IMG/VR virus record: IMGVR_UViG_3300046131_000022
Location: 9,146 to 73,145 of that record
Source: a virus
Lineage: Duplodnaviria; Caudoviricetes
Direction: 5' to 3' (one strand)
Length of the DNA: 64,000 bases
How positions within the stretch are numbered: position 1 is the first letter of the stretch; each line of letters begins with the position of its first letter. Of this stretch, positions 1-64,000 are shown piece by piece. Below the pieces are notes generated by a model, which saw only the letters and a list, made by a program, of their open reading frames with translations, did not search any database and was not told the DNA's origin. The translations under genes were made by a program, and so were the position numbers.

Positions 1-2
1 AT

Positions 3-25
3 GCGCCCATTTAGGGCGTTTTTTC
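3..25 (+). terminator. Intrinsic terminator
   Basis: GCGCCC-ATTTA-GGGCGT hairpin followed by a T run; a second A/T-stem hairpin at about 33-53. Confidence 0.55.
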
Positions 26-81
26 CGACCATAAAAAGCTTAATCCGCTTTTTTGCTTAAATTCAAAATCTCAAACCATTT

Positions 82-540
82 TTGGAGTGTAATTCTATGT
101 CTACCAATACTTATCAACTTTCTGAAATTCCACAAGTTTTGAAATTTGTTCGTCCTGAAACAAAACCTAACACCAGTTTAACCAAAGAAGTTTTTGAGAA
201 ATCTAAAATCTCGGTCAATTCTTGGAAACGTGTTCCTTATTCTGCTGAAGATCATGCTCGTAACGTTGGCTTAGTCCTAGACAATGTCATTTTCCTTTAC
301 GGTGTTTTGGACAAATTCCACGATCATACTGGGTGTGATTATTGGATCAATTTAGCTAAGAAATCTTTAGCTATTTTAGATCGTGCTGAACAATATTTTA
401 CAGAAAATCAAGTCTATATCTGGGACACATGCCTTGACTTAATCAAGATTCGCCGTGAGCAATTGTTGTGGATTTTGGCTGAATTTGAACGCCTTGAAAA
501 AATCCAAGTTCAAGTGAAAAACCCTCAACCTTTTTGTTAA
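82..540 (+). CDS. Hypothetical protein (ATG at 97 is the likelier start)
   Basis: 152-aa ORF; GGAG at 84-87 sits upstream of ATG97. Confidence 0.7.
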   Translation: MECNSMSTNTYQLSEIPQVLKFVRPETKPNTSLTKEVFEKSKISVNSWKRVPYSAEDHARNVGLVLDNVIFLYGVLDKFHDHTGCDYWINLAKKSLAILDRAEQYFTENQVYIWDTCLDLIKIRREQLLWILAEFERLEKIQVQVKNPQPFC

Positions 541-553
541 GTTGAGTTTAACA

Positions 554-715
554 ATGACAATAATTTTGTTTGTTACAGTCATGTTTTCAGGTGTGAAAGC
601 ACCTGTTTATGATCTTAGTTTTAACAGTGTTGTTTCTTGTGAAAGCTACAAAAAACGACAAGGTTTTACCAGTAATAGTAGTTTTAAATACACATGTGAA
701 GGAATTAAAAAATGA
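554..715 (+). CDS. Small exported/membrane protein, 53 aa (not in ORF track)
   Basis: MTIILFVTVMFSGVKAPVYDLSFNSVVSCESYKKRQGFTSNSSFKYTCEGIKK; hydrophobic N-terminus, two Cys; stop overlaps next ATG (ATGA). Confidence 0.55.
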   Translation: MTIILFVTVMFSGVKAPVYDLSFNSVVSCESYKKRQGFTSNSSFKYTCEGIKK

Positions 716-1032
716 TCGACAATATCAAAAAAGCATTAAATTCAGGCAAGGTCTATGACATTTTCCCTGTCGGGGACTCGGTTTCGTGGTCAAATTTTGG
801 GCGTAATGGTGTGGTTATTGGCTTTGATTTGCCTAAAACTCAAGCCAAACGAGTTGATTTAGGTAATGGTGAGTTCAAAATTGTAGGTAGTGGGCGTGTT
901 TTTGAGGTCACTAAATTTAAGGTTGTGATCGAAAAATTAGATGGAAAATTGAATTTCAAGTGGTTAAAACAATTAAAACCGATTGGGTTTTTAGAAATCG
1001 AGAAAAAATTGGAGAAAGTCGCAGGTTATTGA
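712..1032 (+). CDS. Hypothetical protein
   Basis: 106-aa ORF, AAGGA RBS, coupled to upstream ORF. Confidence 0.7.
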   Translation: MIDNIKKALNSGKVYDIFPVGDSVSWSNFGRNGVVIGFDLPKTQAKRVDLGNGEFKIVGSGRVFEVTKFKVVIEKLDGKLNFKWLKQLKPIGFLEIEKKLEKVAGY

Positions 1033-1045
1033 GAAATATTCTCGT

Positions 1046-1530
1046 ATCCCAAACAAGTTACACCTTTAAAATCAATAGGTTGTAATGTAATTTGGGTTGT
1101 AGAAATTGACCTTTCTGACAATCTATATTCAAAAAAGTGCTAAAGAAGTAATTTTTTAGCACTAAAATAGATTTATTGGTTAAAAAATGATCAATTTTTC
1201 GTGGGAAGTGGCTCTAAATAAGAAAGTTTCCTATATCCAAAAGAGTTACACCAATAAAATCAATACGTTGGGAAGTGGTTTAAGGTGGATGAATTGACCA
1301 TTCTGACAGAAAGTGAAGGCGAAACGGATCTAAAACTTGACTGAGACCAGTTTTTGAAGATTTTGTAAGTGCTTGATTTTCCTAACTGTAACTCTTTTGG
1401 GAGGAGAAAAATAAAAAATTTTTTTTAGATGCGAGGTTGATATAAATTGGTTAAAAAATATACAAATATATAAATACTATATATAAAAAGAAAAATGAAA
1501 ACTTTCTACCCAAACAAGTTACAGTATTGA
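1046..1530. repeat. Iteron-like repeat array with AT-rich core (candidate origin or packaging region)
   Basis: CCAAA(C/A)(A/G)AGTTACA units at 1048, 1236, 1509 (+) and 1387-1401 (-), most followed by AAAATCAA; AATTGACCWTTCTGACA at 1104 and 1292; near-pure AT at 1440-1500. Confidence 0.6.
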
Positions 1531-1747
1531 AAAATAACGAAAAGTCCATTTTTGACTTCTCAAAACCTGGTCTTTTTCCCCGTCTTTGACCCCATTTTTG
1601 ACCTTATTTTTGGCTCCGTCTAGGTCAATTTCTCCGAAAAAACGCCTTTCCCAAAAAGTCAAGCGTTATTTTCAAGAAAAAGCACCTTTGACTCAGTTGT
1701 TTTCGTTCCAACCAAAACGTAAACCAACTTTCAAGAACCAGACCACA

Positions 1748-1824
1748 GGACTGAATTCAAAACTTAGGACTTAATCCAAAGCAAGGAATTAATCCAAAAC
1801 ACAGATCACAGGACTTAATCCAAA
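1748..1824 (+). repeat. Four short direct repeats GGA(C/A)T(G/T)AAT(T/C)CAAA
   Basis: Copies start at 1748, 1767, 1785, 1811. Confidence 0.7.
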
Positions 1825-2007
1825 ACTTAGAATTTTCTCCAAGATTTGAATTAAACCTAAAACCCAAACTTAAACATAGCGTAGAACACGCCTAACAGCT
1901 CGAAATAACCACCTTTAAACCCAAACTGGTACAAAGGTAGCACCCAACACCCAAAACCCCCTTAAATCGCCTTACAATGCGTTTTAGGAAAAACAGAGGA
2001 ACTTAAT

Positions 2008-2277
2008 ATGTTTTTCAAGAAAACGACCTATGTAGCAATCATCGCAATTCACTTCACAGGAATCTTGTTCCTTGTATTTATCGTTGTCCAAGTCTTCCAA
2101 ATCATCGTCCGAAACCACAACTGGTTAGAAATCCACATTGGTTATTACAAAACAACCATGTTGGTTTTATTCCTGATTGGTTTTGGTCTGATTTACGCAG
2201 CCGTAGTTTTGGAAAAAGCTTGGCAGAATCTTTATGGTGAGAAACCAAAAATGGGAGTGACCTATTTTGAAAACTGA
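2008..2277 (+). CDS. Two-TM membrane protein
   Basis: GAGGA RBS; two hydrophobic stretches. Confidence 0.7.
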   Translation: MFFKKTTYVAIIAIHFTGILFLVFIVVQVFQIIVRNHNWLEIHIGYYKTTMLVLFLIGFGLIYAAVVLEKAWQNLYGEKPKMGVTYFEN

Positions 2278-2491
2278 GTATCAAATTACAGACGATTTAA
2301 TCGAAGGATCTGTTGTTCGATTCAACTTAATGAATCGTGAATATTACCAACCCTATTGTGGTGTAAGCCGTTGTTTTAACAGAGCAACATTCAACAAAAA
2401 TAAGAAACAATTTGAATGTACTTGCGGTTGGATCAGCCAATATCCTGAAAGCTTTATTGAAAAATATTTAGAACGCTGGGGTTTTAAGTAA
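2267..2491 (+). CDS. Small Cys-containing hypothetical protein
   Basis: GGGAG RBS; C-x4-C and CTC motifs; overlaps upstream stop. Confidence 0.65.
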   Translation: MKTEYQITDDLIEGSVVRFNLMNREYYQPYCGVSRCFNRATFNKNKKQFECTCGWISQYPESFIEKYLERWGFK

Positions 2492-2537
2492 ATTTCAAAA
2501 CAGCAGTAAATAACCCAAATTCCAAAGGTAATCGAAA

Positions 2538-3353
2538 ATGAAACTCCAAGTAATGGGAAATAAGAGTAAGAACATACTCTCTTTGCAAACCTACGACCCA
2601 CACAGCAACGAAATCGCTTATTTCGACTTAGGGTACGTCCCCAACAACAAAAGCCCTCTAACGAGCTTACAGACGCAAGAAATAAACGACGTATTCACCC
2701 AACTGGGTATTTCTGAAATCTACAAAGTGACTGAAACAACTTTGCAAGAATTTTCAGGAAACCGTCTAGTTCAAGAACTGATCTGTTTCGGTAGCAAGTC
2801 CAACAGCTTTGGCTTAATAATTTTCCGAAAACCGAGCACAAATGGCTTCGACCCCTTCGATTGGAGCGTTGAAAACTTAACAATCCAAAGTATCAAAGCA
2901 TCCCTTTACATGAATTGGATTCCTTCAGGATCACGTAATAAACCTGAAAAACCAACTTCTGAGTTTACCAACGTGAAAACGCAAGGGAAAAACAAAATTG
3001 TGACTTGTACTGTCTGTGGAAAACAAACTTGGGTAAGTCCGCAGCAAGCAACAAAAGCGAAGAAAAACCCAAATGGTTATCGTCATCCAGGTTGCGCCAA
3101 GTTCAAGGACAAGGACGACATGGAGAAACAGACTAAAATTCAATACATTAAACAATACCCCCACTCATGGAAAAGTCGAGATTATGAAGTCCACCCAGAA
3201 TGGTTGGAAGACACAAACAACTTCCTATTGTGGGTTGAGGAACAGGAAAAAGCCCAAGGCAAACCATTTGTCAAAGGCAGCACTCGTTTTAGACGTAAAA
3301 ATTTCAAAGAACCTTTCTGTCCTAAAAATTTACGAATGTGTTCTGAAATTTAA
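2538..3353 (+). CDS. Hypothetical protein with Zn finger and degenerate HNH-like C-terminal domain
   Basis: CTVCG...HPGC; C-terminus VHPEWLED..NFLLWV...RRKN...P.NLR resembles the phage VC.EW..F..W..IDRID..Y.P.NCRW family. Confidence 0.55.
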   Translation: MKLQVMGNKSKNILSLQTYDPHSNEIAYFDLGYVPNNKSPLTSLQTQEINDVFTQLGISEIYKVTETTLQEFSGNRLVQELICFGSKSNSFGLIIFRKPSTNGFDPFDWSVENLTIQSIKASLYMNWIPSGSRNKPEKPTSEFTNVKTQGKNKIVTCTVCGKQTWVSPQQATKAKKNPNGYRHPGCAKFKDKDDMEKQTKIQYIKQYPHSWKSRDYEVHPEWLEDTNNFLLWVEEQEKAQGKPFVKGSTRFRRKNFKEPFCPKNLRMCSEI

Positions 3354-3383
3354 ACCCAAAAACAAGACTTAGGGAGAAACAAA

Positions 3384-3623
3384 ATGGTTTCAATAGCAAA
3401 TGGTTTAACCACGCAAGAATTTGTTCGTGAAATGAACAATGAACGTCTGCAAAATAAAAACCGTTGGGTTGCTTGGTTTGGCAAAGTCAACGGCAAAGAA
3501 GTTTCTTTGAAATCCCACAACAATTGGGTACAAGTAATTGTCGTAGACGGTGTAAAGAAGACTGGAAATATGTATTCCAATATTTCTGAATTTAAACAAT
3601 TTTTAAAGGAATCAGTAGCATGA
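3384..3623 (+). CDS. Hypothetical protein
   Basis: 79-aa ORF, GGGAG RBS. Confidence 0.7.
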   Translation: MVSIANGLTTQEFVREMNNERLQNKNRWVAWFGKVNGKEVSLKSHNNWVQVIVVDGVKKTGNMYSNISEFKQFLKESVA

Positions 3624-4237
3624 AAAAATTATTTATTTTGGAATTTCCAAAAGATCATCCTGAATTACAGCAATACACTTTAATGGAACCACAATCACAA
3701 CTAGATAGTGTAATTTTCTTTGAACGTTTGGAGTCAAAAACAATTAAAGAACTCAACCTTTGGGTGATGGAGTTAAATAAAAAATATCCTAAACTGACTG
3801 ACGTTTTCCTACACGATTTTGACGAAAATTTCTTCAAAAAATTGTCGGACATTGTGAGTGATAAAAAAGTTTTCCAAGTGGTTAAATTGGATAAGTCTTT
3901 GACTTTGCGAGATTTAATTGTGGACAAAAGCTATTACGTTCACACAATTAACGGCGGTGTCGTAGACAGTTGCTTTGAACAGGACTATTGGTTGAAAGGT
4001 GAATCTTCAACCGAAATTGATCCGATCTCAGCAATGTTTTTTGAAGTCGATTTATACGAACAAGGTTTAACTCAAATAGGCTTTGACTTAGACGCAGCCA
4101 TAGATTATGACGAGAACTGTAAAGATTTTAAAATGAAAAACCTAAACGGTGGGTTTAATTACCTCCGAATTGGTTATTTCCAAGACATAACACCGCAAGA
4201 TTTGGAAGGGTGTCAAACAATCGACCATTTGTTTTGA
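3620..4237 (+). CDS. Hypothetical protein, acidic
   Basis: 205-aa ORF, ATGA overlap; N-terminal ILEFPKDHP shared with ORF 5355. Confidence 0.75.
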   Translation: MKKLFILEFPKDHPELQQYTLMEPQSQLDSVIFFERLESKTIKELNLWVMELNKKYPKLTDVFLHDFDENFFKKLSDIVSDKKVFQVVKLDKSLTLRDLIVDKSYYVHTINGGVVDSCFEQDYWLKGESSTEIDPISAMFFEVDLYEQGLTQIGFDLDAAIDYDENCKDFKMKNLNGGFNYLRIGYFQDITPQDLEGCQTIDHLF

Positions 4238-4266
4238 TTGGGAAATAAAGCGAGATCAGGATATTT

Positions 4267-4515
4267 ATGGTAAGTAAACGCTACGCCCCACAATTCCAAG
4301 TCAAGATCTTGGAAAATGCCGACAGCCGATCTGTCGGCTACCTCATCGGCAGAAACCACAACACGATCATGTCCCATATCAATGATTTGGGACTTGAATA
4401 CAGTGCAAGTTTTCACCGATGCACACGTTTAAATTCAGGTAAAGTTTTTGTGTCGCCTTGTATACTTATGACCAAAGAAAATTGGCTTAAATATTTTGAG
4501 AAGACAAATAAATGA
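4267..4515 (+). CDS. Hypothetical protein
   Basis: 82-aa ORF, AGGA RBS, co-oriented. Confidence 0.6.
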   Translation: MVSKRYAPQFQVKILENADSRSVGYLIGRNHNTIMSHINDLGLEYSASFHRCTRLNSGKVFVSPCILMTKENWLKYFEKTNK

Positions 4516-4589
4516 TGTTTATACCTGAAAATTTGAAGTAAAAATTTAAGTTAAATCAATAACTTAAATAAATTTGGAAGTTAAACGAT

Positions 4590-4988
4590 ATGTTAACACC
4601 TAAAAAACTGCAAAATCAAATAGATAAACTATACAACGATGTTTATCTCAAAGAATTTGAAAACACAGCAAAAAATTACTTTGATGAAAAAATCAAACCT
4701 TATTGTGTAAAGAACAAACTATCTTTCTCAGTAATGAATGGAATACCACGCATGGTTAATCAGGAAAATCAATACGTTAGAATACCAAAAATAATAGAAA
4801 ACATATTAGATATTTCTGATCCAGAAGGCATTAGAATAATTTGGTATTTACCAAATTATAAATATTCAGAAAAAGCTGACTTTAATGAGGCAGATACTAA
4901 TTATTGGACAAATAGAGCCAAAGCAAGATTAAAAACCTGCGGTGGTGATGAACTTAAAGCAAGTTTGTCTTTAGCTTTTTCCATATAA
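4590..4988 (+). CDS. Hypothetical protein
   Basis: 132-aa ORF flanked by duplicated 29-bp leaders. Confidence 0.7.
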   Translation: MLTPKKLQNQIDKLYNDVYLKEFENTAKNYFDEKIKPYCVKNKLSFSVMNGIPRMVNQENQYVRIPKIIENILDISDPEGIRIIWYLPNYKYSEKADFNEADTNYWTNRAKARLKTCGGDELKASLSLAFSI

Positions 4989-5027
4989 AATTTAAATCAA
5001 TAACTTAAACCAATTTGGAAAAAATCT

Positions 5028-5318
5028 ATGGGTCAAGGTGCTGAAAGTTGTCCAGGGTATGAACTTGAATATGATCCTGAAGACGATTTAGATTGGGTGT
5101 TTGAACAAATAAGGAAAAAGAAGGTTACACCGAAAATTTCTCCAAATGAACAACCAATAACACAACCAACAACACCTCAAAAAACACGAGGTAGAAAGGT
5201 TGAAAAACCCTGTAAAGAATGTGGTGAAAAACACACCGTAAGAGTCGCAGACCTCAACCGTGGTTGGGGTTTGTTTTGTTCAAAATCATGTAAAGCAACC
5301 TATCAAGTTAAACACTAA
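5028..5318 (+). CDS. Zn-finger protein
   Basis: C-terminal CKEC...FCSKSC typical of phage Zn ribbons. Confidence 0.7.
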   Translation: MGQGAESCPGYELEYDPEDDLDWVFEQIRKKKVTPKISPNEQPITQPTTPQKTRGRKVEKPCKECGEKHTVRVADLNRGWGLFCSKSCKATYQVKH

Positions 5319-5354
5319 ATACGCTAAATATATTTTATTTAAAAGGAAAACGAA

Positions 5355-6152
5355 ATGAAACAAGTAATCCTAGAATTTGGAAAAGATCACCCTATTTTTG
5401 ACAATATTGAAAATGTTGAAAATCTACGAATATACTTAAATAAAAGGCTTAAAACTGAAACGTTTGAAGAACTTCAAAAAAGTATTCAAGAAGAATTCTT
5501 CGTGGATGTTAAGCAATTGAAAAATCAAGGTAATCCCTACAATGTCAGCACGAATGTATCTGCTTACGACGGACCTCAAACTTGGTTTAAAGAGTTCAAC
5601 CAATTGGACCGAGAATATTACCCTATTCTTTTAGATTTACCTGAACGGATGGTTAATGAAGAAACAAGTCAACCAGATATTGCTATAGAAGAAACAAAAA
5701 ATTTAAGTTTTGAACAGCAAATTCAAAATTTCCCAAAAATAGATGCTCATATTTATGACTTTATTTGGTTGTTAAAAGAAAAAATAAAAATTCACCTAAC
5801 ATTTGAAGTGGTGAACACCTTATGGGCTGTTTTCAACACTGGAGGATGGAATGACCCAACAGAAGATCTTTATTTTTGTATGGTTGAGTTCATGAATAAA
5901 TATGAACCAAAGGTGGCTTTAGAAAAGCGAATGAAAATAGGATCTAAAATTTTACTTTTAAATGGCGACGAATATGAAGTGGCGTTTTTCACAAAAATAA
6001 CAGGGGACAAGTTGAAACACCCTGAAGCCAATTGGTTTGTTGGAGTCAAAGGACGTCGAGAAGGTTTTTTCTTCAACGATAAAGGACAACAATCCGCAAA
6101 CTATAAATATGATCCACAAAATATTGTGAGTATTGATGGAGGTACTGACTAA
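5355..6152 (+). CDS. Hypothetical protein
   Basis: 265-aa ORF, AAGGA RBS; N-terminal ILEFGKDHP. Confidence 0.75.
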   Translation: MKQVILEFGKDHPIFDNIENVENLRIYLNKRLKTETFEELQKSIQEEFFVDVKQLKNQGNPYNVSTNVSAYDGPQTWFKEFNQLDREYYPILLDLPERMVNEETSQPDIAIEETKNLSFEQQIQNFPKIDAHIYDFIWLLKEKIKIHLTFEVVNTLWAVFNTGGWNDPTEDLYFCMVEFMNKYEPKVALEKRMKIGSKILLLNGDEYEVAFFTKITGDKLKHPEANWFVGVKGRREGFFFNDKGQQSANYKYDPQNIVSIDGGTD

Positions 6153-6385
6153 TGCAAGAACAAGTACGAAACAAAACTAAACATCCAGCAGCACAAGCCC
6201 TACATGGTTGGAAAAGTCGGAAACAACCCATTTGCCAAGAATGGTTAAATGATCATAACGCATTTTTCAAATGGGTAGATACTCGAAAAATCCCATTTAT
6301 AAAAGGGCTTTCACGCTTTTCTCGCAAGGACAAAACCAAAGAGTGGAGTCCTGAGAATACACGTTTTTACACTCATTACGGTTGA
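6152..6385 (+). CDS. Stand-alone degenerate HNH-like domain protein
   Basis: ICQEWLNDHNAFFKWV...SRKDK..WSPENTRF; GGAGG RBS; paralog of ORF 2538 C-terminus. Confidence 0.6.
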   Translation: MQEQVRNKTKHPAAQALHGWKSRKQPICQEWLNDHNAFFKWVDTRKIPFIKGLSRFSRKDKTKEWSPENTRFYTHYG

Positions 6386-6395
6386 GGACTATATC

Positions 6396-6572
6396 ATGTT
6401 TAAAAAAGGTGACATTGCCGAGGTCGTTGTCTTGGACATAAGCACAGCCAAAATAGGGGAATATGCTCACGTTAAGGTTTTGAAAGTAGAAGGTAAAGAT
6501 ATTCTAATTTCGGATGCCAAAGGTGAACAAGCGTGGGTCACTGAGCAGCACTTAGAGCTTAGTGAAGATTAA
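6396..6572 (+). CDS. Small beta-barrel (SH3/KOW-like) protein, 58 aa (not in ORF track)
   Basis: MFKKGDIAEVVVLDISTAKIGEYAHVKVLKVEGKDILISDAKGEQAWVTEQHLELSED; GAGGA RBS. Confidence 0.65.
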   Translation: MFKKGDIAEVVVLDISTAKIGEYAHVKVLKVEGKDILISDAKGEQAWVTEQHLELSED

Positions 6573-6592
6573 TCAAAATTAAGGAAATCGAA

Positions 6593-6958
6593 ATGAATTT
6601 AGAACTTGCAATCATTGAAAGTTTAGATGTTGAAATCTTTGAATTTTCAAATAGACAAGAACTCACCTTAAATTTTAAATGTCTATCAGATGGTGTTTTT
6701 GTAAGAACAGGTTTAGCACACTTATCAGCAATGGAGTCTCTTTTAAATTACTCAGGGGATGACGATGTTTCTGACGTTATTCTTAAACAAACTAAAAACA
6801 TTGAGGAAATCAATAAACTTTGGAAAGCTAAAAATTTGAATAGTTACCGAGAGTTGAAAGGACATACCATTTTCGTAAAAATGTCGGGGAACACAGTTCA
6901 GGAAATCGACTGGAACCCAAAGATCGAAGGGGGTTTTGTTATATATAAATTCAAGTAA
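6593..6958 (+). CDS. Hypothetical protein
   Basis: 121-aa ORF, AAGGA RBS. Confidence 0.7.
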   Translation: MNLELAIIESLDVEIFEFSNRQELTLNFKCLSDGVFVRTGLAHLSAMESLLNYSGDDDVSDVILKQTKNIEEINKLWKAKNLNSYRELKGHTIFVKMSGNTVQEIDWNPKIEGGFVIYKFK

Positions 6959-7133
6959 GCGAGGAATTTTAGTTGTGAATTGTTTTCAAATCCAAGCACA
7001 AAACACCAAAAATAGAAAACTTTATGGTGTTAAAACATACTTCGATTATTCATTGAAAGAAGCAATCAAAAAGTACAGACAGGATTTAGATTTAAAAGGG
7101 AAACACAATATAGTTTTCCGAGTAACTCAATAA
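6936..7133 (+). CDS. Hypothetical protein (true start probably downstream of GAGGA at 6961)
   Basis: Short ORF filling the gap between co-oriented genes. Confidence 0.55.
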   Translation: MLYINSSKRGILVVNCFQIQAQNTKNRKLYGVKTYFDYSLKEAIKKYRQDLDLKGKHNIVFRVTQ

Positions 7134-7157
7134 CTATTGGTTTGAAGGAGATCCAAA

Positions 7158-7556
7158 ATGCAAACCCTGAACAAACCCAAAAAAGAAAAGTGGGTGTCAA
7201 AAAACTTCACCCCTAAACCCGATTGGCGTTTACCTGAGTTCCAACACTATTGCGCTGATAGAATCCATTCAGCAATGAACGCTTGGGCTAAGTCTTGTTC
7301 TCAGCCAAGACTTGTGCTGATTACAAAATTCAAAGATGGTTCAGAACTCACAGAATTTTTCGACCCTGCCACAGTCGAAGTCGGGTACAAACATCAAAAC
7401 GAGTGGTATTACCAAACAGTTGATGTGGTGGACAAGTGGTTGACCCGAACCAAAGAGGAAGTCACCTTGAAGCAGCTACTTAAAAAAGAAGCTGACTTTT
7501 GTAAAGAAAAAGGTATTGAGGTTGACAGTTTTCACCACTTTCGGGAAGGGATGTAA
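7158..7556 (+). CDS. Hypothetical protein
   Basis: 132-aa ORF, AAGGAG RBS. Confidence 0.75.
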   Translation: MQTLNKPKKEKWVSKNFTPKPDWRLPEFQHYCADRIHSAMNAWAKSCSQPRLVLITKFKDGSELTEFFDPATVEVGYKHQNEWYYQTVDVVDKWLTRTKEEVTLKQLLKKEADFCKEKGIEVDSFHHFREGM

Positions 7557-7557
7557 C

Positions 7558-7869
7558 ATGCCAGAAGTAAATTATATGCAAAGAAAACTGTGTAAAGGTT
7601 GCGACATTATTGCTGAGCATAAAACAACATGCGCCAGATGTGGTCATAATCAATTTCTAACTTCAGATCAACTCCCCGATGGGTGGGTGACACACCAAAA
7701 AAACCAACAACTAATTGAAGAATTGGAAACAACTTTAAATCAAGTTAAAGAGACAAATGATAAATTTGAAAAAACTTGGTTTAAAAATTGGAACAATTCA
7801 AAAGCAGTTCAAAGGGAATTTGAAGAACCCGAACCTTTTTCGCAACTTTGGATCTTTTTTGGGATTTAA
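7558..7869 (+). CDS. Zn-ribbon/coiled-coil protein
   Basis: ATG at 7558 just after upstream stop; CKGC...CARC. Confidence 0.65.
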   Translation: MPEVNYMQRKLCKGCDIIAEHKTTCARCGHNQFLTSDQLPDGWVTHQKNQQLIEELETTLNQVKETNDKFEKTWFKNWNNSKAVQREFEEPEPFSQLWIFFGI

Positions 7870-7908
7870 ATCAAAATCAATCAACTAATTGAAATTAAAG
7901 GAAATTTT

Positions 7909-8757
7909 ATGAAAAATCAATTTGAATATCGAGTTTATCGAAACCTTAATAACCAAAAATGGTCTATTAAGCACAAAAACAACCCAATTAAACATTCAGA
8001 AGAAGTCTTACTACAAAATGTCAGCTTCTATTCTCGCCCTGCAGGTCGTGAAAAAGTGATTGAAACAGGTGTTAAAAATGTCCATGCTTACATGTGTTCA
8101 AATCAAAAACCAGACTACCATGCAGATTTAACCCAATGGCATGTTTACCCTTTAGAGTTGAGCAGTTTAGTTCAAATCAGTTACAACCCAAAACTAGATC
8201 CACGATTCTTTTTCAAATTAGGATCTGAAAAAATATTCATCGAACCCAATTGGGTTTTGGATGAAGTAGTGTCCGAAAAAGGAAAAATTTGGACAAGAAA
8301 AATAACTACGCATAAGCTACTTAAAAGTGAAAAGGTGTCTGTTCCAAATCTAAACTTAAAATTATTCTTCGACGGTGATTTAGATCTAGTCAACAACTTG
8401 AAAAAACACCTAAGTTGGATTATTGACAACAAAGAAAAAATAGAAAAATTATCTGAGTCGGATTCAATCCGAGATATTGAAGATGATTCCTTAGTTTTAA
8501 TCACAGACTATGGTTTATGCGATAATTTAAAATTGAAATATTCAAGTGTTAGCAGTGAACGAAACAAAATTAGCCTTTGGCTTCAGACCACTTGCAAAGA
8601 TTGGCAGCATTTTTCAGGAAGCCCAACTTTCCCCATACCTGACCCAAGTAAAAATGAAGTCCCAGATGTTATTTATCATAAACAACCATTATATAAAGGT
8701 TCTTATGGGAACTTACGTTTCGATTTAGCTAAATTTTTACTTGAAAGTCTAAACTAA
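7909..8757 (+). CDS. Conserved phage hypothetical protein, probably two domains
   Basis: N-terminal VYRNL..WSIK..GREKV..KNVHAY motif recurrent in phage early genes; AAGGA RBS. Confidence 0.7.
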   Translation: MKNQFEYRVYRNLNNQKWSIKHKNNPIKHSEEVLLQNVSFYSRPAGREKVIETGVKNVHAYMCSNQKPDYHADLTQWHVYPLELSSLVQISYNPKLDPRFFFKLGSEKIFIEPNWVLDEVVSEKGKIWTRKITTHKLLKSEKVSVPNLNLKLFFDGDLDLVNNLKKHLSWIIDNKEKIEKLSESDSIRDIEDDSLVLITDYGLCDNLKLKYSSVSSERNKISLWLQTTCKDWQHFSGSPTFPIPDPSKNEVPDVIYHKQPLYKGSYGNLRFDLAKFLLESLN

Positions 8758-8865
8758 AACCCCTTAAAGCCTTCGAGTAGGTTTGAGAAAGTATTTACTC
8801 AAAGGCTTTTAAATTAAATTAAACCAAACCAAACCTAAACACAGGTTAAACAAAGGAAACAAAAC

Positions 8866-9183
8866 ATGAACTCACTTAAATTAAGACAAAAGTACAAAAA
8901 ATTTAACCCTCAAGGGTATTTTTTTGAAGCTGAAACAATGCGCTTTTGGAAATCTAAAGTTGAACATATTCTCACTGAACGCCACGATGGATGTATTTTC
9001 TTCATGACAAGTGAAGACTCTTGGGCAAAAGAACCAGTAAGTAAATTTACGCTTCGTGTATTAATTCCTAAAGAAAATGGTGGAATCACTACATTAGCTG
9101 CACAAGCTTTTGAAAAAGAATTTCGTGAAGAAGCGATTGAAGCTTTGAAAGAATATAAGAAAACATTTGTTTTGGAGAAATAA
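8866..9183 (+). CDS. Conserved phage hypothetical protein
   Basis: GYFFEAETMRFWKS motif seen in phage early proteins; AAGGA RBS. Confidence 0.7.
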   Translation: MNSLKLRQKYKKFNPQGYFFEAETMRFWKSKVEHILTERHDGCIFFMTSEDSWAKEPVSKFTLRVLIPKENGGITTLAAQAFEKEFREEAIEALKEYKKTFVLEK

Positions 9184-9184
9184 T

Positions 9185-9694
9185 ATGTTGACCGAAGATC
9201 AAAAATTTAAGGGAAATCTCCGTGATTCACGTAAAGCAATTGAAATGTTCAATCGCTTAAAAAACGATGGACGTATTCGAGCAATCAATCACCGTAAAGA
9301 TCCAATAGATAGTAACTTCTACGTTGACTTAGCTTTTGAACACATCAAAAATGGTAAAACAGAATTTACCATTTATGCTGATAAAGTCATGTTGTGCGAT
9401 TGGTTCGATGTAGGTGAAGCTTTGTTTTATGCTTATAAAGATCACCCACTTTCAACTCGTAAAGGGGAACCACCAAGTTTTTATCTACGCAAAAACACGC
9501 TCAACAAATTAAAAACGTTCACGATTGCGGAACAAAGCAAACACACATGGACACGATTCCCTTTTAAATTTGCCGAAGCATTGCTTTCTTCAGAATATGT
9601 TAAAGTGAACTATTCTAATCGTGAAGCTGAAAACACAACCTTTCAATACTGTGACTATTTTGAAATTAGTATTGTAGATCCTGACCAGGAATAA
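9185..9694 (+). CDS. Hypothetical protein
   Basis: ATG at 9185 with GGAG upstream; same frame as track ORF 9167. Confidence 0.7.
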   Translation: MLTEDQKFKGNLRDSRKAIEMFNRLKNDGRIRAINHRKDPIDSNFYVDLAFEHIKNGKTEFTIYADKVMLCDWFDVGEALFYAYKDHPLSTRKGEPPSFYLRKNTLNKLKTFTIAEQSKHTWTRFPFKFAEALLSSEYVKVNYSNREAENTTFQYCDYFEISIVDPDQE

Positions 9695-9719
9695 CCTTAA
9701 ACCAGATAGAGGAATTGAA

Positions 9720-10073
9720 ATGTTTTCTGAACCAGAATATGACCACCGAGGATGGATTACACCAGAATCGAGAACAAAGCTTACTGCTGAAGCTGACAAA
9801 ATTGATTTAACCAATAAGTGGGTTTTAATTATTGATGGAAGCTCTTACACTTATTTCCAAGTGGGTAAAGAAACAAACAAAAAAGTATTTTCTAAAGGTA
9901 GAAACATTCCAACGGAGCGTTTAAAAAAATACGTTTACATGGTGTTTGATACCGAAGAAGAATGTTCAAAACAATACAAATGGTTCCGTGAAAATAAAGA
10001 GCGACAACGAGCTTTACAGGAACAGTTTATAGCATACAGTAATCATTACAGAAACTATTTCCACTTTGGGTAA
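9720..10073 (+). CDS. Hypothetical protein
   Basis: 117-aa ORF, GAGGA RBS. Confidence 0.7.
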   Translation: MFSEPEYDHRGWITPESRTKLTAEADKIDLTNKWVLIIDGSSYTYFQVGKETNKKVFSKGRNIPTERLKKYVYMVFDTEEECSKQYKWFRENKERQRALQEQFIAYSNHYRNYFHFG

Positions 10074-10076
10074 AGT

Positions 10077-10769
10077 ATGAATTTCTTCGATAAACCAATG
10101 TCCTTAATGCCTGTCAACCCTGACAGCATTAAGGAACAAACAGTGTATCGGGCAAGGCAAGCACTAGATTGGGATGGAAATCAAAATCCCAGTCTTTCTT
10201 TTAGCATTTATTGGTTGAGTCTTGTACGAGAATCTTATCGACAAGCTCAAAAAAAGCACCCAAAAAGCACTGTTAAAAGAGCAATATATTTGAATAAGCA
10301 ATATCCTTATGGTCAAAGCCTGTATCGAAATGCAAGTCGCTTTTTCCGATGGTATTTACAAAGAACAGAAGGTTTACTGATTGGCGATCCAACAGGAAAT
10401 TATTTCCAACCAATCAATACAAAGGATGATGATTTAATAAGCCCACATCCCCAACCAAACGCTCTTGCTGACGCATTTACACTAACCTTGCTACGATACT
10501 ACATGAAGCCACCTGCTATTCGTTTAACGAGAAAAGAGACAGGTTACGGCTTCATTAAAATGACTGTTCCAAGTTATGTAACACTATCGCAAATAGAGAA
10601 ACATAAATGGAATAAAAACAAACAAACCCAAATCTCAGGTTATTTAACTGATGAAATAATTAAAGAATTTATTCGCTCAGAAATCGGGATTTATCTTAAA
10701 CAATATGAAAACTCAATGGATGAACGATATGTTCGTTTATTAAAGGAAAAAATAGGAATTTATTTATGA
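10077..10769 (+). CDS. Hypothetical basic protein
   Basis: 230-aa ORF tightly coupled to neighbours. Confidence 0.7.
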   Translation: MNFFDKPMSLMPVNPDSIKEQTVYRARQALDWDGNQNPSLSFSIYWLSLVRESYRQAQKKHPKSTVKRAIYLNKQYPYGQSLYRNASRFFRWYLQRTEGLLIGDPTGNYFQPINTKDDDLISPHPQPNALADAFTLTLLRYYMKPPAIRLTRKETGYGFIKMTVPSYVTLSQIEKHKWNKNKQTQISGYLTDEIIKEFIRSEIGIYLKQYENSMDERYVRLLKEKIGIYL

Positions 10770-11359
10770 ACTTTTTTGAAGAAAACGTTACAAAAAGACT
10801 TTTTGATACTCGCCCTGAAGCAGTAATCGTGAAACAGTTGAATGATGAAACTGTAGGTCGATATAAATATATCACACTAGCAAATGGACTAAATTTCCAA
10901 GTCACTTCTGTAGAAGTAAGCGAAAATGGTTTAACACTAATAAACTTAATGCGTTTTAATAAGTTAAGAAATGAAACAACCTATTCATCAATTATTACAG
11001 ATGAGGAAGGTTTTTATCTACCAAATAAAGAAGCCTCAAGCAATGACATTGTTAAATTTTCAACAGAAAACGAAGCTTGGAAAACACAAGCAGGTTTAAA
11101 AAATGAAGCTCGAACAGATTTTGACTTAACCAAGTTAAACCCCAACAAAATTATCAAAATCCAAGTCAGAAGCGGTAACTGGTTCACTTTAAAAGGTGTT
11201 TATCAACACAATAACAGTGACAAAATTACATTAAACCTATTCTTTTTAGGTGCAGAGTCCCGACCACGTAATCGAGATTATTACTTAAATGGTAAAGATT
11301 ATTCAGAAAACAAAAAACAATTCAGTCCTTATGACATTATGCGAATTGTTGAACAGTAA
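10766..11359 (+). CDS. Hypothetical protein
   Basis: 197-aa ORF, ATGA overlap, AGGA RBS. Confidence 0.7.
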   Translation: MNFFEENVTKRLFDTRPEAVIVKQLNDETVGRYKYITLANGLNFQVTSVEVSENGLTLINLMRFNKLRNETTYSSIITDEEGFYLPNKEASSNDIVKFSTENEAWKTQAGLKNEARTDFDLTKLNPNKIIKIQVRSGNWFTLKGVYQHNNSDKITLNLFFLGAESRPRNRDYYLNGKDYSENKKQFSPYDIMRIVEQ

Positions 11360-11370
11360 AGGATAAAATT

Positions 11371-11625
11371 TTGAACCAAATTCAAAAACAGAACCAACAA
11401 CAATATCCATACACCGAAGCTGCCAAAATGCTTCGGGAGGGTGTTATTCAAACCTTCGCCTGGTGTTTTGAAGATAAGGAGGAAGCGGAAAAGGCTCGTA
11501 AAGCTATCAATATGGCTTTATTGAGACAAGAATTAAATACAGAATTTACTGTGTCCGTTGTGTCTGCAGTAAAAAATAACCTAACTCAAATCATTCATTT
11601 TGTTTACGTCGAAAAAACGATTTAA
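11371..11625 (+). CDS. Hypothetical protein
   Basis: 84-aa ORF, TTG start, AAGGA RBS. Confidence 0.6.
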   Translation: MNQIQKQNQQQYPYTEAAKMLREGVIQTFAWCFEDKEEAEKARKAINMALLRQELNTEFTVSVVSAVKNNLTQIIHFVYVEKTI

Positions 11626-11645
11626 AAATAAACAAAAGCTGAATG

Positions 11646-11678
11646 TAAGTGTAAGTTAAGTTTAAGTTAAGTGTAAGT
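11646..11678 (+). repeat. Three tandem 11-mers TAAGT(G/T)TAAGT
   Basis: TAAGTGTAAGT-TAAGTTTAAGT-TAAGTGTAAGT in intergenic DNA. Confidence 0.8.
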
Positions 11679-11715
11679 AAATCGAACATAAATCCAGTTA
11701 AATTAGGAATTAAAT

Positions 11716-12828
11716 ATGAACAGTAACATCCATTATTTTGAAAAAACAAACTATGCAATTTTAATTGAAGAAGATGAAAGACCCTACAGCAATTTGCGAG
11801 AATATTCTGATTTTGATGATGACTCAATATCACATGTAGGTTTTAAAAACGTTGGTATTGACCCAACAGTGTTTACAGGTGAAACACAACTGTTTTCAAA
11901 AATGGACACAGTAATGGAAGAACCTTATGAATTATTAGACGGTGGTTTCCAAGAATGGGTCAACCTTTGGGAAAAAACTAAAGTTCTTTTGAAAGATACA
12001 CATGATTTTTCAGAGCAACATGTAGATTATGATACTGCAGCAGTCACAGTTTTTGAAAATTATTGGCAAGAATTATTAAATTCACATGTTGAATTTATTG
12101 AGCAAGGTACTGAACAAGATTTTAAAGAACTTTGCACTAATGTAGAAAATTCCTTATATTTGAAAGAGTTAAAATTCTTCTATGGTTTTGAGTATGGATT
12201 ATTTCAAAAGTATCTCGAAGATGAGTTAAACGAAAAACAAATTGAAGAATTTAAGAAACAATATTGCGAACATGTTAAAAACTTTAAAGTTAAAAACGTA
12301 ACTGATTTAGATAATGTTTGTGATTACTTCCTACGAGGTGACTTCGACACTTGGGGTTTTGAAAATTCTTTTATGCTTCCTGATCCAGACATTTTAAACA
12401 AAGCACTGAACAGTTACCAAGATTTCTGTGTGAACCTAAATCCATATTTAGAATGGGGTTATTTAGGGGATTCATGGAAAAATTTTAGAATCATAGACGC
12501 TGATGACTTCGATAACTCAAACTGTATCATTATTGCAACAAAACCAAATGGTTATAGAAACGTATTAAGTGGTGTAAACCAATACTTAGAAGGTGAATGG
12601 TTCTGGGGCGAGGTCTATTACGCTGTCCCAAAAAATGACTTGTGGAAGTATTCAGATCAAGCCGAATACGATGCTCGTTTTGAAGCATTCGTCATTAACA
12701 CCAACGAAAGTTGTGGAGGTTTTGAAGCAGAAGAAGCTGTTAAAGAGCATTTTGAATACTACAAAACAGCAGAAGCTCCAAAATTTAAATTAAATTATCA
12801 ACGTTTAGGAACAGTAAAAACTGTTTAA
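11716..12828 (+). CDS. Large acidic hypothetical protein
   Basis: 370 aa, D/E- and aromatic-rich; AGGA RBS. Confidence 0.8.
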   Translation: MNSNIHYFEKTNYAILIEEDERPYSNLREYSDFDDDSISHVGFKNVGIDPTVFTGETQLFSKMDTVMEEPYELLDGGFQEWVNLWEKTKVLLKDTHDFSEQHVDYDTAAVTVFENYWQELLNSHVEFIEQGTEQDFKELCTNVENSLYLKELKFFYGFEYGLFQKYLEDELNEKQIEEFKKQYCEHVKNFKVKNVTDLDNVCDYFLRGDFDTWGFENSFMLPDPDILNKALNSYQDFCVNLNPYLEWGYLGDSWKNFRIIDADDFDNSNCIIIATKPNGYRNVLSGVNQYLEGEWFWGEVYYAVPKNDLWKYSDQAEYDARFEAFVINTNESCGGFEAEEAVKEHFEYYKTAEAPKFKLNYQRLGTVKTV

Positions 12829-12896
12829 ACGTTAAAGTAACAAACCAAAGTAACAAACTCATTTAATTAAACACCTAAACAGGTAAAGAGGAAATC

Positions 12897-13577
12897 ATGA
12901 AAAAATCAAACTTGAAAATGACTGCAGAAACTTTCAATAACCTACCAAACTATTTTGAACTTGCGCTTAACTATGGTGTAAGCCGAGGGCAAGACACCTA
13001 TGGATGGAATACTGTAACCCTGACAGAAGTGGTCGGAAACTCCAAAAAATACCGTGAATGTGGTGGAGGTTACGACATGATTGGTTCAGTATTCGGGCAA
13101 TTTATTCAACATAACTTCACCGAAGCCTTGGAACAAGTTGTGGACCACGGACAGGATTATTACGGTTTAACAAGCCCACAAGGAAAATTACGAATTGATG
13201 GTGCATGTGGTTTTGAATGTATGGAAAAAATTGTTAAAAATTTACTTGGTTATGAAGTTTCTTATGAATATAAGCGAGACCGTAAAGGGCGACCACAACA
13301 TAAAACAGCGATCAAATTAACCAAGAAAAATTTACCTGAAGGTGTTCGTTTATTAACAGAAAAACAAGTTTTAAATAAACCAGTTTTTAACGTTAATAAA
13401 ATTTACGGTTATGTTTCAGAACTATTTTTTCGAGGAGACATTACTGCTGCAGCAGTAGGTTACTACATTAAGAAAAATCCAGAAGGTAAATATATTGCCT
13501 TACTGGGACATTCAAACATGTGGTATCTACAAAAAGTACCTGCCAAAATGATTAAGGAAGCTTTAGGGAGTGATTAA
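12897..13577 (+). CDS. Conserved phage hypothetical protein
   Basis: CGGGYDMIG motif; GAGGA RBS. Confidence 0.75.
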   Translation: MKKSNLKMTAETFNNLPNYFELALNYGVSRGQDTYGWNTVTLTEVVGNSKKYRECGGGYDMIGSVFGQFIQHNFTEALEQVVDHGQDYYGLTSPQGKLRIDGACGFECMEKIVKNLLGYEVSYEYKRDRKGRPQHKTAIKLTKKNLPEGVRLLTEKQVLNKPVFNVNKIYGYVSELFFRGDITAAAVGYYIKKNPEGKYIALLGHSNMWYLQKVPAKMIKEALGSD

Positions 13578-13770
13578 TATGTCAAAAGTAGAGGATAAAT
13601 TAACCAACTTTGGAACCAAAGTTGATTTTTCTGAGTTAAGAAAAAACTTAATTGTTAGTAAAGAAGCAGGTATAGGTTTTAGGAAACACTTTTTAAAACT
13701 GAATTTAGAAAAAACAAACCAAAAAGGTTTGGAAATTAACAAAAGCTCAACGATATATTTAATAGAGTAA
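13570..13770 (+). CDS. Small basic hypothetical protein
   Basis: 66-aa ORF, GGGAG RBS (ATG 13579 possible). Confidence 0.55.
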   Translation: MINMSKVEDKLTNFGTKVDFSELRKNLIVSKEAGIGFRKHFLKLNLEKTNQKGLEINKSSTIYLIE

Positions 13771-13795
13771 AGCAAACACTAAATAGGTAGAGTAT

Positions 13796-14275
13796 ATGCG
13801 TGTAACCTTAATGACCGATGCTTCTGTTTGTTCACAAACAGGGGCAGGGGGTTTCGGAATGTGGGTGGTGTCGGAAAGAGGTAAAATGCCTTACGGTGGT
13901 TCTTTCCAACAACTCACCTCAGATAGTTTAATCGGAGAATTAAGAGCTGCAGTCAACTCTTTGGCTGTTTCTTTAAATCATAAGATGATTCAAAATAATG
14001 ATTTCGTCTTGATCCAATTAGACAACACTTCTGTAGTTGATTTACTGAATGGTAAAGTAGCAAAACGACTCGACACAATCGAAGCAATGGAAAAATTCCA
14101 TTTGTTGGTGAAAGCCTATAATTTGAAGATAAAAGCTCGACATGTTAAAGGGCACAGCAGTAAAAAAGATAATAGATATGTATCTAACAATTGCTGTGAT
14201 TTTCGAGCCAAACAAGGTATGCGACAACGCAGAGCCGAATTATTGGCAGGTGTCAACGCCTTCACTAAAGAATAG
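13796..14275 (+). CDS. rnhA: Ribonuclease HI
   Basis: MTDAS (D10), GELRAA (E48), QLDN (D70), HVKGH, NxxCD (D134) match RNase HI catalytic motifs. Confidence 0.85.
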   Translation: MRVTLMTDASVCSQTGAGGFGMWVVSERGKMPYGGSFQQLTSDSLIGELRAAVNSLAVSLNHKMIQNNDFVLIQLDNTSVVDLLNGKVAKRLDTIEAMEKFHLLVKAYNLKIKARHVKGHSSKKDNRYVSNNCCDFRAKQGMRQRRAELLAGVNAFTKE

Positions 14276-14333
14276 TAACTACTAAAGTGTTTACTGAAGA
14301 ACATTAGTTAACAAATAAATTGAGGAAATTCAA

Positions 14334-14732
14334 ATGATTAACGTAGATATTTTAGATGTATATACGTCAAACATGGAACTACACCCACAAGTTTTAATTA
14401 AATTAAAACAACATGCTTTAGGAAATCACATATCTAATGGTTTGAATTTTTCAGAGGAAAACACCACAGAGGATTACTACGAGGATGCAGCATTAATATT
14501 TAACCACATGTTGCAGAAAGTAGATCACCTTACAAGTGAAGAACAATTTGAAGAACTTTGGATGAATTTCACAGGAACCGAACCTGTAAAATGGCAACCT
14601 TTTGAAAATTACACATGGGCAAAACTTTGGGCTATGATTGTTGAAGAATATCACAACCTAAAAAATTTAGCTGAATCAGTAATTGCCCTCCAAAATTTAG
14701 GACCAGTACAAGGACTTTTAAAAGATGTCTAA
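14334..14732 (+). CDS. Acidic hypothetical protein
   Basis: 132-aa ORF, GAGGA RBS. Confidence 0.7.
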   Translation: MINVDILDVYTSNMELHPQVLIKLKQHALGNHISNGLNFSEENTTEDYYEDAALIFNHMLQKVDHLTSEEQFEELWMNFTGTEPVKWQPFENYTWAKLWAMIVEEYHNLKNLAESVIALQNLGPVQGLLKDV

Positions 14733-15066
14733 ACGAAAAACAAATGTTTTAAGTGTTTTAGATGTTAAAAAAGTAAAACTCTTTAACAAAACACCATTAG
14801 GTTTAAAACCAATAAATGAACACCCAGAAGGTTTTCAATTTGTTAGAAAACTCATGGGTTATGCCTTAAATTCAGCCAGACATGGAGGTGTGAACTTAAC
14901 TGAGTGGAGCCACTTAGAAATAGATTTTTACACCGAAAATGGTTTAGATATGGCTGACGTTCATTTTATGCTGAATGATGAAAAGGTTAATTTTTCGGTA
15001 TTAGGAATTATATTCCACAACCAAAAAATCTTTTCATTTGAGTGTATCGGGATTCAACCAAAATAG
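14725..15066 (+). CDS. Hypothetical protein
   Basis: 113-aa ORF overlapping upstream stop. Confidence 0.65.
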   Translation: MSKRKTNVLSVLDVKKVKLFNKTPLGLKPINEHPEGFQFVRKLMGYALNSARHGGVNLTEWSHLEIDFYTENGLDMADVHFMLNDEKVNFSVLGIIFHNQKIFSFECIGIQPK

Positions 15067-15068
15067 AG

Positions 15069-15097
15069 TTGACAAAATAAACAAAGATCAGTAATTT
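15069..15097 (+). promoter_or_regulatory. Sigma70-type promoter
   Basis: TTGACA-17 bp-TAATTT; 13-bp stem (15106-18/15149-61) begins near +1. Confidence 0.7.
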
Positions 15098-15216
15098 AAA
15101 ACCCTAAAGCCCCAAAGTTTAAATCAAAGCAACCACAAGCGGAAATTTACTTTGGGGCTTTCATTAACCAAAGCAAAAGCTTAATATTTAAGCTCAACCC
15201 AAAAAGGAAACTCAAA

Positions 15217-15597
15217 ATGAGTAAACCAACAAGTATTCCAGATTTCATGTCCTCTTTAGGTGCAGGTGTTACTGAACAAATCATGGCTAAGGTCTTAACG
15301 GACACAGCAATGGCAGTATTGGTACACGGTGGAAAGCGCAACGGTAAAGTTACATTAGAACTTACTTTAGATAAAATGTCTGAAGATTCAGACGTAGGTG
15401 TTAAAGTAAACGCTAAGTTGGCTTATAAAATGCCAACGGCTAAAGGTTCTAAACAGGAAGATGAAGTTCGTGAAAGCGTATTCTTTATCGACCCACAAAA
15501 AGGGTTAGTGGATACACCACCTAAAACTAAAAAAGATGATGTTCACCCAAGCTTAGATTCAGCAATGCCAGCAGGTGTTGGGTTCCATAGCAGCTAA
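15217..15597 (+). CDS. YfdP-like prophage protein
   Basis: G...I..VL...AMAVLVHGGKRNGKVTLEL...K.P resembles CPS-53 YfdP family; adjacent to DUF2303 gene. Confidence 0.65.
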   Translation: MSKPTSIPDFMSSLGAGVTEQIMAKVLTDTAMAVLVHGGKRNGKVTLELTLDKMSEDSDVGVKVNAKLAYKMPTAKGSKQEDEVRESVFFIDPQKGLVDTPPKTKKDDVHPSLDSAMPAGVGFHSS

Positions 15598-15604
15598 ATA
15601 AACC

Positions 15605-15642
15605 AAACAAAATAAATAAAACCTCACAAGAGGTTTTATTTA
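15605..15642 (+). terminator. Intrinsic terminator
   Basis: AATAAAACCTC-ACAA-GAGGTTTTATT hairpin at about 15616-15641. Confidence 0.55.
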
Positions 15643-15688
15643 TACTCAAACTTTAACAATCAAATTTTTAACCAAATGGATATAAATC

Positions 15689-16558
15689 ATGTCTTATACT
15701 GAAGCAACAGCAAGTTTAGAAGCATTAGCAAACAACAATTATGAGTTTGCAAACAATTACAATGATCTTGAATTACAAGGTGGCGTAGTTTTACACAAAG
15801 ATTTTGAAATTGTTCACCCTATGGAAGAACTAGAAGCAGTACGAAATCGCTTCCGTGGAAAATTCCACACACAAGACATTCCATCATATTTTAAATATGT
15901 AAAAGATCGTCAAAGTGAAACAGGTTCAGAAATTGATCGTACATTCGTAAATGCTGAAAACGCTAATCGTGAACTTATCGCAAAAACAATCTTAAACTTT
16001 GGTGAATATGCTCAACCAGGTCATGGTGATGATCAAGCAATTTTAAGTCTACGCAAAGATCCTATTTTTGAAGCTTTCTTAGACAATACCGCAGGTCGTT
16101 TAAAAGCAACTGACTTTGCCGAAGTGCTTGAAGATTTCTTAGGATCAGTAAAAGTTGAAGCCTTCAACAATGGTTCAGAAATTGGTTTTACTAAGGCGAT
16201 TCAAGCAATTCGTAATGCTAAAATTGACAAAAACAGCAGCTCAACACTAAACACTGGTGCGTTGAATTACGAAGCTTCCGACATGGAAAAAATTGCAATT
16301 AAAGCACAAGAACACACACTACCTACTGAATTTGTGTTAGATACTCCAATTTATTTAGGCTTAGATGTTCAAAAAGTATCCTTCCGTGTGGCGACAGTGT
16401 TTAAAGAAAAAGAAAACAATGGTGGTATGGAAGCATTTTATCATTTAAAACCAATTGGTCTTCTTTCACATTATTTAGAAGCTGCAGAAGACTTCCGTGA
16501 AAAAATTTCAGCAGTGCTGGATAATGTTTCTATTGGGCAGTATATTCAAGGTAAATAA
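15689..16558 (+). CDS. DUF2303 (YfdQ-like) protein
   Basis: RNRFRGKFHT...AKTILNFG...PGHGDDQAIL...FAEVLED pattern of YfdQ family; paired with YfdP-like gene. Confidence 0.75.
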   Translation: MSYTEATASLEALANNNYEFANNYNDLELQGGVVLHKDFEIVHPMEELEAVRNRFRGKFHTQDIPSYFKYVKDRQSETGSEIDRTFVNAENANRELIAKTILNFGEYAQPGHGDDQAILSLRKDPIFEAFLDNTAGRLKATDFAEVLEDFLGSVKVEAFNNGSEIGFTKAIQAIRNAKIDKNSSSTLNTGALNYEASDMEKIAIKAQEHTLPTEFVLDTPIYLGLDVQKVSFRVATVFKEKENNGGMEAFYHLKPIGLLSHYLEAAEDFREKISAVLDNVSIGQYIQGK

Positions 16559-16619
16559 TTTAATTAAACAATTTAATTAATTAAATAATTATTTAAATTA
16601 TTAACAAAGTAATTAAAGT

Positions 16620-16648
16620 AAAAACCCAATCAAGAGATTGGGTTTTTA
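16620..16648 (+). terminator. Intrinsic terminator
   Basis: AAAAACCCAATC-AAGA-GATTGGGTTTTT. Confidence 0.75.
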
Positions 16649-16662
16649 CTTATAGGTGAAAA

Positions 16663-17118
16663 ATGATTGAGATAAATAAACCACCAACATTAGTGCAAAT
16701 ATTATATCGAAAACTTTTTCATATAACAGAATTTGCACACAATCAAGTTTATAAAGGTTCTCGAAATAAAAACCGTTATAAACTAACTGAAAATATTTTT
16801 ATTAAGTGGGATGGAGGTTTAATAGATGCCGTTTATGACATAAATAAAAATATAGGTTTAGAAGTTCATTACGATCTGGAAAACACTATGTTGGTGAAAA
16901 CAGATTTAACCAATATGGGACCTAAAGGGTTTTATAACGACGTTACTTATTTAATGGAAGCAGCTATTAAACAGGTAACTGCACCAATAGTTCTAAAGTC
17001 ATATTCTTTATGTAATCAAAACATATTAGATGAAATTCAAATCACTTTTGATACTTTATATCAAAATATTGAAATTAGTAAAAGCAGTAAAAGCAGTAAA
17101 AGCAGTAAAAACAAATAA
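16663..17118 (+). CDS. Hypothetical protein with SKS repeat tail
   Basis: 151 aa; AGTAAAAGC x3 at 17077-17103. Confidence 0.65.
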   Translation: MIEINKPPTLVQILYRKLFHITEFAHNQVYKGSRNKNRYKLTENIFIKWDGGLIDAVYDINKNIGLEVHYDLENTMLVKTDLTNMGPKGFYNDVTYLMEAAIKQVTAPIVLKSYSLCNQNILDEIQITFDTLYQNIEISKSSKSSKSSKNK

Positions 17119-17175
17119 TTCATTCAGTAAAATATTAACTAAATGAATTACTAAACCAACCATGAGGAAATTAAA

Positions 17176-17622
17176 ATGTCAAACATCAATATTGAAACTG
17201 TTAAAAATGAAGTTTTTGAGTTAATTCAAAAAGCAGGTTTAAATAAACCAATTAGTTTTGAAAACCAGAACATGAATTTCAATAAAGCCATAGCTGATTT
17301 AGTTGAGGTACGAGCAAAACTAATAAACGAGTTTTCACCTGTGTTGAATTTATTAGAAACCATTGAAAATCAAATAAAAGACTTAAATCCAGATAAAGGC
17401 GAATATGGATTTAATCGAAAACTTAAAATCACAGAAACACGTTCAAAAATTGTGGACGAACCAAAAGTTTATAATATCTTAACCAACATGGGTGAAGATC
17501 CACTAAATTATTTTAAATTAAAAGTTTCTGATAAGTTGATTTCAGCTTTATTGGATAAAAATAAAGACTTATATCAATTATCAGATAACCCAAGTAAGCG
17601 TTATTCTTACTCATCAAAATAG
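17176..17622 (+). CDS. Hypothetical protein
   Basis: 148 aa, GAGGA RBS. Confidence 0.7.
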   Translation: MSNINIETVKNEVFELIQKAGLNKPISFENQNMNFNKAIADLVEVRAKLINEFSPVLNLLETIENQIKDLNPDKGEYGFNRKLKITETRSKIVDEPKVYNILTNMGEDPLNYFKLKVSDKLISALLDKNKDLYQLSDNPSKRYSYSSK

Positions 17623-17630
17623 GTGTTATT

Positions 17631-17846
17631 ATGATCCCCTTAACAATGGATGATTTACAGACCATTGAAAGTTGGATTCATTTAGTGGTGGAACCAATTA
17701 AGGTTCCATTCACTAACACATACACCAACTATGCAGAAGCCAGAAATGGTCGGGTAAGCTACACAACGAAAGGTTTTTTAATTAATATTTCACCAGAAAC
17801 CTTGGCTAAAATAAGTTCAGGTGAACTTTTGGAGTTAACAATATGA
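17631..17846 (+). CDS. Hypothetical protein
   Basis: 71 aa, AGGTG RBS. Confidence 0.6.
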   Translation: MIPLTMDDLQTIESWIHLVVEPIKVPFTNTYTNYAEARNGRVSYTTKGFLINISPETLAKISSGELLELTI

Positions 17847-18130
17847 TCACAGTGGAAATTTCTCAGGAAATAATAACTTTAGCTTTAATCTTGCTAGTGT
17901 GGTTTCTTGCACCCATATTGATGCAAGTAAATAAATTAATGGTTGGAAAAAATAAACATGACAATGCTTTTTTAATCACTGTTGTTTTAGTTTTATCCAG
18001 TTTATTTATTTTAATTGCAATTATTTTTCGGATTACAGGAAATATATTTGAAAAATTGAGTTTATGGTCGAATAAACTTTATTTAACCATGATGGAGAGT
18101 CTTTTCTCAAATGAACAGAAAAAATCTTGA
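17843..18130 (+). CDS. Two-TM membrane protein
   Basis: Two hydrophobic segments; GGAG RBS; ATGA overlap. Confidence 0.65.
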   Translation: MITVEISQEIITLALILLVWFLAPILMQVNKLMVGKNKHDNAFLITVVLVLSSLFILIAIIFRITGNIFEKLSLWSNKLYLTMMESLFSNEQKKS

Positions 18131-18617
18131 TACTATTTTCGCTTTGGAGTTCGGGCAACTATTGGAGAATTTTTTATATTCTTCAATTGATCGTGACGAA
18201 CAAACAAAAATAATTTGTAGTAGTTTGGGTTTAAAAAACCAAAACCAATTAGCTCAAATCTTTGCAGGTTACGATGTACCAACAACAGCAAGTATATTCG
18301 AGCTAATTAGAACGTTAAACGATCAACGTTTAACTGATCGTTTTCTAAACCTACAAACAACACTAATGGGAGTAAAACCAAGTGGCGAATATGTTGAAAG
18401 AGAAACAAATTCTCACATTCCAAAAATTGATAGCCAATCCGAGATTTCTGGATCGGAGTCAGGCAGGGACAGGGAAAACACCAACGGAATGTTGTTTAAC
18501 AGGGTACATCATGAGGATTCAACCGAATCAAATCCTCAAACTACTGCCAAAAACGAACAGACACAATCAATCCACCACGATTGGGGTGACGAAGAAATCG
18601 ACTTCAACTTACTTTAA
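18111..18617 (+). CDS. Hypothetical protein, helical N-terminus and acidic disordered tail overprinted on helicase
   Basis: 168 aa, GGAG RBS; last 236 nt overlap the helicase in another frame. Confidence 0.55.
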   Translation: MNRKNLDTIFALEFGQLLENFLYSSIDRDEQTKIICSSLGLKNQNQLAQIFAGYDVPTTASIFELIRTLNDQRLTDRFLNLQTTLMGVKPSGEYVERETNSHIPKIDSQSEISGSESGRDRENTNGMLFNRVHHEDSTESNPQTTAKNEQTQSIHHDWGDEEIDFNLL

Positions 18618-20043
18618 CCCTTCGTGGACAAATATTGATGAGCAAAACTTCCTACAACCTACATCGGCTCGAATAGTTACTGCAGGGAAATATAACTGTC
18701 GGGTGATTTGGGTTCAACCATCTTCTTTAATGAGAAAAAATCAAGAGGAAATTTTAAAATGGAATCCAGATCTAAAGCCAGAACAAGTCCAACTTATTAA
18801 AGGAACCCAAAGTCAAAAGAAAAAAATATCTTTAGACCCAAATGTTCTCGTCTGGATTATGACTGCAGAAGCTTATGCCAAACATATCTTAGACATGCGA
18901 AATAAGTTCTTTGATATTGTTCAAATTATTTGTGACGAACCACATTTATACTACCGTGGTTGGACAAGTAAAAGGACTCAAGCATTTGTTCAAGGAACCC
19001 CCGATTGGTCAAGAATTAGTTTCATGACAGCAACACCAACACCACGAGGGAAACTACAATCGGCTTACATTTACTGCCACATGATCCAAAGAAGTTATTA
19101 TCAAAGCTTTGATTTTTTCATGAAGCAACACGCTATTGTCGATGATTATGGAACACCTTCTGAATGGATTAACCATGAGGTTTTGCAGAAATTCCTTTTA
19201 CATTATTCCATTTGTTGGACGACCAAAGACATGTATGGTGATGTGGAAGAAATAATTCTTCGTGACGTTGTTAGTATGGAGAAAAGTGTTGAAGACGTTT
19301 ACCGAACATTCGAGCAAGCTGGAATTGCTGAAATTAAAGATGCGGTCTTGGAATCCAAAACAGGGGGAGTCAACAGTCTTCGAGTACGCCAAATACTGGC
19401 ACATCCCCAAAAAATCTCTTTACCCAACAATTGGGACTCTAAAGGAAATCCAACAAGCTATGCTGAAGTTTCCATCTACGAAGGTGACACACCCAAAATG
19501 GAGCGAATCTTGGAGTATGCAGAAGAAGGTGAACCACTAATTATTTTTGGAACTTTTATAGCTGAAATTGAAGCCATAGCTCGATTTTTAGCTAAGAAAG
19601 GTTTCAAAGTAGGGTTAATACATGGGCAAGTTCTTCGCAGTAGACGAGACAAAATTGACGAAGAATTTAGAGCTGGAAACCTAGATATTATCGTTGCTTC
19701 TGCAGCTACAGCAGGGGTTGGGTATAATTGGGGACATGTGAATACGGTGATTTTCCACAGTTTAAACTATGGAGACGATGAATTTTTACAGGCTGTTGCA
19801 AGAGCCAAACGAGGTGTCCGAACCGAAGTATTGAAGGTAATTTTAATTGAATACGAAAATAGTGTAGACCAATACGTTATGTGGGCAGTACATCACAACT
19901 CAAAAAGTAGTAATGCTGCAAACCCAGATAACCCTAAAATTTATTTCCCTAAAATGGAAACAAAAAATAATTCTAATGATCTCAATGAGTTATTAAAAGA
20001 GTTCATGGAATTTAAAGAAGTTGGTGAAAAAATGATCGCTTGA
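18382..20043 (+). CDS. Superfamily 2 DNA helicase
   Basis: Walker A AGTGKT, motif II DEPH, motif III TAT, motif V AGVGYN, motif VI QAVARAKR; GGGAG 9 nt before GTG. Confidence 0.9.
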   Translation: MANMLKEKQILTFQKLIANPRFLDRSQAGTGKTPTECCLTGYIMRIQPNQILKLLPKTNRHNQSTTIGVTKKSTSTYFNPSWTNIDEQNFLQPTSARIVTAGKYNCRVIWVQPSSLMRKNQEEILKWNPDLKPEQVQLIKGTQSQKKKISLDPNVLVWIMTAEAYAKHILDMRNKFFDIVQIICDEPHLYYRGWTSKRTQAFVQGTPDWSRISFMTATPTPRGKLQSAYIYCHMIQRSYYQSFDFFMKQHAIVDDYGTPSEWINHEVLQKFLLHYSICWTTKDMYGDVEEIILRDVVSMEKSVEDVYRTFEQAGIAEIKDAVLESKTGGVNSLRVRQILAHPQKISLPNNWDSKGNPTSYAEVSIYEGDTPKMERILEYAEEGEPLIIFGTFIAEIEAIARFLAKKGFKVGLIHGQVLRSRRDKIDEEFRAGNLDIIVASAATAGVGYNWGHVNTVIFHSLNYGDDEFLQAVARAKRGVRTEVLKVILIEYENSVDQYVMWAVHHNSKSSNAANPDNPKIYFPKMETKNNSNDLNELLKEFMEFKEVGEKMIA

Positions 20044-20063
20044 AATTGTTTTAAATAAAGTAG

Positions 20064-20092
20064 TTGACAAGATTATCATTTTAAACCAATAT
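20064..20092 (+). promoter_or_regulatory. Sigma70-type promoter
   Basis: TTGACA-17 bp-CAATAT. Confidence 0.55.
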
Positions 20093-20099
20093 GTACCAC

Positions 20100-20171
20100 A
20101 TCACTTGATAAATTGTTTTAGCGTAGTAGGTTTAGACCGAAAGACCTTAAACTAATATCAAGTGATTTTTT
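20100..20171 (+). ncRNA. Candidate ~70-nt sRNA or attenuator leader
   Basis: Perfect 11-bp closing helix ATCACTTGATA/TATCAAGTGAT around a 45-nt loop, then T6; starts at the predicted +1. Confidence 0.4.
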
Positions 20172-20209
20172 ACCTAAACAGAAACCTAAATCGAAACAGA
20201 GAAAATATC

Positions 20210-20953
20210 ATGATTGATCCAGTTCAAGCAGCATTAGACGCAGCAGCAAACCAAGCGACACAAGCAGCAACTACCGAAACAGTTGAAGTAATTCAACAAG
20301 AAGCAGTAGCTCAAAATCAACAAGTCAATCAAAACACTGGCTTACAAACCGTAAATACTTCAGTTGCTACTCACCAAGCACCTGCTTCACCATTAACAAT
20401 GGATGACAGTGCGGTAACTGCAGTTTCAGGCGTAAGCAACTTCGTAAAATTACGCGACGGTGGTTTAGAACTTGACGGTGAAAAATTTGGACCAACCAAA
20501 TTTAAACTAAAAATGGATGGTGTAGATAAAGGTGGTGCATACCAACCATGTTTTGCATGTAACTACAATAGTCCAGCAGGTCAAGTTTATACTCGTTCAT
20601 ACGATGGGGTTAAGACTGTAAGTTTAAATCCTTCACACGATGGTTTAGACTGGAATCAAAACGTAGCTTTATGTCAAGCGAAAGATCCAAAAGCATTTAC
20701 TTATACTGCTTTTGAATTAACGCTAGAGTTGGCAGAAGACACTGTTTCGGCAGATGGAAAAACAACAATTCCTGCAGGAACAAAAATGGGGTACACCACA
20801 CCATATACTGCAGCTAAAACCTTAAAAGCCCTTTGGGATAAAGCTCTTTCAGAAGGTAAACGTGGTGAAACTTTTGTCGTAGAACTTTCTGGTGAAGAAG
20901 TTAAAAACGACAAAGGTAGTTACAAAAAATTAATTTTAAAACAAGTAGATTAA
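20210..20953 (+). CDS. Abundant replication-module protein, possibly SSB-like
   Basis: ATG 20210 (track start 20162 is an upstream GTG); Ala/Gln-rich N-terminus, highly biased codons, between helicase and exonuclease; function inferred only. Confidence 0.55.
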   Translation: MIDPVQAALDAAANQATQAATTETVEVIQQEAVAQNQQVNQNTGLQTVNTSVATHQAPASPLTMDDSAVTAVSGVSNFVKLRDGGLELDGEKFGPTKFKLKMDGVDKGGAYQPCFACNYNSPAGQVYTRSYDGVKTVSLNPSHDGLDWNQNVALCQAKDPKAFTYTAFELTLELAEDTVSADGKTTIPAGTKMGYTTPYTAAKTLKALWDKALSEGKRGETFVVELSGEEVKNDKGSYKKLILKQVD

Positions 20954-20971
20954 TTTGTTTTAGAATAAGAA

Positions 20972-21004
20972 CAAATCCTCAGTCGAAAGACTGAGGATTT
21001 TTTA
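20972..21004 (+). terminator. Intrinsic terminator
   Basis: AAATCCTCAGTC-GAAA-GACTGAGGATTT then T run. Confidence 0.85.
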
Positions 21005-21023
21005 ATTAAATAGGAAAAAGCAA

Positions 21024-21479
21024 ATGATAGAAAAAATTAAAGTGAACCACCTTCAAGATATAAAACCCACCACAGATAGTTTGGAAACTTTAGTTTTTGC
21101 ACATTATAGGGTTTTAGATCGTAAAAGTCCAAGACCAAGTATAATTTTTATAGATTTTCAAGGGAAAATAATCCAAACTTGGTCTTTAAGATCCGAAAGT
21201 CTTATAGATAGATTAATCCCATCAATAATTTTAAGATTAAGTAAATTAAGACAAGAAGAAAATTTAAAGAAACAATGGGTTTGTGATAATAAACAGGCAG
21301 ATAAACTAAATAAAATTTATACTGAAAGTGATATAGATTGGGCAGCAAAATGTACTGAAAGTGATATAGATTGGGAAGCAAAATATGTTGGATTAGTAAC
21401 GGAAATCTTGGAAAAGCAACATAATTTGAAAGGTTTGTATCAACTAATTGAACGATTAGAAAACGAAAGAGGGTGTTAA
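21024..21479 (+). CDS. Hypothetical protein with internal 11-aa duplication
   Basis: TESDIDWAAKC/TESDIDWEAKY from a 33-bp tandem repeat at 21321-21386. Confidence 0.65.
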   Translation: MIEKIKVNHLQDIKPTTDSLETLVFAHYRVLDRKSPRPSIIFIDFQGKIIQTWSLRSESLIDRLIPSIILRLSKLRQEENLKKQWVCDNKQADKLNKIYTESDIDWAAKCTESDIDWEAKYVGLVTEILEKQHNLKGLYQLIERLENERGC

Positions 21480-21482
21480 AAT

Positions 21483-22295
21483 ATGAAACCTATTAAAGTT
21501 CGCTTAATCGACGGAAACAATCAATTCCTCATCAATTATGCTAAAGCCACAAGTTACCAAGACCTAGTTAGACGCTGTGAGCAACTACACTTTGGTTTTG
21601 ATGCCGTATACTGGACATGGGATGGTTTCGATTCTCGTGCTAAAAGACGAGAAATCTTCCTTGGGTATAAGAATACAAAATCTCGTGAAAAGAGTAAGCA
21701 AGACACAACTAAATATGATTTGATGAATCAGTTTAAAAAACAAGATTTACCAAACATCGGTGGGGTCTACTCAATAGATATTCCAAAAACAGAAGCAGAT
21801 GATATTATTCGATCATTAGTTCGTCTTTTAAAAGAAACTAATGGAGACAATATCTTAATAGAAATTGCATCTAATGATGCTGATTTATTCGACTTAACCA
21901 GTATTAGCGGTGTCAGTCAACCACAAAGTAAACTGCCAAAAAACTGTGGTAAGCCCGAAGATATTCCATTATATAAAACACTTGTGGGTGATTCTGGGGA
22001 TAACATTAAAGGATTACCAGGTTTTGGTGAATCAACATGGTCTAAACTAACACCGTTGGAAAAGGAATGGATTCAACATGCTTTAGAAATTGAAAAAACT
22101 GGTTTCGCAATTCCTGAAGCTGTTTTCAATCAAAACCCAAAATTATTCCAAAAAATATTGGATAATTGGGCAACCATAAAAATGTGTTATTCTCTAGTCA
22201 ACCCTATTTGGGTGACTAACCAAGAATTGTTTATGAACCTAAAAAAGTACCCTAAAGTTTTAAAAACCAACGGTACTAAAATGACGATGGATTAA
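21483..22295 (+). CDS. 5'-3' exonuclease / flap endonuclease
   Basis: LIDGNN, WDG, R..I..GYK, EADD, SNDAD, GDSGDNIKGLPGFG motifs. Confidence 0.9.
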   Translation: MKPIKVRLIDGNNQFLINYAKATSYQDLVRRCEQLHFGFDAVYWTWDGFDSRAKRREIFLGYKNTKSREKSKQDTTKYDLMNQFKKQDLPNIGGVYSIDIPKTEADDIIRSLVRLLKETNGDNILIEIASNDADLFDLTSISGVSQPQSKLPKNCGKPEDIPLYKTLVGDSGDNIKGLPGFGESTWSKLTPLEKEWIQHALEIEKTGFAIPEAVFNQNPKLFQKILDNWATIKMCYSLVNPIWVTNQELFMNLKKYPKVLKTNGTKMTMD

Positions 22296-22298
22296 GTT

Positions 22299-22706
22299 AT
22301 GACTGTTACCTACAATGGCTCAAATAAAAAAGAGTTAAAAATTGATGGTGTTTTAGCTTTAAAAGCAGCAAATGGTGAAGGTGAATCAATCATTACTGAA
22401 ATATATAAATTCAGTAAGGGTGAAAAAACAACCACACCGAAACACATGTTTTTAGTTGAAAAACAAAAAGCATGGTTGAGCACAAGTAAAAACACTGTTG
22501 TTATTTTTGATGTTTCTAATGATCAAAAAACTTCTTTGGCAGCTACCAAATTGGTGAAAGATTATTTAGCTCAAGAAAATGCTAAAGAATTCAGCACCAC
22601 AACAGGTGGAATCACAACAACAGATTCAGGCGTAGCCTTAGCCACAGACACAGGCAAGGCTTTACAATTACATGAATCGAAAGAGAAGAATGTAAGTAAA
22701 AAGTAA
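22299..22706 (+). CDS. Hypothetical protein
   Basis: 135 aa, Thr-rich C-terminus. Confidence 0.65.
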   Translation: MTVTYNGSNKKELKIDGVLALKAANGEGESIITEIYKFSKGEKTTTPKHMFLVEKQKAWLSTSKNTVVIFDVSNDQKTSLAATKLVKDYLAQENAKEFSTTTGGITTTDSGVALATDTGKALQLHESKEKNVSKK

Positions 22707-22727
22707 ATAGCTTGAAGCACTTAAAAT

Positions 22728-22761
22728 TGATAAGATACCTCACAAACAGTGAGGTATTTTT
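22728..22761 (+). promoter_or_regulatory. Extended -10 overlapping an RBS-occluding hairpin
   Basis: TGaTAAGAT 22728-36; stem ATACCTCAC/GTGAGGTAT 22735-57 holds GAGG; TTTT then ATG. Confidence 0.6.
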
Positions 22762-25700
22762 ATGTCTGAACAACAAGTAGAAATTTTCGCAAGAAAATTA
22801 AAGGATTTAAACGTACCAATGGATATTGGTGCTGACCCAAACGCTTTTTCACAAGTGAAAATAGCAACAGGAAATATGCCAGAAGGGTTTTCAACTTTTG
22901 AAGGTTTATATTTAATTCACATTATTCAAATTCTATCTAAAATTTCAGATAAGTATTTCGAACCAATGCAGCAAGAAGAATTTGAATTACGATTAGCTGA
23001 ATTAATGGCAGATTTTCAAGCTAAAGCTGACGATATTGTGGCTCAAGGTTTCTATAAAACTTATGCAAAAGAGGTTGATCTTTTAGCACAAAAACCAACG
23101 GTTGAAAATTTATATGCCAAAGCTATAGATACAGCAAAGGTTTGGTTCTGGCAAAGAACAAGTGCTGCAGAAGTTACGCCAGTAACAGGTACTTGGACTG
23201 ACACTGGTTTATCCGAATTGGACCAAGCAAAAATCTATGCTGATCAAGGCATCAAAGAATATGTGACTTATCAAAATTATATTGGTCCAGTTCAAGTTCT
23301 GAGAAATGGTACAATTTGGGAATTACCTGCAGGTCAAACCGCGAATGGCACAGAACCTGAAGCACCAGGTGTAGATGCACGTTGGATCAATAAACTTGTA
23401 CCTCGACTTTATAAAAATTTAGATGAGACGTTCAATACTTATGCGACTTTAGATAGTGTGAATCAGTTTGATATTAATCGTGTGTACTCTCGACTACTTG
23501 ATGACTCAATTAAAAAAATCTCATTAGTAGGCAAAGACGTTGATAAATATACTTTTGCTCATTTACGACAGTTTTATTTGAAAAAGACAAGCACGGGTGT
23601 CACTGTAAATATCATTATTGCTTTGACAAACAATACATCTGACTCAGATACAGCAAATGACATTGAATTTAAGTTATACGGGAATCCTGAACATGTACCT
23701 GATTCATCTGGTCACATCAAAGTTTACAGTAATTCATCTATTCAACAGCTTGAATTAGTACTTGATGTCTCTAAATATCAAGCAGATATTCAGTATGGTT
23801 TTGTGCAAGGCTCTAAGAAAAACGGTTTAATGAATATTTCTGCTTTTAACTATGTTGAGCAAAAATATTGTTATGCAAATATCACTGATGAAGTATCTCC
23901 GCAACGTGGAAACCCTTTTGCTTTAGCTCGTTCACTGCAAAATGTGACGATTCTGGGTGATTTCACAAATAAAAAATTACAGTTCACTCGACTTGAAAAA
24001 ACAGCAAGTGCAGTAATTTTAGATTTAACAGTCAATGATTATGTGCTGAATACAAATGTCGTCCTACGAAAATCGTACACTCATGCAGAATTTACAGGTC
24101 TTTTAAATGTAAGTGCATGGGCGGTAAGCGGAGCGAATAGTACACGATTAAACTATGGCGTAGCTGCAACAATAGATGCAGCATACTTAAATCAGCATTT
24201 TAAAAATCGTGCGACATGGAAAATACTTCCGATCGTTGCAACACAACCAATTTCTAACATTTCGTATGTGACTGAAATCCGCTTGCTTGATCAGTACGAT
24301 TTTCCGAGCGGCGGTTACTGTGACTATCGCGGTTTTTATTCAGAGACGGCAGGCTACAGACGCATGAGCGCAGGTGTGAAAATCCCAGAAGGTGCTGTAT
24401 CAATCAAAGCGACAGGTGGTTTTGATAAAAATGCAAACATACTTTTTGGCGACTCGACAGGGCGCCTAATTCAGTACGGTTATGCTTGGAAAGATGCTGA
24501 TGGGTTAACGAAGTATAGCGGTGATGAAATCAAAACTTCACTAGAAGTTGCGATTCCTGCGGGCGCACACTATCTTCATATGGCTACGCTTTCTGCAAAC
24601 TTAGCAACAACAACATTGAATGTCATTGGTGATTTCAAGTACACGAAAAAGACTGATTTCAAAAGCATTCAGGAGGTCTTGGTTGATAAAACCAAACCCG
24701 ATGGACTATATACAGCTCAAAAGTACATGTTCCGCAAAAACGGTAATTTAATCAACAATGTGCAAGTCATTGATGGTACAGATTTAGCAAAAGCCGACAC
24801 ATACTCTGCAAGCGCATTAATTAAAGGTAGCGGTTTTGGTCAATTGGTGTTTTATAAAAATGGTAAATACTACTTTTATAACGGCAGCACACGTGAAATC
24901 TACATCGAAGAAAACGGCGTAAAAACTGTTTTAACAAACCCATCTATGCATCCTGTCGCTTGGGAATTTGGTATTAATCAAGGTCAAGGTCGAACAGTGC
25001 TTGAAGTGCTAGATGATGATTCAATTCTGTTTTGTATGCTTGAAAGCATTGTTGGTGATCAGCGTTATTCGCTTTGGAAAATGAAAGTCGGTCAAGTCCC
25101 AAAACGTTGCTTTATTTATTCACATGATACTTACACTGATACAACTTCTGCTGTGAAATTTGCAAATGGCTGTCCGCTGGGCGAGTGGTCTTTTAGCTAT
25201 GCACGTGGGTTAATTTTTGCGACAGAATACGGGGCAGGGACGTCAAAATGGTGGTACGAGTACGGTGAAAGCGGTGGTAATGGTCGTGGTGTATCTTCAA
25301 AAATGTGGGTGTCGAAAGACCAAGGTGAAACTTGGTATTTGTGCTTAAATTTGAATGAGTTGAAAGACGCAGCGCAGGGCGAAGCTGATACAAACTGGAA
25401 GTATTTCGATAGCACATACAACAAGAATATGAGTCATATTCATTGTGTTAAGTATGATAGTTATGCTGATCGTATCTATGTCACGAATGGCGATAGTGTT
25501 GGAATGCTTATTTCATTGTCAGTTGATGAAATTAAGAACTGGTTGACTACTGCAACACCTGTTGTTGCTGATGCAGTGCTAAATCCAAATATTGCAACAG
25601 GTTTGAATTGGAACGCAGTGAAGCTCAATAGCTGGCAATGGCATTCAAACATTAACTATCACTGTATGCGCCAGCAACACACCGCACTTTATCCGATCGA

Positions 25701-26127
25701 GAAATGCTTACTTATGGGTCATGATGCAGCACGAGAGTTCATGTACATTGCTCATCGGGATGGCATTTTAAGTGAAAGCACACTGAATATTGAGCCATCG
25801 TATAACTGGGAGTTCAGATCTGACTTTAACGCTCAGTGGGAATTTTTCGACAGTCAGACGCGCACAGATGGTTTCGTCATGTCGATGACTCGTCGTAATA
25901 AGACCGAGCCGATCTTAATATTTCACTCAGCATCAGGCAAAAACTGTCGAGTGTGGGCAACGTACAACGGTGTCAATCATCGTAAAGTCTTTGAGAGTGA
26001 GCTAAAAGAAATTCAGTTTGGATGTCGAGTGTTTTTCGATGAAAGTGGCAATATTTTGCTATCAAGCGGAGCGAGTGCAAGCTCAAATGAAAGCGGATAT
26101 TTCAAGCTAAGCATTGATCGAATTTAA
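22762..26127 (+). CDS. Tailspike / receptor-binding protein, possible capsule depolymerase
   Basis: 1121 aa; TGTWTDTGLSELDQAK linker typical of Acinetobacter (pro)phage tail proteins; Asp-box SKDQGETW in a beta-propeller-like C-terminus. Confidence 0.65.
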   Translation: MSEQQVEIFARKLKDLNVPMDIGADPNAFSQVKIATGNMPEGFSTFEGLYLIHIIQILSKISDKYFEPMQQEEFELRLAELMADFQAKADDIVAQGFYKTYAKEVDLLAQKPTVENLYAKAIDTAKVWFWQRTSAAEVTPVTGTWTDTGLSELDQAKIYADQGIKEYVTYQNYIGPVQVLRNGTIWELPAGQTANGTEPEAPGVDARWINKLVPRLYKNLDETFNTYATLDSVNQFDINRVYSRLLDDSIKKISLVGKDVDKYTFAHLRQFYLKKTSTGVTVNIIIALTNNTSDSDTANDIEFKLYGNPEHVPDSSGHIKVYSNSSIQQLELVLDVSKYQADIQYGFVQGSKKNGLMNISAFNYVEQKYCYANITDEVSPQRGNPFALARSLQNVTILGDFTNKKLQFTRLEKTASAVILDLTVNDYVLNTNVVLRKSYTHAEFTGLLNVSAWAVSGANSTRLNYGVAATIDAAYLNQHFKNRATWKILPIVATQPISNISYVTEIRLLDQYDFPSGGYCDYRGFYSETAGYRRMSAGVKIPEGAVSIKATGGFDKNANILFGDSTGRLIQYGYAWKDADGLTKYSGDEIKTSLEVAIPAGAHYLHMATLSANLATTTLNVIGDFKYTKKTDFKSIQEVLVDKTKPDGLYTAQKYMFRKNGNLINNVQVIDGTDLAKADTYSASALIKGSGFGQLVFYKNGKYYFYNGSTREIYIEENGVKTVLTNPSMHPVAWEFGINQGQGRTVLEVLDDDSILFCMLESIVGDQRYSLWKMKVGQVPKRCFIYSHDTYTDTTSAVKFANGCPLGEWSFSYARGLIFATEYGAGTSKWWYEYGESGGNGRGVSSKMWVSKDQGETWYLCLNLNELKDAAQGEADTNWKYFDSTYNKNMSHIHCVKYDSYADRIYVTNGDSVGMLISLSVDEIKNWLTTATPVVADAVLNPNIATGLNWNAVKLNSWQWHSNINYHCMRQQHTALYPIEKCLLMGHDAAREFMYIAHRDGILSESTLNIEPSYNWEFRSDFNAQWEFFDSQTRTDGFVMSMTRRNKTEPILIFHSASGKNCRVWATYNGVNHRKVFESELKEIQFGCRVFFDESGNILLSSGASASSNESGYFKLSIDRI

Positions 26128-26211
26128 ACAAGAAGCCCCAACATCAACACTAAATTTATTAAAAATCAAAATTATTAAAAAACAGAATTATTAAACTAAA
26201 AGCATATTAAA

Positions 26212-26248
26212 TGTTATTATTCCCCTGAACAATCAGGGGAATAATTTT
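26212..26248 (+). promoter_or_regulatory. Extended -10 overlapping an RBS-occluding hairpin
   Basis: TGtTATTAT 26212-20; 13-bp stem 26216-28/26233-45 holds AGGGGA; TTT then ATG. Confidence 0.6.
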
Positions 26249-26686
26249 ATGAAGTTTTTAGAAAAAATAAAAACTTTTAAATATACTTTTATTGGTTTTA
26301 TCATCACTTATCTAAGTATAGTGTTGTTTTCACACACAGCTTTTGCTCAAACAAGTACACAATCAACTGAATTTGTTTTGTTTTATAAAAATGAGTTTAC
26401 ATTTTTATTGTGCGTAATAACTCTAATATTAGGATCATGGTTGGGTGTTAAATTACCAACCATAAGTGGGGAACAAGAACTAGATAAAAGTATAAAGTTT
26501 GTAACAGCTCTATTAGGTGGAGTTTTAGCGTTTATTTATTGTTTACAAAAAGATAAAGCTTTAACCCTAATGAACCCATTTTGGATCGCAGTGGCTAGTG
26601 TTACGCTACCACTAACAATCTTAACTTTACGTGATAAAGTTTTAGCGTATGCTAAAAGTATAAAGTTCACAAAAAATGGTGAATAA
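26249..26686 (+). CDS. Putative holin or antiholin (multi-TM)
   Basis: About 4 hydrophobic segments, basic C-terminus, upstream of endolysin. Confidence 0.55.
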   Translation: MKFLEKIKTFKYTFIGFIITYLSIVLFSHTAFAQTSTQSTEFVLFYKNEFTFLLCVITLILGSWLGVKLPTISGEQELDKSIKFVTALLGGVLAFIYCLQKDKALTLMNPFWIAVASVTLPLTILTLRDKVLAYAKSIKFTKNGE

Positions 26687-26960
26687 TATGCAAATAACTT
26701 TTTATACTATTCTTTGGGCATTGTTAGCTCTTTGTAGTGTTACAGGAATTTATTTCTTCAATAAAAAAAGAACATTTATGACTTTCTTAACTTCCAGAAA
26801 GTATTTGCTTCTTTTCATTGTTGCATCCCTATTCGGTATGCGCCAAAGTTATTGGGTAGCCTTCATATTTATGGGTATAGCCTTGTTCTTAATGTGCTTG
26901 GACTACAAACCATATATAGAAACTTGTAGGAGATTGAAGAAATTTCAAGAGAATAAATAA
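26676..26960 (+). CDS. Putative holin (multi-TM)
   Basis: About 3 TM segments, highly basic C-terminus, directly before endolysin. Confidence 0.55.
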   Translation: MVNNMQITFYTILWALLALCSVTGIYFFNKKRTFMTFLTSRKYLLLFIVASLFGMRQSYWVAFIFMGIALFLMCLDYKPYIETCRRLKKFQENK

Positions 26961-26980
26961 AAGATATTTGTATATTAAAC

Positions 26981-27018
26981 TGCTAAGATAATCCTCAACA
27001 TTGTTGAGGATTATTTTT
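26981..27018 (+). promoter_or_regulatory. Extended -10 overlapping an RBS-occluding hairpin
   Basis: TGcTAAGAT 26981-89; 12-bp stem 26988-99/27003-14 holds GAGGA; TTTT then ATG. Confidence 0.6.
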
Positions 27019-27759
27019 ATGTCTAAAAAAACACGTATTGACTTCCAAAAATGGTTAATAGCTAAAGGTTGTTTTATAGGTAACTCTGGAGCAGACGGAA
27101 CCATTGGTAAAGAAACTAAACAAGCTACATACAATATTTTTTTTGAATTGAAAGCAAAAGCAATCACAAACCAAGAATTGGAAAAAATTGCACAAACCAT
27201 CGGTGACACAACAGGAACAGCTCGTATTCGTGCTGTTGCAGAAGTGGAGTCAAACGGTGGCGGTTGGTTAAATTCAGGACATGTAAAAATATTGTATGAA
27301 CGTCACAAGTTTTGGAAATACAATGATGATAGTTCAGCCCCAAAATCTACTTTCTTTAATTACCCAGAAGGGGGGAATTACACTATAGATGCCAACAACA
27401 ACGATATAAACGATTCATGGGAAAAGTTATTAAGAGCCTGTGAATATGATCCTATGGGTGCATTTATGTCCGTTTCTATGGGTAAATTTCAAGTAATGGG
27501 TTTCCATTATAAGGATATGGGTTTTGAAACACCTTGGGACATGATGTTTTCTCTAGTTTCTAATGAGTTTAATCACTACCAATTATTGGCTAAATTTATT
27601 CAAAATAACAATTTAAAAAATGCTTTCTTGAAAATAAATGCAGACTCAGAAAATTGTCGGGCTTTCGCTAAAGGTTATAATGGTAGCGGTTATACCAGAA
27701 ATCATTATCATATTAAAATCGCCTTGGCATTTTTAAAATTTAAAAAGGCAGGTTACTAA
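27019..27759 (+). CDS. Endolysin, N-acetylmuramidase (DUF3380-like) with N-terminal peptidoglycan-binding segment
   Basis: FQKWL..G....ADG.IG.ET; AVAEVES, ILYERHKF, SMGKFQVMGFHY, FAKGYNG; ATG 27019 has the GAGGA RBS. Confidence 0.88.
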   Translation: MSKKTRIDFQKWLIAKGCFIGNSGADGTIGKETKQATYNIFFELKAKAITNQELEKIAQTIGDTTGTARIRAVAEVESNGGGWLNSGHVKILYERHKFWKYNDDSSAPKSTFFNYPEGGNYTIDANNNDINDSWEKLLRACEYDPMGAFMSVSMGKFQVMGFHYKDMGFETPWDMMFSLVSNEFNHYQLLAKFIQNNNLKNAFLKINADSENCRAFAKGYNGSGYTRNHYHIKIALAFLKFKKAGY

Positions 27760-27807
27760 ATGAAAAGTATTTTTTACTTTGAACTGGAAGGTTGGGACGA
27801 TTAAATT

Positions 27808-27918
27808 ATGAACAAACGAGAGGTTTTAGTTGATGTAGCTAAGGCTTTGATTCAATTAAGTATTTATTTGATTGATAAGCGACAAAAACGCAAAGAGGAA
27901 AAAGAAAATGAAAAGTAG
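27808..27918 (+). CDS. 36-aa amphipathic/cationic peptide (not in ORF track)
   Basis: MNKREVLVDVAKALIQLSIYLIDKRQKRKEEKENEK directly after endolysin. Confidence 0.4.
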   Translation: MNKREVLVDVAKALIQLSIYLIDKRQKRKEEKENEK

Positions 27919-27920
27919 TG

Positions 27921-27949
27921 TTGACGAACGTTGGGACTTATAATAATCT
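27921..27949 (+). promoter_or_regulatory. Sigma70-type promoter of the ncRNA/tRNA operon
   Basis: TTGACG-17 bp-TAATCT. Confidence 0.7.
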
Positions 27950-27962
27950 TAGTCTCATGAAG

Positions 27963-28266
27963 TCGAACTACTGAGAAATCAGTAGTTCGATTTTCTTAGC
28001 CAAAGTTTAATTATCCCTCAGAAATTGAATTTTGGACTAAGAAAATCACCAATGAGTAGAAAAGCCCGAATCCCTATATGGTTAAGACTTTCTACAATAG
28101 TCTGTGGATACCAGCTTGGTAACAAGTAACGCCTGTTTGGGGACTGCATACAAACCAAATCAGCAAGTAAGTGAAAAGCTTACAAGTGATTTTCTTATAA
28201 CTTTGAAACACCTACTGACCGAGTAAAAGTAAAGTCAAATCTTTATTGTTGAATGGAGGTAGGTGT
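27963..28266 (+). ncRNA. Structured ncRNA module(s) A/B, family unknown
   Basis: 12-bp GAAA hairpin 27963-90; 12-bp helix 28038-49/28186-97 closing four internal hairpins incl. CTTG-GTAA-CAAG; 9-bp helix 28208-16/28258-66; no ORF. Confidence 0.55.
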
Positions 28267-28280
28267 GGATAAGAAAGTTT

Positions 28281-28438
28281 ATTTAGGGAAGCAAACAAAG
28301 TGGCGCAAACCACACAACATTGGTCATGAACAAGTTGTGCAGGGAGCAAAATGGCGGTAGCTAAATTGGTTAAAGCAGCCGAGCCATTCGGAAGATTATT
28401 GGTTCAAATCCAATCTGCACCGTTTGTTTCACCTAAGT
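28281..28438 (+). ncRNA. Structured RNA containing a tRNA-like domain
   Basis: 16-bp closing helix; inside, D arm, anticodon arm with 5-nt loop GCCAT, T arm ATTGG-TTCAAAT-CCAAT, 4-bp acceptor remnant. Confidence 0.6.
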
Positions 28439-28498
28439 AATTTGATTATTTAATAAATTAATTTAAAAATAATTAATTTAACTGATTCAAGTAGCTTA

Positions 28499-28826
28499 AA
28501 TAAACAATCAAAAGTTGTTTATTCAAAGTGAAGAATGACAATAACCTAATAAGTCGTTAAAAGGTAGTTGGTGACTTAATCACTGTCGCAGAACTGGACC
28601 CAAATAAAAGTCTGACTTTTATTTCTGTTGACAAGCTTTGAACCGAGCTTTGATTGCGTAATACAATCAGAAAGTTTCCTAATCAGTTACTAGGTTCAAA
28701 CATAAGCTTGTAATTTATTGGCAAAATAACTTGGGTAAGACCAAGGGGTACAAACGAGTTGCAACTCGCTTGGAGCAGAAAAATCTACAACCATGCCAAG
28801 GTTGGTAAATTACAAGACTTATGTTT
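28499..28826 (+). ncRNA. Structured ncRNA module E, family unknown
   Basis: 20-bp helix 28698-717/28806-26 (one bulge) closing a junction; further helices at 28499-523, 28602-24 and 28631-711. Confidence 0.55.
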
Positions 28827-28828
28827 AT

Positions 28829-28904
28829 TGCTTCATAGCTCAGTTGGTAGAGCAACGGACTGTTAATCCGTGGGTCACACGTTCGAACCGTGTTGAAGCA
28901 GCCA
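28829..28904 (+). tRNA. tRNA-Asn (GTT)
   Basis: Full cloverleaf TGCTTCA/TGAAGCA, loop CT-GTT-AA, TTCGAAC, encoded CCA. Confidence 0.95.
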
Positions 28905-29063
28905 TTTACTTAGAGAAGAAATCTGGAAAGTACGACGGTACGTTAAACAACATAAACTAGGACATGAGCGAGGTTCAAACCCTCAACATTTGGTTATGGC
29001 GTTCCGAAAACTGCAGATTGTTTGTGTTGAATATTTATTCTCAGATTTCTTCGTCTAAGTAAA
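28905..29063 (+). ncRNA. 159-nt rod-like ncRNA filling the Asn-CAT tRNA spacer
   Basis: 21-bp Watson-Crick terminal helix with one bulge; inner 10-bp helix; T-loop hairpin GAGG-TTCAAAC-CCTC. Confidence 0.65.
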
Positions 29064-29140
29064 TTTCCTATAGCTCAGTTGGTCAGAGCAGCGGACTCAT
29101 AATTCGTTGGTCACAGGTTCAAGTCCTGTTGGGGAAACCA
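29064..29140 (+). tRNA. tRNA-CAT (Ile2-like or elongator Met)
   Basis: Cloverleaf, loop CT-CAT-AA, CCA; C4:G69 and C5:G68 as in TilS substrates; lacks initiator GGG/CCC. Confidence 0.85.
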
Positions 29141-29147
29141 CTTAAAA

Positions 29148-29224
29148 GGCTCTGTAGCTCAGTTGGATAGAGCATCCGCCTTCTAAGCGGATGGTCACAG
29201 GTTCAAGTCCTGTCAGGGTCGCCA
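29148..29224 (+). tRNA. tRNA-Arg (TCT)
   Basis: Cloverleaf GGCTCTG/CAGGGTC, loop CT-TCT-AA, CCA. Confidence 0.95.
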
Positions 29225-29235
29225 TTTTTACTTTT

Positions 29236-29311
29236 GCTCGAATAGCTCAGTTGGTAGAGCAGTAACCCGATAAGTTATTGGTCACAGGTTCAAGTCCTGT
29301 AGGTAGTACCA
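29236..29311 (+). pseudogene. Degenerate tRNA-Ile (GAT)
   Basis: Intact D, anticodon and T arms and CCA, but acceptor pairs 4-7 mismatched (CGAA vs AGGT) and C at position 33. Confidence 0.7.
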
Positions 29312-29319
29312 AATTTTAG

Positions 29320-29346
29320 AAGTCCGTTAATTCGGGCTTATTTTTT
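29320..29346 (+). terminator. Terminator of the ncRNA/tRNA operon
   Basis: AAGTCCG-TTAATT-CGGGCTT then ATTTTTT. Confidence 0.65.
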
Positions 29347-29363
29347 AACTGAAGGAAACCAAA

Positions 29364-29840
29364 ATGAAAGAGAACTCTAATCTAACTGTAGTATTTTCAC
29401 CAGAAGCTATTGCCAATCAAATAGCCAACCACTTAATACAATTTGAGGAAAATATAAAAAAGTTTGGTGTTTCTAAAATATTGGAACCAACGAGAAAATT
29501 GTTTGAGCAAAGAACAGCACCCCTATTTGCTGAAACAGTAATTGAGAATATGGAAGAAAATATGTGGGACCCTGAAAGCCCAGATTCCGAACAAGTGAAA
29601 AAGTTACAAAACTCAGCCATTTTCTCAGCCCTGTCAAACAACAACTTAGTGTTAGCCGAGCACTTAGAAAAGAATGTTTGCTTCATTACTGTTCAACAAG
29701 AACTTAAAAAATATTTGGAACAATGTAATTTCAACAAACAAATTTATGGTGAATACTTAAATGAGTTGAAAAAAATCATTCAAGAAGTTAAACTGCGATT
29801 TAACTTAGTTCAAGATCAAGGCAATTTTTTCTTGAATTAA
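29364..29840 (+). CDS. Hypothetical helical protein
   Basis: 158 aa, AAGGA RBS. Confidence 0.7.
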   Translation: MKENSNLTVVFSPEAIANQIANHLIQFEENIKKFGVSKILEPTRKLFEQRTAPLFAETVIENMEENMWDPESPDSEQVKKLQNSAIFSALSNNNLVLAEHLEKNVCFITVQQELKKYLEQCNFNKQIYGEYLNELKKIIQEVKLRFNLVQDQGNFFLN

Positions 29841-29844
29841 TTGT

Positions 29845-30190
29845 GAGTCACATATCTCAAATCCTGTTGTGTTCTACTCCTTAGCTCAAAAGTGAACACA
29901 TGGTTATTAAGACATTTGAGCAGGGCTTGTTTATTAGTTTGAGAGTGCTTTTAAACAAAGAATAATATGTGAGTTGTGGAATAAGTCGGACTTGAGCAAG
30001 TGTTATTGAATTATCTCTGACTAATTTAATAACAAACTTATTTCAGTAGTTTTAAAATTGCAGTTTTAAAAGCTACCAAGAGGGTCTATCCTTGCAATAA
30101 GAATATAGACATAAATCCATCGTTGCCTAGATGGATTTTTTAGTTTAAGCTGAACCAAAAGTGGACAATGTTAAAACATTGTCCTTTTTG
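29845..30190 (+). ncRNA. Hairpin-dense intergenic region with two tandem terminators; candidate ncRNA
   Basis: Helices 29848-55/29965-72, 29868-74/29894-900, 30001-13/30022-34, 30046-76, 30084-110; terminators 30113-42 and 30163-89. Confidence 0.4.
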
Positions 30191-30225
30191 TTTACCTAAA
30201 CACATGGAAAAGAGGAAACTAAATT

Positions 30226-32808
30226 ATGGGTTTTTCTTACACTAACCCGATACAAAACATTCTCGTTGACAGATCTAACATTGATGAATGGGATTCTTTT
30301 TTTGTTGAGCAGTTTAAAATCAATCAAAACTTCTGTGGTTATGATATTGAAACAAGCCAACGTGACGCTCATGAAGGGATTAAGAAACTCTTAAAAATTG
30401 ACAACGACGGTTTCAGCCATGGTAAAAAATTAATTTTCGATTTTAAAAGAAGCAAAATCACAGGGGCTTCTTTTTACTTTGGGCATCAAGCAGGTGACAA
30501 AGCTTTTTATGTTAACTTCGGACATGCCGATGAGGAAAACACCATCAGCACATCCTACCTTTGGAAATGGATGGATTTAGCGAAACAGAATAATGTGAAT
30601 TTAATTATTCACAATAGACAGTACGAGCATTCGGTTCATTTAGGCTCTTATGGTTACACGCTGCCAAACGCTTTTTGCTCAATGCAATTGGCTGTTACAG
30701 CATATAACCCAGATGAGTATAAAAAATCACACTTAATTAATGCTGTACTGCAAGGTGTTCGACCACTTATTCCAGAAATTGAACGATTATTTACCAACGT
30801 TGAAAAAGGTTCTTTAACCTTTAAACAAGACGAACTATTAGGTAAATTTTGTGCAAAGTCTGGGACAGCGACTCATTCTTATGAAGGTATTGTTAAATCA
30901 ATCTCTTATGGTTACGGTTTGAAAAAAGCAACCAAATCTTGGTTTGGTCATCAAATGCTTGAGTTCAAAGACACATTAGGTGATGAACCAGATATGGAAG
31001 CCCTTACAGGGGCACAAGTTCTTGCCTACGGTGCTGACGATGCTGTTTGGGCTTACAGATTGTTTTTTAGATTATACAGCCACCTTCAATCAGTGAACCC
31101 AAAAGCACTACAAACCTACTTAGCTGTTGAAAACCCAATCACAAAGATCTTTTCTGAAACAACTGTAGGTGGGATGAAGGTAAATAAACCCGAAATCCTG
31201 AAGCGACAAACAACCATGCGAGGAACCGTCGCTGAGAACTTGATTGAATTTAAAAAAGAGCTGCGTAAGATTTTTCCGTCTGAACTGCCACCGATGCACG
31301 AAAAACTGTTGAAATACGAAAAATGGTATAAAGAAGCATCCCATTTGAAATATTTTAACCAAGTAAAAAATTGGTTAGAAACACCCGATGATTTGAGTGA
31401 GTATCAAACATGTATTCAAGTGAAAAACTCAACAGGTAATGCATGGTATCAGGAAAATACAGGGTCAACCAAACATCCACCAATGGCTCAATTATCCATA
31501 AACCATTACATGGCTATGCGATTCATTTTATTTGTGATTTGCGATTTACCATGTAAAGCTAACGGAGGGAAGATCCAGTCGGATAAAGATGCCAGAGCTG
31601 AAATGCTTTCTGAAATCCCCGAAGATCATAAAGGTCGAAGAATTGTGGAGCTATATGCCAAATTAGGTTCTGCAGAACAAGCCTTTAAACTATATATTAC
31701 ACCTTATTTATTTTTGGTTGACCCCGAATCTGGTTTGATGCACCCAATCATGACAAGTATGTTGGCAACCCGAAGAACAAGTTGTTCCAACCCCAACGGA
31801 CAACAACTTGCCAAACGTGGTGAATCTGTCTTCGTCCGTGGCTTTTTCCAAGCCGATGACCCCGACAGTTTAATTGTCTCAGCCGATTGGTCTGCTATTG
31901 AACTTGTAGCGATTGCTGCAAACAGTCAAGATCCAGAGTTTTTGGAAGCTTATAAACAACGACCACATGCTGATTTACATAGTAAGGCTGCAGCAGGTGT
32001 TATGGGTTTATCAGTGGAAGATTTCTCCCAACTGGAAGATAAGAAAACACACCGTACCGTTCTAGGTAAAGGTGCTAACTTTGAATACTGGTACTCAGGT
32101 TGGTTAATGAACACAGCTAAACGAATGGGTTGGTCAATGGAACAAACTGCAGAAGCGGTAAAAGGCTACGCCAACACATTTAAAGTTGCTGAACAGTGGC
32201 GACAAAATGTTATTAATGAGATTCAACAACGAGGGGTTATTCAACTCCCAGATGGTTTGACTCGTGTTCGTTTTGAAGCGACAGAAGAATGGTCTGAAAT
32301 GATGTGGGAAGCTTTTTCAAGCTTTGGCTCAGATGCAGTGTTGAATTTTGCAAGAGAAGCTATGCGGAGGATTCAGCGAAGATCCTTCAACCAAGCGGTG
32401 AATTTCGCCATTCAGGGTCTTTGTGCAGGTTTGGCAAAGAGAACTATTTTGAGAACGGTAGAAGAATCTAAAAAAGCTGAATTTAAAGCTCGTTTTATGT
32501 TGCTTATTCACGACGAGTTATTATTCTCTGTACCTAGAAAGGAAGTCGCTGCTTTCTGTGATTTCTTATATGAGCAAATGATTCAAGATACTGATTTATT
32601 ACCAGGTGTGGCTATTGATAGTTCTGTTGCTATCGGCTATACCTTCCAACCTTTTGATAAAGACTCAGCCCCTTATGGTCAAATTGAGTTGATGGAAATC
32701 CAAAAAGGGGTTCCTTGTGTACCTAAAGAAGCTTGGGAGACTAAGGCTACACCAGTATTGCGAGATAATATTATCAATTATCTAACAATTTGTAGAATGG
32801 CTGCTTAA
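30226..32808 (+). CDS. polA: DNA polymerase, family A, with 3'-5' exonuclease
   Basis: ExoI YDIET, ExoIII YGADD, motif A ADWSAIEL, motif B R...GKGANF..Y, motif C IHDEL; GAGGA RBS. Confidence 0.93.
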   Translation: MGFSYTNPIQNILVDRSNIDEWDSFFVEQFKINQNFCGYDIETSQRDAHEGIKKLLKIDNDGFSHGKKLIFDFKRSKITGASFYFGHQAGDKAFYVNFGHADEENTISTSYLWKWMDLAKQNNVNLIIHNRQYEHSVHLGSYGYTLPNAFCSMQLAVTAYNPDEYKKSHLINAVLQGVRPLIPEIERLFTNVEKGSLTFKQDELLGKFCAKSGTATHSYEGIVKSISYGYGLKKATKSWFGHQMLEFKDTLGDEPDMEALTGAQVLAYGADDAVWAYRLFFRLYSHLQSVNPKALQTYLAVENPITKIFSETTVGGMKVNKPEILKRQTTMRGTVAENLIEFKKELRKIFPSELPPMHEKLLKYEKWYKEASHLKYFNQVKNWLETPDDLSEYQTCIQVKNSTGNAWYQENTGSTKHPPMAQLSINHYMAMRFILFVICDLPCKANGGKIQSDKDARAEMLSEIPEDHKGRRIVELYAKLGSAEQAFKLYITPYLFLVDPESGLMHPIMTSMLATRRTSCSNPNGQQLAKRGESVFVRGFFQADDPDSLIVSADWSAIELVAIAANSQDPEFLEAYKQRPHADLHSKAAAGVMGLSVEDFSQLEDKKTHRTVLGKGANFEYWYSGWLMNTAKRMGWSMEQTAEAVKGYANTFKVAEQWRQNVINEIQQRGVIQLPDGLTRVRFEATEEWSEMMWEAFSSFGSDAVLNFAREAMRRIQRRSFNQAVNFAIQGLCAGLAKRTILRTVEESKKAEFKARFMLLIHDELLFSVPRKEVAAFCDFLYEQMIQDTDLLPGVAIDSSVAIGYTFQPFDKDSAPYGQIELMEIQKGVPCVPKEAWETKATPVLRDNIINYLTICRMAA

Positions 32809-32813
32809 TAAAC

Positions 32814-32842
32814 TTGTCAAATTCTATAGGTTGTGTTAATTT
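32814..32842 (+). promoter_or_regulatory. Sigma70-type promoter followed by terminator-like hairpin
   Basis: TTGTCA-17 bp-TAATTT with TG extension; CCCACGTT/AACGTGGG plus T run at 32860-88. Confidence 0.6.
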
Positions 32843-32913
32843 TATTTCAGCCCTTAAAACCCACGTTTAAATTAACGTGGGATTTTTTATAGTTAAATTT
32901 TATTAGGTGTTTT

Positions 32914-33129
32914 ATGTCTGAACGTGAAGATGAGCTTGAACAGCAAGCGATAGAGATTAATTTTCAACAAGCAATGAATAATGTAAAAAAACAAAATTTA
33001 CGTTTACAATCAAATGGGTTTTGCCACAATTGCGAAGAAAATGTTGATGCAGGTCAAGTTTTTTGCGACATAGATTGTCGTGACGATTACGAAAAACGTA
33101 AAAAAGCAGAATCACAAAGACTCTATTGA
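32914..33129 (+). CDS. TraR/DksA-like C4 zinc-finger protein
   Basis: Acidic N-terminal helix (EREDELEQQ) then CHNC...FCDIDCRDDYE. Confidence 0.55.
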   Translation: MSEREDELEQQAIEINFQQAMNNVKKQNLRLQSNGFCHNCEENVDAGQVFCDIDCRDDYEKRKKAESQRLY

Positions 33130-33138
33130 GGAACCAAA

Positions 33139-33597
33139 ATGGCTTCGGGAAAGGCAACCGAATTAAAAACCTGCCAGATGTTGAGGGAATACTATAAAAC
33201 AGCAGCTTCAATTCAGCGACTACCTGATAAATTTGACACAGGTAAATTTGAAGATGTTAGACCAAGTGATTTTTTGATTGTTTTAAACAGAACTTCAGTC
33301 AAAGTAGGTGAAGCAACTACTTATTTTGTTGAGTGTAAAGAGTCAGAAAAACCCAAGACAAGCTACTCTATCTCTGGAACTTTTCGTAAAGGTCAAGTTC
33401 AAGGCATGATTAGAGCTGTGCAGTTGAAAATACCTTATTTTGTTGTGTTTAATATTTTAAGCACACAAGAAATTTTCTTAGTTCCAAGTATTGAAATTTT
33501 AAAGTGTTTGAACGAAGGAAAAAAGTCGATCTCGATGGAGATCATTAAAAACCACACATGGCTACAAGGAAATCTTTATGACTACTATCTCAAATGA
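33139..33597 (+). CDS. Holliday junction resolvase-like PD-(D/E)XK nuclease (RecU-like)
   Basis: PSDF...FVECKE, then Q..M...Y.V.F pattern. Confidence 0.75.
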   Translation: MASGKATELKTCQMLREYYKTAASIQRLPDKFDTGKFEDVRPSDFLIVLNRTSVKVGEATTYFVECKESEKPKTSYSISGTFRKGQVQGMIRAVQLKIPYFVVFNILSTQEIFLVPSIEILKCLNEGKKSISMEIIKNHTWLQGNLYDYYLK

Positions 33598-34288
33598 AAA
33601 ACAATATCGCCATTTTATGGTTGACTGTGAAACTTTAGGAACACTACCAAACAGAAATCCTGTTTTACAAATAGCTGTTGTGCATTTCAATCCAGAAAGT
33701 TTTGATGCTTTAGAATCTTTTGAATGTTTTCTACCTTTGGCTGAGCAGTTAAAAATGCAGCGTATACCAGACCAAGGCACGGTCAATTGGTGGAAAAAGC
33801 AAGATCCGAAAGTGTCAGAAGTAATTTTCGGTGGTGTAGCAAAAGCTCCACCTTTGAAAAATCAATTAGAAGAATTATCTAATTGGATTGCAAGCAGTTG
33901 TAAACTAGACAATGGTTTTGCAGAATCAGTTTTCTGGGCTAAACCTGCAGCATTCGACTACCCTTTTATTGATGGATTATTTGTGGAGTCAGGCATTCCA
34001 AGTCCTTTTCACTTCCGTAAAGTTGTCGATATACAATCTTATATTATTGGTGCATTCAAACAAACGCATTATGTTTTAAACCATTATCAGGCGACACATC
34101 ATGCTTGTGTAGAATCTTATTGGGCTTGCTTTGAAGAAACTAAGAGAAAGTTGAAAGGTCGAGATAACGCACATAACGCTGCTGCAGACTGCTTATTTCA
34201 ACTTGAATGGTTAAAGGAAGCTATTGTGAACTGCACTCAGTATATGAGTGAGGAAGGTCTTAAAAAGACTTTGAATCGCAAAAATTAA
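33578..34288 (+). CDS. DEDDh 3'-5' exonuclease (Rv2179c-like)
   Basis: VDCETLG, WAKP..FDYPF, HNAAADC motifs. Confidence 0.85.
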   Translation: MTTISNEKQYRHFMVDCETLGTLPNRNPVLQIAVVHFNPESFDALESFECFLPLAEQLKMQRIPDQGTVNWWKKQDPKVSEVIFGGVAKAPPLKNQLEELSNWIASSCKLDNGFAESVFWAKPAAFDYPFIDGLFVESGIPSPFHFRKVVDIQSYIIGAFKQTHYVLNHYQATHHACVESYWACFEETKRKLKGRDNAHNAAADCLFQLEWLKEAIVNCTQYMSEEGLKKTLNRKN

Positions 34289-34350
34289 TTTAAATAAAAT
34301 CAACCATTTGTTTTGGAAGTTAACCTAACACAAACTAAGGAAAATAAACC

Positions 34351-34638
34351 ATGCAAGAAGTTAAACAAACACAACTGAAACCTACAGGTTCACGAGTTCT
34401 TGTTAAAATTAAAGACGTTGAATCAGCAACCAAAGGTGGTATCGTTTTAGTTGAATCAGCTCAAGACAAACCACAAACAGGGGAAGTTTTAGCTTTAGGT
34501 TCAGATCAACACAATTTCGTAGTCCAAGTTGGGGACTTAATCACCTTTGGTCAATTTGCAGGTATGAAAATTGAACACCAAGGGGAGGAATTTTTACTTA
34601 TCAAAGAACAGGATATTTTAGCAATTATTGAAAAATAA
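34351..34638 (+). CDS. groES: Co-chaperonin GroES
   Basis: LKPTGSRVLVK, mobile loop TKGGIVL, GEVLALG, VGD.I.F..FAG, LLIKEQDILAII. Confidence 0.95.
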   Translation: MQEVKQTQLKPTGSRVLVKIKDVESATKGGIVLVESAQDKPQTGEVLALGSDQHNFVVQVGDLITFGQFAGMKIEHQGEEFLLIKEQDILAIIEK

Positions 34639-34642
34639 ATTG

Positions 34643-34734
34643 TTGACGTATTAATTCTTGTCCTGTACTTTATTAAATAAGAATTTACCCGACAAGAAAA
34701 TTCTACGAGTGACTTTAAAAGTCACTCGTTTTTT
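34643..34734 (+). promoter_or_regulatory. Sigma70-type promoter, leader hairpin and terminator
   Basis: TTGACG-17 bp-TACTTT; hairpin 34680-704; 10-bp hairpin 34705-29 plus T6. Confidence 0.6.
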
Positions 34735-34758
34735 ATACCCTAAATTAAGGAAGCAAAA

Positions 34759-34989
34759 ATGATTAACCAATTAAGCAATCAGCAAATTCGAGAAATTCTT
34801 GAAAAAGAGTTACAGAACGACGCTGTAAAAAATGTATTCCAGTTAGCAAACCCATACAATTTTAGCGTAAACCCAGACACAGATAATTATGTGGATATGT
34901 ATAACGAAATTGTTTTTGATGTTTTCGCTTTAGGACTAAAACATGGTTTAACCTTAGCCAATGAAGATCACTTAGAGGATTCAAAATAA
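34759..34989 (+). CDS. Hypothetical protein
   Basis: 76 aa, AAGGA RBS. Confidence 0.65.
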   Translation: MINQLSNQQIREILEKELQNDAVKNVFQLANPYNFSVNPDTDNYVDMYNEIVFDVFALGLKHGLTLANEDHLEDSK

Positions 34990-36020
34990 TGTTAAAAAGA
35001 AATCCAACAGTGGTTATAGGGACTACAGCAATGAAAACTGTGGGTGATGCTCATTTAGGAAAAGTGTTTAAAAACAATATCTTACTACATCGTAGAGGAG
35101 AATTTGAAAAAACCCAAGTTGAAAAACTAAAGGAAGAAATTTCAGATATTACGATGTTCGGGATGGAAAATATTAATGAGTATTTACGATGCCAAGTAGG
35201 CGATTGGTTCGATAAATCTGTTGTTTCAAATCAAGCTGTATTAACATCATACGAAATCCTAAAAACGTATGAAGAAAATGATTCAACACCCTTATTCATC
35301 ATTTCTGGCAACCATGATGACAGTAAATCTCTTTCTGAACCCACATCATGGGATATTTTATCCAAATTTTTTATTGATTCAAACACAATTAAGTTTGTTA
35401 AAGATTGGCACGTACATACAACCAATTGTGGAAAACAGATTTTATTTGTTGGATGGAATATATCTAATGGTGTTGCCTTATCTTTCCTACAAGCAGTGGA
35501 AGCAGGGTTTAACAATATCCGAATGGTTGTGTGTCATCTTGATCGTATTAGCTATGGTGACGAAACCAATGTAATACCTTACGATTTTTTGAAAGAAAAA
35601 GGTGTTGAATGTGTTGTTTCTGGGCATGAACATAAACCTTATTTTTTCAATGAAGGGAATATGAAAATCATCGGTACTGGATCACTTTTACCTTATAACC
35701 ATGCCGAGGATCCAGAGGATGAACACTTTATCACCTTCAAAAGTTTAGAAGGTTTACTTGATTTTGGTATAGCCAATTTGGTTGATAAACATGTTCGGAT
35801 CTACACAGATCAAGTTGAGTATATTCCAGAATTAGATTGTTTAAGTTTGCAAGTGCACAAAATGGAAGCTCTAACTTCTGAAGAAGATTTCAAAGAAGTA
35901 ATTATAGAATCTTATAATGCTAAAAGTGTTTTTGAAGCTGCAGCAAAAGAAACTGGTTTAAATATTGAATCCACTAAAATATTGTGGGATGAGATTAGTA
36001 TTCAAGGATGTGATGAATGA
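34989..36020 (+). CDS. sbcD: SbcD/Mre11-like metallophosphoesterase nuclease
   Basis: GDAHLG, GDWFD, GNHD, HLD, GHEH motifs; upstream of SbcC-like gene. Confidence 0.88.
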   Translation: MLKRNPTVVIGTTAMKTVGDAHLGKVFKNNILLHRRGEFEKTQVEKLKEEISDITMFGMENINEYLRCQVGDWFDKSVVSNQAVLTSYEILKTYEENDSTPLFIISGNHDDSKSLSEPTSWDILSKFFIDSNTIKFVKDWHVHTTNCGKQILFVGWNISNGVALSFLQAVEAGFNNIRMVVCHLDRISYGDETNVIPYDFLKEKGVECVVSGHEHKPYFFNEGNMKIIGTGSLLPYNHAEDPEDEHFITFKSLEGLLDFGIANLVDKHVRIYTDQVEYIPELDCLSLQVHKMEALTSEEDFKEVIIESYNAKSVFEAAAKETGLNIESTKILWDEISIQGCDE

Positions 36021-36232
36021 ATAAATCAACAGAATTACTCATCAAAAGCTCAACAAGCGGTTTCATTCTAGCCTTAATGGTTATTCTTGTTGGATCTATG
36101 CAACTACTTATGAAACAACCAGAGGACAGCGCAATTTATATTTGTTGCTGTTTCGCTTTAGGTTGGAATATCTACAGTGTTATCAGTGACAACATTAAAA
36201 CATACATTCAACTAAATAAGGAATCTAAATAA
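36017..36232 (+). CDS. Two-TM membrane protein between nuclease subunits
   Basis: 71 aa, two hydrophobic segments, coupled to both neighbours. Confidence 0.6.
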   Translation: MNKSTELLIKSSTSGFILALMVILVGSMQLLMKQPEDSAIYICCCFALGWNIYSVISDNIKTYIQLNKESK

Positions 36233-38383
36233 ATGATTCATCAAATAGCCCTAAAAAACTGGCATAAACATCATAATAAGACTTTCAAATTTACTGAAGG
36301 TCTTAATCTTATACGAGGTGAAAATGAAGCTGGAAAATCTCTTATTTTGGAAGCTATTGACTTTGCTTTACACGGCAGCGATGCTTTGCGTCTACCTGTC
36401 AGCTTTTACCCTAATAATCTTAATGTGGTTTTGCATCTTTCCATTAATGGTGTTGAGTATATTATTAACAGAACCCCTAAAAAAGCGGAGCTTTTTATTT
36501 CGGGTTCTGAATCTCCGATTGCGTCTGGAACTAAGCCAGTTAATGCTGAGATCAGAAAAGTGCTAGGTTATAGCCGAAACGTTTTCTTGGTATCAAATTA
36601 CAGCTCACAAGACTCAATTAATTACATTTCCACTTTAAAACCTGCAGAAAGAAAACGCACCATCGACAACGTGGTAGGTTTAACTGCAGTGGAAACAGTT
36701 ATTGCTGAACATAAGACAGAACTAACTTTTCTAAATAGACAACAAGGCATGGTTCAAGCACAAGAAGTTTTAGAACCAAATAAACCAAAAGGGTTTAAAC
36801 AAACAAACACTGCAGACTTAATTGATTCTTGCAATAAGCAGATCCTTACCTACCAAAATGAGGTTGCTGTTCAAGAAAGCCTTAAAGAGCAACACATTAA
36901 CTTAGAAAAGAATAAACCTGTAAAATTGATAGGTTTAGACCTCTCTGGTTTTATCGAAGGTTTAACAGAGCAAAAAATAGCTGAGACAAACAGCCAAATT
37001 GCTTCTTTAAGCAGACAACTCATTTCTGTTAAGCAAGAACTTAACTCTTTAAAAGAGGTCGTCAAACCTCAAGAACCTTCTAAAGCCAAAATAATTCCTA
37101 ATCTTACGGATGATTATGTTTTTAAACTTAGACGTAAAAGACAAGAATTAACCACCGCTTGGGATTTTGTGACTAAAGAACTTTTAAACACTATACAAAT
37201 AAAACACAGCTATAGTATTTCTCACATTGAAGAAACCAAAAAACAGGAAAATCTTTACCAAGATTGGTTAGCTTTAAAAAAATTAAAAGCGTCTGGTTCA
37301 GTGGATTGCAACCATTGTGGGAATACTGTTTTCTTAGCTCAGGAATCTATCTCAACACATTACGCTCACGTTCCAGAGGTGGTTGAGCCTGTCGTTAAAT
37401 CTTCTACAGAAATGGAAAAACACAACGCTTTTGTTATTGAACAAACAGAGAAACGTAACAAATTAAAAGGGGAGAAATATCTACTCGAAGTAGAACTGGC
37501 TTCATTTAATCAAGAACACCCTACTGAAAATCAGATAGTTGAACATCTTGAAGCGGTTTCAGCTTGCACTATATTTGAAAAAGCAGATGTAGAATACAAG
37601 CACTATTTAGAACGTAAGAAAAACTTAGAGAACCAGTGTGTTGAGTTAGAAAAAGCTCTAAACCCATATAGATCTTGGTATTCAAACGATCAAATAGAAC
37701 ATCACCGATTGGCTTGCAAAAATATGGAGCTACAGCAAAAAAATGAACAAAGTATCCAACAGTGGCAAACCACCAAGGATTCTTTGAAAGAATATATTGG
37801 TGAAGATTTAGTTAATCAGAAAAGAAACTATATTCTGAAATTACAACAGGATGTAAAAGGTTACATAGAAAATCAGGATTCTTGGATTACTTATGAACAA
37901 GATTTAAATAAGTTTAATTCTTGGAAAACCCAACTGGATGAGGTTAAAAAAGAAGTTGATTCTGAAAAGCTTCAAATCGAAACGTTGAATCTTTATAAAC
38001 AAAAGATAAAAACAGCTATCTTACCAAGTGTGAACGCTGTTGCAAGCCAATGGTTAAACCGAATGTCGGATGGGAAACATAGCAAGATTGAATTAACCGA
38101 TTCAATGGATATTTTAGTTAGTGGTGAACCTATCGAAGCCTTATCCATTTCAGGTAGAGCTTTAGGTCATTTAAGTTTGAGAATGGCTTTAGGTCAAGTA
38201 TTAACTAACCATGTTTTTCCTGTTTTTATGGCTGACGAAGTGGATGCTTCTATGCGTAATGAACGAGGTCAAAAGGTTTTAGATGCTTTATACGATACGT
38301 TAAAAGGATCTATGAAACAAATTATTATGATTAGTCACCGTGAACTTGAAGTTGAACGTGTGAGCAATTTTATTGAGGTTTAA
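36233..38383 (+). CDS. sbcC: SbcC/Rad50-like ATPase
   Basis: Walker A GENEAGKS, coiled coil with CNHC hook, signature LSISG, Walker B MADEVD, H-loop ISH. Confidence 0.9.
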   Translation: MIHQIALKNWHKHHNKTFKFTEGLNLIRGENEAGKSLILEAIDFALHGSDALRLPVSFYPNNLNVVLHLSINGVEYIINRTPKKAELFISGSESPIASGTKPVNAEIRKVLGYSRNVFLVSNYSSQDSINYISTLKPAERKRTIDNVVGLTAVETVIAEHKTELTFLNRQQGMVQAQEVLEPNKPKGFKQTNTADLIDSCNKQILTYQNEVAVQESLKEQHINLEKNKPVKLIGLDLSGFIEGLTEQKIAETNSQIASLSRQLISVKQELNSLKEVVKPQEPSKAKIIPNLTDDYVFKLRRKRQELTTAWDFVTKELLNTIQIKHSYSISHIEETKKQENLYQDWLALKKLKASGSVDCNHCGNTVFLAQESISTHYAHVPEVVEPVVKSSTEMEKHNAFVIEQTEKRNKLKGEKYLLEVELASFNQEHPTENQIVEHLEAVSACTIFEKADVEYKHYLERKKNLENQCVELEKALNPYRSWYSNDQIEHHRLACKNMELQQKNEQSIQQWQTTKDSLKEYIGEDLVNQKRNYILKLQQDVKGYIENQDSWITYEQDLNKFNSWKTQLDEVKKEVDSEKLQIETLNLYKQKIKTAILPSVNAVASQWLNRMSDGKHSKIELTDSMDILVSGEPIEALSISGRALGHLSLRMALGQVLTNHVFPVFMADEVDASMRNERGQKVLDALYDTLKGSMKQIIMISHRELEVERVSNFIEV

Positions 38384-38421
38384 TTACTCTAAATTAACCT
38401 AATAATTTATTAAACAACCGA

Positions 38422-38485
38422 TTGACAAAATAGAACTTACTGATTAATCTTAAATCCAAACACCACCATAGCGTGGTGTTTTCTT
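38422..38485 (+). promoter_or_regulatory. Sigma70-type promoter with hairpin at +1
   Basis: TTGACA-17 bp-TAATCT; AAACACCAC/GTGGTGTTT 38458-81. Confidence 0.7.
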
Positions 38486-38511
38486 TACCCTAACTTTTTG
38501 AGGACAAATAA

Positions 38512-39243
38512 ATGTCTAAATCTCCACCAGAAAATGTTGCTTTAAACCTAGATTTAATCAAACCATTGGGTGCTGCACAACTCTCTAAATTTATTAACCT
38601 TCGTGCAGGTCGAACACCACTGGTACTTGCAAGTGCTCAAAGTGTTATTAATCAATTCAACTTGATTGAATCTGAATTAGAAGAAGGAAAAATGGCTGCA
38701 GCAGCAGGTGATTTAGATGGTGTTCGTGACGCTGTTTGCGACATTGTTCTACTCGCCTTTGGTCAAGAAGGACACATAGATGGTCTTAACTTAGACGCTG
38801 ATTTTAAAACCATGTGTGCGTACAACATGACTCGTATTCCGCAAACGATTGAAGAAGCGGAAGAAACTAAAGAAAAGTATAAAAAACTTGGTATTGAAAC
38901 TGAAGCAAAAACAATTTATTTAAACCTACCTCAATTTGAGGGTTATTTATACCCTGTAGTTTGCGTAAATAAGGATCAATGGGATTCTAAAGGAAACCAC
39001 TATCCACCAAATAAATTTGTAAAATCTGTTAAATTTCAAGATGCTGCTTTTGAAACCATTGAAGGTGTAGCGATTGAAGTTGAAGAAAACCTAACTGGTT
39101 TAGGCAACTTAATCACAGAACCAATGGTTGATTTATTTTTAAAAGAATTAAGTTCTTGGGAACAAGATGATGCTACCGATGGTTCTAGTTATGAAGAATT
39201 TATTGTTGACATGAAAACTCGCTTGGTTGGGAAACGTGCATAA
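38512..39243 (+). CDS. MazG-like / PRA-PH nucleotide pyrophosphohydrolase
   Basis: ESELEEG...VRDAVCD acidic motif, N.TRIP; beside thyX and RNR. Confidence 0.7.
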   Translation: MSKSPPENVALNLDLIKPLGAAQLSKFINLRAGRTPLVLASAQSVINQFNLIESELEEGKMAAAAGDLDGVRDAVCDIVLLAFGQEGHIDGLNLDADFKTMCAYNMTRIPQTIEEAEETKEKYKKLGIETEAKTIYLNLPQFEGYLYPVVCVNKDQWDSKGNHYPPNKFVKSVKFQDAAFETIEGVAIEVEENLTGLGNLITEPMVDLFLKELSSWEQDDATDGSSYEEFIVDMKTRLVGKRA

Positions 39244-40157
39244 TGAAAAATAATCAAATCAATGTAGAAAGAATTAAAGAGCATGTTGACGAAATGGGTT
39301 CTGACCTTCCGATGTATGCCAAAATTATTGAAGCTTCAAAGTGCATCGAAACAGGCGCAAAATTAGTTACCTTTGAACTATTTTTCCCACGTTGGATTTT
39401 AGCTGAACAAAATACACACCGTATTTTTTCACGTAACACTGGATCAAGTCGAGCAATCCCATTGGTTCGTATGCTTCGCTCTTTGTGGAATACCCCTGCA
39501 GTACCTTTCTTTTGGGGTGCAAATAAAGCTGGAATGCAATCTGCAGAGGATCTACCATTCTGGAAGGCTAAGTTATGCAACTTGGCTTGGTCAGTTCATC
39601 GTTTAGTAACTTTCGGAACAGTTTATTTTTTAAATAAAATGGGGTTACACAAGCAATGGGCTAATCGACTTCTTGAACCTCACACGTATATTCGCCAAGT
39701 GGTGACTTCTTCAGATTGGGACAATTATTTGAATCTTCGTTTACACGATGACGCTCAACCTGAAATTATTGCTCTTGCTTATTTAATGAAGAAAGCACTT
39801 GACAATTGTGTTTTTAGATCAGTGTCTAATACACACAAAGAGAACGCACTGCGTTGGCATTTACCGTATGTAACTTTTGAAGAAAGAACACAGAATCAAG
39901 GTGAACCATATTACCTAGTAAGGTTATCTGCTGCTCGTTGTGCTAGAACCAGTTATTTAAATCAGGAAGGTATGATTCCAAATCCTGAAAAAGAACTACT
40001 TACGTTCAACAAACTGGTTGGTTCTGAACCAATCCATGCTTCAACACTTGAACATCAGGCTTACGCTGCAAAAAGTAAAGATTATCAATCACGAAACTTT
40101 AAAGGTTTTCATCAATTTAGAAAATTTTTTGAAGAAAACCGAAACCAATTTATTTAA
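39243..40157 (+). CDS. thyX: Flavin-dependent thymidylate synthase
   Basis: THRIFSRNTGSSRAIP signature, HKQWANRLLEP, LRLH..AQPEI. Confidence 0.88.
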   Translation: MKNNQINVERIKEHVDEMGSDLPMYAKIIEASKCIETGAKLVTFELFFPRWILAEQNTHRIFSRNTGSSRAIPLVRMLRSLWNTPAVPFFWGANKAGMQSAEDLPFWKAKLCNLAWSVHRLVTFGTVYFLNKMGLHKQWANRLLEPHTYIRQVVTSSDWDNYLNLRLHDDAQPEIIALAYLMKKALDNCVFRSVSNTHKENALRWHLPYVTFEERTQNQGEPYYLVRLSAARCARTSYLNQEGMIPNPEKELLTFNKLVGSEPIHASTLEHQAYAAKSKDYQSRNFKGFHQFRKFFEENRNQFI

Positions 40158-40177
40158 TCTCAATCAGGAAGACCCTT

Positions 40178-40537
40178 ATGACGGAAATACACGTAAAGAC
40201 AACAGTTGATGTCCCAACTAAAAAGCAAGAGGTTAAAGCAGAAATGCTTAATGTAATTTATGGTTATGAAAAACTTGCAGGTATTTTAGAAAAAGCCCTT
40301 GACCAAGCGCAGAATGGTAAAGGAAATGAACGTCATCAAGTTGGCGGTGCTCCTTTTCATAAGCAACCTATTTGCGAACTGGGTCGTTTATACGGTACTG
40401 GCTATAACTTTGGTCAAGCTGCTAAAAAAGCCCATGAAACAGGTCAGTTAGCGACTAAAGAAGCTAAATTAAATGAGCTGTATGGAGCTATTAATTATTT
40501 AGCTGCTGCAGCAATCTTAATTGCAGAAGAAGAATAA
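40178..40537 (+). CDS. Conserved phage hypothetical protein of nucleotide-metabolism clusters
   Basis: QA..GKG.ERH....F..QP.....G.G...GQA.KK..E pattern. Confidence 0.7.
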   Translation: MTEIHVKTTVDVPTKKQEVKAEMLNVIYGYEKLAGILEKALDQAQNGKGNERHQVGGAPFHKQPICELGRLYGTGYNFGQAAKKAHETGQLATKEAKLNELYGAINYLAAAAILIAEEE

Positions 40538-40603
40538 ACTTAAAGTCAAGACTGTTTTTTACCTTAAATTTCCATTAAATTAGAGGTTATAAGTCTACAA
40601 AAC

Positions 40604-40634
40604 GGACGCTATATTGCGTCCGTTTCTTCTATGG
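40604..40634 (+). terminator. Hairpin upstream of nrdA
   Basis: AAACGGACGC-TATATT-GCGTCCGTTT-CTTCT. Confidence 0.5.
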
Positions 40635-40644
40635 GTAAATAATT

Positions 40645-42666
40645 ATGTTATTAGAACAGCATATAGATCTTTCACGAGATCAATTGCTCACACACTTCGG
40701 CACAGAAACCTTAAAAGATCGCTACCTAAAACCAAATGAAACAAGTCCTCAACATGCTTTTATGCGTACAGCCTTAGCTTTTTCTTCAAATGAAGAACAT
40801 GCTTTGCGTATGTACGATTATGCCAGCAAGCAATGGATTGGTTTTGCTTCACCAGTATTGTCAAATGCTCCAGTAAGGACCAAGTTTTCAAAGGAATGGT
40901 CAAAAAACTTTTCTGCAGCTTGTTATGAATCAGTCCTTGGTGCTTTACCAATTTCGTGCTTCGTTGGTTATGTTGGTGATTCTCGTGAACAAATTGGTTT
41001 CCATTATTATGAACAACTTTGGTTAGCTTCGGGCGGTGGCGGTTACAAGGCTTATTGGGGAGATCTTCGCCCTGTAAACTCAACAACTTCTACAGGTTCA
41101 AAAACAGGCGGTTTAATTCCCTTCTTTCATGTAACTGACGGCATGATCGTATCCACGCACCAAGGTAATAATCGTAGAGGTGTTTACGGTGGATCTATTC
41201 GAGATAATCATCCAGAAATTATGGAGTTTATAGATTCAAGAAAAATGTCTGGTGACAACAATAAAAGATCCAGAAACGTGTTCCAAACAGTAAACATTTC
41301 TGACTCTTTCATGTACGCTGTTTTACAGGATGCTAACTGGGCTTTAGTGGATCATGAAGGTAATACTGTTGAAGTCATTAAAGCCAGAAGCTTATGGGAA
41401 AAAATTCTTGACAATCCGTTCGAAATTGGTTGCCCATTCATCCATTGGATTGATAACTCCAACGACATGATGCCAAGTGTTCAAAAAGCATTAGGTTTAC
41501 GTGTTAATACTGTTAATATCTGCACAGAAATTACACTTGCTACAGATGAATTTAGAACAGCCGTTTGTTGTTTATCGTCTCTAAATCATTTAAAACGTGA
41601 CGAATGGTTCAACAATAAACAATTTATTGCTGACTGTGTTGAGTTCTTGGACAACGTGCTTGAATATTTTATTCAAAACGCTATTTATGCTTGCACAAAA
41701 GATTTCCATTGGGCAGAACTCAAAGATACAATTCGTGTAGATTTGGCTGAAGCAATTTTCGGCAAGAGCGAAGACTCGGAAAATTCTCTTTCTAAAGCAA
41801 TAAAATCCGAAGTAAATAAAGAATTTATTGATTTAGAACCAATTGTAGAACGTATGGCTCACAACATTGTTGAAAAACATATTATGGGTTATAAAAAAGC
41901 AGTTTATTCTGCCAAACGTGAAAGAGCGATTGGTTTAGGTATGATGGGTCTTGATTCATACTTCATGGCAAACCAGATTGCTTATGAATCTCAAGAAGCT
42001 GTTGCGATCACACACAACACTTTTAAATGGGTAAAAGAGTCTGCTGTTGAAGCGTCATTAAAGTTGGGTTCTTTACGTGGTGAAGCTCCAGATATGCAAG
42101 GCACAGGACGAAGAAATTCCCATTTGCTTGCCGTAGCCCCAACCGCAACAAACTCTACAATTGCAGGTGGTATTTCTCCAGCTTTGGAAAAGCGATACAA
42201 AAACATATTTCCACAAAAAACCAAGTCGGGTACTTTCCAAGTCATCGAACCTGCAGCTATGGCGTTATTGGACAAATATAATATAAATAACCCTGAAACA
42301 ATTAAGTTGATAAAAGATAGCGGTGGTTCGGTTCAAGCTATTAAAGAATTTACAGATCATGAACGTAAATATTTAAAAACAGCTTTTGAAATTGATCAGA
42401 TGTGGGTCGTAGAACACGCTGCTGCTGCTCAACCTCACGTATGTCAAGCAATATCTGTAAATTTATTTATTTTACCAGGTACGCCTAGAAAATATGTAAA
42501 TGCCTTACATTTCAAAATGTGGGAAAAAGGTTTGAAATCTCGTTACTATTGCAGAACAGAAGCGTTAAATAATAATGATGCTTTCGCTGACTATATAAAA
42601 ATCACCAACACTATTGATTATGACAGACCAAACCTTTTTGAAGAATGTTTGGCTTGTGGGGGTTAA
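40645..42666 (+). CDS. nrdA: Ribonucleotide reductase class Ia alpha subunit (no ATP cone)
   Basis: FASPVLSN, PISCF, NICTEI thiyl Cys, APTAT, KSRYY, C-terminal CLAC. Confidence 0.93.
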   Translation: MLLEQHIDLSRDQLLTHFGTETLKDRYLKPNETSPQHAFMRTALAFSSNEEHALRMYDYASKQWIGFASPVLSNAPVRTKFSKEWSKNFSAACYESVLGALPISCFVGYVGDSREQIGFHYYEQLWLASGGGGYKAYWGDLRPVNSTTSTGSKTGGLIPFFHVTDGMIVSTHQGNNRRGVYGGSIRDNHPEIMEFIDSRKMSGDNNKRSRNVFQTVNISDSFMYAVLQDANWALVDHEGNTVEVIKARSLWEKILDNPFEIGCPFIHWIDNSNDMMPSVQKALGLRVNTVNICTEITLATDEFRTAVCCLSSLNHLKRDEWFNNKQFIADCVEFLDNVLEYFIQNAIYACTKDFHWAELKDTIRVDLAEAIFGKSEDSENSLSKAIKSEVNKEFIDLEPIVERMAHNIVEKHIMGYKKAVYSAKRERAIGLGMMGLDSYFMANQIAYESQEAVAITHNTFKWVKESAVEASLKLGSLRGEAPDMQGTGRRNSHLLAVAPTATNSTIAGGISPALEKRYKNIFPQKTKSGTFQVIEPAAMALLDKYNINNPETIKLIKDSGGSVQAIKEFTDHERKYLKTAFEIDQMWVVEHAAAAQPHVCQAISVNLFILPGTPRKYVNALHFKMWEKGLKSRYYCRTEALNNNDAFADYIKITNTIDYDRPNLFEECLACGG

Positions 42667-42670
42667 TTGA

Positions 42671-43717
42671 ATGCCACATATTAAACATGAAGATCTTACC
42701 TTAACTTCAACAAGACCATACTATCAACCATTTAAATATCAATGGGCTTATGATTTTGCTGAAGAACATCGTCGCATGAACTGGACAAAAGAAGAAGTCA
42801 GAACACTACATGAAGATATTGCAGATTGGAAAGCAATGTCTGAAACAGAACGTGCACCAAGGCAATTCCTGTTAAATTACTTTGTTCAAGCCGATGTAGA
42901 CGTTGGTGCTTCTTATTTTGATAATTTAGCCAGATGGTATAAGCAAACCGAACTTAGAATGGCAATTGGTCGAATTATTGATCGTGAAATGACTCATGTA
43001 GATAATTATGCCTTACTTCCTGATCAGTTTTGCATTCCATTAACAGAATACGCTGAAATGTTGAAGATTGATGAAGTTGCCGAACAGCACGACTTCATGA
43101 TTCAGCAAGCCCAAAGTGACGATATTTATCAACGCTTAGCCACTATCTGCCGACATATTTGTGGTGAAGGTATCGGGTTGTATGGTATTTTTCTAATGCT
43201 TTTGAATGATCAACGCTTTGGTCGAATGAAATCATTAGGTCAAGAAATTGTTTCTTGGTCTTCTCGTGATGAAAACCACCATTGTTTTTTCCTGACCAAA
43301 TTGTTCAATACTGAAATCGAAGAAAACACAGACTATATTAAACGAAATATTGATTTGTTAGAAAATATGGTTGTGCAAATGTTTAAAAACTCAGTTACTC
43401 GTGGTGTAAATTATGCCAAAGCTGTGTATGAGCGTGGGGAACTTCCAGATTTAACTATTGATCAAATCGAAATGTTTTTAAAACAATTAGCCGATGTTCG
43501 GGTTAAGAAATTAAACTTGGGTATTGAAACTATCTATGGTACTTCTAATATTTTAGAGTTAGATTGGGCTACTATGTTGTTCTCTGGTTCTTTAGATAAT
43601 TTCTTTGAAACTGCAGGGACTAATTATCAGATAGGTGCTTTAACTGGAGAATGGGAATACCCTCCAGTAAGTTTTAAAAAAGATTCACACAAATATTTAG
43701 ATCTTATGAACACCTAA
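42671..43717 (+). CDS. nrdB: Ribonucleotide reductase class Ia beta subunit
   Basis: PFKYQWA, W..EE, QAD, REMTHVDNY, EG, RDENHH, NFFE motifs. Confidence 0.93.
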   Translation: MPHIKHEDLTLTSTRPYYQPFKYQWAYDFAEEHRRMNWTKEEVRTLHEDIADWKAMSETERAPRQFLLNYFVQADVDVGASYFDNLARWYKQTELRMAIGRIIDREMTHVDNYALLPDQFCIPLTEYAEMLKIDEVAEQHDFMIQQAQSDDIYQRLATICRHICGEGIGLYGIFLMLLNDQRFGRMKSLGQEIVSWSSRDENHHCFFLTKLFNTEIEENTDYIKRNIDLLENMVVQMFKNSVTRGVNYAKAVYERGELPDLTIDQIEMFLKQLADVRVKKLNLGIETIYGTSNILELDWATMLFSGSLDNFFETAGTNYQIGALTGEWEYPPVSFKKDSHKYLDLMNT

Positions 43718-43727
43718 AGAAAGCATT

Positions 43728-43753
43728 AAAAAGCCCTCAATTGAGGGCTTTTT
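43728..43753. terminator. Bidirectional terminator between convergent arms
   Basis: Perfect palindrome AAAAAGCCCTCAATTGAGGGCTTTTT. Confidence 0.9.
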
Positions 43754-46700
43754 TCAGTTTGGATTATAGTTAATATTCTCACTACCTAAAGGTGGTACAG
43801 TTATTTCAGACCAAGGGGAGAATGTTGTCCCCCACTGATTTTGTGCTCTTACTTGGATTTTAGTTCCTACGATTCTAGGGTTGGTCACAATGATTCTAGC
43901 AGTTGTTTTGGATTCTCTAACCACATAAAAACTATTTTGGATAAACTCAAAATTATTTGATCCAACGGCGGTTTCAAAACGAACACCAAAAGGATTTGTT
44001 AAACTATTGAGATCAATGTTAGTTTCCCAATCGGGTTGGGTTACATTGATTTGAACATAGCCCTTCACAACTGGTTCTGTAGCTGGAGGTACGATAGGTT
44101 CTGGAGGTAGAACTTGTCCTGAAGAATCTTTATTACTAGAAATAATTTTAGTGAGCTGTGGTTGAATGTAGTTTGCTTCAATATTTGAAGTGTAATTCCA
44201 CACCTCAGAAGAAGCCCTAACACCAGAGCCGTCTCTATCATAAACCAGTTGGAATAGATACTTCCCTTTACCGTGGTTGGGTACGAAGAATTGATTTGTG
44301 TCAGGTGTTAATTTGATATTGTTGACATTCTCTACAGGTGTACTATACGAAAAATATTTAAATTTGTACTCGAACATATCAGATGTTTCTGCTGACCAAG
44401 AAACCTTAATATTTCCTCCTTCGGAAGTTATTCCTTGAAGGATTGGTAGTTTAGAGTCGGCTTCATTATAAGGAACAATATCTCGAATATACTTGGTTTC
44501 ACCTGCTTCACCTTTACGATTATATGGTGTAATAAATAAAGAGATTTTTTTAGTTTCACGATCAAAAGCAGGGAAAAGTTCACCACCTAAACTAAATAGT
44601 CTTTTATTTCTTTGTTCACCAGTTGAGTCGTCTTGCCAAACAACATCGTAGTAATAAGCTTCAACATTGGCTGTGAAATTGAGTTGATAAACCAGTTGAC
44701 CATTGTAGGATGCCCAATCTTTATATCTTAGACGAACATTCTCAACAGAGCTTGGAGCAGGTTCTCTTTTGTATAAAACATCTTCAATATTGTATTGTAA
44801 GTTAACCAATTCTGGGTTGTTGATGTTGTCTACAGCTTCAAATTTTTTCTCTGAAACAATTGCTGCTTTAAACTCAAAAACTTCACCCCCAGAAGGTCCT
44901 GTGGTGTCATCTTGAACCATACCTAAAACACGAAAAACTTTAGGTTGCCCATAAACACCGCCTTTAATAACGATAGGAGTGTTATTCACTAAATATTCAA
45001 TAAATTCAGTAACTTGTGTTATATTTAAAGTATATTCGTCTTCAGAATAAACACCCACTTCGGCTATTCCAAAAGGTGTGTGAAACATAACAATGTAATT
45101 TTGCTCTTTAAAAACTTGATCCCTCAAATGAATTTTATTTAAAACAGAATCAAAAGATTTTATTCTGGCATGGTTGCCCCAACCATTTTCTTTGTGTGCA
45201 ATATAAAAATGGTCATAAATATTAACTAAATGCCCAAGGCGAGGGCATTGAAAAGTTGTAAAAATATCTTCATCCCTATTGGTTAATAGATTATAAACGC
45301 CTTGCCTAATTGCTTCAGAAACATTGGTACAACCTATTGCTTGAAACTCGTAAGGGATAACTCCATATTTATTAATGGACTCATTATCCACAATGGTTCT
45401 ACGATCCTGATCATAATTATTTTCAGAATTGAGAAACGTAACACTAACCTGATTATATTTAGATTCTAAGTCTGCAGAACTATATTGGAAGTTAGGTTGC
45501 GTAATCATTTCTGGAGTTACAAAAAAGTATGGTGTGTTTGGTTTATCCATAAAGCCAAAGTAAACACCATTGATTTCCCTTAATGTGGTATGCGCTGCCC
45601 CTGCAACATAATTAATATAGTCCTTGATTTTTTGTTTTTGTTGAACAACCTCATTAAAAGTGTATCTTGGAGAAACTTCACCTGTTTTCACAGTAGGTAC
45701 TTTCTCATCACAATACTTTGCCAACTTGTAAAAATTGGAATTATCTATTTGAACCCTTCTTTCAACTGAGCGTAAACCCCAATCTTGATTCATGATTAAT
45801 TCACGAAGAATCCAAAAAGGGTTATTAGTCCACCCTTTTTTATAGGTTCCATCCCAAGGGGTAGTTTCATCGTAGGTGTGCTCGAAAGGATTGTAATTTG
45901 AAGGTATTTCACAAATTAAACCATAAAACTCCCCTGAAAAATCTGGGATATTATCAAAACGGTCTGTATGTTGTGCCACAATATGGCATAGAGCTGTCTT
46001 TCTGTACGTTTTTTCGTTGTCGGTGATTAATGCCAAAGACTCTAAAGTTATTTCTTTGTTAGAGAATTTTTTTTCTTCGGACGTTAATTCTTTAGATAAA
46101 CGCATAATTTGGATTTCCCAATCGTGGGTATCTCCTTCTTTATCAAAAATAGGTATTGTTAATTCATACAAATACCCTGCTGTTGTTTTACCTTCAATTC
46201 GCAAAGCACCTGCATTATAAGCGTCTTGAATTTCTTGGTTTTGAGATAGTTGATCTTTAACCGCTTGGGCGTATTTTTGAGCTGCTACGTGTTGAACACT
46301 CATACCTTGCAAACCACTCAAACCATATCCGCTTCCTGTGTAAGAAGGAATATAGTTGTTTGTTAATTGGTCAGCACTTGAAATGATTTGACTATCAGTT
46401 AAAACTTCTTCTGCAAAAGATTTTTTATCTACTTCCGACATAGAATCAAAATCCAAACCCCTTCTGAAAGCTTCCTGTCTAAGTGTTTCTAATAGAGCTT
46501 TATTCCTGTAAAGGGATGCTGTTGTTTCATTAACAACAATCCAATCTGTCGTACCTACTTTTCTATATTTAACCGATAAAAGTAAAGATGATGTACTTGA
46601 ATTTCCTTTAGAATCCCCTGCATAAAGTAAACTAACTAAAAGACGAATATCTATTTGTTTAATTCTTCCTCTATGTGTTGCAGGTGTTATGAAAGTTCTG

Positions 46701-46999
46701 GCAACCTCCCCTGGTAAAGATGTGCTGACAGAACCATTCATAATTGATGCTTCACCACCCATAACGTATTTTATTGGTAGATCATCAAAATAACCTTGTC
46801 TGAAACTAACACATAAATCTTGAAAATTTAGATCGCCTGTTTCAGATTGAAAAGGGACTTGACCAACGTTGAAGGATTCTAAACCATCTTTTAAACCGTA
46901 AATGGTTCCTTCACCAATCGCTGCAACTAATTCAACCATGTCTTGACTATATAAATTATCTGCAGCAATCTTAGGACTTTTTTTACTACTTCCACCCAT
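43754..46999 (-). CDS. Tail tip / central fibre protein (lambda J-like)
   Basis: IGEGTIYGL, WTNNPFWILRELI..DWG, PRYTFN, FQAIGCT...EAIRQG; FN3-like C-terminal region. Confidence 0.88.
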   Translation of the reverse strand: MGGSSKKSPKIAADNLYSQDMVELVAAIGEGTIYGLKDGLESFNVGQVPFQSETGDLNFQDLCVSFRQGYFDDLPIKYVMGGEASIMNGSVSTSLPGEVARTFITPATHRGRIKQIDIRLLVSLLYAGDSKGNSSTSSLLLSVKYRKVGTTDWIVVNETTASLYRNKALLETLRQEAFRRGLDFDSMSEVDKKSFAEEVLTDSQIISSADQLTNNYIPSYTGSGYGLSGLQGMSVQHVAAQKYAQAVKDQLSQNQEIQDAYNAGALRIEGKTTAGYLYELTIPIFDKEGDTHDWEIQIMRLSKELTSEEKKFSNKEITLESLALITDNEKTYRKTALCHIVAQHTDRFDNIPDFSGEFYGLICEIPSNYNPFEHTYDETTPWDGTYKKGWTNNPFWILRELIMNQDWGLRSVERRVQIDNSNFYKLAKYCDEKVPTVKTGEVSPRYTFNEVVQQKQKIKDYINYVAGAAHTTLREINGVYFGFMDKPNTPYFFVTPEMITQPNFQYSSADLESKYNQVSVTFLNSENNYDQDRRTIVDNESINKYGVIPYEFQAIGCTNVSEAIRQGVYNLLTNRDEDIFTTFQCPRLGHLVNIYDHFYIAHKENGWGNHARIKSFDSVLNKIHLRDQVFKEQNYIVMFHTPFGIAEVGVYSEDEYTLNITQVTEFIEYLVNNTPIVIKGGVYGQPKVFRVLGMVQDDTTGPSGGEVFEFKAAIVSEKKFEAVDNINNPELVNLQYNIEDVLYKREPAPSSVENVRLRYKDWASYNGQLVYQLNFTANVEAYYYDVVWQDDSTGEQRNKRLFSLGGELFPAFDRETKKISLFITPYNRKGEAGETKYIRDIVPYNEADSKLPILQGITSEGGNIKVSWSAETSDMFEYKFKYFSYSTPVENVNNIKLTPDTNQFFVPNHGKGKYLFQLVYDRDGSGVRASSEVWNYTSNIEANYIQPQLTKIISSNKDSSGQVLPPEPIVPPATEPVVKGYVQINVTQPDWETNIDLNSLTNPFGVRFETAVGSNNFEFIQNSFYVVRESKTTARIIVTNPRIVGTKIQVRAQNQWGTTFSPWSEITVPPLGSENINYNPN

Positions 47000-47000
47000 T

Positions 47001-47804
47001 TTAAAACTCCAAACCTGTTCTGTTTAATTCATTATCTACCTGCAGCAATTTAGTCTCATCACCTGCCTGATAAACACCATAAAACTTTTTCAAATTAACA
47101 CTTGGCATGTGTTCATCGACTTTTTCTTTGAAATATGGTGATGTGTCTGGTTGATCTACACCATCGTAATTTCTAGCGTCAACATTAAAACTCACTAAAT
47201 GGAAATAAGCTTTGTGAAGTCCAAAGATCATTTGAATAGGTGTGCCCAATTCAGTTGTGGTATTTGTGCCGAACTTTCTTGAACTCTTATTTCCTTCAGC
47301 ATCCTTTGGTTTTGGAGCCAACAATTGCATTAAACCTGTGAGCACTAAAGAAACACCTATGGACATAGCCATTTGTGCAGCAAAAGCACCATAAGAGAAG
47401 CTACCTGCTGTTGCTGCTGCTCCACCTGCTGCTGCTCCACCTGCTACGGCTGCACCTTGACCTGCTAAATAGTATTGTTGTGTGATTACTGCAGCAACAA
47501 TGATAACAACACCGATGACGACATTGACAAGACCGTTGTCGCTGCCACTGCCTGAATAAACACTTTGCTGTAGATCAATTTTATCTGCAGGGATGATTTC
47601 AAAAGTTTTATTTCTTACAGTGGTATCACCTAATAAAGACAAACTTTTTGATTGCTTGATTCTCACAGCTATGGGTTTAATTTTACCTACCAATGGATGG
47701 TTTTCAGCCAATAATTTTAAAGCGTCTAGTGGAGTAGACGCTTTAATCTGATATTCTTTTTGAGGGAATAAATCCAACAATGAATCATCAAAAACGATTT
47801 TCAT
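47001..47804 (-). CDS. Tail assembly protein (lambda I-like)
   Basis: Ubiquitin-like N-terminus, hydrophobic Gly/Ala stretch, TT.LGTPIQMIFG. Confidence 0.75.
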   Translation of the reverse strand: MKIVFDDSLLDLFPQKEYQIKASTPLDALKLLAENHPLVGKIKPIAVRIKQSKSLSLLGDTTVRNKTFEIIPADKIDLQQSVYSGSGSDNGLVNVVIGVVIIVAAVITQQYYLAGQGAAVAGGAAAGGAAATAGSFSYGAFAAQMAMSIGVSLVLTGLMQLLAPKPKDAEGNKSSRKFGTNTTTELGTPIQMIFGLHKAYFHLVSFNVDARNYDGVDQPDTSPYFKEKVDEHMPSVNLKKFYGVYQAGDETKLLQVDNELNRTGLEF

Positions 47805-47806
47805 AT

Positions 47807-48112
47807 TTACTCTCGTTTAAATACTAAATTTTCTCGAACATAATATTCTGAGAAAGAGTCCTTGATATATATTCTATGAATAAAATCTGGAAATTGTAAG
47901 AACTTAATATAATCTTCCGTACTTAAATTTTCATCGTTGTTGGGGTGACTGTGCCAGAAACCTACCACGTTGTTTGGTAGATTTTCTATGTTGAAAGAAA
48001 AATCTCTTTTTGGATCTGCAGCTAAATTTTCAACCTCAACAGTTGAACCGTCGTTAAGAATAAAACCACAAAGTTCTTTATGGGGATGCCAATTATTCAA
48101 CATATTTTTCAA
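47807..48112 (-). CDS. JAB/MPN-domain protein (lambda K N-terminal half)
   Basis: ELCGFI, FWHSHP....LS.ED. Confidence 0.82.
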   Translation of the reverse strand: MKNMLNNWHPHKELCGFILNDGSTVEVENLAADPKRDFSFNIENLPNNVVGFWHSHPNNDENLSTEDYIKFLQFPDFIHRIYIKDSFSEYYVRENLVFKRE

Positions 48113-48566
48113 CCTTTAAATAATCAGGAATAACATCTAAAATATTGAGCTTTTCCTTGGTCACAGGAACATCAACATGGTAAACAGCCATATATAATCG
48201 TCTCAACCATCTTTGATCTAAATTTTCCTCTCTTGGTTGAGCGTCAAACATCTGGTGCAAAAATAAGTTGTTTCCTAAATAAACCCCAACATGGTTGACT
48301 AACTCAGCTCCAGCAACTCGAAAAGCTAAAATATCCCCTTCCTTAAAATCAGTAGGACATAAACCACGTTCTTTAAATTCAGGTTGAGCCACTATTCGAG
48401 CATACAAATTAATCCTTGGATCATAAAAATTTCGAGGTCTTGCATAATTTGGTAAAAGAATACCAAAAGCGTTTTTATACAGGTCCCGAACTAAGCCAAA
48501 GCAATCGTCAGAACCCATTTTGTAATTTCTGGCAAGCAAATCTTTGTATAGTTGGTAATTAATCAT
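48093..48566 (-). CDS. NlpC/P60 protein (lambda K C-terminal half)
   Basis: DDCFGLVRD, NHVGVYLG..LFLH. Confidence 0.85.
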   Translation of the reverse strand: MINYQLYKDLLARNYKMGSDDCFGLVRDLYKNAFGILLPNYARPRNFYDPRINLYARIVAQPEFKERGLCPTDFKEGDILAFRVAGAELVNHVGVYLGNNLFLHQMFDAQPREENLDQRWLRRLYMAVYHVDVPVTKEKLNILDVIPDYLKVEKYVE

Positions 48567-49081
48567 GAGTTCACGCTCGAAAATTCTGGAGCATAATAAG
48601 CTCTAGGTGGTATTGTTGTGTTTGGGCAATCTGAAATAGCTCGTAACCTTAAAGTTATTTTAGTGCTAATTCCACTGACTTGATAAACTTGCCAAACAGA
48701 GGTTGCCAAAAGTAAACCATCTAAACCATTTTCTGTTTCAAATTGCATTTCATAGTGTGTGATTAAAGCGTAATCTAGGTTTTTCCCTAATAAGTATTGA
48801 TTAAACATAAAATTAGGGTTCTCAAACTCAAACATAGGTCTGACATATTCATTGTTAAATGTTTGAGAATTCCCTGAAATGGCACAAGACATGAAAGTGT
48901 ATTCATCACCTAAAAAGTCCTGAACGGTGAAGGAATCACACATGTAAATTTCTTTTTGATCGACTGTAACAATCTTGAATAGATTAACTTTTCTAATCTG
49001 TTCAAGATCCGTTACGTTGACTAAATCAAGCTTTTGGCTCATAAACTGTTTCATCCTCATGAGTTTTGTATGGTGTTTCAA
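48563..49081 (-). CDS. Minor tail protein (lambda L-like); start may be near 49042
   Basis: Position between Dit and K; C-terminal IPPRAYYAPEF. Confidence 0.65.
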   Translation of the reverse strand: MKHHTKLMRMKQFMSQKLDLVNVTDLEQIRKVNLFKIVTVDQKEIYMCDSFTVQDFLGDEYTFMSCAISGNSQTFNNEYVRPMFEFENPNFMFNQYLLGKNLDYALITHYEMQFETENGLDGLLLATSVWQVYQVSGISTKITLRLRAISDCPNTTIPPRAYYAPEFSSVNS

Positions 49082-49934
49082 CCAAAACTAATTCTATTTT
49101 AGAAATTATACCTGTATTACCCTCCACCTTGGAAATACCTATAGGTTCTTTAAAACGAACAGGAATAATTTCCCCCAAATAATCAAAATCAAATTTTTTA
49201 CTTAGTCTATGTTTTAAGTAGAACAATTCCAATAAAGCCATATTCTGCTCTGGACAATGGCTTATAACTATTTTATCTTTAGAATCAAAGACATATTTCA
49301 AACCACTACAAGTTAATTTGAATGTTCGTATGTCCCTACCTATTTTTTTAAATGATAAAGTATAGTTATTTCCCAAAGGGATTAGATTTGAGCTGTCAGG
49401 ATAATCAATTTCAACGTCAAAATATTCCAATGGGAAAGGCAAATCCCCATCCAGATTTTCACCTTTTTGAAAAGTAAAATCAGTAGTAACCACTTCTTGA
49501 AGTTCCAAGGTGAACCCTTCAACGATTCCTTTCCCTCCCTGTTTTTTCAAAGGCAAGGTCAAGGCTTTTGCAAATCTAACAACTAAATCACCATAAATAG
49601 GGTGTTCGTAAATAAAAGGTTTGTGACTTTTATGTTTTAAATAAAATTTCTGCAGTTCCCTAAAATCAAGCTCTGGTCTATAAGCTAAACCAGTGTATTT
49701 TGCATAATCTGTTTCCTGTAACATCAACATGGGAAATTCCAAGCTGAATAATCTGACAGGTTTTATAGTTTTGTAAGGTACATAGGTTTGAGTTCCTTCT
49801 AAACCTACGGAAGCATGAACAAATGGTTCAATATATTTAGTACCAAAGTTGTGATAGTTCCATATAAAACGATCCATAGAAGGGTCTGTAATGACCCTTC
49901 TTGTGAAACGTTGAGTGTAGTCGAAAGCACTCAT
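49026..49934 (-). CDS. Distal tail protein (tandem M-like domains)
   Basis: Directly after tape measure; two similar halves (F.L.F/C..L...L..FY..H...K.F....G...VRF). Confidence 0.65.
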   Translation of the reverse strand: MSAFDYTQRFTRRVITDPSMDRFIWNYHNFGTKYIEPFVHASVGLEGTQTYVPYKTIKPVRLFSLEFPMLMLQETDYAKYTGLAYRPELDFRELQKFYLKHKSHKPFIYEHPIYGDLVVRFAKALTLPLKKQGGKGIVEGFTLELQEVVTTDFTFQKGENLDGDLPFPLEYFDVEIDYPDSSNLIPLGNNYTLSFKKIGRDIRTFKLTCSGLKYVFDSKDKIVISHCPEQNMALLELFYLKHRLSKKFDFDYLGEIIPVRFKEPIGISKVEGNTGIISKIELVLVETPYKTHEDETVYEPKA

Positions 49935-52900
49935 TCAGCATTCACCTGTTTAATTAATTGTTTGAGTTCACCATTTCTAGCAATATTATCAGAAACAGCA
50001 ACAACAATGTCGTTTGCCCCAATAGTGCTTGGAACTGCCGACGGTGCAACCATATAAATGTTACTTTGAACTGATTTGTTAATTTGAGGTCTATTCCCTA
50101 AATTAGTTCCTTTGATTGCATCCATTACACCATTAGGGTCGTCTTTCAATTTATTCAAGAAACTTCTACCCACAACCTCAGTAGATTTAGTTGGTAAATA
50201 ATATTCACCAGGCATGGACATAATAGGTACAGAGTCTTTGTTTGGAATACCTCCAATAACTTCACCACCTTCTGCCATAGGAATAAACCCTCCTTGGTTA
50301 TTTATTACAGACTGAGAAGTTATTCCTGAATCATTCCAACCTGCACCAAGTCCTTGTGTAGTTGCACCAGAACTTTGAACCCCTGCAGCTTGAGCACCAC
50401 CTGAACCTAAACCACCGTACCATCCTGTGAAAGCTCCAACACCTGCTTGAACAAGAGCAGACAAACCAACGTTCCACCACTGGGAACCATTGTTGGCTGA
50501 CGAAGCGTTCTGTCCCATCATTTGACCACTTAAAGCAGCACTACTTGAAGTTGGTGCACCTCCAAATATAAACCCAACCATCATATCAACAAATTTATTC
50601 ACCATTCTATTTTGAACAACTTTAGCAATGGTTGAGATAATGTCGTAACCAAAAGCTTTGAAGGCTTCACGAGATTCACTTGAACCGCCTGTGATAATTT
50701 TAAAGAAGTCATCCACATTATCACTGGCTGAAATCGCTGTGTTGATTAGGTTATTGAATGCTGAGTTAATTCCGCCAATTGTTGTTTGAATATCCCGTTC
50801 ATATCCTGCAGCCGACTTATCCATTCTCACAGCTTCACCACTGATACTTTTAAAGGTATCTGCCATGTTATAGCGATCAGCCGTATTGTCTGCAGCTTTA
50901 GCACTTAACTCATTATCAAGGTTTCTAGCTGTTTCCTGAAGTTTTAACAAATCAGTTTTGTGCTTCTGAATATCTCGACTCACTTTATCCATTTCTTTTT
51001 GTTGAGCTGTTTTCATCATTGAAAGTTCATCAGCAGAAAGATTTGAATCTAAATTTAAATTTTGTTGAAGTTCAAATTCTTTAAATTTAATTTCTGATTC
51101 AGAAATTTTATCTTGAATTTTTTGAATTTGCTGTAGGGTAATATCTCTCTCAGCCATGATATAGTTTTGATTAACTTCATCCACTCGGCTGCTTTGAGTT
51201 TGAATAGCTAAATCTAAATCTTTACGCTCAGCATCCGTAAACTGATTTTTAAATCTAGGATCGTCCATAGCTGTTCTGCGATTTCGCATATCCGTAATGC
51301 CTAACTCATCTTCAATTTTCCAAGTTGACTGTTGTTTATTGAAGGCATTAATTGTTAAAGCATCTTGGAAAGGCTCATCCAAAGCTTGCATTTCAGACTT
51401 AAAATCATCAACGAATTGTTTATTTTGATCTTTAACCATATCTGCGAAAGCTTTGGCAGACTCCTTCAATCTAGCTTTTCTCTTTGTATCTAAATCCTTG
51501 TTTATGCTTGACAACTCTCTGTCTAAACGAATTTGAGCTACAGCAGCAATGGATTTTGAAATAACAAAATCTGTAGAGTTAGCCCCATAATCGGCAGCTT
51601 GGAGTTGTTCCATTTCCACCTTTATTCTTGCTTGGTCTTGTTTAAGTTGTTTTGATTTAGCACTAAGTTCATCTTGTTTTTTATTAAAAGCTTTTAAATT
51701 CCCATCGGTTTGTGGGTCAAACTTATCTTTTAATTGTGCGTCAACTTCAACAATTTGGTTTTGAAGTAACTCACTCTGTAGGGTCAATCTTTCTAGGCTT
51801 TCTTTACGAACCTGATCTTGTTCCGCACGAGCAGACCTTAATGTATTGTTGACAGAAGCACTTACATCAGCCATTTTTTTTGAAATTGCTTTTTCATGTG
51901 CGATTAATTCTTTATATTTCTCCTTTTGATCATCAGTCATTTTATTTACGTCTTTAGGAAGCTGATTCAATTGAGCCACAACCTCATCATGATAAGACTT
52001 CAAAATTTGGCTTTGTGTCACATTTTCAGCAACCTGCTCTGGTAATTTATTTTGTTGAAGAACAACATTACCGAAGCTACCTTTCTGTATAGCATTAACT
52101 GTAGAAAAGATTCCTTTTGTGTAAGAATTAGCTTCACCAGATCTTTTGTTTGAACCATTTTTTTGTTCTTTTTGCCAATTACCTAGTCCCATATAGTATG
52201 CTCTTGAAGCACTGTATAAAGTACCATCGGTTGAATCCATCATTTTTTTTAAATATTTAGCACCTGCTAAAATATTATCTTTGTAACTACTTGATATTGT
52301 TGAGTAATTTGAACCAACATCTAGTGCTGCCCCTCTAGTGACCTGCATTAAACCTACTGCACTTGTGGTTGAGCCGTCGGGGTTTTTTCCTAATAAGCCT
52401 TTATCCTTACTTATTCCTGATTCTTGAGCCATGTGTGCAATAATATATTCAGGCGGTAAACCTGTTTGTGCTGCAGCTTCATTCACAAAACCCATTAGGT
52501 CTTCACGTAAAAAACGTAAATTTTCAGAGCTTACAGCTTTAGCTTTTGTTGGATCAACAACAGATAAAGCTTTACCCCATTTAACCTTATATTGTTGTTG
52601 TAAAGAACCATCTAATAATTGTTGGTTTAAAGTGTTTTCATAACCTTGTGATCTCGCTTGATTATCCGTACTTTCCGCTTGAAGCAATGGTCCAGAGATT
52701 GAGTTTAGATATGTTTGAATATCTTGAACAGTTTTAGCCAAGTTGGTTACGCTGTCTGCAGAAACCCTAGCGTTCGCTCTGGCATCTAAAGCAACTTTTG
52801 TATTGTTGGCTGCTTTTAAATAACCGTCACGAGCTTTATTCAAATTAGTCAACAATAGGTTGGCTGTTTTAAGCCACTCTGGGGCTTTACGCATAACCTC

Positions 52901-55900
52901 ATCAGAAGCTTGTGGGGTCATTAAATCAGCGTGTAAATTTTCCAACATTTTATTCATGTCGGTTCCAGACGCACCACCTTTGTTAAATTTAGCTACTTCA
53001 TTAAAAACATCTAAACTTGTTGCTTGATTGTTGAAAGCACCCATTAAAGTAAAAAACTCTGTAGCAGCATCCCCACTGGGGTTTTGTGGGGCTAAACCAC
53101 TTTGTTTTTTTAAATTATAAGCATCATAAATTAAACCATAACCGCCTTTGTTTGCCCCACTGATAGAGGTTGGTAAATTTTTTCGTGCTTCTTCAGCCCT
53201 CATTTGAGCTGTTAAAGCTGATAAATTTCTTAGTTCAGAAACTTGGCGATCCAGATTCATTTCTAACTCTTTACCAAGTTCTACTCTAAGTTCTTGCCAA
53301 CCTTTTTTAACAGAGTCGATGCTTCCTGTTAGGTCTGTTTCGAGGGTTACGCCAAGTTCCATTGCTTTCGTTCTGAGATTACTCATTTCAACGGCTAACG
53401 CTGCTGGATCATCTTTGATATTTTCAAAACGAGATTCTAAAGAAGTTAACTTGTTGGTTACTTCGGTAATTGCTCCCTGCAAACTTGTTGACCCATCTTT
53501 TAAATTATTTAAAGAGGTTTTACTGTCTTCAACAGCTATTTTTAAATCTTGATTAGATTTTTTAAATAATTGGAATCCTAAAATAGCTGCAGAAATAACA
53601 ACTGATAGACCCATAATAATTGGGTTCGTTAAAGCTATGGCTGCTGAACCTGCTCGTATGGCTGTTACTAAACCTGCAATAGCCCCAACCATACCTCTGA
53701 CAAGTATAGTTGCTCCCCCTAATGCAACACCCATTGTTGTTGTTTGAATAGTGAACCGAACAACACCATTGTTTGTTGCGTCAACTAAAATGGTTGTAAC
53801 ATCACCTACAACATTGAATAAGTCAGTTAGTGATTGTCTAACACCACCCCCTGCTACTTCTGCCAGAGCTTTAAATTGGTTAAACATTCGGTCAGTTTGA
53901 GCACCTAACGAGTTCATTTGAATCTCATTGGCTTCCATAGCTGCAGTGTTATTGTCCAAGTTAGCTGATAAGTTATCGTAGGTATCTAAATTATTTGCCA
54001 AGGCGGTGTAGAAAGCCACTGATCGAACTTCAAAGGATTCATAAGCGTCTGCGGTGCTAAATCCAGCTTCTTTTAATTTTTTAAGCGATCCAACTAAACC
54101 ATTTGTTCTAACATCAATATCAGCCGTGGTTAAACCTAAACGAGATAGAATTTTTTCAAATTTAGCCGACGGTGCAATTAAATCAGTTAATAATTGTCTA
54201 AAGCCAGTACCTAATGTTGAACCTGAACGGACACCTGCGTTTGCCACTGTTGACACAGAAGCCAATAATTCTTCAAAATTTAAACCTGCGTCTGAAGCTG
54301 CGTTACCTGCATATTGAACAGCTAATTGGAATTTTTGAATATCCAATTTAGATAAGTTCATTGCTTGTGTAATTTGGTTCACAATTCTCGGCATATTGTC
54401 TGCAGATAATTGGAATGCCCCCAAAGAAGCTGTCGCAATATCTACAGTTTCTTTTAAAGAAGATCCTGTCGCTGTAGCCAATAAGGTTACTGATTCCAAG
54501 GTCTTCTGAATTTCAGCTAAAGAGAAACCTGCCTGAGCTAAAGTGGTTGCTGCTTCAGTAATTTCAATCGCTGTAAATCTTGAGTTTTCACCCACCTCTA
54601 AAATAGAATTTTTCAAACCTTGCATTTGAGTATCTGTGGCTTGAGAAATGGCTTGGGTTTGTTTTAAAGCAACCTCAAAATCACGCAAAAAAGCATAACT
54701 TCCAGTGATGGAACCCATGAATGCGCCCCACAACATGTAGTTACGCATTAACAAACCCTGCATACCTAATAATGCACCACTTGATTCACCAGTGTTCATT
54801 TGATTTAAGCGATCAACGAAACTATTTGGTCTGTTTGCTCTATTTAATTCGTTATTTCTTGCTCGAATTAAATCAAGTTCTTTTTGGTATGCTACGGCTA
54901 ATGCTTCGGCTTCTTTTTTCGCCTTAGCATTTCCTAAAGATTCTGCTTGGAACATTACTTCTTTAGCTTGGGACAATCTCTTTGTCATCGTCATTTGTCG
55001 AGCAATCAAATTGTCGGGGCTAAGCTGAGCAATTCGTTCCGCACTTAACGTATTTACTTTTAAACCACCTTGGGTTAAGTCGTTTAAACGCTGATTTGTT
55101 CTTGTTAAATCATTGCTTTGTTTTAATTTTTGAATTTGATCATCTGTAGCCCTTACATTTGCCCTTCTCAAATTTTGAATAGCCTGAAGTCTTACTTTTT
55201 CTTCTTCAAGTTTAGATAATAGTTGGCTGTATTGGTTCAACTGCTGTGTGATTTGGGGGTTTTTAGTTGGGTCTTGTAAATATAATTGACCCATTAGGCG
55301 TTGTGCTGCTGATATTTTAGAAGCATTTGCTTCTAAATCTTTACGAACTTGATCCGTTCCCACTTTGTTTGATAAATAATCTCGATTAGCAGGTACTAAT
55401 CTGGAAGGGTCAGACATGTATCGCTGTACTGCAGATTCTCTTGCACCAGAGTAGAATTGGCTTTGTTGTCTGGCATCAATGGTTCTTTGCATTGCAGCTT
55501 GACCTGCAGGGAGGTTAAGCATGTTTTGAATAGACGCATTTTGTTCTCGTCTAATAAATTCAAAACCTTTAAATTCTATATTCAGTTGTCTTAAAGTGTT
55601 TTTATATTGTACTAAAGCTTTTTCAGCATTCTTAATTTTTTGAATGTCACCGTTGATATTTGCTAAATCAAGGCGTGTTTTAAGGGCTTGTCGTACAATA
55701 GAAGCATCGTATTGTTGCAGAACTGTATTCATAGTTCTTGCATCTTGAAACTTCATTGGTGAATTTACTAATGAATTAATTTGGCTTGCTTGTTGAGCTT
55801 TACTAATGTTTTGATAGAACCTTTGAGCCAACATGTCGGGTGTTGTCATCATTAGTTCTGTTTGTTGTTTTAAATTTTTAAGTGTTTTATTAGTGGGTAT

Positions 55901-56077
55901 ACCTTTACTATTGCTACCCTCTAAAGACTTGATATTTTTATCAATTATGGCTAACTGATCACCCACAGCTTTTGCTGTGTCTCTCAAAGAAATCATTCTT
56001 TGTGTGAGTTGATCAACAGTCCCCAAGGCGTTGCCTTGGAGATTTAAGCCTACATTTATTGGTGTGTTGTTAGCCAT
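49931..56077 (-). CDS. Tape measure protein with lytic transglycosylase domain
   Basis: 2048 aa helical; TP901-type core (FTAIEITEAATTLAQAGFS...SGSTLGTGFR); SLT motifs AQESG, AVGLMQV, AGAKYL, AYYMG. Confidence 0.92.
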   Translation of the reverse strand: MANNTPINVGLNLQGNALGTVDQLTQRMISLRDTAKAVGDQLAIIDKNIKSLEGSNSKGIPTNKTLKNLKQQTELMMTTPDMLAQRFYQNISKAQQASQINSLVNSPMKFQDARTMNTVLQQYDASIVRQALKTRLDLANINGDIQKIKNAEKALVQYKNTLRQLNIEFKGFEFIRREQNASIQNMLNLPAGQAAMQRTIDARQQSQFYSGARESAVQRYMSDPSRLVPANRDYLSNKVGTDQVRKDLEANASKISAAQRLMGQLYLQDPTKNPQITQQLNQYSQLLSKLEEEKVRLQAIQNLRRANVRATDDQIQKLKQSNDLTRTNQRLNDLTQGGLKVNTLSAERIAQLSPDNLIARQMTMTKRLSQAKEVMFQAESLGNAKAKKEAEALAVAYQKELDLIRARNNELNRANRPNSFVDRLNQMNTGESSGALLGMQGLLMRNYMLWGAFMGSITGSYAFLRDFEVALKQTQAISQATDTQMQGLKNSILEVGENSRFTAIEITEAATTLAQAGFSLAEIQKTLESVTLLATATGSSLKETVDIATASLGAFQLSADNMPRIVNQITQAMNLSKLDIQKFQLAVQYAGNAASDAGLNFEELLASVSTVANAGVRSGSTLGTGFRQLLTDLIAPSAKFEKILSRLGLTTADIDVRTNGLVGSLKKLKEAGFSTADAYESFEVRSVAFYTALANNLDTYDNLSANLDNNTAAMEANEIQMNSLGAQTDRMFNQFKALAEVAGGGVRQSLTDLFNVVGDVTTILVDATNNGVVRFTIQTTTMGVALGGATILVRGMVGAIAGLVTAIRAGSAAIALTNPIIMGLSVVISAAILGFQLFKKSNQDLKIAVEDSKTSLNNLKDGSTSLQGAITEVTNKLTSLESRFENIKDDPAALAVEMSNLRTKAMELGVTLETDLTGSIDSVKKGWQELRVELGKELEMNLDRQVSELRNLSALTAQMRAEEARKNLPTSISGANKGGYGLIYDAYNLKKQSGLAPQNPSGDAATEFFTLMGAFNNQATSLDVFNEVAKFNKGGASGTDMNKMLENLHADLMTPQASDEVMRKAPEWLKTANLLLTNLNKARDGYLKAANNTKVALDARANARVSADSVTNLAKTVQDIQTYLNSISGPLLQAESTDNQARSQGYENTLNQQLLDGSLQQQYKVKWGKALSVVDPTKAKAVSSENLRFLREDLMGFVNEAAAQTGLPPEYIIAHMAQESGISKDKGLLGKNPDGSTTSAVGLMQVTRGAALDVGSNYSTISSSYKDNILAGAKYLKKMMDSTDGTLYSASRAYYMGLGNWQKEQKNGSNKRSGEANSYTKGIFSTVNAIQKGSFGNVVLQQNKLPEQVAENVTQSQILKSYHDEVVAQLNQLPKDVNKMTDDQKEKYKELIAHEKAISKKMADVSASVNNTLRSARAEQDQVRKESLERLTLQSELLQNQIVEVDAQLKDKFDPQTDGNLKAFNKKQDELSAKSKQLKQDQARIKVEMEQLQAADYGANSTDFVISKSIAAVAQIRLDRELSSINKDLDTKRKARLKESAKAFADMVKDQNKQFVDDFKSEMQALDEPFQDALTINAFNKQQSTWKIEDELGITDMRNRRTAMDDPRFKNQFTDAERKDLDLAIQTQSSRVDEVNQNYIMAERDITLQQIQKIQDKISESEIKFKEFELQQNLNLDSNLSADELSMMKTAQQKEMDKVSRDIQKHKTDLLKLQETARNLDNELSAKAADNTADRYNMADTFKSISGEAVRMDKSAAGYERDIQTTIGGINSAFNNLINTAISASDNVDDFFKIITGGSSESREAFKAFGYDIISTIAKVVQNRMVNKFVDMMVGFIFGGAPTSSSAALSGQMMGQNASSANNGSQWWNVGLSALVQAGVGAFTGWYGGLGSGGAQAAGVQSSGATTQGLGAGWNDSGITSQSVINNQGGFIPMAEGGEVIGGIPNKDSVPIMSMPGEYYLPTKSTEVVGRSFLNKLKDDPNGVMDAIKGTNLGNRPQINKSVQSNIYMVAPSAVPSTIGANDIVVAVSDNIARNGELKQLIKQVNAE

Positions 56078-56483
56078 TCTGTTTGTTCCTTTTAAACCAA
56101 GCTGAAACTTGATTTACATCGTTTAATACAGGTAAGTTTTTAAAATTTTCACTTATTGTATCATCCGACTTGGAACTTGTACCTAATAAGTTTTTAGCCA
56201 ACAGAACTAAAATTTCTTGTCCTTGAATGAATGTCACATGTTTTTCTTGGATATAGAGTTTCATTTTAACTTCTATATCCTCAATGGTGACTGTCCACAA
56301 GAAAGAATTTAGATCTGAAAAATTTATTTGGTATATTAAACAGATTACTTCGTGGAAGTTGAGTTCTGCAAACCACTCAACGTATTGCTTAATTCTGTCG
56401 CCTTGGGTATCGCTTGCTGCAGTGCTGTCGCTATCTGTTCGGCTTCTTTCAACATAAAATTTAATGTTCTTTGACGCACCCAA
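56070..56483 (-). CDS. Tail assembly chaperone T portion (likely -1 frameshift product)
   Basis: In the -1 frame of upstream chaperone, overlaps it by 139 nt, no own RBS evident; precedes TMP. Confidence 0.65.
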   Translation of the reverse strand: MGASKNIKFYVERSRTDSDSTAASDTQGDRIKQYVEWFAELNFHEVICLIYQINFSDLNSFLWTVTIEDIEVKMKLYIQEKHVTFIQGQEILVLLAKNLLGTSSKSDDTISENFKNLPVLNDVNQVSAWFKRNKQNG

Positions 56484-56752
56484 CCGACGATTTCTTCCAT
56501 TTCGTCGTCTAGCAAATCGTCTTCTTCAAATTTATCTAAAACCTCAATTAAGGGTTTGCCTGAGATTTCTTTACCATAAAGTAAAAAACCTACTGCTGTA
56601 ATTTTAAAAGCTTCTGAAGAAATATATTGTTGAATGTCTTCATTATTAATGTTTAAAAATAAACGATAACGCATGGCTGCAGAAAACTTTAATTCTCTTA
56701 ATTGACCACCAACTTTAAAACTTTTTACACCTGAGTCAATTGGTTCAGACAT
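56345..56752 (-). CDS. Tail assembly chaperone G
   Basis: Upstream of TMP; in-frame A-AAT-TTT slippery heptamer at 56462-56456. Confidence 0.7.
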   Translation of the reverse strand: MSEPIDSGVKSFKVGGQLRELKFSAAMRYRLFLNINNEDIQQYISSEAFKITAVGFLLYGKEISGKPLIEVLDKFEEDDLLDDEMEEIVGWVRQRTLNFMLKEAEQIATALQQAIPKATELSNTLSGLQNSTSTK

Positions 56753-56759
56753 ATTAGAA

Positions 56760-56804
56760 CTCCAAAATAAATAAAACCCACGCTTGGGTGGGTTTTATTA
56801 TACA
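56760..56804 (-). repeat. 45-bp direct repeat, copy 1 (-10 + terminator + RBS)
   Basis: Minus strand TGTATAATAAAACCCACCCAAGCGTGGGTTTTATTTATTTTGGAG; identical to 57125-57169. Confidence 0.95.
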
Positions 56805-56811
56805 CAAATTT

Positions 56812-57117
56812 TTAGAAATTGGTTGGTTGAGCCACTGCACGAACCAAATACATTAGAGCTGTTTGGAAATCTGTTTTTGCCAAAGCTGTAAAACGTTCAG
56901 GTGTAGCATCTTCAAGACGATCAAAGGTTGCTTGATCCGTAATTTCTTGGAATTGTTCATTTATGCAACAATTATCACGTTGTTCTTTTACGTGTTTTTG
57001 AACCTTAATAATTACTTCTTCAATTTTAGGACCAAGTTCTTTAATTTCATTCATCAATGCAATTTCTTCCGCATTGAGTTCACGATAACCTGTAATTTTA
57101 CGATGTTGGTTTTCCAT
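56812..57117 (-). CDS. acb2: Anti-CBASS protein Acb2 (cyclic-oligonucleotide sponge)
   Basis: MENQHRKITGYRELNAEEIALMNEIKELG...RFTALAKTDFQTALMYLVRAVAQP closely matches the Acb2 pattern incl. Y11 and K26; GGAG 7 nt before ATG 57117. Confidence 0.88.
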   Translation of the reverse strand: MENQHRKITGYRELNAEEIALMNEIKELGPKIEEVIIKVQKHVKEQRDNCCINEQFQEITDQATFDRLEDATPERFTALAKTDFQTALMYLVRAVAQPTNF

Positions 57118-57124
57118 TTTCACG

Positions 57125-57169
57125 CTCCAAAATAAATAAAACCCACGCTTGGGTGGGTTTTATTATACA
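57125..57169 (-). repeat. 45-bp direct repeat, copy 2
   Basis: Identical to 56760-56804. Confidence 0.95.
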
Positions 57170-57174
57170 TACTT

Positions 57175-57972
57175 TTAGGTGATCATGAACAACTTTGATT
57201 TTTCATGTTCAACATACAAATCATAACCTGCATCTTTACGTGTTAATGCCATTGCTGTCGCTTGGAACTGCATGTTGGCATAGTCAGCAACACCAAAAGT
57301 TAAGTTAAGTCCAGAGGTAATTTGGATCTTTGGAGCTACCAAGATAATCGGGTTACAATGTACATCGGCAGAAACTACTTTAGCTGAAAAATAGTTTGCA
57401 CCTGAACAGCTATCAGCATCGTTTGTATTAATTAAAGTTGATTTTACAACTTTATCACCAACCGCTACTGCAGCAACCAGTGGGCGATCCAAAGTAATAA
57501 CTTTTTCTGCGATTGATTTAATTTTGTAAGCCAAACCGTCTGAATTGCCATTGATTGGGGAGATAACAATCCAATCATCTTGAACCAAGCCTGTAGCTAC
57601 ATCGACTGTAATCGTTTCTTCACTGACCGAGGTTGGTGCAGTAATTGTTGCCTTAATACGTGGAGCCGTTGGGTCTGCTGTGTAACCTGCTTGACCTAAA
57701 GCATACATAATAGTTCGTGGGTTATATTCGTAACCATTACCTGCAAGCTGCCAGTCGTCGTTTGTTAATTGTTGGTGAACAATTTCTTGGCGTGGACCTT
57801 GCGTTAGTGGTTGAAATGTTTTTGCGTTTGTTACGGCTAAGTTTTTAAATAAACCTAAGCTATGTTCTTCTTCTGTTAAGTCCATTGCTGAACCTAAAGG
57901 TCCGATCATTAATGTAGCTTCGTTTAGTACAAAACCGTCGCCTAAAGCTGCACCAAAGTTTTGAGCTGTCAT
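57175..57972 (-). CDS. Major tail protein
   Basis: 265 aa, biased codons, position before chaperones and TMP; GAGGA RBS. Confidence 0.72.
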   Translation of the reverse strand: MTAQNFGAALGDGFVLNEATLMIGPLGSAMDLTEEEHSLGLFKNLAVTNAKTFQPLTQGPRQEIVHQQLTNDDWQLAGNGYEYNPRTIMYALGQAGYTADPTAPRIKATITAPTSVSEETITVDVATGLVQDDWIVISPINGNSDGLAYKIKSIAEKVITLDRPLVAAVAVGDKVVKSTLINTNDADSCSGANYFSAKVVSADVHCNPIILVAPKIQITSGLNLTFGVADYANMQFQATAMALTRKDAGYDLYVEHEKSKLFMIT

Positions 57973-58032
57973 ACATTCCTCATCATTTTTATAACTATAG
58001 ATAGTCTTGCCAAATTATAAACAAAATTGTAT

Positions 58033-58536
58033 CTATGCACCACCTTTTTCATTTAGTCTTTGAGGACTTAGCATTGTCACAGATACCGCTTTAAACGACC
58101 TAGAATCGTTTCTTGTGATGGTCATTGTTTCATAATCATCAGAATATACAAGAACACCCTTAACTATATTTAAAGAATCTTGCTGAAATATATCTATTGT
58201 TGTTCTGCAAGGTTTTCTTTTGGCAATATCTAACATTAATTCATTTAAATATATTGTTTCTAAACGAGTAAAATTTACGTCATTTACAACACTAAACCCT
58301 AAAAGCATTTCATGATAGTCGCCATAAACATCACTATCTGCCATTAATGTCCAGTCGGATATAAAGATAAAATCCCCTGCAGGTAATTTTGCAAAATCCA
58401 CAACACTATCTAAATTTAACACTGCTAATTCAGGTAAATTATATTTAGCAGAAATTCTTTTCCCTAAATCACCCAAATATTTCAGTAAACTAACATAAAC
58501 GTCAGCATATTCATAAGCTCTGGTTACTATAGCCAT
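58033..58536 (-). CDS. Putative tail terminator
   Basis: 167 aa directly upstream of major tail gene; synteny only. Confidence 0.45.
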   Translation of the reverse strand: MAIVTRAYEYADVYVSLLKYLGDLGKRISAKYNLPELAVLNLDSVVDFAKLPAGDFIFISDWTLMADSDVYGDYHEMLLGFSVVNDVNFTRLETIYLNELMLDIAKRKPCRTTIDIFQQDSLNIVKGVLVYSDDYETMTITRNDSRSFKAVSVTMLSPQRLNEKGGA

Positions 58537-59510
58537 TAGACCTTTCCTATTAATTTGCGAGCCAATGGAACCATAACTTTGTTGAAGTAATATCTCATAT
58601 ATGGTTGAATTAACGCTCTTTGTTGTCTTTTACCTTTTGAAAAATAATATAGTTTATTTTTCAACTTCAAATCTCTCACATAAATAGTTTGACCTGATCT
58701 TGTAACCTCAACCCTTTTCCTACCTGGTAAAGTGTACTGTGCCCGACCCCCAACAATTTCACCAATAAAATCCTCTGGCGAAGGTCTTAAACCATCTAGG
58801 TTGTCTTGGACATATTTAGCAAAACCATTGAACACATTAAAGGAAACAGATCTTTTCATGTTCGCCAAGTATCTGTTGTCCATCACTGTTCCAGAAGCCT
58901 TTCTTGGATGTTTATCTGTATATGTGACAGTTGGAGTAATTCCTGCATAAAAAAAATCATAACCTAAAGAGTTTCCCCCTAAGTTTTGCCCTATGGCTGG
59001 TATCGCTCTAAATAAAATATCATCTTTTTTGCGACTACTAATTTTTTTTGATTCATGAAAACCTGTTTGTGGATTAATTGTTGATCTATATCCAAAGGTG
59101 TTCCCACTCATACGAGTAAACTCGGTAGATCTTTGTTTTAATATGTTTTTTAAAGACCCAGAATACTCCCACATATTAGCAGTTTTTAATCTTCCTTGTT
59201 TCACTAAAGATTTTTTTCTTCTGAGATATTTTTTATTTAGTGGTTTCCATTCTTGCCCTTGAGGTATATGTGACTGTAAAAAACTAGGGGTTTTCATGTT
59301 CGTACCTATAACTGGTGACGCTCTAAACCCTTGGGTTTCAGCACCTACAGCCATAGCTCTGAAAACTTTTTGAGCAGCCCTATCCATTTCACGAGCAAAA
59401 TCACCTGTAGCGTTTAAGATTCTTTCATCCAAGGATTGATTAAACCTTCCTTCTATAGTTAAAAGAAGATTATCCATTCCTGTGACTTCTACATAGGATT
59501 TTTTAGCCAT
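58536..59510 (-). CDS. Putative tail completion/neck protein, basic
   Basis: 324 aa; W.PL..KY..RK...G and LIQPY motifs like HK97 gp10-type proteins; synteny. Confidence 0.4.
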   Translation of the reverse strand: MAKKSYVEVTGMDNLLLTIEGRFNQSLDERILNATGDFAREMDRAAQKVFRAMAVGAETQGFRASPVIGTNMKTPSFLQSHIPQGQEWKPLNKKYLRRKKSLVKQGRLKTANMWEYSGSLKNILKQRSTEFTRMSGNTFGYRSTINPQTGFHESKKISSRKKDDILFRAIPAIGQNLGGNSLGYDFFYAGITPTVTYTDKHPRKASGTVMDNRYLANMKRSVSFNVFNGFAKYVQDNLDGLRPSPEDFIGEIVGGRAQYTLPGRKRVEVTRSGQTIYVRDLKLKNKLYYFSKGKRQQRALIQPYMRYYFNKVMVPLARKLIGKV

Positions 59511-60089
59511 TTATACATCCACGGTTTTGTATTCTGCCCGAACTATATATAAACCATAGTCCTGTTTTACTTCTCGTATTAGAAATGGTCCAACAATATC
59601 TGCTGCTTTTAACTCGTCTGTACTATATATAGTTAAAAACTGTGTTGGGTTCATATCATCATAAGGTGGTTTAGAATCCCACAAAACGCTAATATTTATT
59701 TTACCCATATTTGTGTATGTTGATTTTCCTGTGTCTAAACCAGTTACAGGGTGTTTTTCTGTTATTTGTCTTAACCAATCTTGTTTTTCATGGGTGACTT
59801 CGTAAGCTCTGTATGTTCTGTCGTCACGATACAGCATAAAAGAACCCATAATGTATATTGCTTTTGATCTTCCTACGCTTTGTATTTGTTTTCCTTGAAC
59901 ATTTACAGCTTTACCAGAGGTTTCGATTAATCTAACAACTGAATTATTTGAGTAACGAATATCCTCTGGGGGTTCATGTAATAACGCTAAAAGAACAATC
60001 TTTTTGTTTTCAACCAAGCGGAATTTTTCTTTATGGGGTTGTTTATTTACTAAAGGAATAGCCATTTTTAAGCTCCCCCTGTTGCCCAA
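59511..60089 (-). CDS. Putative head closure protein
   Basis: Synteny between adaptor and neck genes. Confidence 0.4.
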   Translation of the reverse strand: MGNRGSLKMAIPLVNKQPHKEKFRLVENKKIVLLALLHEPPEDIRYSNNSVVRLIETSGKAVNVQGKQIQSVGRSKAIYIMGSFMLYRDDRTYRAYEVTHEKQDWLRQITEKHPVTGLDTGKSTYTNMGKINISVLWDSKPPYDDMNPTQFLTIYSTDELKAADIVGPFLIREVKQDYGLYIVRAEYKTVDV

Positions 60090-60778
60090 TTATACATAGG
60101 AACAAATTGTAGAGCAGCTACGCTTGTTAAAATCTCTGGTTCGAGAAATTCTTCGAGTTCATCAAGTAGTGCTGCTTTTTTACCATTTAAAAATTCTAAA
60201 AAATCTTCTAAATTATCAGCATCGCCGAAGCGTGTAACTTCACCATTTTCGGTTGTTCGTTTTTTATCTATGCGAATAATTAAGCTTGGTGCTAAGTCGA
60301 TAGCTTCAATAATTGAAATCAAATCACCAAATAGTTTTGTAAGATATTGATTTGATTGTCTTTTTATGTGAAAATCATTAATAAATATGTTGTATAAATT
60401 TAAATATTTTCCTTCCAAATCCATTTCTTGATCTGTTAATTCTGAAGAACCTAAACCTAGAAAAGATCTAACATCATCACCTGTTGCTGGAATATCTAAA
60501 ACATCCACAACCCCAAAGTTTTCTCTATAAGTCATTTGACCTATTTCTGTTGGTATGGTGAACAAAACCGAAACCACCTTTAATTGTCCTGAAACAACAT
60601 CGGGTGTTTGTATTGGTAAAATAATACTACTTGAATTAACTTGTGGGATTTGACTGTTTGTTGTTACTCCATCAGTTCGGATTGATAATTTACCTTCTGA
60701 GGTTGGTACTGTGTATTCAGCACCAACGATAATTGGGACATCAATGTTGTGAGTATCGTTTGGTGCTAAATATCGCAT
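60068..60778 (-). CDS. Putative head-tail adaptor
   Basis: T.DDVRSFLGL...EL.D..M motif typical of adaptors; synteny. Confidence 0.5.
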   Translation of the reverse strand: MRYLAPNDTHNIDVPIIVGAEYTVPTSEGKLSIRTDGVTTNSQIPQVNSSSIILPIQTPDVVSGQLKVVSVLFTIPTEIGQMTYRENFGVVDVLDIPATGDDVRSFLGLGSSELTDQEMDLEGKYLNLYNIFINDFHIKRQSNQYLTKLFGDLISIIEAIDLAPSLIIRIDKKRTTENGEVTRFGDADNLEDFLEFLNGKKAALLDELEEFLEPEILTSVAALQFVPMYNWATGGA

Positions 60779-60795
60779 AATTTTTCCTTAGTTAT

Positions 60796-61209
60796 TTACT
60801 CGGTTGGTTGTTCTGTTGTTTGCTCTGTTGGTTTTACTTTACGTGTTGTTTTCGGTTTATTTTCTTCCATTTCTGTTTCTGAGGTGTCTTCTGATTTAGA
60901 ACTTAAAGCTTCTGCTGCAAAACGGTGAATATTAGCAAAATAATCTTCAGAAGATTCATTTTCAACATCACGAGGTTTATCTCTTTCCATTTCACGGACT
61001 AATTGATAAAAATCTACTGAGTTAATCTTTTCGTCAATTTTTACACCTTCTAATTTTGTTATCAAACCTAAAGCTAAATTATTTCTAACTTCCACAGTTT
61101 GATCATCTGCAAGGGCGTATTGGGTTCCACCTACACACATTCGACCTTCTAAAAATCGTGCTGTACCTATTTTCGGAGTAATTAAGATCTTGCTCATTTT
61201 GAAATCCAT
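60796..61209 (-). CDS. Hypothetical protein, head module
   Basis: 137 aa with low-complexity acidic tail. Confidence 0.6.
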   Translation of the reverse strand: MDFKMSKILITPKIGTARFLEGRMCVGGTQYALADDQTVEVRNNLALGLITKLEGVKIDEKINSVDFYQLVREMERDKPRDVENESSEDYFANIHRFAAEALSSKSEDTSETEMEENKPKTTRKVKPTEQTTEQPTE

Positions 61210-61227
61210 TGGTTAAACATTATTTGA

Positions 61228-61269
61228 ATTATAGCAAATAAAAACCCCCTTTAAAGGGGGTTTTTATTT
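61228..61269 (-). terminator. Capsid-gene terminator with adjacent extended -10
   Basis: 34-bp perfect palindrome 61236-69; TGCTATAAT on minus strand at 61236-61228. Confidence 0.8.
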
Positions 61270-61286
61270 ATCTTACCTAAGAAAGA

Positions 61287-62492
61287 TTAGGTCCAAGTAA
61301 GTAAGCGTCGAGAATCACCGTAGGCTAAGGTGAAACCAGAGATTACTGAGTGAGTATAGAGAATTGTTTGGCTCTTAATCACTCGTTCCATTTCGTCAAT
61401 CTGAGACTTGGTTTTGATTAAACGCTCTAAAGTTTCGTTTTTACGATAACCTAAGATTTGTTTTTCTTCCAAACCACTAGAAATAACCACTGTTAGGTTA
61501 AGGTTAACGCCGTTTGCCAAACGGACAGACATTTGAGCAAATTGGCTTTGTGAGTTTGCAACACCACCTAAACCTACTGCAGCGTTACCTGCAGCATCTA
61601 CCACAGGGAACATGTATTGTAAATCAAGGATTGTGTCCCAACCTACAACAAGAGTGTCGATAGGGCGACCTGCTCGTGCTGCTGCAATCAACCATTTCAT
61701 GAAACCTTCCGCACGTTGGCGAATGTTTGTTCCAGCTTTTCCGTCAATGGTGTCAAGATTATCTACAGGTGCAGGTCCTTTAGCATCCCCTACAGTCGGT
61801 ACTTCACCTTCAATGAGCATTTGAACTGCTACTTTGTGTTCTGTTTGACTGCGCTCAAATTCAATACGGTTTGCAAACGGTACTAAAATGTCTGGAGTCA
61901 TGTCAGTAGCAACTTCATAAGAAATTTCAATACCATGACCTGTTTTATAAAAACGAACTGCTGTTTGAGTTGTTTTCAAAGTACGAACAGGAATATTTGC
62001 ACCTTCAGCAATACGGAAAGTTCCGTAAGAATCTTTAGATGCAGCATCGTATTCAATTTCTTTTTGGAGTTCGTTGCTTTTAACCATTCGTGTTTGAGCA
62101 ATTAAGTCTTCAACACGCTCAATGATTGGGGCATTTTTTTGGGCACGAAGCAAGTTGTTCATTAATGAAGGTAAAAGAATTTTTAAACCTTCATTCGTGA
62201 AGAATGATGTAGAACTTGCTGCGAAAGCTGCGATTGCTGCATTGTCACGCAAAACAAGAGGTACACCCAAAGCTTGGAAAATTGCTTCATTACCGTTTAA
62301 ACCATGAACTGGTTCAACCATTTGGTGTAATGTTGCATCTAAACCATAGCCGATTTGGTTTGCATCATGTAATAAAGCTAAAGCATTGGCTTGCGCTTGG
62401 CTTCGTTCACTGTGTTGTAATTTTGCAATTACATCTACAGCAGACATTTTTTTATTATGTTCAAAGAATTTTAAGTTTACTGGTGCTGGCAT
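61287..62492 (-). CDS. Major capsid protein (HK97 fold inferred)
   Basis: 401 aa, strongly biased codons, IAEGANIP...K.GHGIEISYE pattern, followed by strong terminator. Confidence 0.75.
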   Translation of the reverse strand: MPAPVNLKFFEHNKKMSAVDVIAKLQHSERSQAQANALALLHDANQIGYGLDATLHQMVEPVHGLNGNEAIFQALGVPLVLRDNAAIAAFAASSTSFFTNEGLKILLPSLMNNLLRAQKNAPIIERVEDLIAQTRMVKSNELQKEIEYDAASKDSYGTFRIAEGANIPVRTLKTTQTAVRFYKTGHGIEISYEVATDMTPDILVPFANRIEFERSQTEHKVAVQMLIEGEVPTVGDAKGPAPVDNLDTIDGKAGTNIRQRAEGFMKWLIAAARAGRPIDTLVVGWDTILDLQYMFPVVDAAGNAAVGLGGVANSQSQFAQMSVRLANGVNLNLTVVISSGLEEKQILGYRKNETLERLIKTKSQIDEMERVIKSQTILYTHSVISGFTLAYGDSRRLLTWT

Positions 62493-62506
62493 GTTTATGT
62501 CCCCGA

Positions 62507-62905
62507 TTATAGTTTAATTACGCCAACGAAACCTTCACTTGAGTCTGGTTCCGATACAAAAAAGCGTAAATCTGTAGATGGTGTCCCTGCTTTGACCAAA
62601 CCTGCTTCCGCACCTGGTACTAAGGTGTCACCTGCTTTGAAGACTTCGTTTACTGCACAATCAAGACGCATACCACCTGACATGAGTACGTTGACGTAAA
62701 CATCACCATTCATTTCGACTTCAACTGTTTCAATACGCCCCAAAATTGGATCTGTATTTTCCACAAGTTTAACCAAGTTTTTATCTGCACCCATTACGAG
62801 TGTTACTGCTTTACCGTCGTCACCTTTTTTAATGCCTTCAGCTTTAAAAGTGAAGCGTGTTTCACGGAACGGTAAACCAACTGTTGAAGGTTCAAAACCA
62901 GCCAT
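62507..62905 (-). CDS. Head decoration/cement protein
   Basis: 132 aa Gly-rich between protease and capsid; GAGGA RBS. Confidence 0.55.
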   Translation of the reverse strand: MAGFEPSTVGLPFRETRFTFKAEGIKKGDDGKAVTLVMGADKNLVKLVENTDPILGRIETVEVEMNGDVYVNVLMSGGMRLDCAVNEVFKAGDTLVPGAEAGLVKAGTPSTDLRFFVSEPDSSEGFVGVIKL

Positions 62906-62946
62906 GTTTATATCCTCTTATTTATTTTGTTGATAATAACTAACTT

Positions 62947-64000
62947 TTAAACAATTTTAAAGTAGCTAGGATCTAAACCCATAGATAAATGCGCTGGTTG
63001 ACCATCTTCGCCACCTTCACTACCTGCACCTTTACCTTGATCACCACCGCCGTTTTTTAGCACAGCAATTTGAGCTTCAAGCGTTGTGATTTTTTCATTT
63101 GCTGTAGCTAATTCTGCGTCAGAAGTAGCTTTTGCATCTTCGGCAGCCGTTTTTGCTTGTTCAGCAGCTAATTTTGCTTGTTCAGCAGCTTCTTTTTCAG
63201 CATTTGCAGCAGATAAGGCTGCGTCTAATTGGTCTGCTTTGCCTTGAGCCAGTACAAGTGTATTATATTCGTTACGTGGAACTGTAATATCAGTCATGTT
63301 TTTATTCCCATCTGTTGATTTTTGTGGTGTTGACCCATTAAATTCAGGACCATTTTCACCTTCAAATAAAGTAACTAGCAGAAGTTTATCATCATATCCG
63401 TGGGCTGCCAAACTAATTTGACTTGTTTGATTAGCTAAACGTAGTTCTTTTTCGCTCAAAATATGCGCTCTGGTTACTGCTCCACGAGTTACCGCACTTG
63501 TTTCACGCCATGAACCTAGTTTAGCCATTTTTAGGTGGTTGCCACCGACACCCCATTGGTGTCCTTCTGAACATAAAGGTGTATAACTTTTACCTGCCCA
63601 AAGTCTTCTGCGATTATCTTCACTGGCTAAAAAATCATAACCACAAGATGAACACTGTAAACTTGCAGGGGATGTTCCTGTGGATATTTCAGCAATTGTT
63701 CCACTGCTTAGTTTATCAATTAACTTAGTTTCACTTTTGTCTATGTAAAACAAAATGTGCAAGTCTTGATTTTCTTGTGTGTCGTCGGTGTCAAAAGTAG
63801 CTGCGTCAAAAATTCGTCCTACAGGTAATCTATAGTGTTGATCATGTAATTCAATAATCGGAACATAATCACCATTAAGGACTTTCTCAACCATTCCGCT
63901 TAAATATGCTGGGGTCATTCTGGCATCTTTATATATTCCACCTGCATTTTTAATTGGTAAAGTATCATTAGCCAAACCTTCAAAAACAGCCAATTGTGTT
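62947..64000 (-). CDS. Prohead protease-scaffold fusion, 5' end outside window
   Basis: LHD...LPVGRIF, ISTG, E.SAV..GAV..A protease motifs; Ala/Glu coiled-coil C-terminus; frame stays open to the window edge. Confidence 0.65.
   Translation of the reverse strand, partial: TQLAVFEGLANDTLPIKNAGGIYKDARMTPAYLSGMVEKVLNGDYVPIIELHDQHYRLPVGRIFDAATFDTDDTQENQDLHILFYIDKSETKLIDKLSSGTIAEISTGTSPASLQCSSCGYDFLASEDNRRRLWAGKSYTPLCSEGHQWGVGGNHLKMAKLGSWRETSAVTRGAVTRAHILSEKELRLANQTSQISLAAHGYDDKLLLVTLFEGENGPEFNGSTPQKSTDGNKNMTDITVPRNEYNTLVLAQGKADQLDAALSAANAEKEAAEQAKLAAEQAKTAAEDAKATSDAELATANEKITTLEAQIAVLKNGGGDQGKGAGSEGGEDGQPAHLSMGLDPSYFKIV

Follow-up and report, generated by a model that had tools for sequence, protein, structure and literature searches.

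Stable RNAs from phage tRNA operons have been known since T4, whose species 1 and 2 RNAs (rnaC and rnaD, approximately 120-140 nt) are annotated beside tRNA-Arg in the T4 record. GOLLD, which like ROOL is a single RNA of 500-800 nt, is known to embed tRNAs. Next to UG27 reverse transcriptases of phages, variable arrays of approximately 150-nt structured units with a basal hairpin have been described (bioRxiv 10.64898/2026.09.22.753630). Finally, a 2026 preprint gives as the hallmark of the tRNA mimics YrlA, skipping-rope, DUF2693-FD and salivarius-1 an acceptor-like helix that is joined directly to a T-arm.

The locus described here occupies positions 27919-29363 of a 64,000-nt window, by which we mean the whole stretch of phage DNA that was analysed (IMG/VR record IMGVR_UViG_3300046131_000022). 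It resembles GOLLD and ROOL in being phage-associated, protein-free, highly structured and associated with tRNAs, which those RNAs sometimes lie beside or enclose, but it consists of an array of separable 130-180-nt units. As with the T4 RNAs, two of these units (M4 and M5 in Table 1) adjoin tRNA genes in a phage tRNA operon, and M5 contains a T-arm-like hairpin of the kind in which T4 rnaC ends. Unlike the two T4 RNAs, the locus comprises at least four modules with long closing helices, one of which belongs to a family that extends far beyond one phage group. Searching the T4 region with our M1 model R1 with filters off returned nothing above 9.7 bits and nothing at rnaC/rnaD, and models R2 and R3 (for M3b and M5) had no match in the rnaC/rnaD locus. 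Gene anatomy, modularity, structural conservation and family distribution were established by the comparisons presented below. We propose, with a probability of roughly 0.6, that the tract is a single RNA-only transcription unit, namely a tRNA operon whose spacers are stable processed RNAs.

Table 1 Features of the protein-free tract, in window coordinates
Feature	Positions	Strand	Description
Promoter-like site	27921-27951	+	-35 at 27921-27926; candidate -10 hexamers in A/T block 27939-27949; sequence reading
HP1	27963-27997	+	12-bp hairpin, GAAA loop, then T-rich run; predicted fold
HP2	27989-28047	+	~24-bp hairpin; fold z-score -9.2
M1	28037-28197	+	161-nt structured RNA; 12-bp closing helix; 27-nt core; GUAA hairpin; 3' hairpin
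M2	28198-28352	+	Folded spacer; fold z-score -2.9
tL1	28353-28422	+	Defective tRNA look-alike; Rfam tRNA model 36.2 bits; no ARAGORN call
M3a	28423-28523	+	A/T-rich hairpin spacer; predicted fold; not conserved
M3b	28524-28700	+	177-nt structured RNA, five helices
M4	28698-28828	+	131-nt RNA, ~20-bp closing helix, three inner hairpins; fold z-score -5.1
tRNA-Asn (GUU)	28829-28904	+	ARAGORN and Rfam, 69.5 bits
M5	28905-29063	+	159-nt rod RNA, ~21-23-bp closing helix; fold z-score -4.8
tRNA, CAU anticodon	29064-29140	+	Met, or Ile2 after modification; ARAGORN and Rfam, 65.6 bits
tRNA-Arg (UCU)	29148-29224	+	ARAGORN and Rfam, 69.8 bits
tL2	29236-29312	+	Defective tRNA look-alike; Rfam 29243-29300, 45.3 bits, model positions 8-63 only; no ARAGORN call
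Intrinsic terminator	29320-29346	+	Scan: 7-bp stem (29320-29339), 4 G-C pairs, then T run; closes unit

The host of the tract is a virulent siphophage, kin of the Acinetobacter phages EAb13, Mystique and TCUP2199. The 1.4-kb tract lies between lysis genes on one side and replication genes on the other, and is bounded by the stop codon of a 36-aa ORF (27918) and the next gene (29364). A preliminary description of this DNA had noted 1.4 kb without any ORF of 60 aa or more, ending in a terminator at 29320-29346. Both points held: the longest ORF found inside is 55 aa in length and overlaps tRNA-Asn, and the only plus-strand terminator called in the tract is the one at its end. The consensus promoter proposed at 27921-27949 stood in part. 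Its hexamers are present and the -35 is conserved, but TTGACG (27921-27926) and TATAAT (27939-27944) are perfect hexamers only 12 nt apart, so that a promoter scan with 16-18-nt spacers made no call at 27921-27944 and the true -10 is uncertain; weaker -10-like hexamers are present at spacers of 15 and 17. Five related phages (among them L006, L007, L013 and L019) share an identical -35 hexamer and retain the A/T-rich -10 block, with a divergent spacer.

Two hairpins follow. HP1 is either a 5'-terminal stabilising hairpin or a terminator of the lysis genes; it shows one compensatory pair relative to L006 and L013, and its equivalent in L019 has a longer T run. On the predicted fold, HP1 and its T run, lying a few bases past the likely start site, could end transcripts early. 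HP2 is retained in L006, L012 and L013 with altered inner sequence. The M1 closing helix shares part of its 5' strand with the 3' strand of HP2, so that the two helices are alternative pairings; in the full precursor, competition from HP2 may keep M1 from folding as described. The HP2-M1 segment is flanked by a 10-nt direct repeat at 27989 and 28188.

A full cloverleaf (7-bp acceptor stem and 7-nt anticodon loop; RF00005) was found for the three tRNAs called by both programs (28829-28904, 29064-29140 and 29148-29224). The tRNA kept in most relatives is tRNA-Asn, present in 10 of 14 related gaps. Both look-alikes depart from the cloverleaf: tL1 has D and T arms, with an anticodon loop of 5 nt and an acceptor stem of approximately 4 bp, and tL2 retains intact D, anticodon and T arms and a CCA end, with a C at position 33 and an unpaired 3' acceptor strand. 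A helix predicted to pair 28279-28296 with 28422-28439, with one bulge, encloses tL1, and the 5' half of tL2 is similar to a tRNA-Thr of phage L007. Sound tRNA sequence thus accounts for approximately 230 nt of the tract and for approximately 375 nt when both look-alikes are counted.

The PolA protein of this phage is 82-83% identical to those of two IMG/VR phages and 68% identical to those of five Acinetobacter baumannii phages, and the order endolysin, RNA gap, PolA is common to all seven. Scanning metagenomes with a PolA alignment led back to the two IMG/VR contigs, and the exact 32-nt M4 and 26-nt M1 strings were found in IMG/VR on the L006 contig only. Within this shared gap, the array is made of independent modules that are gained, lost and reordered among relatives. 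The position of M1 is upstream of tRNA-Asn in this phage, L006 and L012 but approximately 1 kb downstream of that tRNA in EAb13-type phages; M5 follows tRNA-Asn here and precedes it in L025. L013, whose PolA protein is the same as that of L012, is missing the M1 core and has only the closing stem left, as a small hairpin. L007 contains M3b and lacks M1 and M4, EAb13 contains M1 and lacks M3b, and no relative of 28198-28523 was found in related loci. HNH homing endonuclease genes occur in the same region of L012, L013 and CBA120.

The non-tRNA remainder of the tract folds far better than shuffled sequence, with z-scores against dinucleotide shuffles of -2.5, -5.1, -4.8, -2.9, -3.7 and -9.2 for successive pieces. 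The long-range helices and the abutment of modules with tRNA ends that had been noticed earlier were both borne out: closing helices of 12, ~20, ~21-23 and ~18 bp were assigned to M1, M4, M5 and tL1, respectively, the end of M4 lies 2 nt before tRNA-Asn, and the space from tRNA-Asn to the CAU tRNA is taken up exactly by M5. When homologous sequences were compared, four modules (M1, M3b, M4 and M5) were found to keep their helices through compensatory changes; as anatomy, the earlier suggestion of several tRNA-linked structured RNAs, there taken as putative decoys or scaffolds, is supported.

M1 is the principal finding among the four. An invariant 27-nt core (28063-28089) lies inside a covarying helix, P2, and is followed by a conserved strand and by a 3' hairpin with a conserved loop, all within the closing helix. 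M1 is 97% identical to its counterparts in L006 and L012, whose coding flanks are approximately 72% identical in DNA; the products of the ORF next downstream share merely 24-29% protein identity between these phages. Among six sequences all 30 pairs are preserved (100% paired) and 14 are compensatory. Extending the comparison to sixteen sequences from distant phages gave compensatory changes in 27/30 pairs with 96.6% pairing, and a covariation score of 0.44 compared to 0.13 in shuffles and ≤0.08 in slid controls, for an alignment that was fitted to the model and so favours modelled pairs. The sequence of the helix around the core differs in each phage group.

Several further assignments for M1 were considered and rejected. 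There is no support for a pseudoknot in which the core, by its 3' end, pairs with the conserved strand that follows P2: most members show no change on either side, and in the divergent L019 and L024 the pairing is broken. Local alignment of five M1 members with the phage tmRNA of L030 was no better than with shuffles, and neither ARAGORN nor Rfam called a tmRNA in the window. A few strings of 7-11 nt agree by eye with RNase P RNA or with the R/S elements of group I introns, but were treated as chance; those shared with RNase P RNA stand in a different order, and no Rfam RNase P or intron model matched.

Using model R1, which scores the window copy at 185.7 bits and distant full-length members at 38-59 bits, M1 members were found in 13 further loci. 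Carriers of the core comprise EAb13-like Acinetobacter phages, Kuttervirus (CBA120, Marshall and others), N4-like Gamaleyavirus, Vibrio and Aeromonas phages, and a 358-kb jumbo phage. The core occurs on 11 IMG/VR contigs of 13-358 kb and in 104 GenBank phage records, mainly of Kuttervirus with others from Gamaleyavirus and from Vibrio, Aeromonas and Acinetobacter phages. It is essentially absent from cellular genomes: the genomes of 185,579 species yielded one contig, which encodes a weak, sub-threshold match to a T4-baseplate-like protein. By these matches, M1 belongs to an RNA family specific to phages, whose carriers are virulent, unrelated to one another and infect hosts of several phyla. 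Rfam 15 contains no family that matches M1. The members of L038 and L030 gave tRNA and chance matches only (all families, E≤10), as did the CBA120 and HK2 loci (all families, E≤0.1), and a literature search found no paper describing the family. That no known family could be assigned, as stated in the preliminary description, is right with respect to Rfam, but other phages carry M1 as well. The RNA region goes unmentioned in papers on EAb13, Mystique and TCUP2199, and published annotations of cultured carriers leave it blank or fill it with tiny doubtful ORFs.

Linkage of M1 to tRNA processing is not universal, since in L029, L031 and L038 the retrieved locus of the member contains no tRNA, or none occurs within several kb; the neighbouring genes there gave no informative Pfam match. 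In L029, M1 stands alone as a gene with its own terminator. These contexts bear on the proposal that the tract acts mainly in cis, as a leader, or as a buffer for processing and termination that separates the replication genes from the late lysis operon. On that view the hairpins would be RNase III sites, terminators or an attenuator, and the exchange between HP2 and the M1 closing helix would be a switch that sets downstream read-through. The terminator-like appearance of HP1 just past the promoter is as expected on this proposal, as are the mutually exclusive pairings of HP2 and M1, the three-part repeat of which is kept even in L013, without the M1 core. A strong terminator nevertheless closes the tract ahead of the next gene, M1 recurs in settings as different as that of L029, and an invariant 27-nt core would be needless for a processing site. 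We consider a mainly cis-acting role unlikely.

The other modules have narrower distributions. M3b is the most widely kept module in this phage lineage: model R2 matches 9 loci at 114-168 bits, both sides have changed in 14/22 pairs, and the covariation score is 0.60 compared to 0.23 in shuffles. For M4 and M5 only two sequences each could be compared, which showed compensatory changes in 7/37 pairs of M4 (with L006) and in 9/40 pairs of M5 (with L025), the latter mostly in the rod. The inner hairpin of M5, with a 4-bp stem and a T-loop-like loop of 7 nt, is conserved in L025. Model R3 found the window and L025 copies plus one weak match, and the M5 core pattern had zero matches in IMG/VR. Descent of M3b from tRNA-Leu(UAA) was also considered, a gapped M3b pattern having matched that tRNA in three related phages, and was rejected because the match is out of register and partly in the tRNA 5' leader, with about a dozen chance matches expected. 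M2 had no BLAST match in any related locus and M3a no match in relatives past its 3' edge; the two may be filler. M2 also holds a possible 31-codon ORF, from a GTG at 28265 to a stop at 28360, with a good RBS (GGAGG).

It could be argued that everything outside the tRNAs consists of tRNA genes in decay and of debris left by recombination in a hypervariable tRNA region, functionless and structured only as a leftover of tRNA ancestry. The two clearly crippled tRNAs, the T-arm-like hairpin of M5, the homing endonuclease genes of related phages and the absence of relatives for M2 and M3a are in keeping with such an origin. Debris would not, however, be expected to keep its pairing through 14-27 compensatory changes, to be 97% identical where flanking genes are approximately 72% identical, or to share a 27-nt core without change among phages whose hosts belong to different phyla, and we regard decay as an improbable account of the tract.

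The preliminary description had raised the possibility of one ~870-nt GOLLD-like RNA (27960-28828). Such an RNA would fold as a unit and embed tRNA-like parts. Continuous ORF-free structure, GNRA loops and long-range helices suggested it, as did the tRNAs embedded in GOLLD. We searched positions 27600-29500 with cmscan against all 4227 Rfam families using permissive filters (E≤10), and obtained tRNA and chance matches only. GOLLD (RF01998), ROOL (RF03087) and other large RNAs gave no match at this threshold, and YrlA and tmRNA, whose comparison had likewise been suggested, did not reach family threshold either. Moreover, all strong helices are local to the 130-180-nt modules, and the pieces are separate, reordered or absent in relatives, with M3b without M1 in L007, M1 without M3b in EAb13, the core lost in L013, and 28198-28523 without any relative. 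A single ornate RNA is thus unsupported and appears very improbable. Equally hard to sustain is the idea that the modules are MITE-like mobile DNA, with terminal inverted repeats that merely resemble closing helices. Modules of 130-160 nt do end in inverted repeats of 12-23 bp, their presence varies between near-identical phages, and a 10-nt direct repeat brackets HP2-M1. Yet every module is single-copy in the window, the arms change by compensatory pairs where constancy would be expected, the inner hairpins covary too, something that transposase-bound ends would not need, and L013 has kept the stem and lost the core, the opposite of an excision footprint.

The remaining comparisons concern tRNA mimics and UG27 arrays. 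M5 may share the general layout of YrlA, in that its ends pair into a long rod of approximately 23 bp and an inner hairpin bears a T-loop-like loop of 7 nt; its T-stem is of 4 bp, and no adjoining 7-bp acceptor-like helix is evident. The YrlA model (RF02553) scored 26.8 and 20.6 bits (threshold 69) in places that span junctions of real tRNAs and not at M1 or M5, and Ro/TROVE and RtcB had no match in the 73-kb phage record (phage only). That the array provides templates for a reverse transcriptase, as in UG27 phages, is close to refuted: the two share a gross form of ~150-nt units with basal hairpins whose number varies between close relatives (bioRxiv 10.64898/2026.09.22.753630), but here the units are heterogeneous and not repeats of one fold, and no reverse transcriptase domain (RVT_1) was found in the 73-kb record, which misses approximately 11% of the genome.

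For the proposed RNA-only operon, we infer transcription as a single unit, a processing route, and the stability and function of its products. Transcription would most likely start at the host-type promoter, with host polymerase, and end at the terminator at 29320. The transcript would contain the three tRNAs in working order, the two defective copies and at least four structured RNAs (M1, M3b, M4 and M5), each a gene in its own right. Each module appears to be closed by a long helix that joins its own ends, directly against a tRNA or another module, so that cleavage of the precursor would free compact modules with paired, exonuclease-resistant ends. Candidate enzymes are RNase P at tRNA 5' ends, the activities that trim tRNA 3' ends and perhaps RNase III on the closing helices of 12-23 bp, with those of 20-23 bp as its probable sites. 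By analogy, such release would be comparable to that of species 1 and 2 from the T4 tRNA operon. On this reading the modules themselves are accessory cargo that is exchanged among phages.

Conservation in the M1 family is riboswitch-like or ribozyme-like, in that the core is invariant and the helices are free to vary, which points to a specific partner conserved across bacteria. As our best guess, this partner is a factor or enzyme linked to tRNA, and the RNA would act by binding, mimicking or blocking it. More tentatively, and with greater doubt, the M1 family could be a new functional RNA class whose invariant core binds one specific, universally conserved target. If so, one possibility is that M1 mimics the tRNA elbow and traps a tRNA-binding enzyme or a host-defence anticodon nuclease; another is that, as an aptamer, it sequesters a small signalling molecule. 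In either case virulent phages with hosts in many phyla would carry such RNAs and deliver them in bulk from tRNA operons, and M3b, M4 and M5 would be cargo of the same kind with a narrower range.

The locus shows that the RNAs of tRNA operons occur as exchangeable modules, and that one RNA family is common to Acinetobacter siphophages, Kuttervirus, N4-like and jumbo phages. RNA databases could take up this family. Several carriers are cultured, including the therapy candidates EAb13 and Mystique as well as CBA120, and RNA function is thus directly testable in laboratory hosts. In Kuttervirus (Vi1-like, Ackermannviridae), the corresponding RNA of approximately 200 nt lies unannotated by a tRNA cluster, within a large tract without ORFs that precedes tRNA-Met and tRNA-Asn. 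Its 27-nt core is the same and likewise enclosed by a helix, and only these two elements align with M1 (model positions 26-54, 26-28 bits); the RNA is larger than M1, carrying approximately 170 nt of other helices.

The window covers the greater part of a virus record in IMG/VR (73 kb), whose DNA polymerase is 82-83% identical to those of two uncultured phages, L006 and L007, and 68% identical to those of the Acinetobacter baumannii siphophages EAb13, Mystique, TCUP2199, fJoAci01 and fJoAci04. Judged on these polymerase identities, the window phage is an EAb13-like virulent siphophage, and its host is probably Acinetobacter or a near relative. The RNA tract is flanked by the lysis block on one side and the replication block on the other.

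Features of the RNA tract and of the adjoining genes in the window
Feature	Coordinates	Remarks
Muramidase-type endolysin	27001-27759	Part of lysis block, before RNA tract
36-aa ORF	ends 27918	Last ORF of lysis block before RNA tract
HP1, leader hairpin	27963-27990	GAAA loop, then T-rich run; after promoter
HP2, leader hairpin	27989-28047	After HP1
M1, folded module	28037-28197	
M2, folded module	28198-28352	
Defective tRNA look-alike	28353-28422	Rfam
M3a, folded module	28423-28523	
M4, folded module	28698-28828	
tRNA-Asn	28829-28904	ARAGORN
tRNA-CAU	29064-29140	ARAGORN
tRNA-Arg-UCU	29148-29224	ARAGORN
Defective tRNA look-alike	29243-29300	Rfam
158-aa ORF	starts 29364	First of replication block after RNA tract
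Family A DNA polymerase	30226-32808	Replication block

The longest ORF between 27919 and 29363 was found to encode 55 aa, in agreement with the preliminary description of a non-coding operon (no ORF of 60 aa or more), and the expected terminator was called at 29320 by a terminator scan as the sole plus-strand terminator within the tract. The consensus promoter that had also been reported proved weaker than claimed, as only 12 nt separate its perfect hexamers and a scan with normal spacing misses the site. In five relatives, however, the -35 hexamer does not vary and the A/T block is retained despite a drifting spacer between them; because of this sequence conservation, we accept that a promoter is present here, the position of its -10 element being uncertain. 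The long closing helices noted previously were recovered, and all pieces fold better than their own shuffles (z-scores of -2.5 to -9.2). The tract is an RNA-only unit, delimited by a promoter-like site that is conserved and by a terminator; it carries sound tRNAs together with modules whose two ends pair and which abut tRNA ends. A possible 31-codon, Lys/Arg-rich ORF with a GTG start was observed within M2 (28265-28360); it has a GGAGG ribosome-binding site about 5 nt upstream, its 3' end lies inside a tRNA look-alike and no relative was found.

Two readings had been put forward for this structure, namely a single GOLLD-like RNA or several RNAs set among tRNAs. Comparison of the window with L006 showed coding flanks of about 72% identity, from which the leader hairpins, M1 (97%) and M4 stand out as non-coding blocks, while the middle 500 nt are unrelated except for about 70 nt belonging to module M3b. 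Sixteen further loci were retrieved via polymerase homologues. In almost all of them the endolysin gene is followed by a gap of 450-1600 nt that is poor in ORFs and in most cases contains tRNA-Asn. M1 was found in L006, L012, EAb13, Mystique and TCUP2199, with diverged copies in L019, L024 and L026. M3b is present in nine loci and absent from the EAb13 group; outside the window, M4 occurs in L006 only and M5 in L025 only. The order is M3b, M5, tRNA-Asn in L025, and tRNA-Asn precedes M1 by about 1 kb in EAb13. L013 has the same polymerase protein as L012, yet it lacks the M1 core, the closing stem alone remaining at this site with a 5-nt loop on top. As the modules are independently distributed and reordered among relatives, the tract is an array of separable genes, which supports the second reading; the single GOLLD-like RNA is rejected on the same grounds, and none of the Rfam large-RNA models matches the tract either.

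At the position corresponding to M1 in L012, L013 has a tRNA-like gene (~1945-2030) that ARAGORN does not call; its D and T arms are good, and its anticodon loop measures 9 nt. HNH homing endonuclease genes were also seen within or next to the RNA/tRNA tracts of L012 (1210-1590), L013 (3000-3458) and the phage CBA120 (locus L039, 2716-3129), in keeping with a recombination hot spot.

Selection on the module structures was assessed by covariation. In six M1 sequences from two clades, all 30 predicted pairs form throughout and 14 of them have changed on both sides, with a covariation score of 0.56, compared with 0.24 for shuffles and no more than 0.12 with partners slid. In a MAFFT alignment of eight M3b sequences, five helices comprise 22 pairs, of which 14 show compensatory changes; the score of 0.60, against 0.23 for shuffles, was reached by 0 of 500 shuffles. 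Two-sequence comparisons revealed 7 compensatory pairs over four helices for M4 (with L006) and 9 for M5 (with L025), the latter mostly within a 23-bp rod; the inner strands of M5 are almost unchanged, among them a hairpin whose 7-nt loop resembles a T-loop. M2 and M3a have no relatives in the compared loci, and their structures are without comparative support.

The leader hairpins gave a z-score of -9.2 when folded together, and HP2 is retained in L006, L012 and L013 with a differing inner sequence. The 3' strand of HP2 also serves as the 5' strand in the closing helix of M1. HP2 and M1 are flanked by a 10-nt direct repeat (27989-27998 and 28188-28197), and a complementary string between the two copies is able to pair with either; the HP2 and M1 closing-helix pairings are therefore mutually exclusive. 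This repeat/complement/repeat arrangement is kept in L006, L012 and L013, in the last even without the M1 core, and may be a folding switch, a processing device or the trace of a module insertion.

The distribution of M1 was examined by a pattern search with its invariant 27-nt core (28063-28089), three positions being left free. Matches were found in 11 IMG/VR contigs, whose lengths range from 13 to 358 kb, and, in a prokaryote set with one genome for each of 185,579 species, in a single contig, which encodes a weak, sub-threshold match to a T4-baseplate-like protein. BLAST with the core region returned 104 GenBank phage records, chiefly Kuttervirus (CBA120, Marshall, SKML-39, Ag3 and others), the remainder being N4-like Gamaleyavirus, Vibrio, Aeromonas and five Acinetobacter phages. 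A covariance model built on M1 (R1) aligned over the full length, with scores of 38-59 bits, to members from a phage of 193 kb, two small contigs, the MAG contig of the prokaryote set, the N4-like phage HK2, where a tRNA follows after about 130 nt, and a jumbo phage of 358 kb, where the member lies among 13 clustered tRNAs and a tmRNA. Alignment of the Kuttervirus sequences was limited to the core and its enclosing helix, and the sequence of this helix differs in every group. Across sixteen sequences, in an alignment fitted to the model, 27 of the 30 modelled pairs showed compensatory change. The CBA120 element sits in a 2.2-kb unannotated gap directly upstream of an HNH endonuclease gene, tRNA-Met and tRNA-Asn; some members have no tRNA nearby. 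No Rfam family matched any of three separate members, and the broad RNA family to which M1 belongs is absent from Rfam.

Several observations were made on individual carriers. EAb13 has an 80-nt tRNA with a CUA anticodon (~3744-3823 of locus L016; labelled Pyl by ARAGORN, amber-suppressor-like) in its ORF-poor tract; its GenBank record lists tRNA-Asn as the sole tRNA and annotates the 1.3-kb tract with seven tiny ORFs of near-zero gene-caller scores. TCUP2199, published as tRNA-free, has 1.6 kb without an annotated gene (3486-5105 of locus L018) containing a full M1 copy (4781-4946). The jumbo-phage member has an insertion with box C/D-like strings (L030, 9744-9801, minus strand); since archaeal sRNA models match it weakly (17 bits), a kink-turn is hinted at by these models. 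The 13 tRNAs and the phage tmRNA lie with it in one stretch of 15 kb.

By analogy, the tract belongs with the stable RNAs of phage tRNA operons. The closest known kind is T4 rnaC and rnaD, beside tRNA-Arg in the T4 cluster, a likeness of kind and not of homology. M5 has its general layout in common with YrlA-type Y RNAs, but there is no model match and no Ro partner in the phage, and no full acceptor/T-arm core is evident in M5. UG27 arrays are alike in being arrays; they depend on a reverse transcriptase, however, and none was found in the window phage. Resemblances of M1 to tmRNA, RNase P and group I introns did not hold on testing.

Following tRNA-operon biology and the T4 precedent, RNase P would cut the precursor at each tRNA 5' end and the tRNA 3' ends would be trimmed. 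The 20-23-bp closing helices would be long enough for RNase III cleavage, and processing would yield compact RNAs whose ends are protected. The M1 core is invariant while its helices vary freely, and it is carried by phages of Proteobacteria and of a likely Bacteroidota host, almost never by cellular genomes, which suggests a specific partner conserved across bacteria. A tRNA-linked target is the guess that we favour, with a chance of about one in four, because the family is often linked to tRNA clusters and neighbouring modules hold tRNA-like pieces. M1 may also be a small-molecule aptamer or a ribozyme. As several carriers are cultured phages, the expression, processing and function of the modules are readily accessible to test.

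Two observations concern neighbouring genes. The ORF directly downstream of the RNA operon (29364-29840) is 24-29% identical among the window phage, L006 and L007 (polymerases 82-83%), and is a fast-evolving early gene adjoining a 97% conserved RNA. Lastly, two relatives, L020 (1584-2771) and L021 (1429-2616), carry an inserted IS605 OrfB/TnpB (Cas12f-like) gene upstream of their lysis genes.

Follow-up and report, generated by a model that had tools for sequence, protein, structure and literature searches.

Why would a tailed phage keep, among genuine tRNA genes, a tRNA-shaped RNA that can be neither charged nor used for decoding and that is locked inside a long helix? The locus that raises this question lies at 28281-28438 of a 64,000-nt stretch of phage DNA (positions 9146-73145 of an IMG/VR virus record of 73 kb; 35% G+C), which we call the window. 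An ORF scan of the window gave a tailed-phage set of genes, including those for a major head protein, an endolysin (PF11860 muramidase), a family A DNA polymerase, an SbcCD-like nuclease and a ribonucleotide reductase. The source phage is metagenomic and related to Acinetobacter siphophages, and its probable host range is Acinetobacter or relatives.

The locus is part of an RNA island of ~1.4 kb without a long ORF, flanked by the endolysin and DNA polymerase genes. The endolysin gene (27001-27759) lies directly 5' of a conserved 36-codon ORF (27808-27918), the left neighbour of the non-coding stretch; because an identical protein is encoded on six contigs from several runs, this ORF is probably a genuine small gene, with which the true left edge of the non-coding island is marked. 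The island starts with a promoter-like site (27921-27949, plus strand), in which TTGACG is followed by the −10 candidates TATAAT or AATAAT at a spacing of 12 or 15 nt. A consensus promoter scan did not flag the site because of its spacing, and a promoter role is suggested by its sequence; TTGACGA is kept in the relatives L004, L003 and L030 and in the TCUP2199 group of Acinetobacter phages. The island ends with an intrinsic terminator-like hairpin (29320-29346, plus strand), and its right neighbour is a 158-codon ORF from 29364. ARAGORN and Rfam agree on three genuine tRNAs on the plus strand, tRNA-Asn-GUU (28829-28904), tRNA-Met-CAU (29064-29140) and tRNA-Arg-UCU (29148-29224), with Rfam scores of 65-70 bits, and Rfam finds two weaker tRNA matches in the island (28353-28422 and 29243-29300), the first of which is the subject of this analysis. 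Further away, ~5 kb downstream of the island, the window encodes a protein with an Rv2179c-like 3'-5' exoribonuclease domain (33578-34288).

The tRNA-like body and its closing helix

A preliminary description of the locus had proposed scoring the tRNA-like body (28353-28422, plus strand) with tRNA finders, and the outcome was divided: the Rfam tRNA model (RF00005) aligns over its full length with 36.2 bits, above the gathering score of 29, but ARAGORN at default settings makes no tRNA call. By this model score the unit belongs to the tRNA family, as a defective derivative. The parts which that description had listed (a D arm, a 4-bp anticodon stem with the 5-nt loop GCCAU, a 5-nt variable loop, a T arm, a poor acceptor and no CCA) were all found in the sequence and in the Rfam alignment. 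The D arm GCU-AAAUUGGUUAA-AGC (28360-28376) has three pairs and an A13.A22 mismatch; the anticodon stem CCGA/UCGG (28379-82/28388-91) carries the short loop (28383-87), from which U33 is missing; the variable loop is AGAUU (28393-97), and the T arm AUUGG-UUCAAAU-CCAAU (28398-28414) has a perfect 5-bp stem. The acceptor 3' strand (28415-21) is followed by G28422 at the discriminator position, and because the 3' side reads CUGCACC-G-UUU there is no CCA; this G-UUU end is paired into the closing helix. The acceptor stem is weak in every register, with four, five or six pairs, and a 7-bp acceptor was not found. The Infernal register gives GG-CGG/CUG(CA)CC (five pairs, 2-nt bulge) and that of the preliminary description GCAG/CUGC (four pairs), while ARAGORN at a lowered threshold pairs GUGCAG (28337-42) with CUGCAC (28415-20), i.e. 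six pairs with a 15-nt insert before U8. The tertiary nucleotides of elbow and core are all present (U8, A14, A15:U48, G18 G19, A21, G53-C61, T54-A58, U55 and C56). Compared with a functional tRNA (RF00005), the anticodon-loop, acceptor and CCA features are thus lost and the D arm, T arm and elbow are kept; only the parts needed for decoding and charging are damaged, and all stems and tertiary nucleotides of the L-shape are intact. The claim that the unit cannot decode or be charged and yet retains its elbow was borne out by the 5-nt loop, the defective acceptor and the lack of CCA on the one side and the complete tertiary set on the other.

The lowered-threshold call bears on another reading, that of a working but unusual tRNA, e.g. 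a class II tRNA-Leu(UAA) in the register 28335-28423. ARAGORN -ps90 makes this call in the window and in L023, L024, L026 and L028, and the 6-bp GUGCAG/CUGCAC stem is real. However, the anticodon stem of this register is only 3 bp long, its D arm is poor, and the evident D arm is made to serve as an anticodon arm; the register is not called at default settings, has no CCA and has a base-paired 3' trailer, and it is the Infernal register that is homologous to real tRNA-Met genes. We regard a working tRNA as hardly credible here. An intron-containing or permuted tRNA was rejected, as the loop is shortened and not interrupted, and ARAGORN and Rfam detected no tmRNA, i.e. no tRNA-like ends together with a tag reading frame.

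When 50,697 phage records were searched by BLAST with the island, 28357-28411 matched genes annotated as tRNA-Met in Salmonella, Escherichia and Klebsiella phages at 80-82% identity; for the Salmonella and Escherichia genes it is ~82% over 55-57 nt. In an alignment with one of these genes, the unit agrees in its D arm and anticodon stem, in the T loop and in most of the variable loop, and the anticodon loop has changed from CUCAUAA to GCCAU, which is 2 nt shorter and retains CAU. The unit is no copy of the phage's own tRNA-Met. From this alignment, and with the own tRNA-Met set aside as the source, the unit derives from a tRNA(CAU), either Met or Ile2 in type, and has been stripped of its decoding and charging features. 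A remnant of an attP site was rejected, since there is no integrase and the tRNA body is nearly complete.

The preliminary description had also claimed a 16-bp helix with one bulge that closes the tRNA-like unit and two hairpins, and direct reading, duplex energy and the minimum free energy (MFE) fold all support it. The 5' strand of this helix (28279-28296, plus strand) pairs with a 3' strand (28422-28440, plus strand) that begins at the discriminator position: 28281-87/28432-38 and 28288-96/28422-30 give 16 pairs with A28431 bulged, and two more pairs, to 28279/28440, lengthen the helix to 18 bp. Of the 2774 pairs of 30-mers with this spacing in the window, only two reach its duplex energy of −21.5 kcal/mol, the helix itself being one of them, which ranks it within the top 0.07%. 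The MFE fold of 28270-28450 (181 nt) includes the closing helix and both hairpins (z = −3.4; none of 200 shuffles as stable). Hairpin 1 (28300-28313, plus strand) is GUGG-CGCAAA-CCAC; hairpin 2 (28313-28339, plus strand) is CACAAC...GUUGUG with an inner UUG/CAA, and has nucleotides of its 3' strand in common with GUGCAG, the acceptor strand of the alternative register. A single-stranded linker (28340-28352, plus strand), the most variable stretch of the module, leads to the tRNA-like body. The tRNA-like part itself refolds differently in the MFE structure (−49.1 versus −42.9 to −44.6 kcal/mol for cloverleaf-type folds, a gap of 4.5-6 kcal/mol). A cloverleaf is likewise missing from the MFE folds of two of the window's three genuine tRNAs, and hence this counts as weak evidence against a cloverleaf.

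Distribution and variation among relatives

Relatives were found by protein-anchored searches and exact-protein look-ups and form a graded series; an exact look-up of the endolysin protein gave no match owing to a start-codon difference. The module (28279-28440) with its 5-nt loop is present in L028 (~98% identical), which also has the upstream block holding the neighbouring core RNA, and in L024/L027 (a separate run) and L023 and L026 (runs with similar accessions), in which the core block is absent. Contig X2 (~97% identical) has the module with a 7-nt loop, and the core block. In L004, whose DNA polymerase is 83% identical, 28198-28462 is missing and the module with it, and the core block is present and ~99% identical; the more distant L003 and L030 have neither module nor core block, and L029, also more distant, has no RNA island whatsoever. 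Among contigs with an endolysin homologue, L018 and L021 are, like L029, without the island, and L017 and L019 are too short to reach the module. Because the module is absent from L004, L003, L030 and also from cultured Acinetobacter phages, and the whole island from L029, the tRNA-like unit is, judging by this distribution, dispensable.

Roughly 16 public runs contain parts of the island, and the sample labels of the runs that hold the unit include leaf, faeces, bird, dust and wastewater. L023/L026, L024 and L028 come from different sequencing studies and carry a near-identical unit with an identical 5-nt loop; 28367-28437 is identical to the window in all of them, and the unit scores 37.1-38.7 bits with the Rfam tRNA model in L023, L024 and L028. 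Conservation in relatives, one of the checks named in the preliminary description, thus holds in four of them for the shrunken-loop unit together with the closing helix, with one more having a 7-nt loop that lacks U33; an intact tRNA with random decay and no closing helix, which would have spoken against the proposal, was seen at this site in no relative. Neither an exact pattern of the anticodon arm nor one of the T arm with acceptor had a match in IMG/VR, and the latter had none in one genome per GTDB species (185,579 species' genomes).

The module is gained or lost as a block, independently of the neighbouring core RNA and of tRNA-Asn, and tRNA sets differ between relatives. The core block missing in L023 and L024 (28003-28277) ends just 5' of the closing helix strand 28279-96, and in these two contigs the tRNA-like module lies directly 3' of the leader hairpin; the block missing in L004 (28198-28462) begins just 3' of the closing helix of the core. 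The closing helix is kept with or without the core block upstream, i.e. in two upstream contexts. Since blocks are present or absent separately among relatives, the island is, as far as these comparisons go, a mosaic of blocks that are gained and lost independently and that end just outside the closing helices of the modules. Such a pattern, together with terminal inverted repeats around 158 nt, would also be expected of a MITE-like insertion at the DNA level, whose repeats mimic an RNA helix. The element is, however, single copy, its arm has no second match in the window, the module patterns are unmatched in IMG/VR and in the 185,579 species' genomes, and the indel, bounded by 28198 and 28462, has other ends than the repeats, all of which makes such an insertion very improbable.

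The changes in X2 are known from a listing of 13 of that contig's 30 substitutions. Two single-base insertions turn its anticodon loop into the 7-nt CGCGCAU, with G33 and still no U33, so that loop length differs between close relatives (5 versus 7 nt). Among the substitutions listed, A13>U (28363, A.A to U-A) restores the 13-22 pair, G6>A (28356) turns G.U into A-U, four changes fall in the linker at 28340-44, of which those at 28340/41 give wobble pairs in the 6-bp acceptor register, and one change, at 28334, breaks a pair. Elsewhere, the U.G pair that the window has at 28282 is C-G in L023, L024, L028, X2 and X3, and 28344 is G>T in L023 and L028. Across the four distinct full sequences of the module, 43 of the 46 pairs are invariant, pairing is kept in 98.9% of cells and there are no double changes. 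The variable places are mostly in loops or the linker (28306, 28319, 28344 and 28366; in hairpin 1 only the loop position 28306) or are switches between wobble and Watson-Crick pairs (28282 and 28356), and L023 has outer pairs of the closing helix broken at 28285 and 28438. Changes at paired places thus mostly retain or improve pairing; this substitution pattern is the neutral expectation too, given transition bias, and the adjacent non-coding blocks are conserved at least as well as the module. Because relatives are 95-98% identical over the module, neither a double compensatory change nor a statistical signal of selection appears. Protein coding was rejected: there is no ORF, and the indels are not multiples of three. 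Read mapping in four runs left parts of the module without cover in X3, X4 and X6; in a wastewater run labelled RNA-Seq, which is probably DNA, the depth over 28354-28407 comes from the tRNAs of other organisms.

These data bear on a second reading, that the unit is a neutral relic: a tRNA(CAU) gene that was killed amid the rapid turnover of the tRNA island, when its loop lost 2 nt, its acceptor was damaged and its CCA disappeared, and that is too young for further decay, with a closing helix that is incidental or part of a leader RNA. Compensatory changes are not in excess, the loop is polymorphic in length and the unit is missing in more distant relatives, as a relic would have it, and because the variation is too small to reveal selection we hold a relic to be a real possibility, nearly as likely as the reading preferred below. 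Against it, damage is limited to the decoding and charging parts with the whole L-shape intact, a closing helix of such rare strength in the window (top 0.07%) persists both with and without an upstream core block, and the changes in X2 restore pairs rather than break them.

In L024, the DNA polymerase gene (L024:2154-5566) is split by an HNH_3 endonuclease ORF, which looks like a homing-endonuclease insertion; the polymerase of phage Mystique is annotated in pieces too.

The core RNA and other tRNA-like elements of the island

Outside the tRNA-like unit, the upstream block holds a separate cassette, a structured RNA core of ~160 nt (28036-28200, plus strand) closed by a 12-bp helix of its own (28038-49/28186-97). 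The core is ~99% identical in L004, where the flanks are much less alike, and ~73% identical in the A. baumannii phages TCUP2199, Mystique, EAb13 and fJoAci01 and in two metagenome contigs, where the homologues sit in the matching non-coding region between the endolysin and DNA polymerase genes, beside tRNA-Asn. In the consensus fold from an eight-sequence alignment, 16 of 43 pairs are changed on both sides and still pair; in the closing helix seven of nine predicted pairs are compensatory, and another stem is capped by an invariant GUAA loop. No Rfam family matches 28036-28200. Because the core covaries so strongly, the island must be taken, by comparative evidence, to encode at least one real structured RNA of no known class, and the core is probably the most novel object of the island. 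A scan with the core pattern found only the L004 contig in IMG/VR, and L012 (the same contig as L004), L013 and L014 in a metagenome collection; in GTDB genomes it gave one chance match, inside a transposase gene.

Upstream of the core lies a leader hairpin with a U-rich tail (27961-27999, plus strand), and the tail is able to pair with 28037-47; both the hairpin and the tail pairing show compensatory changes in L004. The stretch 28037-49 can pair either with the leader tail (27989-27999) or with 28186-28197, which closes the core. In L004 a compensatory change has turned an A-U pair of the upstream pairing into G-C, and covariation between phage groups is seen for the downstream pairing; the two alternatives may constitute an RNA switch.

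The island holds further defective or odd tRNA-like elements. A second defective unit, resembling tRNA-Ile-GAU (29232-29312, plus strand), has C33 in place of U33 and an acceptor with three of seven pairs, and keeps its CCA. Its Rfam match (29243-29300) scores 45.3 bits over model positions 8-63 only, ARAGORN calls it at a lowered threshold only, and it is conserved in L023 and L024 with 41-45 bits; over the 5' half it matches the tRNA-Thr of L003 exactly. The 159-nt spacer between tRNA-Asn and tRNA-Met (28905-29063) contains a T-arm-like element, GAGG-UUCAAAC-CCUC (28965-28990), which is the canonical GGUUCGAUUCC in L023 and L024. The tRNA-Asn gene itself comes and goes in an exact block of 81 nt (28824-28904) with TTTA at its flanks; it is missing in L028 and X2, which are ~97-98% identical to the window, and X2 also skips the junction between the Met and Arg tRNAs. 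For a relic, this richness of the island in tRNA debris and flux counts in favour, i.e. the acceptor-less unit 29232-29312, the T-arm remnant 28965-28990, the 81-nt tRNA-Asn block switching on and off in 98%-identical relatives, the junction skipped in X2 and the varying tRNA sets.

Related phages have odd tRNA-shaped RNAs as well. An RNA of ~159 nt at L009:1479-1641 (TCUP2199), L015:1481-1640 (EAb13) and L016:1452-1610 has a canonical T arm, a GCCA or CCCA end and ~85 extra nt in its body. Its 7-bp acceptor covaries (ATCTGGC/GCCAGAT versus GUCUGAC/GUCAGAC), and neither ARAGORN nor Rfam calls it. Because this RNA occurs in Acinetobacter phages, odd tRNA-shaped RNAs can be said to recur in such islands. 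In phage EAb13, moreover, ARAGORN finds at L015:1787-1866 a tRNA with anticodon CUA (labelled tRNA-Pyl) that is absent from the annotation of the record and may be an amber suppressor. The distant relative L030 (3700-3900) and L009 (2170-2330) have a non-coding block in common, with the segments ...ACUGCC.A.UUAGCGGUUGUG... and ...GUGUCACCUAC...GUGGUGAGAU..., which suggests a wider pool of exchangeable RNA modules that reaches from L030 to the TCUP2199 group.

Readings of the unit and likeness to known RNAs

The reading that we prefer, with a probability of roughly 0.45, is that the unit is a non-decoding, tRNA(CAU)-derived, tRNA-shaped domain that serves as a helix-closed structural cassette of a mosaic phage RNA/tRNA island; it is drawn from sequence comparison. 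Blocks bounded by modules, the covariation of the core and the recurrence of odd tRNA-like RNAs are counted for it, and the intact L-shape, the strong closing helix kept in two upstream contexts and the occurrence in runs labelled with different sample types favour retention. Counted against it are the want of double compensatory changes in the module, adjacent blocks that are at least as conserved, the absence of the unit from several relatives, a loop length that differs between close relatives and an MFE fold other than a cloverleaf. The preliminary description had suggested that the unit might be a domain of a larger RNA, and this stood: it is part of a larger putative non-coding transcription unit, in which the neighbouring module covaries. 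In the mechanism proposed, the island would be transcribed as a single precursor from ~27921 to the terminator at 29320-46, and host processing of the tRNA/rRNA type would free the modules, with RNase P or RNase E acting at the tRNAs and possibly RNase III at the long closing helices. The closing helix would hide both ends of the module, so that a stable RNA of ~160 nt persists, and this RNA would present a tRNA elbow to proteins that read elbows (RNase P, T/D-loop modification enzymes or a defence protein) while being barred from translation. A stronger form of the idea, in which the unit is a selected, helix-caged mimic of the tRNA elbow in a new class of island with exchangeable helix-closed cassettes (tRNAs, mimics and the core), freed by host enzymes and titrating a tRNA-binding factor or defence protein, is speculative and we think it unlikely.

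Phage tRNAs are known to counter tRNA-targeting defences, and the caged tRNA shape could, in line with a proposal of the preliminary description, be a decoy which competes for or inhibits a tRNA-targeting defence nuclease (such as PrrC, RloC, PARIS AriB or VapC-type toxins). An intact L-shape in an RNA that translation cannot consume, inside a phage tRNA island and with CAU retained in the loop, would suit such a role. Anticodon nucleases, however, read the anticodon loop, which here is shrunken, has no U33 and varies in length among close relatives, being the least conserved part; because this loop is the unconstrained part, a decoy fits poorly. No tRNA-repair or counter-defence gene was found among 20 window ORFs scanned, the unit is dispensable in relatives, and a literature search found no report of a phage tRNA-like decoy, and we take a decoy to be improbable.

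Among known RNAs, phage tRNA pseudogenes and defective tRNAs (RF00005 matches that gene finders reject) have much in common with the unit: an origin from a real tRNA, a place in a tRNA island, a score over the Rfam cut-off and the loss of acceptor, anticodon-loop and CCA features. They differ in that here the damage is found only in the decoding and charging parts, and a 16-18-bp helix encloses the unit with two hairpins, which move as a block. GOLLD and ROOL are large ornate RNAs of phages and prophages that lie near tRNA islands; GOLLD sometimes has a tRNA in a variable linker, its 5' region being variable and another region conserved (10.1101/2024.12.08.627333; PMC12990946). The present island is likewise a large structured non-coding RNA beside phage tRNAs, but its embedded unit is a defective tRNA, and it looks like a string of separately closed modules, not one fold. 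Scans with all of Rfam, which include GOLLD, gave no GOLLD or ROOL match at the gathering score over the window or at E up to 10 over 27800-29600, and in a ROOL search of the record none of six scored candidates reached E up to 10, the control genomes being silent too.

Elbow mimicry of the kind seen in the bacterial Y RNA YrlA (RF02553) was a parallel drawn in the preliminary description. YrlA also joins a non-chargeable tRNA-like elbow to a long helix, but the parallel failed on every feature that could be compared. The YrlA model has no match at 28281-28438 at E up to 10, and its weak matches in the island (21-27 bits against a cut-off of 69) all overlap true tRNAs. Among the 29 window ORFs scanned no Ro60/Rsr gene was found, and the Ro-binding bulge that the YrlA helix carries was not found in the present closing helix. 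mascRNA and MEN-beta (RF01684) likewise have a tRNA-like fold within a longer non-coding transcript, a signal for RNase P/Z processing and a non-canonical anticodon region; they are eukaryotic, whereas the present unit has both flanks paired, which would hinder the RNase Z and CCA steps, and the RF01684 model matches only tRNA-Arg in the island, with 19 bits. The tRNA cluster of phage T4 also gives rise to 'species 1 and 2' (rnaC and rnaD), small stable RNAs of obscure function that are co-transcribed and co-processed with the phage tRNAs; these are a lead for comparison with the unit, by description and not by sequence. Unlike the viral 3' tRNA-like structures of the TYMV type, the unit sits within the island and lacks a chargeable CCA end. 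By analogy, it would work most like processing or handle elements of the mascRNA type and the tRNAs embedded in GOLLD.

If the unit is a relic only, it still offers a clean snapshot of the death of a phage tRNA gene and of cassette shuffling. If it is functional, it would be a case from a bacterial virus of a tRNA-derived shape mimic deliberately held out of translation, and it would provide a handle on the role of large structured RNAs found beside phage tRNAs, such as GOLLD, ROOL and the present island. The surrounding island, with its separately closed modules, at least one of which covaries and belongs to no known family, is the more valuable lead, and because elements of it are common to cultured Acinetobacter baumannii phages, experiments on it are possible.

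Follow-up and report, generated by a model that had tools for sequence, protein, structure and literature searches.

A predicted Acb2-family gene between two copies of a terminator and ribosome-binding signal in the tail operon of an Acinetobacter-type phage

Between the tail tube gene and the tape-measure chaperone gene of an Acinetobacter-type phage lies a 101-aa gene, here called acb2, bracketed by two identical 45-nt repeats. This arrangement raises the question of what the gene encodes, how it came to stand between two tail genes, and how it is expressed from that position. The window, meaning the whole 64-kb stretch of DNA analysed, belongs to a 73,145-base IMG/VR virus record, a metagenome assembly with an estimated completeness of 89%. 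The host phage is Acinetobacter-type and "virulent-type", with a genome of roughly 75 kb. Its closest named relatives, at ~68% identity, are the A. baumannii siphophages EAb13, Mystique, TCUP2199, fJoAci01, and fJoAci04 (77-82 kb), and IMG/VR contributes four further relatives, ranked by tube identity as L007 and L008 (80%), L093 (69%), and L094 (46%). Seven relatives were read directly (L007, L008, L093, L094, EAb13, Mystique, and TCUP2199), and fJoAci01 and fJoAci04 were compared by alignment only.

In the open-reading-frame list, the tube gene, acb2, the chaperone gene, a second-frame ORF, and the tape measure gene follow one another in that order, all on the minus strand. The features of the locus are as follows.

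57175..57972, minus strand: 265-aa ORF for the tail tube (major tail) protein, the upstream neighbour of acb2
57125..57169, minus strand: repeat copy A, 45 nt exact (52 nt at 94%, extending to 57176), with TGTATAAT, a hairpin at 57164-57135, a T-rich run, and GGAG at 57128-57125 as the putative ribosome-binding site (RBS) of acb2
56812..57117, minus strand: acb2, 101 aa plus stop codon at 56814-56812, with its ATG at 57117, assigned by Pfam, PDB, fold, and residue matches
56760..56804, minus strand: repeat copy B, 45 nt exact (similarity extending to 56811), with a hairpin at 56799-56770 and GGAG at 56763-56760 as the putative RBS of the chaperone gene
56345..56752, minus strand: tape-measure chaperone gene, 135 aa, an ORF matching PHROG 37198 and the downstream neighbour of acb2
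56070-56483, minus strand: second-frame ORF overlapping the chaperone gene
49931-56077, minus strand: tape measure ORF, 2048 aa

The identity of the two neighbours establishes the setting. The AlphaFold model of the 265-aa protein matches PDB 9N71, the tail tube of the A. baumannii phage Mystique (E 2e-36, 68% identity), and the protein also matches PHROG 28493, with no Pfam match. The 135-aa protein matches PHROG 37198, annotated as 'tail length tape measure protein chaperone' (E 9.5e-5); its gene has the usual overlapping second frame, and the tape measure gene lies next downstream. EAb13 has the same gene order, with the gene downstream annotated as tape measure.

The 101-aa gene is assigned to the Acb2 family on the strength of sequence and predicted structure. 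The protein matches the Pfam profile PF24729 (Acb2_Tad1_hairpin) over profile positions 1-58 of 58 at 49.7 bits (E 4e-13), against a curated cut-off of 27 bits, and a six-frame search of the genome with the same profile also recovers the acb2 of the window, which is present as one copy in the genome. With phmmer, query residues 1-101 align to residues 1-93 of the PaMx33 Acb2 chain (PDB 8H2J, E 6.8e-20), and 8IXZ is matched as well. The AlphaFold monomer model of the protein has a mean pLDDT of 91, and in a Foldseek search with that model the six best PDB matches are Acb2 chains of 8H2X and 8H2J (TM 0.75-0.87), followed by T4 Vs.4. Profile, full-length sequence, and fold matches thus bear out the identification as Acb2 made in an earlier note on this DNA.

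Residues contacting the ligands in PaMx33 Acb2 provide a finer comparison. In that protein Y11 and K26 form the cyclic-dinucleotide pocket, and R67 and T74, with A70 and I71, form a separate cyclic-trinucleotide pocket (PMC10312549). Pairwise alignment places Y11 and K26 of the window protein in register with those of PaMx33 Acb2, as had been noticed earlier, and aligns PaMx33 R67, T74, A70, and I71 to R75, T82, A78, and L79. Equivalents of R67 and T74 are not retained in every Acb2 family member; across 30 homologues, Y11, K26, and R75 never vary and T82 almost never does. The additional CC-containing insert that had been described is real: the window protein is 8 residues longer than PaMx33 Acb2, the extra residues include a Cys-Cys pair, and the insert forms the loop joining the two long helices, a region hypervariable among family members in both length and sequence. 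Only the closest homologues share the CC pair.

With both pockets intact, the protein is predicted by homology to be a sponge for CBASS signals. We infer from the Acb2 family that it would assemble as a hexamer sequestering CBASS cyclic dinucleotides in the Y11/K26 pockets, that cyclic trinucleotides would be held in the R75/T82 pockets, and that sequestration of the signals would keep the CBASS effector of the host inactive. Some family members instead bind 3'cADPR, the Thoeris signal (PMC12393519).

The repeats that flank the gene are exact, as reported earlier. Within the 64-kb window the 45-nt sequence has two occurrences, 56760-56804 and 57125-57169, which have 0 mismatches to each other and a start-to-start spacing of 365; no third copy of the 45-mer occurs in the window at up to 3 mismatches, and the chance expectation for a 45-nt repeat is 0 matches (100 shuffles). 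Similarity between the copies reaches 52 nt at 94% identity. On the coding strand a copy reads TGTATAAT-AAAACCCAC-CCAAGC-GTGGGTTTT-ATTTATTTT-GGAG, and the earlier description of TATAAT, a 12-bp stem, and GGAG in each repeat is accurate as to sequence. Each copy contains a 12-pair terminator-like hairpin (AATAAAACCCAC / GTGGGTTTTATT) with a 6-nt loop, followed by a T-rich run. Folding prediction gives this hairpin as the dominant structure (about -16 kcal/mol; z-scores -2.4 and -3.0 for the two copies). The GGAG stands 7 nt upstream of an ATG in both cases, that of acb2 for copy A and that of the chaperone gene for copy B; an alternative GTG start for acb2 lies 6 nt upstream of its ATG, just 1 nt from GGAG. 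Downstream of acb2, the 12-pair hairpin and T-rich run begin 15 nt after the stop codon and resemble a terminator.

The TATAAT had also been taken as a promoter belonging to acb2, a weak reading that is not adopted here. The hexamer has no -35 partner, a promoter scan makes no call at either repeat, and the last three bases of TATAAT sit within the terminator stem. A TG directly abuts the hexamer, which is not the TGnTATAAT register of an extended -10. The hexamer is CATAAT or TAGAAT in relatives, and most of its conservation can be ascribed to the terminator stem, since its A-tract lies opposite the U-tract. Other -10/hairpin sites of the window are laid out differently. At 22728-22762, 26212-26249, and 26981-27019, three plus-strand genes are preceded by TGnTA..AT, then a hairpin, then TTTT-ATG; the Shine-Dalgarno sequence lies inside the hairpin at those three sites, a layout unlike that of the 45-nt repeats, and they neither confirm nor exclude a promoter at the repeats.

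Comparison with the relatives is central to the history of the locus. In 7/7 relatives read directly, the interval from the tube gene to the chaperone gene is 45-65 nt and holds exactly one terminator/RBS element, and fJoAci01 and fJoAci04 are consistent, by alignment only, with the same adjacency; the supposition that these two genes are normally neighbours is upheld. The element is built alike in the seven relatives: after a -10-like hexamer comes a 12-pair hairpin, A-rich in its 5' arm and U-rich in its 3' arm, and then a T-run and the Shine-Dalgarno sequence. In L008 the hairpin and the first 36 nt of the element are identical to those of the window, and in EAb13-type phages and L094 the stem sequences differ with pairing kept. 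Because different stems still pair, a sign of compensatory change, the element is conserved as structure and not as sequence. As a separate observation, the terminator after the tube gene is conserved as structure group-wide, down to 46% tube identity, even where the stem sequence is entirely different (window 56770-56799; L001:1886-1945; L094:3311-3355).

The gene itself is missing from the relatives searched. A six-frame search with PF24729 detects no Acb2 anywhere in seven relative genomes (CheckV completeness 91-100% for four of them), and the same search finds the gene in the genome of the window and in three positive controls (L009, L010, and L013). Relatives without acb2 carry one copy of the element, which agrees with the proposal that the repeat is a duplicated native signal; two copies in such relatives, named in the earlier note as counting against it, are not seen. 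The companion suggestion, that the same slot might hold other inhibitors in relatives, is not supported, as no other inhibitor occurs in the tube-chaperone slot and the slot is empty in every relative found. ENA/Logan contigs of 17,533, 6,801, and 5,811 nt encode tube and chaperone proteins that share at least 90% identity with those of the window, and none of these three sizes is that of the longest contig of any Acb2 cluster, among seven clusters read and 120 listed representatives; this hints, as a lead only, at near-identical phages without acb2 on those contigs. In the same collection, Acb2 homologues at 79-80% identity (P0008, P0142, P0143, P0156, and P0158) lie on many contigs of 74-75 kb, a size like that of the genomes of this group.

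The nearest homologues of the window protein are 79-88% identical, 101 aa long, and share the same loop. The closest one found with its gene context is in L096, a prophage of Acinetobacter sp. CFCC 10889; it is a 99% match to P0121, a member of the 90%-identity cluster whose representative, P0002, shares 88% identity with the window protein. There acb2 has an Acb4-family gene on one side and HNH/terminase genes on the other, and terminator-like hairpins flank it. Within L096:3427-4306, the Acb4-family gene (PF13876, E 1e-33) is ~200 nt from acb2, with terminator-like hairpins near each; PF13876 is the Acb4 family (PMC11722364). In the IMG/VR sequences L009 and L010, the latter classed as a provirus, the Acb2 is 81-82% identical and is encoded between portal and scaffold genes with its own downstream terminator. 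In both (L009:2465-3306, L010:1925-3306), acb2 immediately follows a Tad2-like gene (PF11195, E 5e-18 and 2e-24), giving a two-sponge island in the head module; the Tad2-like protein of L010 has an N-terminal extension of ~250 aa that is missing in L009. In L013 (2960-3360), the hairpins on the two sides of a 66% Acb2 homologue agree in stem and tail (GCACC/GGTGC-TTTTTTATTG) and differ in loop; they may represent a terminator duplication like that of the window that is older and has diverged.

Terminator-like hairpins on both sides are found at 15/142 Acb2 loci vs 9/1157 control genes in the same loci, an enrichment to be taken as indicative, since the loci are not independent of one another. 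Among 80 IMG/VR Acb2 loci, flanking direct repeats are confined to short ones (14-16 nt exact, 4/80), and a 45-nt exact duplication is found at 0/80. The exact Acb2 protein of the window is recorded on three contigs, their three sources being JGI/IMG, Logan, and ENA. The source of the gene is most likely a temperate Acinetobacter phage carrying the 'CC' subclade, in which acb2 sits as a terminator-bounded unit beside other sponge genes. No donor can be named, because no GenBank phage has an Acb2 above 60% identity.

Since the relatives have a single element, adjacent genes, and no Acb2, these features together argue for horizontal gain accompanied by duplication of the signal. It is highly probable that acb2 is a single-gene moron acquired in this lineage, with the native terminator/RBS duplicated and the gene expressed late by read-through. 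We infer that acb2 landed in the intergenic signal between the tube and chaperone genes, with junctions on opposite sides of the signal, an event that would have doubled the native 45-nt terminator and Shine-Dalgarno sequence. Copy A would now end the tube gene and give acb2 its RBS, and copy B would end acb2 and give the chaperone gene its RBS. The leader of acb2 after GGAG (GTGAAA-ATG) resembles the leader in L096, which places the left junction at the RBS; the right junction falls within 7 nt of the acb2 stop codon. The 9-nt ATTTTGGAG is common to the element and to the upstream flank in L009/L010; it may be a microhomology used at the left junction but could also be a matter of chance, and no weight is placed on it. 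The two copies match at 45/45 positions, including those at which the window phage departs from L007, L008, and L093, a pattern that suggests either a recent event or homogenisation between the copies. Base composition was dropped as a sign of foreign origin, because the GC of the insert is like that of the flanks (0.33-0.35 vs 0.31-0.39) and offers no contrast.

The full reading of the earlier note was that the locus is a self-promoted accordion cassette, in which each repeat would act as promoter, terminator, and RBS, acb2 would be strongly expressed late, and recombination would tune its copy number (0/1/n). We regard this as unlikely, though several points speak for it. T4 amplifies the locus of the counter-defence gene tifA (dmd-tifA) through microhomologies of 6-10 bp (PMC9391042), against which the direct repeats here are long enough, and by analogy recombination between them is mechanistically plausible. 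A clean deletion of 365 bp between the repeats would, by the coordinates, recreate the architecture of the relatives, as had been stated. Selection on acb2 could also run both ways, because Panoptes defence is triggered by Acb2 (PMC12657218). A perfect TATAAT stands in each copy, a -10-like hexamer (TATAAT, CATAAT, TAGAAT) precedes the hairpin in all relatives, and the three plus-strand sites are further cases in the window of a -10 box overlapping a hairpin. Against a promoter, however, stand the missing -35, the silent scan, the TG lying outside the extended -10 register, and the different layout of the other sites, with Shine-Dalgarno inside the hairpin; moreover, the last three bases of the hexamer pair in the terminator stem in every relative, and TATAAT is common at ~35% GC genome-wide. 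Copy number offers no help to the cassette reading either, as the genome has a single acb2, and searches for 0- and n-copy variants in IMG/VR (hairpin-core pattern with one N) and in JGI metagenomes (exact 34-nt) found none, both matching just two 80% relatives. It is unlikely that acb2 is a reversible, dosage-tunable module for which 0/1/n polymorphism within the population is the normal state; if it were, acb2 would be lost cleanly on hosts that make Acb2 a burden, such as those with Panoptes, and kept or amplified on CBASS hosts. The same doubt attaches to a second possibility, that duplication of the recipient terminator is a general signature of sponge entry into late operons.

Two other accounts concern the direction of change and the reality of the sequence. 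If acb2 and two repeats were ancestral, and the relatives had lost the gene by recombination between the repeats, the deletion would give exactly their single-element architecture; such deletions are scarless, so gain and repeated loss are indistinguishable from architecture alone. Ancestry of this kind is nevertheless very improbable. It calls for at least 3-4 independent losses vs one gain, the gene being missing in every relative across 46-80% tube identity; old repeats should have diverged, yet the copies are 45/45 identical while the element differs from that of the 80% relatives; and the phages with the nearest acb2 homologues are temperate and unrelated to this group. An assembly artefact, with acb2 linked into the contig by way of the common 45-mer or present in only a minority of the population, deserves mention for a metagenome contig of 73,145 bases at 89% estimated completeness, and repeats of this length can loop assembly graphs. 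Each of the two junctions, however, calls for real DNA that joins acb2 to the element, the resemblance of the acb2 leader to that of L096 puts the junction at the RBS as a real insertion predicts, and the exact protein recurs on contigs from JGI/IMG, Logan, and ENA, so that an artefact is scarcely credible.

Under horizontal gain with signal duplication, acb2 would be transcribed late, within the tail operon, through read-through of the tube-gene terminator. Late timing is what the position alone would reasonably lead one to expect, and this part of the earlier expectation of late, high expression stands. The expectation of high expression does not, because acb2 lies behind a terminator and would be reached by read-through, like the chaperone gene. 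The insertion may also carry a cost, as the chaperone gene, the tape measure gene, and later genes would now lie behind two terminators in series.

The Acb2 family and this mode of gene insertion are already known, and the locus is one clear illustration of them; it adds a case and not a principle, because the family, its mechanism, and moron acquisition are already established. It is a well-resolved natural case of the gain of a counter-defence gene by a virulent-type Acinetobacter phage: the site can be seen both empty and filled, together with the donor-type context, and the recipient terminator/RBS has been left duplicated over 45 nt. For phage biology and the genomics of phage therapy, it shows that possession of a CBASS sponge can vary among EAb13/Mystique-type phages, a difference that could affect host range on A. 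baumannii carrying CBASS or Panoptes.

Among known systems, the Acb2 of PaMx33/PaP2 (gp26; PDB 8H2J, 8H2X, 8IXZ) is similar in sequence (44.6% identity by tblastn, E 7e-20) and in its helical-hairpin fold, which is predicted to be the same for the window protein. The equivalents of Y11, K26, R67, T74, and A70 are kept, whereas I71 is replaced by L and the window protein has 8 additional loop residues including Cys-Cys. The setting differs too: in PaP2, acb2 ends a DNA polymerase/primase gene block, while the acb2 of the window lies inside the late tail operon. T4 Vs.4 (PDB 7UQ2) shares the fold of the window model with a Foldseek probability of 1.00 and TM of about 0.56-0.63, but its sequence match to the window protein is weak (E 0.56). 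Vs.4 does not bind cA3 (PMC10312549), and in contrast to it the window protein keeps both cA3-pocket residues.

The closest organisational parallels are accordions and morons. The T4 dmd-tifA (PMC9391042) and SegB-driven T6 (PMC13096335) accordions likewise have a counter-defence gene flanked by direct repeats; amplification was observed there experimentally, whereas the window is known from a one-copy state and its variation is hypothetical. The temperate Acinetobacter Acb2 genes of L096, L009/L010, and L013 lie before terminase, by an Acb4-family gene, or between portal and scaffold genes, by a Tad2-like gene, rather than in a tail operon, and their flanking hairpins are unrelated to the element of the window; their products are nonetheless 66-88% identical and of the same length, with a CC/C loop, and terminator-like hairpins adjoin their genes as well.

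A moron, in the sense of Hendrix and Juhala, is an additional gene that brings its own expression signals and separates two genes found side by side in relatives. The window acb2 departs from this description in having neither a convincing promoter of its own nor a compositional difference from its flanks, and its bracketing signals are an exact duplicate of the recipient's terminator/RBS instead of imported ones. It agrees with it in being a single extra gene whose neighbours adjoin each other in all relatives examined, and in having a terminator-like hairpin just downstream.
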